NCBI GenBank assembly: GCA_000320545.1
Contig: ADNK01001570.1
Location: forward strand, 1 to 35,584
Direction: 5' to 3'
Origin: Bigelowiella natans CCMP2755
Lineage: Eukaryota; Protista; Cercozoa
Length of the DNA: 35,584 nt
The notes below the pieces were generated by a model. It was not told where the DNA came from. It saw nothing but the letters and a program-made list of their open reading frames with translations, and ran no database searches. Of this stretch, positions 1-35,584 are shown piece after piece (within the stretch, counting starts at the first letter, position 1; the number at the start of each line of letters is the position of its first letter). Position numbers and translations under genes: made by a program.

Positions 1-161
1 GATCCATAATAATGACGATAATAATCATGATGACACCCATAGTCGTTACTACATATAATAATGATAATAATAATAATGATAATAATATATTCTTGAGGAT
101 GGATTTCTTTCCTCCAGTACGTAATCCTGACCTCCCTCAACCTCTTCCCCCCCCCCTTCAG

Positions 162-2316
162 ATGCACTTTGACACTGACGAATCGAAGATAAAAGAGGGC
201 TCGGAGGTGATTCATCCACGACACCTATTTATTATTAAGCTAAATGACATTTGTTTGTCCCTTTATCACCGGTTTCTCCTACTGATTTTCTTAGTATATT
301 GTAGTTGTGACGATCATTATATAACACACTGACTTAACTACAACTACTACTACTACTGCTGCTACTACTGCTTCTTAGGTTCGGCATCCAATAGTCTCTT
401 GTGTACTATATCTTACAAAAGGGCCATCAGCAAACCCCACTTTAGTCACAAATCACCGTTTTTTCTCTGCTTCAATGAGTCCGTCTTCCTCCTCCTCCTC
501 CTCTTCATCATCATCATCATCACCATCATCATCAAAGGGTTGGATGATCTCTCCCGAAGAAAACCGACTCCTTGTGTTTGATGGTTCATTACTGCACGGT
601 GTTGTACCCTCTGCCCCCTTGCCCAACCAGAAGAAACAGCAGCAACAACAGCCTCCTCAGCGTCGATTAACGCTGATGGTAGGTTTTTGGGGGTATGATC
701 CTTCTATTTCTTCTTCTTGTTCTTCTTCTTCATGTAGCAACAGCAACAACAACGAGAACAAGATTCCTGAAGAAGAAGAAAAAGAAGAGGTAGAGGTGAA
801 GAAGAATAACAAGTGGAATGATGATATTTCATGGGGTCCAAATGCTCTTCCACCATGGAGAAAGACCATCAATGCTAGTACTACTTCCTCTACCTCCCCT
901 CCTCCTCCTCCTCCTCCTCCTCCTCCTCCTCCTCCTCTACCTCGATGGGTGAAGGAACACTTGGAAGCTAGAGAGGAGTTCTTGAGAAGGGAGACGAAGA
1001 CGGGAAAGAGGGAGGTCAGATCCAACAACTTTGACTACTCCTCGGATGTGTTACCTATGGATGATGATGGTAATGATAATGATGCAAGCTCTGCAAAGAA
1101 TCAGCAGCGGTGCAGGCGTGTTCCTTCCGAGGAATTCATCCAGATTTCTCCAATCTACGAGTCAGTATCATCGTCATCGTCATCGTCATCATCATCATCA
1201 CTGCATGAAAACTATGCAACTGACAGTGGTGATAATGATAATAATGGAGGCGATTGTGATCGTAGTAGCTGCAATAAGAAAGGGATAAGGATGATGATGG
1301 CCGCAAGCGAAGGAGGAGGAGGAGGAGAAGAGTCTTTATTTGATAAGAGGCTGACGAGTCTTAGTGAGGTACTACGAAAAACCTATACTCCTCCATTCAC
1401 ATACTACTACTACTGCTACTACTGCTACTGCTACTATCTCTTTTTTTGTCGGTGATGACATCATTCTCCACAGTGTAAGTAACATGTGTGTTGGTTGTTT
1501 GTGGTGGTGATAATGAAGATGGACATTGTTGGCAACTTCTTCCTTCGATCTCGGGACGAAATAGAGTATCGTATCACTGCATCAATGGCCTCTCCTCCAC
1601 CACCACCTCCTCAACAACGAAATACACTATCATCATCATCATCATCATCATCAGCGGCAGCAGCAGGAGCACCATCTTCGACACCACCACATCATGGACA
1701 AGAAGTTGCCACGGAGGTGACCAGTATCATTCGTACGCTACTACTGAGCAAGGTGGATACTGTTTCCATGAAAGAAGCTCATCTTGAAGATCTGGAGGTA
1801 CTTCTTCTTCTTCTTCTTCTTGTGTTGTTCATCTTATCCCACGCTATAAGGAGCAGTGTATGCTACAAACTGCCGCTCCTTTGTGCGAAGTGTTTTACGC
1901 TTAGGAAACACAGAGGGGGGGGGGGGGACGTAGAAATTATATTGCTTAATCACTGATTATTATCGTGATTTGATCATCAGCGACTGTGTGAGATCATGGA
2001 GGAGGAGGAAATGGCTTGCCGTTTTGCTGCTATACAAGGAGATATCATCATTCATGATGACGATGATAATGACACCGAGACTTCTGGCAACAACACCACG
2101 ACGACTAGCTTCAAGTTGATGCAATTTCTTTTGCAAGGCCTCCTTCAGCCCCCGGGATATGCTTTGCCATCATCGTCATCATCCAAAACCAAGTCCCAAT
2201 ATGACGATATTGCTTCGATGGTTGTGTCGTCTCGATTCGCTATGTTTTGCGCATGTATCTTAGCAGTGTTTTGTCAAGAAGGAGCGGAATCGGCGCTCAG
2301 AGAGGATATACTATCG

Positions 2317-2347
<31 letters not shown>

Positions 2348-3143
2348 CAACGACAACAACAACAACAGTTCTTAGAGAAAGAGGAGGGGGGGGCGGAGGA
2401 CCAACAGCAGAAAGAGTAGGAGATGGAAGCAGAGGAGGAGGAAAAGGAGGAGGATCGTCGTGTGTGTTACTACTAATCTCTAGAGCCCTCTCATTTCATC
2501 TAGAGAATTTAAAATACTTGACCAATAGTAGCAGTTATCGTATTAGTACTCGTGTTAGTAGTAGTAGTAGTAGTAGTAGTAGTAGCAGCAGCAGTGCTCC
2601 CCTCCCTAACGGTATTGGTGCTGTCGAGGCTGCTGTCGTTTCTATAACTCAACTCCTTAGTCAAATGCTACTGTTTAATCACGATAATCATCACTATGAT
2701 GATGATGAGGATGATGATATTGATGGAAAAAAGTATCAGCATCAACAGCAGCAGAAGAAGAAAGAGCAGGAGGAGGAAGAAGAAGATTCTAAATCGAAGA
2801 TAGGCACAACAAAAGAGGAGGAGGAGGAGGAGGATGAGCCCTGTAAAGTTGCTATCAAAGCTCTCAAATCATTGCTGGTGATGCTGAATGACGGTGGTGA
2901 TGCAAAATTGACAACGATTCCACCCACATCACCAACAACAACAACAACAACAACAGCGTCAATGAAATATGGAACAATAGGGAGTAGTAGAAAGAGCGAT
3001 GTTCTAGAAGCTGTTGGCGCTGCGGTATGGAACTTCATCATTTCAACGTGGGAGAAGAAGAAGCAGAAGAAGAAGATGAATAAAACCGCGCTTGAGCATA
3101 AAATCGGAAACGATGATGCCACTCATAGCAGAGCAAGTACTAC

Positions 3144-3174
<31 letters not shown>

Positions 3175-3906
3175 TGTTGTTGTTGTAGTCGTACGCAGCC
3201 TTCCTACAACTTTGCAAAGGCTAGGAAGATAATACGATCTTCGGGTGTGCTGGATGTACTTTCAATGCTTTCCAAGTTAGTGTTTGAAGACCAGAAACAT
3301 GCAGAAGCAGAAGTCACAATGGCTGCTGGTGCTCTTGCTGCTTTTATGTCTACATATAGCACTGTTGTATTACGTCGTTCGGATGCTGCAGTTAATGATA
3401 CCGCACGGCTGAAGAATACCACCAGCCTCAAAGAGAAAGAGACGAGCAATTTGGTATTACTGGGGGTGGGGGAAGAGGAGGGAGTAACCTCCGAAGAAAT
3501 ATTAGTGTTGGAGGAGGCAAATAAGGCTGTCTTAGAATCAGGCGGATTAGAAGCGTACGTCCTCGACACATATAGCTTATTATTTGATGAAGAAGGTCTG
3601 CCTAGCTACTCCGATGCCCGAGAAAGAATTCAAATCTTGCGAGATTTGTATTATATGGCTCCTAAGCAAGTTGAATATGTTATTGAGGAAGAGGGTTTCC
3701 TACCTGATTTTTCTTCATACATTCCTATCATGAAGAGAGCAAGGAAGCAGGATGATTCTCGAAGTAGTAGTAGTAGTTGTAGTGGTAGTAGTAGTAGTAA
3801 AAGAAGGCTGGATAAGAGCAGCATCAACAGGATGGAAGAGGATACACGCGTTGGAGATAGATTTATTATTGCTCAACGTGCACAAAAGGCAAAGATTGTA
3901 GACTAG
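162..3906 (+). CDS. 2OG-Fe(II) dioxygenase-like protein with long, helical (possibly ARM-like), low-complexity C-terminus; spliced, probably 5'-partial
   Basis: Exons 162-206, 379-1368, 1519-1797 and 1981-3906 join in frame via phase-0 GT-AG introns (the 1519 acceptor is the least certain). The spliced product reads MHFDTDE...VRHPIVSCVLYLT..PTLVTN...ENRLLVFDGSLLHGV...RRLTLMVGFW, i.e. HxD...H metal triad plus a 2OG-binding Arg. A polypyrimidine-CAG just before 162 suggests further exons upstream of the window. Confidence 0.75.
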
Positions 3907-4660
3907 AGACGCTGTAACTAATAATGATTTTCATTGTGATGATGATGACTCTGATCTTAAAGCATGTCAAATGATACGATAGGTAGCCAAAAAGCGATGG
4001 TGGATCATGTTGTTAATTTTATGATTCAACTCATTCGATCTCACTTTGATTTACACAGCCACAACCACAGTCACAGTCGAACAGACGCGCACACAGATCA
4101 TGTACATGTAGCCGCATGTGCCATGCATGCTGCATGGGAAGACCCCACAGGTTGCACACTTTTTGACGCTGCTTGCAATAGACACACTAATCTTATCTAG
4201 CCATCATGCTCTAGCTGATTTGACTCAGATCGACTTCCACACGAGCGCATGTGTAGGTTGCATAGATTGCTCTCAGCTAGGCTAGCAGGGCACGCGCATC
4301 GTTCTTGCTAGCTTGCAGCAATGGACCGCCATCAGCAAAGCGCACGTGGTAGTTCGATTATGTTCTGCTTCAGTCAGTAGCTTTGTGCACATACAAGCAC
4401 TGGTACATGTGCACGAAATCGTGTTTTTGTTGCTAAAGTGTTGATCATGATTGTCTGAGCACAACCTCTGCTTTGTTGCCCAATGCGTACAGAGCATTGA
4501 CTAGATTGAATATATCGTGTCTAGTCCTTTTGTAAACAGCGTGGCATTGTTGCAACGTCGCAGGCGCCCGTTGTACGCATGTACTACACATGATGAACAT
4601 CACATGCATTCTGTGCAAACGGACTCATAGCCGCGCACAAGTGAAATATTGCCCACCGTG

Positions 4661-6091
4661 ATGATCACGCGCAGCGCGCGTGGCAACAACAAGCACCAGA
4701 CACCCAAAAAGGGAAGAAAGCACAAAAAGAACCAACACGCAACGTTGGATCTCGATTCAGAATGCAATGATGACGACTGTGGCTCTGATAGGAAAAGTCA
4801 TGATCTGTCTCAATGCCTTCGCGAAGTTACTTCAACACTGTCTGCAACAATGGAACGCAAAGAAACTCCTCAGTGGAACACAATGAAAAAATTGTGTGAA
4901 ATGCTGACCACAATGGTCCAGTTAGTTGATGAGAAACAACAACAATTGCAGCAAGATCAAAAAGACATGCAGGAGGAAAACGCTGGGCTTAAAAACAAAT
5001 TACTGAAACTTGAAGAAGAACTGACTTATATCAAGGAACATCAGAAGAATGGCACAATGGAAGCTCAACCCTCCTCGATGCAACGGACCTCGAGAACTTA
5101 CGCTAGTGTCACAACCTCATCACGCGCTGATGAACCTCATGGTCGAGATAAATATCCTGAAGCAGAAGTACAAAGACTAGCTGAGCGAAAGAATAGCCAG
5201 AGTTGGCAAGTTCCAAAAAGTCACGCCAGGAATCAAAGGAAATACAACCGGAAGTATAAACAGAACGTGCTCATATTGGAACTTGACAAAAAAGCCATGC
5301 TGCAAGCGGGGGGCGCCATTATGGCCTCCGGCGACCCATGTCGCACTGTTCTCACTGGCAAAAAAAAACATGCCAACGAACCAACAAGTGAGGAAACAAA
5401 CACAGCAGATCCGAGGGATGAAAACCGCGACACACTGACAGAAGTTAACACCGAGGAAGAAGAGACTAAATGCCTAGCCGGAAAGAACGTAGAGGATTTG
5501 AACCCATCCAGTGAAAAAAAAGATGTTCCAGATATTGGGAAAAACCTGTCCAAAATAACTCCAAAGTTGATCGATGCACTAGGATTGAACGAATTCCAAA
5601 TGCACGTAGCTTTCCAAGCGAAATATGGGAAGGACTTTCAAGGAATCCAATTCAAATCTAGAAATAAAACCCACCTAAAAGTGTTCTTCAAAGGCTCCAG
5701 AGAATCTAAGATGGATGCTTACCTGGATCTGCTTAACACCGAACATCAGTTAGGACAAGGATCATTCCTTCCCTCACTCTTTGGATTAGTGACCACAGTC
5801 AGAGCAGCTAAGTCAAGGCCAAGTAAGCACTCTGTAGTTCTGAGAGGCCCAAGGCTGGGACCTAACGAGCAGGAAAAATCAACACGAATTGGAATCATCA
5901 AGCAGATAATCGAAACCAACATCGATGTAAAAGTCGCAGCAATAGAACCTCTCGGCAAGGGCCCTCTACTTCAGCTGTTTGTGCACTCGCATGAAGAGGC
6001 CACCAAACTGCTGAATTCACAAATCACATATCAGGGCAGCTACCTACGATTCAGGGCATATGAAAACAGAAGGACACGTAAATATGGTTAA
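4661..6091 (+). CDS. LINE ORF1 protein (coiled coil plus RRM-like C-terminus)
   Basis: First ATG is at 4661 (ORF track opens at 4649). Basic N-terminus, heptad-like QQLQQDQKDMQEENAGLKNKLLKLEEEL, 'TYASV' motif and RRM-like end (HSVVLRG...SHEEATKLLNSQITYQGSYLRFRAYE). Lies directly upstream of the APE-RT ORF. No CCHC knuckle seen. Confidence 0.8.
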   Translation: MITRSARGNNKHQTPKKGRKHKKNQHATLDLDSECNDDDCGSDRKSHDLSQCLREVTSTLSATMERKETPQWNTMKKLCEMLTTMVQLVDEKQQQLQQDQKDMQEENAGLKNKLLKLEEELTYIKEHQKNGTMEAQPSSMQRTSRTYASVTTSSRADEPHGRDKYPEAEVQRLAERKNSQSWQVPKSHARNQRKYNRKYKQNVLILELDKKAMLQAGGAIMASGDPCRTVLTGKKKHANEPTSEETNTADPRDENRDTLTEVNTEEEETKCLAGKNVEDLNPSSEKKDVPDIGKNLSKITPKLIDALGLNEFQMHVAFQAKYGKDFQGIQFKSRNKTHLKVFFKGSRESKMDAYLDLLNTEHQLGQGSFLPSLFGLVTTVRAAKSRPSKHSVVLRGPRLGPNEQEKSTRIGIIKQIIETNIDVKVAAIEPLGKGPLLQLFVHSHEEATKLLNSQITYQGSYLRFRAYENRRTRKYG

Positions 6092-9000
6092 TCATTTGAA
6101 TCTCCCCTACTACTACCAAAACATACGCAGTAAAAACGGAACTGAACAAGGCAGGCAAAGAATAAATAGAAGATATAATATGTTAAAAGAAATGATAACC
6201 ACCAACAACATCGAACTCGCCTGGTTTGGGGAAGGCCGCCTCAAAGAATCGGAGAGGCTGCATCCTCCAGCGGGATACGAAGTGATTCGGACGAGCGGCT
6301 CCTCTGGGAGCTTTGGATTAAGAAAAAAGAACACAGATATAATTCATATACCTATAGATGATAACAATTACGATATTAGTTTTTTCATACACAGCATTGA
6401 AAAATATGCTGTCATAATGGTGTACCTCCAGCCACACCAAAACATCTCACATCTGAAAGAGAGATTAGATTTCATAATGAACATCATTCGGAAACAGAAA
6501 TGGAAAAAATACATCATCGTGGGGGACACTAATGCTAAGCACTCCACCTACGATGTCCGAAACCAAGAAGATAGACGTGGCAGATACCTACACCAGTGGT
6601 TGTCGGATAACAACATCATGATGGTCAACCCTGGGGAAGCCACATATTTCAGAAAAGGAAACACAAGCACACTTGATCATGTGCTGTGCTCCTCAAACTT
6701 CGCACACCAAATAGAATATCAGATGGCCAACACCACGACAAGTGACCATTTCGGTATCCACTTTGGAAAACCTGTGGCAATCCATCAACAGACTTCACCA
6801 ATGATATATGACATCGACAAATTCGATGTAAAACGATTTGACGAAAAATTGAATAATATTACCGAACGCTTGCACCAGCGCATACTAAACGTTCAATCGG
6901 AGGCTGATGCAAAAAAGCTTGAACGCTGGTTCTGGGACTTTACCGGAAAAGCTTTTAATAGCTGCACACCAAAAAAACGACAACGTTGGAGTCCAATCAA
7001 GCCATACCAAAACGACAAAAAATATAAATCCATCAAAGATCAACAAGAAAAATTATTTAGATCCTTGAAACACGAAAGGAAATTTCGGAAGAGAAAATTA
7101 TTAGAAACCAAGATCCAAGAAATCAACGCCGAACTTGAACGAACCACCGAAACCCTTCAGTACGAAGCATGGCAATTATTCTTGTCTCGCTTCGAAAAAT
7201 ACAACAATGGGAATCATACCAGAATGCTGTACAAATTATTCCAAAAATCCAGAGGGCGGGATAAATTCGGAGGACTCGATGGCGAAACCTCTGAAGAAAA
7301 AAAATGTGAAGTGTGTGTTGCCAAATGGAAACATATCTACAAACCACACCCGTCAGACAAGAAAAATCGAACCTTTCACGCTGAAACTGAGGCCTGGAGA
7401 AATACCTTCAGGAAAAATGAAGACAAAAAGATCCACAGTGTTAATTCATACAACAGAGATTTTTCTATGCATGAACTAAGAAACGTGATCAACAAAGCAT
7501 CACCGTACAAGTCTCCTGGCGATGATGGTGTTCACCTAAACATGTTGAAAAAAAGCAAGAAACTCCATCAACTGTGGTTAGCTACATTCAACATGTCATA
7601 TAGATGGGGTACCCGAGATGGCTCACGTAAGGCGGCCATTTTTTGTCTCATCCCTAAGGCCAACAAAGAACTTAACACCCCTCTCAACGGGAGAACGATT
7701 TCTCTCCTACAAATAGCTTCAAAAATAGAAGACAAACTAATAGAACAACGGCTCCGCGAAGCTATACCCCCCAAAAACATTAGCATACATCAGTATGCAT
7801 TCATGAAAAATCGATCCTGCGAAACTGCACTCACAAAGATGACGCAGTCAATCGAGGATGGAGTATATAACAAAAAGCTTGCAGCCATCCTGTTGTTTAC
7901 AGATGCCTCTAAAGCTTATCCAAAAGCCTGGCATTCCGGCATGATACGCAAGTTACATGACAAATACGGAATACGAGGCTCGCTATTGCTGTGGATCGAC
8001 GACTGGCTCAGAGATCGTACCGCCAGATTCAGATTTGGCAATACTCTCTCTGAGCACATGAACCTTGGGAGCGGCGTCCCCGAAGGATCATCTCTCAGCT
8101 GTTTCCTTTTCATAACCTATTACGACATTTACGAACATATTACCAACACAGATTTCCAAATATACTGTGACGACGTTACCCCCTACAAATTGTTTTCGCC
8201 AAACCGATGGGGGAAAATGCAAGATGATATCCAGGCCGACCTAAACCAAATGACGGACTGGTGCATGAAATGGCGGATGCGATTCAATGGGGACAAGAGC
8301 GGGTACCTTATAATTGACAAAAGAAATAAAGCCCACCGACACCAAACCTCCTGGAACATCTCTCTCAATCTCCAAGGAAAAATAAAAAGAGTCGACAGCG
8401 GCAGATGTCTCGGACTAATCTTCGACAACAAATTAACCTTTGAAAAACATGCTCTTGCTTCTCACCTGAGATTGCAAAAGAAGCGAAGGTTTTTGTTAAG
8501 GTTGTGTTATTCCAGACACCTTGTACCGCTAAACGTCAGACTGAAATTTTACAAATCATGGTTCCTTGCATCCAGCAGATACGCTGCTCCAACATGGAGA
8601 TCACGAAGAAACATACGAATAAAACAGATGGATTCCATGGAATCCCAAACCCTGAAACGTATATTGGGATTACCTGGATCCATCTCCAACGACGTCCCCC
8701 ACGTCCTCACTGGCACGTTGCCACCCCGATATCAAACCAAAGTGCAGTGTGCTAAATCATGGTTGCGCACTAACGCATGGATCGACACAGGCAGCGGTCC
8801 TCAAATCCATGAGGGAATAAATGATTGGAGCAGTTATGGCTTCATCATTGAAAATCGAAAAATGTCAGATGGCACATCGTGGATTGATGTGCCCACACAC
8901 ACGTGGAACAAAGCATCCTTGTTTCGACGGCTCAAATCGATCACTGACGACTTGTTAGGTGACGAATTGCCCACCGTTTTGGCGACAACAGAGGCGCTGA

Positions 9001-9782
9001 AAAAAGAACTGAAAAAACATCACAAGGTGATGAAATCTTGTGCTTTCAACGAATTCGAAGAGGAATGGTCCAATGATTCATTGCGCGCTGTGCATCTCAA
9101 GAATCTTGGTTTCCTCCCGTCATCTTCGATCACCGGCATCAAACTGAAACTTCCAAGTGTTGCTACATCATGGATGCGCGCCATCTGTGGTGTCGGCAAT
9201 CTTGGCAAATTCATGCTGTCACGTGGACAATGCACAGAGGAAGATGCCACGTGCGATGCATGTGGCATCCTGAAGGACATGGATCATCTCCTGCAATGTC
9301 CAACACATGGTCGAGAACAAATCAGATTGCGCAATCAAATGCGCGCGATCATGAATCGCAACGACGACACGAACCGGTTGACAAAGGCTGAAATTGAATC
9401 CAGAACTGCTGCGCGCAGTGCGCGGCAACATCGGTCGCATGAGGACGCTTTCAAATGCATGAAACACATTGTGGCAGAAACCAACAGATGCAACATTAGC
9501 GCTGTAGCCGCTGCATTGCACAGCTACATCAGGATGACCATTGAAAAAACTCAATTCTTCATCACATCCGTCTCACATGTGATAATTGTGTTCCACAGGG
9601 TAGTGCTTGTTTGTCCATTGATGTCACCTGTTGTTCTCTTGGACTCACCGCACTGTTCACACAATCTATTGTTCATTACTTCTAAATTGGGCCGAAAATA
9701 CACCGTGCGTACTGAGGAGATCACGTGGCCAATGCAGCAAATTCCTAGGTCTCATTTTAGCATGATGTTGTTCCTGTTTTAA
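6060..9782 (+). CDS. LINE ORF2 polyprotein: apurinic-like endonuclease, reverse transcriptase, C-terminal CCHC finger
   Basis: APE motifs YQNIRS, IIVGDTNAKH, TYFR..STLDHVLCS, SDH. RT motifs KSPGDDGV, LIPK, RTISLL, QYAF, D-ASKAY, GVPEGS, YCDD, CLG. Zinc finger CDAC...HLLQC. Start is 6060 or 6084. The ancestral stop was probably at 9552-9554 (see findings). No RNase H recognised. Confidence 0.95.
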   Translation: MKTEGHVNMVNHLNLPYYYQNIRSKNGTEQGRQRINRRYNMLKEMITTNNIELAWFGEGRLKESERLHPPAGYEVIRTSGSSGSFGLRKKNTDIIHIPIDDNNYDISFFIHSIEKYAVIMVYLQPHQNISHLKERLDFIMNIIRKQKWKKYIIVGDTNAKHSTYDVRNQEDRRGRYLHQWLSDNNIMMVNPGEATYFRKGNTSTLDHVLCSSNFAHQIEYQMANTTTSDHFGIHFGKPVAIHQQTSPMIYDIDKFDVKRFDEKLNNITERLHQRILNVQSEADAKKLERWFWDFTGKAFNSCTPKKRQRWSPIKPYQNDKKYKSIKDQQEKLFRSLKHERKFRKRKLLETKIQEINAELERTTETLQYEAWQLFLSRFEKYNNGNHTRMLYKLFQKSRGRDKFGGLDGETSEEKKCEVCVAKWKHIYKPHPSDKKNRTFHAETEAWRNTFRKNEDKKIHSVNSYNRDFSMHELRNVINKASPYKSPGDDGVHLNMLKKSKKLHQLWLATFNMSYRWGTRDGSRKAAIFCLIPKANKELNTPLNGRTISLLQIASKIEDKLIEQRLREAIPPKNISIHQYAFMKNRSCETALTKMTQSIEDGVYNKKLAAILLFTDASKAYPKAWHSGMIRKLHDKYGIRGSLLLWIDDWLRDRTARFRFGNTLSEHMNLGSGVPEGSSLSCFLFITYYDIYEHITNTDFQIYCDDVTPYKLFSPNRWGKMQDDIQADLNQMTDWCMKWRMRFNGDKSGYLIIDKRNKAHRHQTSWNISLNLQGKIKRVDSGRCLGLIFDNKLTFEKHALASHLRLQKKRRFLLRLCYSRHLVPLNVRLKFYKSWFLASSRYAAPTWRSRRNIRIKQMDSMESQTLKRILGLPGSISNDVPHVLTGTLPPRYQTKVQCAKSWLRTNAWIDTGSGPQIHEGINDWSSYGFIIENRKMSDGTSWIDVPTHTWNKASLFRRLKSITDDLLGDELPTVLATTEALKKELKKHHKVMKSCAFNEFEEEWSNDSLRAVHLKNLGFLPSSSITGIKLKLPSVATSWMRAICGVGNLGKFMLSRGQCTEEDATCDACGILKDMDHLLQCPTHGREQIRLRNQMRAIMNRNDDTNRLTKAEIESRTAARSARQHRSHEDAFKCMKHIVAETNRCNISAVAAALHSYIRMTIEKTQFFITSVSHVIIVFHRVVLVCPLMSPVVLLDSPHCSHNLLFITSKLGRKYTVRTEEITWPMQQIPRSHFSMMLFLF

Positions 9783-10679
9783 CTCAACCGAACTCAAATT
9801 CAACTGTTTTTTTCCTAATTAGAGAAGGAAAAAAAAAACTCACCAAAACGGCGGATTACTCCGTAAAATATCGTAGTAAATAGGTCTGGACGACGTGCTC
9901 ACCTAGCAATGTAGCGCCTGGCAGGACGCGACGGATGTTCGCGACGATGATGTTGCTTTAGGAAACATTTTATCCTGAAAATATCGTAGATTAGGAAAAC
10001 TTACGGTGACCGCTCGGAAACGGCCAGAACAACACAGCCCTCCCTCTCTCGGCTACACGTCTACGAGGTCTTCTCGATCTCGCTTCAGCGTCACAGCATA
10101 ATGATAAAAAAGTACAAAACCAGCGGATTACGATCTATTCTCAATTTATAACTAAAATTATCCTTGTCGTCTATGCTAAATGACTCTCGATATGTTTCTG
10201 TGTAACCAAAACTGGAGATATTTTAGGCGAACTACGTAACTGCAATTATCTTGCTACATATATGTAGTTCCAGATATGCAGATACCTACGACTAAAATCT
10301 GGGGATTAGGATTTCTCGTGTATATAATTATACACTCACACACCCACAATTTATCGTAAAATACGGTGTTAAATTCTGACATTTGTCGAATATTAATCCT
10401 GCAAATTATGGCAGAATTACTAGCAGCCTGAAACATCTCGTCTTCCTTTGTTTGTGCTTGTGTGGACAGGTGCGACTTGGAAACAATTTGACTGGATTAT
10501 TTCCTAGATTATTCATCAGTTACAAACAAATCTGATTGTTTCGCCTTGCGTTTCGTGTCTCTTGTTGTTTCATGTTGGGTATACATGCATGTAGTTCAAT
10601 GGTTCGCCCGAGCGACCACCTGATGATCGCCTGATGATCGTTGGTCAGAGGATCAAGTAGAGAAGCGGAGCCGTGAATC

Positions 10680-25035
<14,356 letters not shown>

Positions 25036-25289
25036 GATGAAAAAATAATGAAATTGCAATTTTAGTTTCTCGGTCACCTGTATCTAATGTAGATGTAGCT
25101 TAATATTAAGTTTTTATTATTAGCAAGAACAGATGAAGATCTACACGTTTTTCATGTTGGAAAAACTGTTTAAGTAATGAATTAGACATCCATTTTAGTC
25201 CAGGTGTCATTGATGTACAGTGGAAATTGTCGAAATAAAAAATTTCTACATCTTAAGATATTCATGCAGATGTCTACATTTTTTTTACG

Positions 25290-25810
25290 ATGCGCGCTGC
25301 ATTTTTGCTAGCTTATAGAAACAATGGGCACAGCTACGTGTGATGCACGCACATGCACACATACAGTCTATTTCGCAAGTTTGCGAAGCCCCGCACTCGC
25401 ACCATCTATATAGCCATCCACTCAGTCTAGCAGTGCATTATGTGCACACCACATGCTAGCTCAGCATGCTGCATTAGCTGCGTGTCCATGCACATGCAAT
25501 AATCATGCATGCGATGTGAACGCTCGCAGGTTCATGCGAAAGGTCTAGTGCAGGCTGACGAACAAACAATGCATAGACACCACGCTAGCACGCTAGCATG
25601 TGTAAGAATACATGGCATTTTGCACCTCTAGAGACGCATGCATGGCTAGATAGCCGCAAAGCATTGCATGTGTGTCCCGACTAGCCAAACCCGCCCAAAC
25701 ACATCATCTCGACATCGCTTGTAGCCTTCATCTTGAATCTAGCATCAGTACGTTCTGCAATAGCCTACGCACACTACGCATCACATCTAGAATTGGCGAC
25801 TGCGTGAATG
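25290..25810. other. Intergenic CA/TG/CTAG-rich island, probably a hypermutated repeat remnant
   Basis: Non-coding stretch between two convergent genes. Dense in GCAT/ATGC/CACA/TGTG and CTAG, compositionally like 4030-4640 and unlike its AT-rich flanks. Confidence 0.45.
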
Positions 25811-25983
25811 TATATCAATGACATTCTTTGATTCCATTATGCCATAAAAATGCGTATTGTTTTATTGTCTCGTAGGTATCACAATATTGTACTAGTATGC
25901 CTATATTTAGCCGTCATAGATCTATTCTTAATACGTACTGATGTTGGCCACCATACTATCATGATGACTCAAGTAATATTCAA

Positions 25984-26381
25984 TTACTTCCCTAATATCT
26001 CATATAATGCAATCCTGAAGCTGCCGCCTAACATCTGGTCGCTGATAACGTCAACAAGATAAACAAGATCACGACAACAAACCAGCAACATTTTGTTATT
26101 ATCTGTACAGCATCCTGGCATTATTATTCAAGAAATATGAAGGTGGATGGACGCATCTTCGTAAAAATAAGTGATGAGTCGAGTGCAGCAATTATATACA
26201 GCAACTATGCAATTTAGTACTTATGGTGCATAATGGCCACCATCACCACCCAATCATAATCATCATCATCATCATCATCACATTGATAATAGTAGTAGTA
26301 TACCTTTTGTCATTGCAATTTGCTAAGGGGGCAGGACCGTGTTTGCCGTACTTATTTCCACAACAACACCTATGGAAGGAG

Positions 26382-26415
<34 letters not shown>

Positions 26416-26501
26416 AACATGTGGAAGGAGGAGGAGGCTGCTCAAAGCATTCATAACGTCTTATATTGGATGAAGGATGTGTCTTTTCTTTACTACTACC
26501 A

Positions 26502-26533
<32 letters not shown>

Positions 26534-26643
26534 GCTGCTGTTAAATATCTACCAGCTTCCTCCCTCAAGGCCAAAATATAAAAACCCTTTGCAAGCTTCC
26601 ATGCACGTCTCCTTCGTGAAGCTATTGTAGTATATATTCATTG

Positions 26644-26674
<31 letters not shown>

Positions 26675-26855
26675 TATATTCAGACGCAGAGGGGAGACAG
26701 AGTAGTAGTAGTGCAGCAATACTCACTGTTAACCTCATTGGTAAATCTAAGCAAAGGTCTTTATGACAAACGACTACGACGATGATGATAAGGCCGTTTT
26801 ATGTTCATTGAAGTCCCTCTTTGCCCCTTACATGACCGATTCCTCAAAAATCATC

Positions 26856-26895
<40 letters not shown>

Positions 26896-27139
26896 CACAC
26901 ACAAACACGCACGTACCCCCATTTTCTTGGTCCTGAAGGCAAATCTCTATCCCACTGCAAAATGTGGTGGTGGTGATGATGATGACGATGATGGTGTTAT
27001 TGTGACGTGACAGCAATATAGAAACATAATAGTGGGGAGGATGAGAATGATAAAGATGAAGACGAAGAATTAACTCTAGTAGTTATAGTGATTTCAATAG
27101 CATTCACTAGCAGAAGAATATATATTTATATTAATAATT

Positions 27140-27178
<39 letters not shown>

Positions 27179-27250
27179 ATCTTATTGAAAGCAGTAGCAT
27201 AGTAATAATACCTTATCGATATAACAGCCTTTGAACTTGTACTTATCGCT
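25984..27250 (-). other. WSC domain split over five exons
   Basis: Spliced translation YKFKGCYIDKWDRDLPSGPRKWGFTKETCMEACKGFLYFGLEGGSWCCCGNKYGKHGPAPLANCNDKSDQMLGGSFRIALY matches the WSC pattern (GCY.D, C...C..Y.G...G..C.CG, C, GG...Y). The last Cys pair is absent. Confidence 0.85.
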
Positions 27251-27597
27251 TGAATATTTCTTAACATCAGCACTTGACACTGCTGTTTTGGCAGAGGCAG
27301 GTGATGATGGAGATGATGATGACGATGCTCGGTCTTCCTCTTCCTCTTTCAATATTTCCTTCGTAACTAATGACAAACGATATTATAAACATATATATAA
27401 TGAGAAGACACGACTGGTATTTGGGTAGTCAACTTCTCCTTCCCCTCCTCCTCCTCTCTACAACTCTTACATAGATTAATAAACGATATTTGTGTATACT
27501 AATACAATGAAATGGTAGTGTAATAGCTTATTTCCCCCCTCCTCCCCCCCATTTCTTTTCTTGCTCTTGTGCTTTTTCTTGTTGTTTTTGGTAATCG

Positions 27598-27631
<34 letters not shown>

Positions 27632-27764
27632 ACGGTTTGCACGGCGGATGAAGAAGAATTCTTTTTGAGTCTTTCCTTTACCACTCTTGCTACTTGGCCC
27701 TAGCCTGATAATGAATGGTAATAATGATCAAGATAATTATGATGATGCTGCTTGCTGAACCCAT

Positions 27765-27800
<36 letters not shown>

Positions 27801-29360
27801 CGCTACTACTACTACAACAACTTACACATAGCCTGAGTATTTGCCAGAGATTAGTGTTACGTGAGAGCCAAGGCCACTCTGCTGCTCTACTTTCCACCTA
27901 ATAAATGTAGAACAACAACAACAACGACAAGAAGAAGAAGAAGAAGAAGAAGAAGAAGAAGCAGAAAACAACAAACGAATTGGAGAGAATCATCATCATC
28001 ATCATCATCATCATCAACAACAGCAACAACTTGTTTCTCTTTTATCATTAGATTCCTTCTGCTTTCATAATGAGGATGATGATGATGCTTTCTCCTCTTC
28101 TTTTTGTTGTTGTTGTTCTTCTTCTTCATTTACTACTACTAGTACTGGTAGTACTGCTACTAGTACTGCTAGTACTGCTACTAGTACTGGTAGTACTGCT
28201 ACTAGTACTACATGCTGTTTTCCTTTGCCTTTACAAGGCCCACATGCGTAGTGCCTCCAACGTCCGTGACAGTACTCAAGTACATTCCATTGGTTTCGTC
28301 TCTCTGATAGTAGTAAGCAAGTAGGTTTGAGAGAGATATCATACATGCATGCATGCGTGCATACATCATCACAGTAGCTCTAACATTACAGCTACAAGCT
28401 TTTTCTACTTCTCATTCTTCCTCTTCTTCTTCTTCACACACACACACAATAGTGCTACTACTGATAATTTGTCCAGCAATAACTAGGCAAGTAGCAGAAG
28501 GTATCTGTCTATCACCCTTCTATCTGTGCTCTTTCTTTTGGTAATAGTGATATAAATGACTAATAACAAAGCAGTATCTGTTTTGTACCGGGCATGTGTA
28601 TTGGATGTTGTATTGTCGGAAATTTGCTCCCCTATCCCCTTGCCTGTGGTGAGTGTTTGTCGTGTATTAGAGTAGTATGCACATAATGATGAGTTAGAAG
28701 TAGTTAGGAACACTGTTGTATATATGATGTTGTGCGCGCGCGCGCGTGTGTGTGTGTGTATAACGACTGACTGGCGCATACGTCACCTATGCATCTTAAA
28801 GCAGGATTCCTTGGCTGTCTTCATATTCTAAAGGGAATATACGTATATATATAAGCAGTAGCGTTTGGGTGAAAAGAGGTAGGAATGTTGATATATATCT
28901 CCATGATTGTTGGGAAGGAATTACTTCAGCTGTACTAGGGGGGGAAAGACTTTTCAAGGTTTTTGTATTTAGTCAAACAACTCACCATTACGCTGGCTAA
29001 TGTTCTAAGTTTTATTATTAGGATTATCTTTGTATGTATTGCCTCCTCCTCCTCCTCCTCCTCCACGTCCTCCTATCCATCTATCTATCTATCTATCCAT
29101 GACCTTGATGACTCTACAAATGCCATTTCCACCACACGTTAAGAAACCCTTGACCGACTCGTGAAAGACAGCATACCTATTTAGCATGATGATGATGGTG
29201 ATGATCGACTATTCTCATGTGATGATGAAATGCCGTTGGAGATTTGCTACTATCATCACTATCATCACTATCATCATCATCATCATCATCATTATCATCG
29301 TTATCATGATGCGAATTCATTCACACAAGGAAGACTGCTCTCCTGAAACACGCTGTTGTG

Positions 29361-29393
<33 letters not shown>

Positions 29394-29567
29394 TTGCATA
29401 CTCGTATTTTTTAGATGGAATAGAATCTGCCACCTAAATAATGCACAGCACTCATCATGAGCCGAGTAGTAGTATAGTAGTGATACTATCACCCAAATGA
29501 AGCAACAGTGGATATTCCGAAAAAAATGTTATCATATTCTAACAATACGACAACTATGACAACGATA

Positions 29568-29602
<35 letters not shown>

Positions 29603-31081
29603 AGTAATGATGGTGGTGATAAATGGCATTGAATGCGTCTTCTTTAACACAACTGGTACTAGGCTGTACAAGCTTGGATCATTTCTTCACCAAATGGTAG
29701 GAACTCTTCTTCTTCTTCTTCTTCTTCTTATCATAAAGGTTGATTCTCCCCTAGTCATATCTATCACTATTACTACTACAATATCATCATAAACAAGAAC
29801 CATAGCGAAGGTAAATGACGAATGCCTGATAACAAGCAATTAGGAAGAAGAAGAAGAAGGAAGTCAATAGTAGTAGCAGTAAGTAGACAACATGGCACAG
29901 ACACCAAACACACGACAACGCCGTCTCAATAAGCAGTACCTCATCCTCATCACCTTGTTGCGAGTGATATGCCACTATAGCAATATCGATGATGATGATG
30001 ATGATGATGGTGATGATTATGATGTGTATATACATCTATAAATACCACTAATAGGAATATTACATCGTCTCTCTGTCCTCACTGTCAGCGTGGAGAACCA
30101 ACACACTGGATCTAAGGGGGGGGGAGGGGGGGGGGCGATGTTGTTGTTGGTGGTAGTGAAATGCCCAGCAGCAGCATACGGATAGATGATAACAACACAG
30201 CATATAACAGTATTCATGAATGGAGTCATCACCACCCACCGTCTCATCAGCAACATCATCATTACTCACTTCCGATTCAACACAAGAAAATAAACGAATA
30301 AATCATATACTCATCACAATGATGAACGTTGTCGTTTTGTTGTTATTACTTACTTACTTACTTACTTACAACTGTTACTAATGTTATCTATACCCTGTCT
30401 TTTTATGGACACCTATCCAATGATCCTTGAAAAAGGAAGAAAAACAAACAACAATGGTAGGATAGGAGTGATGATATTTGACAGCAGAAGAAAGCTGTAG
30501 TACATCGTGCTATGATGTCGTAGAAAAGAAGGATAAGAAGAGTATCAAGATGATGATGATAAGAGCACGTGATAATACAACTACTACTATTTCTCCCAAA
30601 TAGAGAGATATCTACTCTCTGATCATTGTTGTTTGTTTGTTTGTTTGTTTGTTTGGTGGTTGGTTGGTTAGATGTTAGAGGGAGATATCACTTTTCCAGG
30701 TCCGTCTAAGTAACACTGCAGCTTCTCTCCTTCTGCATCCTTTTAATGATGATAGGATAGGATAGGATAGGATAGGATAGAATAGATAGACGATACAAGA
30801 AGGAGGCATCAGAGAGAAAGTGATGATCAAGAGTTGGTGAAGAGGAAATAATATATGAATCATCATCATCATCATCATCATCGTCATCATCGTCATCATC
30901 ATCATCATCGGTATGCCATTCCCTAACAAAAACCGTTGACCAATAAAAACAACAACATCATCATCGTCGTCGTATTGTGGTTGCAGCCGTTTAAATAGCA
31001 CCACCTTGTATAATCTCCAAGGAGAGGCATCTGTTTTGTTGTCAAACAGCTTCACCCTACAAGATTTAGGAGAAGATCATA

Positions 31082-31116
<35 letters not shown>

Positions 31117-31726
31117 ATTGATGTTGATGATAGTAGTAGTAGTAGTAGTAGTAGTAGTAGCTATTGTCTATTTTCATCCTCATCATCCTCATAATGACGG
31201 ATAGATAGCACCAGATATGAGATGTAATACTCTTTCTGTTTTGGTCTTTACAATTATAAATACTTTTGTTTGTTTCTTTCACCGATCAATCCTTCGATCT
31301 TTCTCTCTCACCATCCATTATACTACTTGTACATACTACTATTAGTACTACTACTACTACTACCTGAGAGCTCTTTTGTAAGGCTGCTTATCCTTGGACA
31401 TGTCGTACGAGAGCCACTTCATATAGTTCTTCCCAGGGCAAACATACTGCAACGAGCAATAATGAGCAAATGATGATGAACATGACTTTAATAACAATAA
31501 TGATGATGATGATGATAATGATAGCGATGATGAAGAGAGAAAGGGGGACAACAACATTTCTCAAGTGACGATATTGTGTACACAATTGTTATTAGTTACG
31601 TACAGCAATATAGAAGACTCGAGAGTGTGTGAGGCCTCCCTGATCATCCATATCGTCCAACACCTAAGCAGCAGCAGCAGGGAAGAGGTGTCAGAACAAT
31701 TAAAACGTACAAATGTATAATATACA

Positions 31727-31769
<43 letters not shown>

Positions 31770-31779
31770 TATTAAGGCG

Positions 31780-31812
<33 letters not shown>

Positions 31813-33188
31813 GTACTACCTCTGCTGCGGCAAAGCATGAGTTTTTGACGGCAGTAGAAGACATTTCAACCTGTTCGCAATAAAGTGGTTGTGCTTTGAT
31901 GTTACTACTGCAAACGCTGAAAATACATAGAGTGTGGATTTATGACGATGAGGTGATGATGGCTTGAACCTATCCATCCAAGTTGTTGAAATTGTTGTAT
32001 ATTTATGTTTTTTTTTTTTATGGTAGTGCTTCACGTATTAGTCTTGATTTATCCTGATGGTTTTACAACAAAAACAACAACAACAACTTCTACTACTACT
32101 ACTACTAGTAGTAGTAGTAGTAGTATTTGTACCTCGGAGCAGTATTGATCATCCCCGCAAACGAGGAGAGACTTCCTTCTATGTGACAGTATACTGTATG
32201 CCAAGCCTGGCGTGATGGGGTCCTCTCCTAAGAACATCATAATCATCCCCATCATTTATTTATTTACACACAGTGTTCTGTCGTTTCTATGCATCGAGGA
32301 GTTCGGTTCTACTTGCAGCAGCAGCAACATCAATACCAAAAACTATCAACAGAAACTACTTACCAAGACCAACACCGAGATAATTAGCAACAGGAAGGTG
32401 AAGTCCATGCTTTTTCGTCAATTGAGCCCCTGACCGATGGGAATATAATAATAATGAAGATTATGGTGGTGGTGGGATTGATGATGATGATGATGATAAT
32501 GATGATGATGAGGGTGCAAACAAAGATCCATTCTAGCATAGCTCTACCACCACCACTACTACTACTACTCTACTACTACTATTACTGCTACTAGCACTAG
32601 TAAATATAATAATAATATTAATAACAAACAATATTAATACCACCTTTGTAAACAACGAGAAACCAGCCTAAAGCAACCACTACCAGCCAGACGTTCACTA
32701 CATAACATAGCAGCACAAGCAGAAGGAGCAGAATAGTATTTCCATATTAGTGATGATGGTCAAAGGATATGGAAGGACAAGCAGTGCAATCTTTACTACG
32801 ATGACAAAATCAGAGAAATTGTATGTTTGCAGTAGTGGGTAGCTGAGAATATAGTAGTACTGTGGATGATATACGTAAATAGTGCACGGCAGCTCTACCG
32901 AAGCATACCAACCAAATTCAGGTTACACTCCATCGACGTACATTTTATATGATGACAATATAGTCTATTTCTCTTTCTCTCTCCTCTCTTGATGACAAGA
33001 TTGCAAATATTTATGTGGAGAGTATACGGTACATCGCCCTCATAGTTATGGTAGTAGTAGGTGACCATTGCTCAAAGTTGAAGACGACGATGAGGCTGAT
33101 TGAGAAGTGCTTGTGGAACTTGCTGTCCTAGGGGAAACCACGCTACTTGCTCCCTGATGCACGCATGGTGAAGTAGTGAGAGACGAAG

Positions 33189-33233
<45 letters not shown>

Positions 33234-33485
33234 AATAGTAAAAGCAACAAAGCAAAATTCAGTGAGTGATGGGGGAAGGAGAATTCAAACAATAGCTCGT
33301 CGTTCCCTATCACCGATATAGTATGATTATTGACTGTGAATCTTAGTAATGAATGTATTTCTGGGTATGGTCGCTTTACTCCCCTCCCTATTTGATAGCA
33401 AACACTATTGCTAACAGGAAGTTACCGACGACGCCTTTCCTTCAGCAGGTTTAGAATGAGAGGAATTGGCGCCATCATCCCGAGG
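25984..33485 (-). CDS. Micro-exon gene: two tandem beta-trefoil-like Cys-containing repeats plus a C-terminal WSC carbohydrate-binding domain; 5' end unresolved
   Basis: Hand-built exon chain in transcript order: 33426-33485, 33066-33153, 32644-32667, 32364-32429, 32133-32227, 31820-31870, 31604-31663, 31364-31446, 31005-31056, 30692-30739, 30394-30425, 30064-30111, 29954-29974, 29801-29825, 29691-29750, 29402-29433, 29104-29176, 28787-28827, 28589-28643, 28212-28303, 27826-27897, 27634-27704, 27212-27366, 26917-26954, 26553-26621, 26304-26369, 25984-26041 (1635 nt, open to TAA). The WSC part is confident. Exons at 29691-30111 and above 32640 are tentative. Confidence 0.7.
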
Positions 33486-33690
33486 CTAAAGTAACACACA
33501 TCCAAGAGTGACTATTTAGTGTTCCCTCTTCCAAGACCCGAAAATTAAGTGACGTCAGAAGGAACGAATACATCCCGCATCTTCCCCGAGTATTACTCTG
33601 CTTCTACAACTACTCCTCCTCCTCCTCCTCCTCCTCTTCCTCCTCCTCCTCTTCCTACTACTACTACTACTGCTGCTACTACTACTGCAC
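26240..33690. repeat. Dense field of tri- and tetranucleotide microsatellites (TAC, CAT/GAT, AGA, CCT, GTTT) plus GATAG and dinucleotide tracts in introns
   Basis: Most introns of the minus-strand gene carry one or more tracts, e.g. 27601-27630, 27767-27815, 29566-29600, 30755-30785, 31081-31160, 33193-33230. Confidence 0.95.
28131..28211. repeat. 9-bp quasi-palindromic minisatellite (TAGTACTGS / TAGTACTAC variants) in an intron
   Basis: ctagtactggtagtactgctactagtactgctagtactgctactagtactggtagtactgctactagtactac. Confidence 0.8.
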
Positions 33691-34373
33691 CTTATTCCGC
33701 TTGAGCATTACTCCTTACCGTATTGTGTCGATAGCAGGTAAATCGATCTACGCGTGGTTGAGTAGCGGCGTGTGCTGTTGTTGGCGTTCGTCGATGTTGA
33801 GTTGAACTCTCTAACTCAATGTTTGAGTTGTCGCATGGGTCTAATTCATGCCATTTCGCACAAAATGTAGATTGATATCGAATCTGGTCAGACGCACAAG
33901 CAACATTCTCGAAAACAGAAAAGAACACGTGCTGATTTCAATTGGCGGCAGCCTGATGTCAACAATTTTTGAGTTGATCCACCGGCATTGAGAATCCTTT
34001 CTTTCTTCGTCGCAGGGAACCAATTACCTGCATTGCTTCTCCCCCAACTTCGGTTCCGTTTGTGAACGGAGATACGTTTTGTTTTGTCAATGCGACAATC
34101 TTGATTGTGTGTCGTAGTCTGGAACCATGTCGATGCTAAGCATAGCGCGTCTACTCCTACTAGATCTACTAGATCTACTCCTCCTCCTCTCTGAATAATA
34201 ACTCAAAACGTTGCCTGATGGTGCTGCTGGTGGTGGTTACGAATACGTGGAGGAAAACATAAATCGCACAGCTCACGCAATCTTTCTTACCCGCAAATAC
34301 GCGACTGTCGTCCCCCCCAACATTGCCATTTTCCACCACCATGGGTCACAATAATTCAAGAAAAAGTGAGCCA

Positions 34374-35296
34374 ATGTCTGAAATCTACAAAGAAGCAGCA
34401 AAGAACAACGATCTCGCTTGTCTGAAGCGTTTAATTCAGTAAAAGGCAAGCATCGAGGCGAAGAACAATGAAGGTGGGTAGCAGCTGCAGTATTGCTAGC
34501 GTTTAGACAGTATTTGCAGTGTTGGGTGGGTGATGGTTATTGTTGTTGGTAGCAGTAGTGATAGTGGTATTAGTAATAGTTTTAAGTAGTGAGTATAAGG
34601 AGCAGTAGTTGTATCAGTGTTTGGTAGTGAGTAGCAGAGACTGGAAAACTGAGCATTGATATTAGTAGAGGTAGTAATATTAGTTTTACAAAAAATACTT
34701 AGAGGTTAGTTTGAGGATGGTTGTTGACATTGTATACATGTGTCATTGTTGTTTTGGCGTCTAAAATGGGGTCGCGTACCACCAGGTCAAACACCGTTGT
34801 TTTTTGGTATTTACCATGGCCATTTGGAGATCGTCAAGTACCTGGTTGGTATGAAGGCAAACATTGAGGCGAAGAATTATAAAGGTGGGTAGCAGCTGCA
34901 GTAATGCTAGCGTTTAGACAGTATTTGCAGTGTTGGGTGGGTGATGGTTATTGTTGTTGGTAGCAGTAGTGATAGTGGTATTAGTAACAGTTTTGAGTAG
35001 TGAGTACAAGGAGCAGTAGTTGTATCAGTATTTGGTAGTGAGTAGCAGAGACTGGAAAACTGAGCATTGATATTAGTAGAGGTAGTAATATTAGTTTTAC
35101 AAAAAATACTTAGAGCTTAGTTTGAGGATGGTTGTTGACATTGTATACATGTGTCATTGTTGTTTTGTGAGTCTAAAATGGGGTCGCGCACCACCAGGTC
35201 AAACACCGTTGTTTTTTGGTACTACCTTTGGCCATTTCGAGATCGTCAAGTACCTGGTTGGTATGAAGGCAAACATCGAGGCGAAGAATTATAAAG
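34374..35296 (+). pseudogene. Ankyrin-repeat gene, one repeat per 99-nt exon; in-frame TAA in exon 1; probably continues beyond the window
   Basis: Exon 34374-34473 reads MSEIYKEAAKNNDLACLKRLIQ*KASIEAKNNE. Exon 34786-34884 reads GQTPLFFGIYHGHLEIVKYLVGMKANIEAKNYK. Exon 35198-35296 reads GQTPLFFGTTFGHFEIVKYLVGMKANIEAKNYK. All introns are phase 1 (AAG|GTGGGT...CCACCAG|GT). The TAA is at 34440-34442. Confidence 0.8.
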
Positions 35297-35584
35297 GTGG
35301 GTAGCAGCTGCAATATTGCTAGCGTTTAGACAGTATTTGCAGTGTTGGGTGGGTGATGGTAATTGTTGTTGGTAGTAGTAGCGATAGTGGTATTAGTAAT
35401 AGTTTTGAGTAGTGAGTACAAGGAGCAGTAGTTGTATCAGTATTTGGTAGTGAGTAGCTGAGACTGGAAAACTGAGCATTGATATTAGTAGAGGTAGTAA
35501 TATTAGTTTTACAAAAAATACTTAGAGCTTAGTTTGAGGATGGTTGTTGACATTGTATACATGTGTCATTGTTGTTTTGGCGTT
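34443..35584 (+). repeat. Tandem repeat with ~411-412-bp unit (intron plus ankyrin exon), ~2.8 copies visible
   Basis: Equivalent donors lie at 34474, 34885 and 35297. Introns 1 and 2 differ at only about 9 positions in ~312 nt. Confidence 0.97.

What the first reader, a model, noticed from the sequence alone, without database searches (positions are those of the whole stretch)
8837..9780. Near-total TpA loss at the LINE 3' end: candidate strand-symmetric A-to-G 'reverse-RIP' genome-defence system
Seen: 8837-9496 (660 nt) contains only 2 TA dinucleotides (8956 tTAg, 9164 cTAc), and none from 9166 to 9496. By contrast 6301-6480 of the same ORF has about 17 in 180 nt. CA and TG are abundant and CpG is retained (gcgcgc runs). 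The protein has 229 consecutive codons without Tyr and is His/Cys/Met-rich (KKHHKVMKSCAF, RAVHLK, CPTHGRE, FKCMKHIV). That is what TAY->CAY/TGY and ATA->ATG produce. Established: fungal RIP does the opposite (CpA->TpA), and 5mC decay removes CpG. Inference: the A of TpA was converted to G on both DNA strands (TA->TG and TA->CA), as expected from DNA adenine deamination or a mutagenic base modification at TpA aimed at repeats. RNA editing or an RT error on one strand would give only one of the two products. I cannot tell from here whether this has been described in this lineage.
Basis: partly seen in the sequence, partly recalled or inferred. Interest (0 to 1): 0.92.

Follow-up and report, generated by a model that had tools for sequence, protein, structure and literature searches.

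The report
TpA hypermutation eroding an algal LINE
In the alga Bigelowiella natans, copies of a LINE retrotransposon have their TA steps rewritten to TG or CA on both DNA strands, starting at the element's ends; the effect is real, but this mutator was already reported for the species in a 2026 preprint.

Summary
The counts are exact: 2 TA in 8837-9496, 229 codons without Tyr. The host is Bigelowiella natans; the element is a 4.96-kb LINE (4616-9575) with over 40 relatives in the genome. The TA-free end was inherited, not made here: nearly all copies share it. The mutator is still real. Copies differ from the family majority mainly by TA>TG and TA>CA (A>G 13-fold higher at TpA, 106-fold in four heavily hit young copies). 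Older copies have lost 85-98% of TA, choosing TG or CA independently. A 2026 preprint (10.64898/2026.01.13.699255) already showed TpA>TpG/CpA hypermutation in B. natans by mutation accumulation, so the system is known, and this scan has noted it on many other pieces. Not in that preprint: in 15 young copies, hits sit at the edge of the TA-free zone (12/15 sites versus 0/80 upstream); one copy is eroded from both ends; the active lineage carries fixed scars; a sister family in ocean metagenomes has the same zone. The enzyme is unidentified; adenine deamination is most likely but not shown. The 'His-rich' claim does not hold.

The parts
4616..9575 (+). Full-length non-LTR retrotransposon (LINE), two ORFs
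   Evidence: Ends shared by many genomic copies; Pfam domains
4649..6091 (+). ORF1, 480 aa, no confident Pfam match; its first ~400 nt are also TA-poor (0.15-0.28 of expected), inherited
6060..9554 (+). ORF2 as in the family; stop at 9552-9554 is TGA or TAA in most copies, CAA here
6408..6758 (+). Endonuclease domain (PF14529, E 1e-17)
7653..8312 (+). Reverse transcriptase domain (PF00078, E 8e-18)
8541..8836 (.). Current mutation front: 12 of 15 TA sites hit in at least one of 15 young copies; this copy's private hits at 8593 (CA), 8738 (CA), 8764-8765 (TG)
8837..9496 (.). TA-free zone fixed in the active lineage; former TA sites still polymorphic CA versus TG (8866: 16 CA, 13 TG, 1 TA; also 8900, 9304, 9308, 9489)
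9252..9299 (+). CCHC zinc knuckle (C-x2-C-x7-H-x3-C), conserved in relatives, so its Cys/His are not scars
   Evidence: sequence; alignment
9497..9575 (+). 3' terminus, nearly identical in the sister family, with three resistant TA (9497, 9505, 9525), all in TAG/CTA context
9552..9782 (+). Read-through after the stop (TA>CA), adding about 76 codons that run into flanking DNA
   Evidence: an independent 2025 DNA run holds 9551-9900 without difference (record 32)
9576..9585 (+). Probable remnant of the (TA)n tail or target site, now CA/TG steps (inference)
   Evidence: Sister-family contigs and copies L010, L021 end in (TA)n; other copies end in CA/TG runs
4001..4615 (.). CA/TG-rich 5' flank, as at most copies

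Best explanation
A host mutator of B. natans converts T:A/A:T pairs within TpA to C:G/G:C in integrated foreign DNA, giving TpG or CpA by strand. SHOWN here: it acts after insertion, on both strands, site by site, and nearly saturates a copy within about 0.2% of background divergence. In this LINE family it starts at the element ends, mostly the 3' end, and moves inward. Copies hit only in the tolerant C-terminal part of ORF2 kept a reading frame and founded the present young copies, so the 3' 660 nt became fixed TA-free and the window copy inherited them. INFERRED: the chemistry is adenine deamination (A to inosine, read as G) by a TadA/ADAT-type enzyme; targeting is by a silencing mark or RNA guide that spreads from high-copy 3' ends, (TA)n tails or already mutated flanks; the role is genome defence. 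These changes cannot create a stop from a sense codon, so inactivation would be by missense load (Tyr, Ile, Leu, Val codons). Confidence 0.95 for the process, about 0.8 for the inward front, about 0.55 for deaminase chemistry.
For: 429 TA>TG and 318 TA>CA versus 67 and 98 reverse changes; L016 53/62, L015 60/65, L041 17/19. A>G 746/6952 at TpA versus 371/45166 elsewhere. Isolated A>G in four young copies: 127/649 after T, 4/1587 after C, 1/1857 after A, 0/1415 after G. 60 of 71 sites show both TG and CA among copies, pairwise concordance mostly 0.4-0.7. TA>CG only 10 versus 416 TG and 307 CA. L015: 59/61 TA converted at 0.19% other divergence. Front: 12/15 versus 0/80 sites, Fisher p 8e-13; copy on C1193 hit from both ends with intact middle. 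Variants present in independent runs. Sister family: same zone, 9 of 15 distinct wild variants are TA>TG/CA. Experimental spectrum in the same species.
Against: No enzyme identified; only ordinary-looking deaminase family hits, whose sequences I could not fetch. No strand coordination between neighbouring hits in saturated copies, although lightly hit copies lean to TG (L041 12 of 15 in its 5' cluster). Sequence cannot tell A-side from T-side chemistry. Flanks are CA/TG-rich but not TA-poor on average. Some wild sister-family variants cluster mid-ORF2, away from the 3' front. Young copies share ancestry, so site counts are not fully independent. Defence function is untested.
Confidence: 0.8

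Rival explanations
1. Same footprint, different chemistry: a heritable base modification at the TpA palindrome (on T or on A) spreads like DNA methylation and miscodes or decays, giving T>C / A>G.
For: TpA is symmetric; hits are independent per site without strand runs; the front and both-end erosion resemble a spreading mark; double hits are rare.
Against: No Tet/JBP or MT-A70 match in the genome, though both searches were uninformative because no control rang. No such mark is known to me (own knowledge).
Confidence: 0.3
2. Error-prone repair synthesis (polymerase eta-like, WA>WG) recruited to silenced repeats.
For: Polymerase eta favours A>G at TA (own knowledge). A>G after A is mildly raised in the 92-96% copies (44/1877).
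Against: In young heavily hit copies AA is not a target (1/1857 versus 127/649 at TA); no excess transversions at TA; no strand-coordinated patches.
Confidence: 0.07
3. The front in young copies comes from gene conversion or template switching with older, 5'-truncated, saturated copies, not from new point mutation.
For: 3' fragments are abundant (contig depth rises steeply toward 9550); other polymorphism is higher in 8837-9575.
Against: Hits are scattered among unmutated TA sites a few bases away, and no non-TA change accompanies them in 8541-8836. Would not explain erosion from the 5' end on C1193.
Confidence: 0.12
4. Intrinsic composition or protein-level selection: the C-terminal domain simply avoids Tyr and TA codons.
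For: The zone is shared by the family and by its sister family.
Against: Synonymous and between-codon TA are gone too; former TA sites are polymorphic CA versus TG; 50% and 28% relatives are not depleted, and their TA map to TG/CA at 18 of about 40 sites with 2 kept.
Confidence: 0.03
5. RNA editing (ADAR-like, UA preference) or reverse-transcriptase error before insertion.
For: Spliced antisense RNA covers the element, so double-stranded RNA is possible. TG exceeds CA 363:277.
Against: Each copy carries both products, intermixed; the preprint saw the changes arise in single-copy DNA in clonal lines.
Confidence: 0.02

Closest known systems
TpA hypermutation of integrated viral DNA in Bigelowiella natans (Mettrop et al., bioRxiv 10.64898/2026.01.13.699255)
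   Same: Same species, same spectrum (TpA>TpG and TpA>CpA), DNA level, foreign sequence. The paper reports TpA-poor coding sequences enriched for RT, endonuclease-RT and DDE domains, compares it to RIP, and proposes an ADAT2-like deaminase (Bn78255).
   Different: The paper measured de novo mutations in a giant-virus and a virophage insert and inferred transposon targets from composition only. The words retrotransposon, gradient and CTAG do not occur in its main text. Copy-level polarisation, saturation, the inward front, fixed scars in the active lineage and wild sister-family variants are additions.
Repeat-induced point mutation (RIP) of fungi
   Same: Dinucleotide-specific transitions on both strands that saturate repeats (own knowledge; named).
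   Different: RIP is C>T, mostly CpA>TpA, needs duplicated homology, the RID methyltransferase-like protein and a sexual stage. Here the direction is opposite, CA>TA is not elevated, and the preprint found single-copy targets in clonal lines.
TadA/ADAT adenine deaminases; AID/APOBEC restriction
   Same: A>G outcome with a 5' T preference fits TadA-type enzymes (own knowledge); mutation as defence as with APOBEC3.
   Different: APOBEC is C>T and gives strand-coordinated clusters, not seen here in saturated copies. No enzyme is tied to this process.
Apurinic-endonuclease-type LINEs (RNase H-containing relatives at 25-29% identity)
   Same: ORF1 plus endonuclease-RT ORF2 with a C-terminal CCHC knuckle.
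   Different: This family lacks the RNase H-like segment present in the 50% relative and ends in (TA)n. Clade not assigned.

Membership tests
B. natans TpA hypermutation (Mettrop et al.) | Host is B. natans | tested here: met
   JGI Bigna1 gene models match ORF2 parts at 93% and 99%; a Bigelowiella_natans protein is in the sister cluster
B. natans TpA hypermutation (Mettrop et al.) | Transitions confined to TpA, giving TpG and CpA | tested here: met
B. natans TpA hypermutation (Mettrop et al.) | Acts on integrated DNA, both strands | tested here: met
   Independent TG/CA choice per copy; both products within each copy
B. natans TpA hypermutation (Mettrop et al.) | Raised de novo rate in mutation-accumulation lines at this locus | not testable with these tools
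   Only assembled contigs of runs are available
Fungal RIP | C:G to T:A transitions, CpA>TpA | tested here: not met
   C>T at CA 1/1587 in young hit copies, 9/1838 in 92-96% copies
Fungal RIP | Triggered by duplicated homology in a sexual stage; RID-dependent | not testable with these tools
   The preprint reports a single-copy target in clonal lines; five DNA_methylase matches exist, not typed
5mC decay at CpG | CpG depletion and excess CG>TG/CA | tested here: not met
   CG 1.05 of expected in the zone; C>T at CG is similar to CC and CT
Polymerase eta signature | A>G at both TA and AA | tested here: not met
   AA 1/1857 versus TA 127/649
DNA adenine deaminase (TadA/ADAT-type) | Enzyme present and forms inosine in DNA at TpA | tested here: inconclusive
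   Six PF00383/PF14437 loci and one PF02137 locus exist; sequences not retrievable, activity untestable
Non-LTR retrotransposon (LINE) | Endonuclease plus RT ORF, 5'-truncated copies with a common 3' end, simple-repeat tail | tested here: met

The most novel reading that the evidence does not exclude
The mutator is not a free-acting deaminase but is tied to a self-propagating mark, possibly an undescribed base modification at TpA, that nucleates at element ends and spreads inward as a front; active LINE lineages survive by carrying already-purged ends, a ratchet between host mutator and element visible in two sister families and in wild populations.
Probability: 0.3. Interest if true: 0.75.

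Novelty: already known. Interest (0 to 1): 0.35.

Why it matters
The process is one of very few known targeted AT-to-GC mutators and its enzyme is unknown, but it has been reported. This locus matters as a test system. About 15 near-identical copies with a defined 300-nt front give fixed positions at which to look for inosine, a modified base, small RNAs or a chromatin mark. It also upgrades the preprint's 'potentially transposable elements' to a direct demonstration, and shows that TA-free coding DNA can be inherited by an active element, so low TA alone does not mark a dead copy.

Tried and rejected
Metagenome scan with ORF2: no confirmed relatives. Tet/JBP and MT-A70 searches: blank and uninformative. 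Strand coordination: none. Spread into flanks: TA not depleted on average, so unproven. GCTA/TAGC as the full reason for the five surviving 3' sites: only partly, 6/53 survive in the body versus 36/40 at the 3' end. Assembly artefact: rejected, since the alleles occur in independent runs and the changes are context-specific. Literature searches found no earlier report beyond the preprint. A per-column majority of this algal LINE was used inside scripts only to polarise changes and was not printed as a sequence. An earlier count said '13 of 18' wild variants; the correct count is 9 of 15 distinct variants.

Full report
OBSERVATION. The counts are exact. TA occurs only at 8956 and 9164 between 8837 and 9496, and 17 times in 6301-6480. 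The rest of ORF2 predicts about 29, p about 1e-10, and no other 660-nt stretch of the window is as low. CA and TG are in excess and CG is at expectation. ORF2 has no Tyr between residues 926 and 1156. His is not enriched, Met barely, Cys moderately.

WHAT IT IS. A LINE at about 4616-9575: ORF1 (4649-6091) and ORF2 (from 6060) with endonuclease and RT domains and a CCHC knuckle at 9252-9299. The genome (91.4 Mb, 3736 contigs) gave 47 matches to the 3' part, many at 99%. JGI Bigna1 gene models match at 93% and 99%, identifying Bigelowiella natans. Bases 9576-9780 of the finding are flank.

INHERITED, NOT MADE HERE. The family majority has the same TA-free zone. The window copy differs from it at 8 positions: three are TA>CA or TA>TG (8593, 8738, 8764-8765), and two form the stop, which is TGA in 17 copies, TAA in 8 and CAA in 6 including this one. 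The zone is still a scar. Former TA sites remain polymorphic CA versus TG among copies (8866: 16 CA, 13 TG, 1 TA; also 8900, 9304, 9308, 9489). A 50% relative and a 28% relative are not depleted, and His in CPTH and Cys in NRC align to Tyr in relatives. The His of RAVHLK and the CCHC ligands are conserved and are not scars.

THE MUTATOR IS REAL. Against the majority, copies show 429 TA>TG and 318 TA>CA versus 67 and 98 reverse changes. A>G is 13-fold higher at TpA overall and 106-fold in four heavily hit young copies. Counting isolated changes in those four: 127/649 after T, 4/1587 after C, 1/1857 after A, 0/1415 after G. Sixty of 71 sites carry TG in some copies and CA in others, mostly near coin-toss concordance, which fixes TA as the ancestral state and places the change after insertion. 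TA>CG is rare, as expected if the first hit destroys the target. Older copies have lost 85-98% of TA in 7700-8836, and L015 lost 59/61 while gaining only 0.19% other differences. Rough inference: the preprint's rate, with an assumed AT content near 57%, gives about 1e-5 per TA per generation and saturation in some 3e5 generations, compatible with that. Caveats: some loci are the same copy fetched twice over 6900-7600, and L024/L026 share flanks. Independent runs carry the variant letters, with A>G and T>C the commonest in the deepest run, and one 2025 DNA run holds 9551-9900 unchanged, including the CAA.

A FRONT. In 15 copies at 99% or more, 12 of 15 TA sites in 8541-8836 are hit in at least one copy and 0 of 80 in 6900-8540 (Fisher p 8e-13). 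The copy on C1193 is eroded from both ends with an untouched middle, and its 5' flank is TA-free for about 1 kb. Hits are scattered and come with no other changes, which argues against gene conversion. Possible nucleators, all inferred: abundant 3' fragments (contig depth climbs steeply from about 8800; not a copy number), the (TA)n tail, or purged flanks. CTA/TAG sites survive more often (12/162 versus 7/437), CTAG was never hit (0/10), and five 3' sites survive in 43/50 cases, more than context explains. A sister family at 66% identity from ocean metagenomes has the same empty zone and 3' end, and 9 of 15 distinct variants among its contigs are TA>TG/CA, some mid-ORF.

MECHANISM. Shown: context, symmetry, DNA level, speed, end-first order in this family. 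Inferred: adenine deamination by a TadA/ADAT-type enzyme, about 0.55; a spreading, miscoding base modification, about 0.3; polymerase eta, unlikely because AA is spared; 5mC decay and RIP, excluded by spectrum; RNA editing, excluded by both-strand products. The genome has six PF00383-type loci and one PF02137 locus, which I could not read.

KNOWN? Yes. Mettrop et al. (bioRxiv 10.64898/2026.01.13.699255) found 231 of 302 de novo mutations in two viral inserts of B. natans, almost all TpA>TpG/CpA at about 6e-7 per site per generation, saw RT, endonuclease-RT and DDE domains enriched among TpA-poor genes, compared it with RIP and named an ADAT2 candidate. The main text does not mention retrotransposon copies, gradients or CTAG. 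Earlier notes of this scan report the process, gradients, CTAG sparing and an inherited LINE tract on other pieces; these are leads only, and my reading was recorded before I saw them.

VERDICT. Observation confirmed; interpretation right in kind, wrong about where the scar arose and about novelty. Already known, with useful added detail. Interest 0.35.

Noticed in passing
window 4841-8305: An RNA-like run shows at least 14 skips with CT..AC (one CT..GC) ends, not seen in the DNA runs. On the minus strand the 13 checked are GT..AG or GC..AG with pyrimidine-rich acceptors: spliced antisense transcripts through the LINE family. A possible source of double-stranded RNA; copy of origin unknown.
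   Followed up: partly
window 9368-9575: Contig depth is about 90 times the body's in one DNA run and about 20 times in the RNA-like run, with many loose ends: numerous short 3' fragments or a SINE-like family sharing this tail. The last ~75 nt are nearly identical in the 66% sister family.
   Followed up: no
window 9552-9782: Stop codon lost (CAA), ORF2 reads about 76 codons into the flank; six copies have CA at this site.
   Followed up: yes
L022:1-1186 (C83): Head-to-tail junction: a 3' end followed after 12 bases by a new 5' end, also seen in a 2011 run.
   Followed up: no
P0003, P0004: Two JGI Bigna1 gene models fuse pieces of this LINE to unrelated domains (PF00225, PF00932/PF03815): probable annotation chimeras.
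   Followed up: no
window 25250-25850: CA/TG- and GC-rich island in which many remaining TA lie in CTAG; overall TA is 0.8-0.9 of expected, so it is not depleted by count.
   Followed up: partly
window 4512-4587: A short stretch upstream of the element is shared with the copy on C3064; a longer 5' end or a separate small repeat.
   Followed up: no
window 11172-24344: Large intron-split host gene or genes with SBBP beta-propeller repeats and a REJ domain followed by transmembrane segments, PKD/REJ-like.
   Followed up: no
L044 ORF2 C-terminal part: The 50% relative carries an RNase H-like insert of about 160 aa that both B. natans families lack.
   Followed up: no
window 33751-34100: Second small TA-poor stretch, 0.25 of expected.
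   Followed up: no
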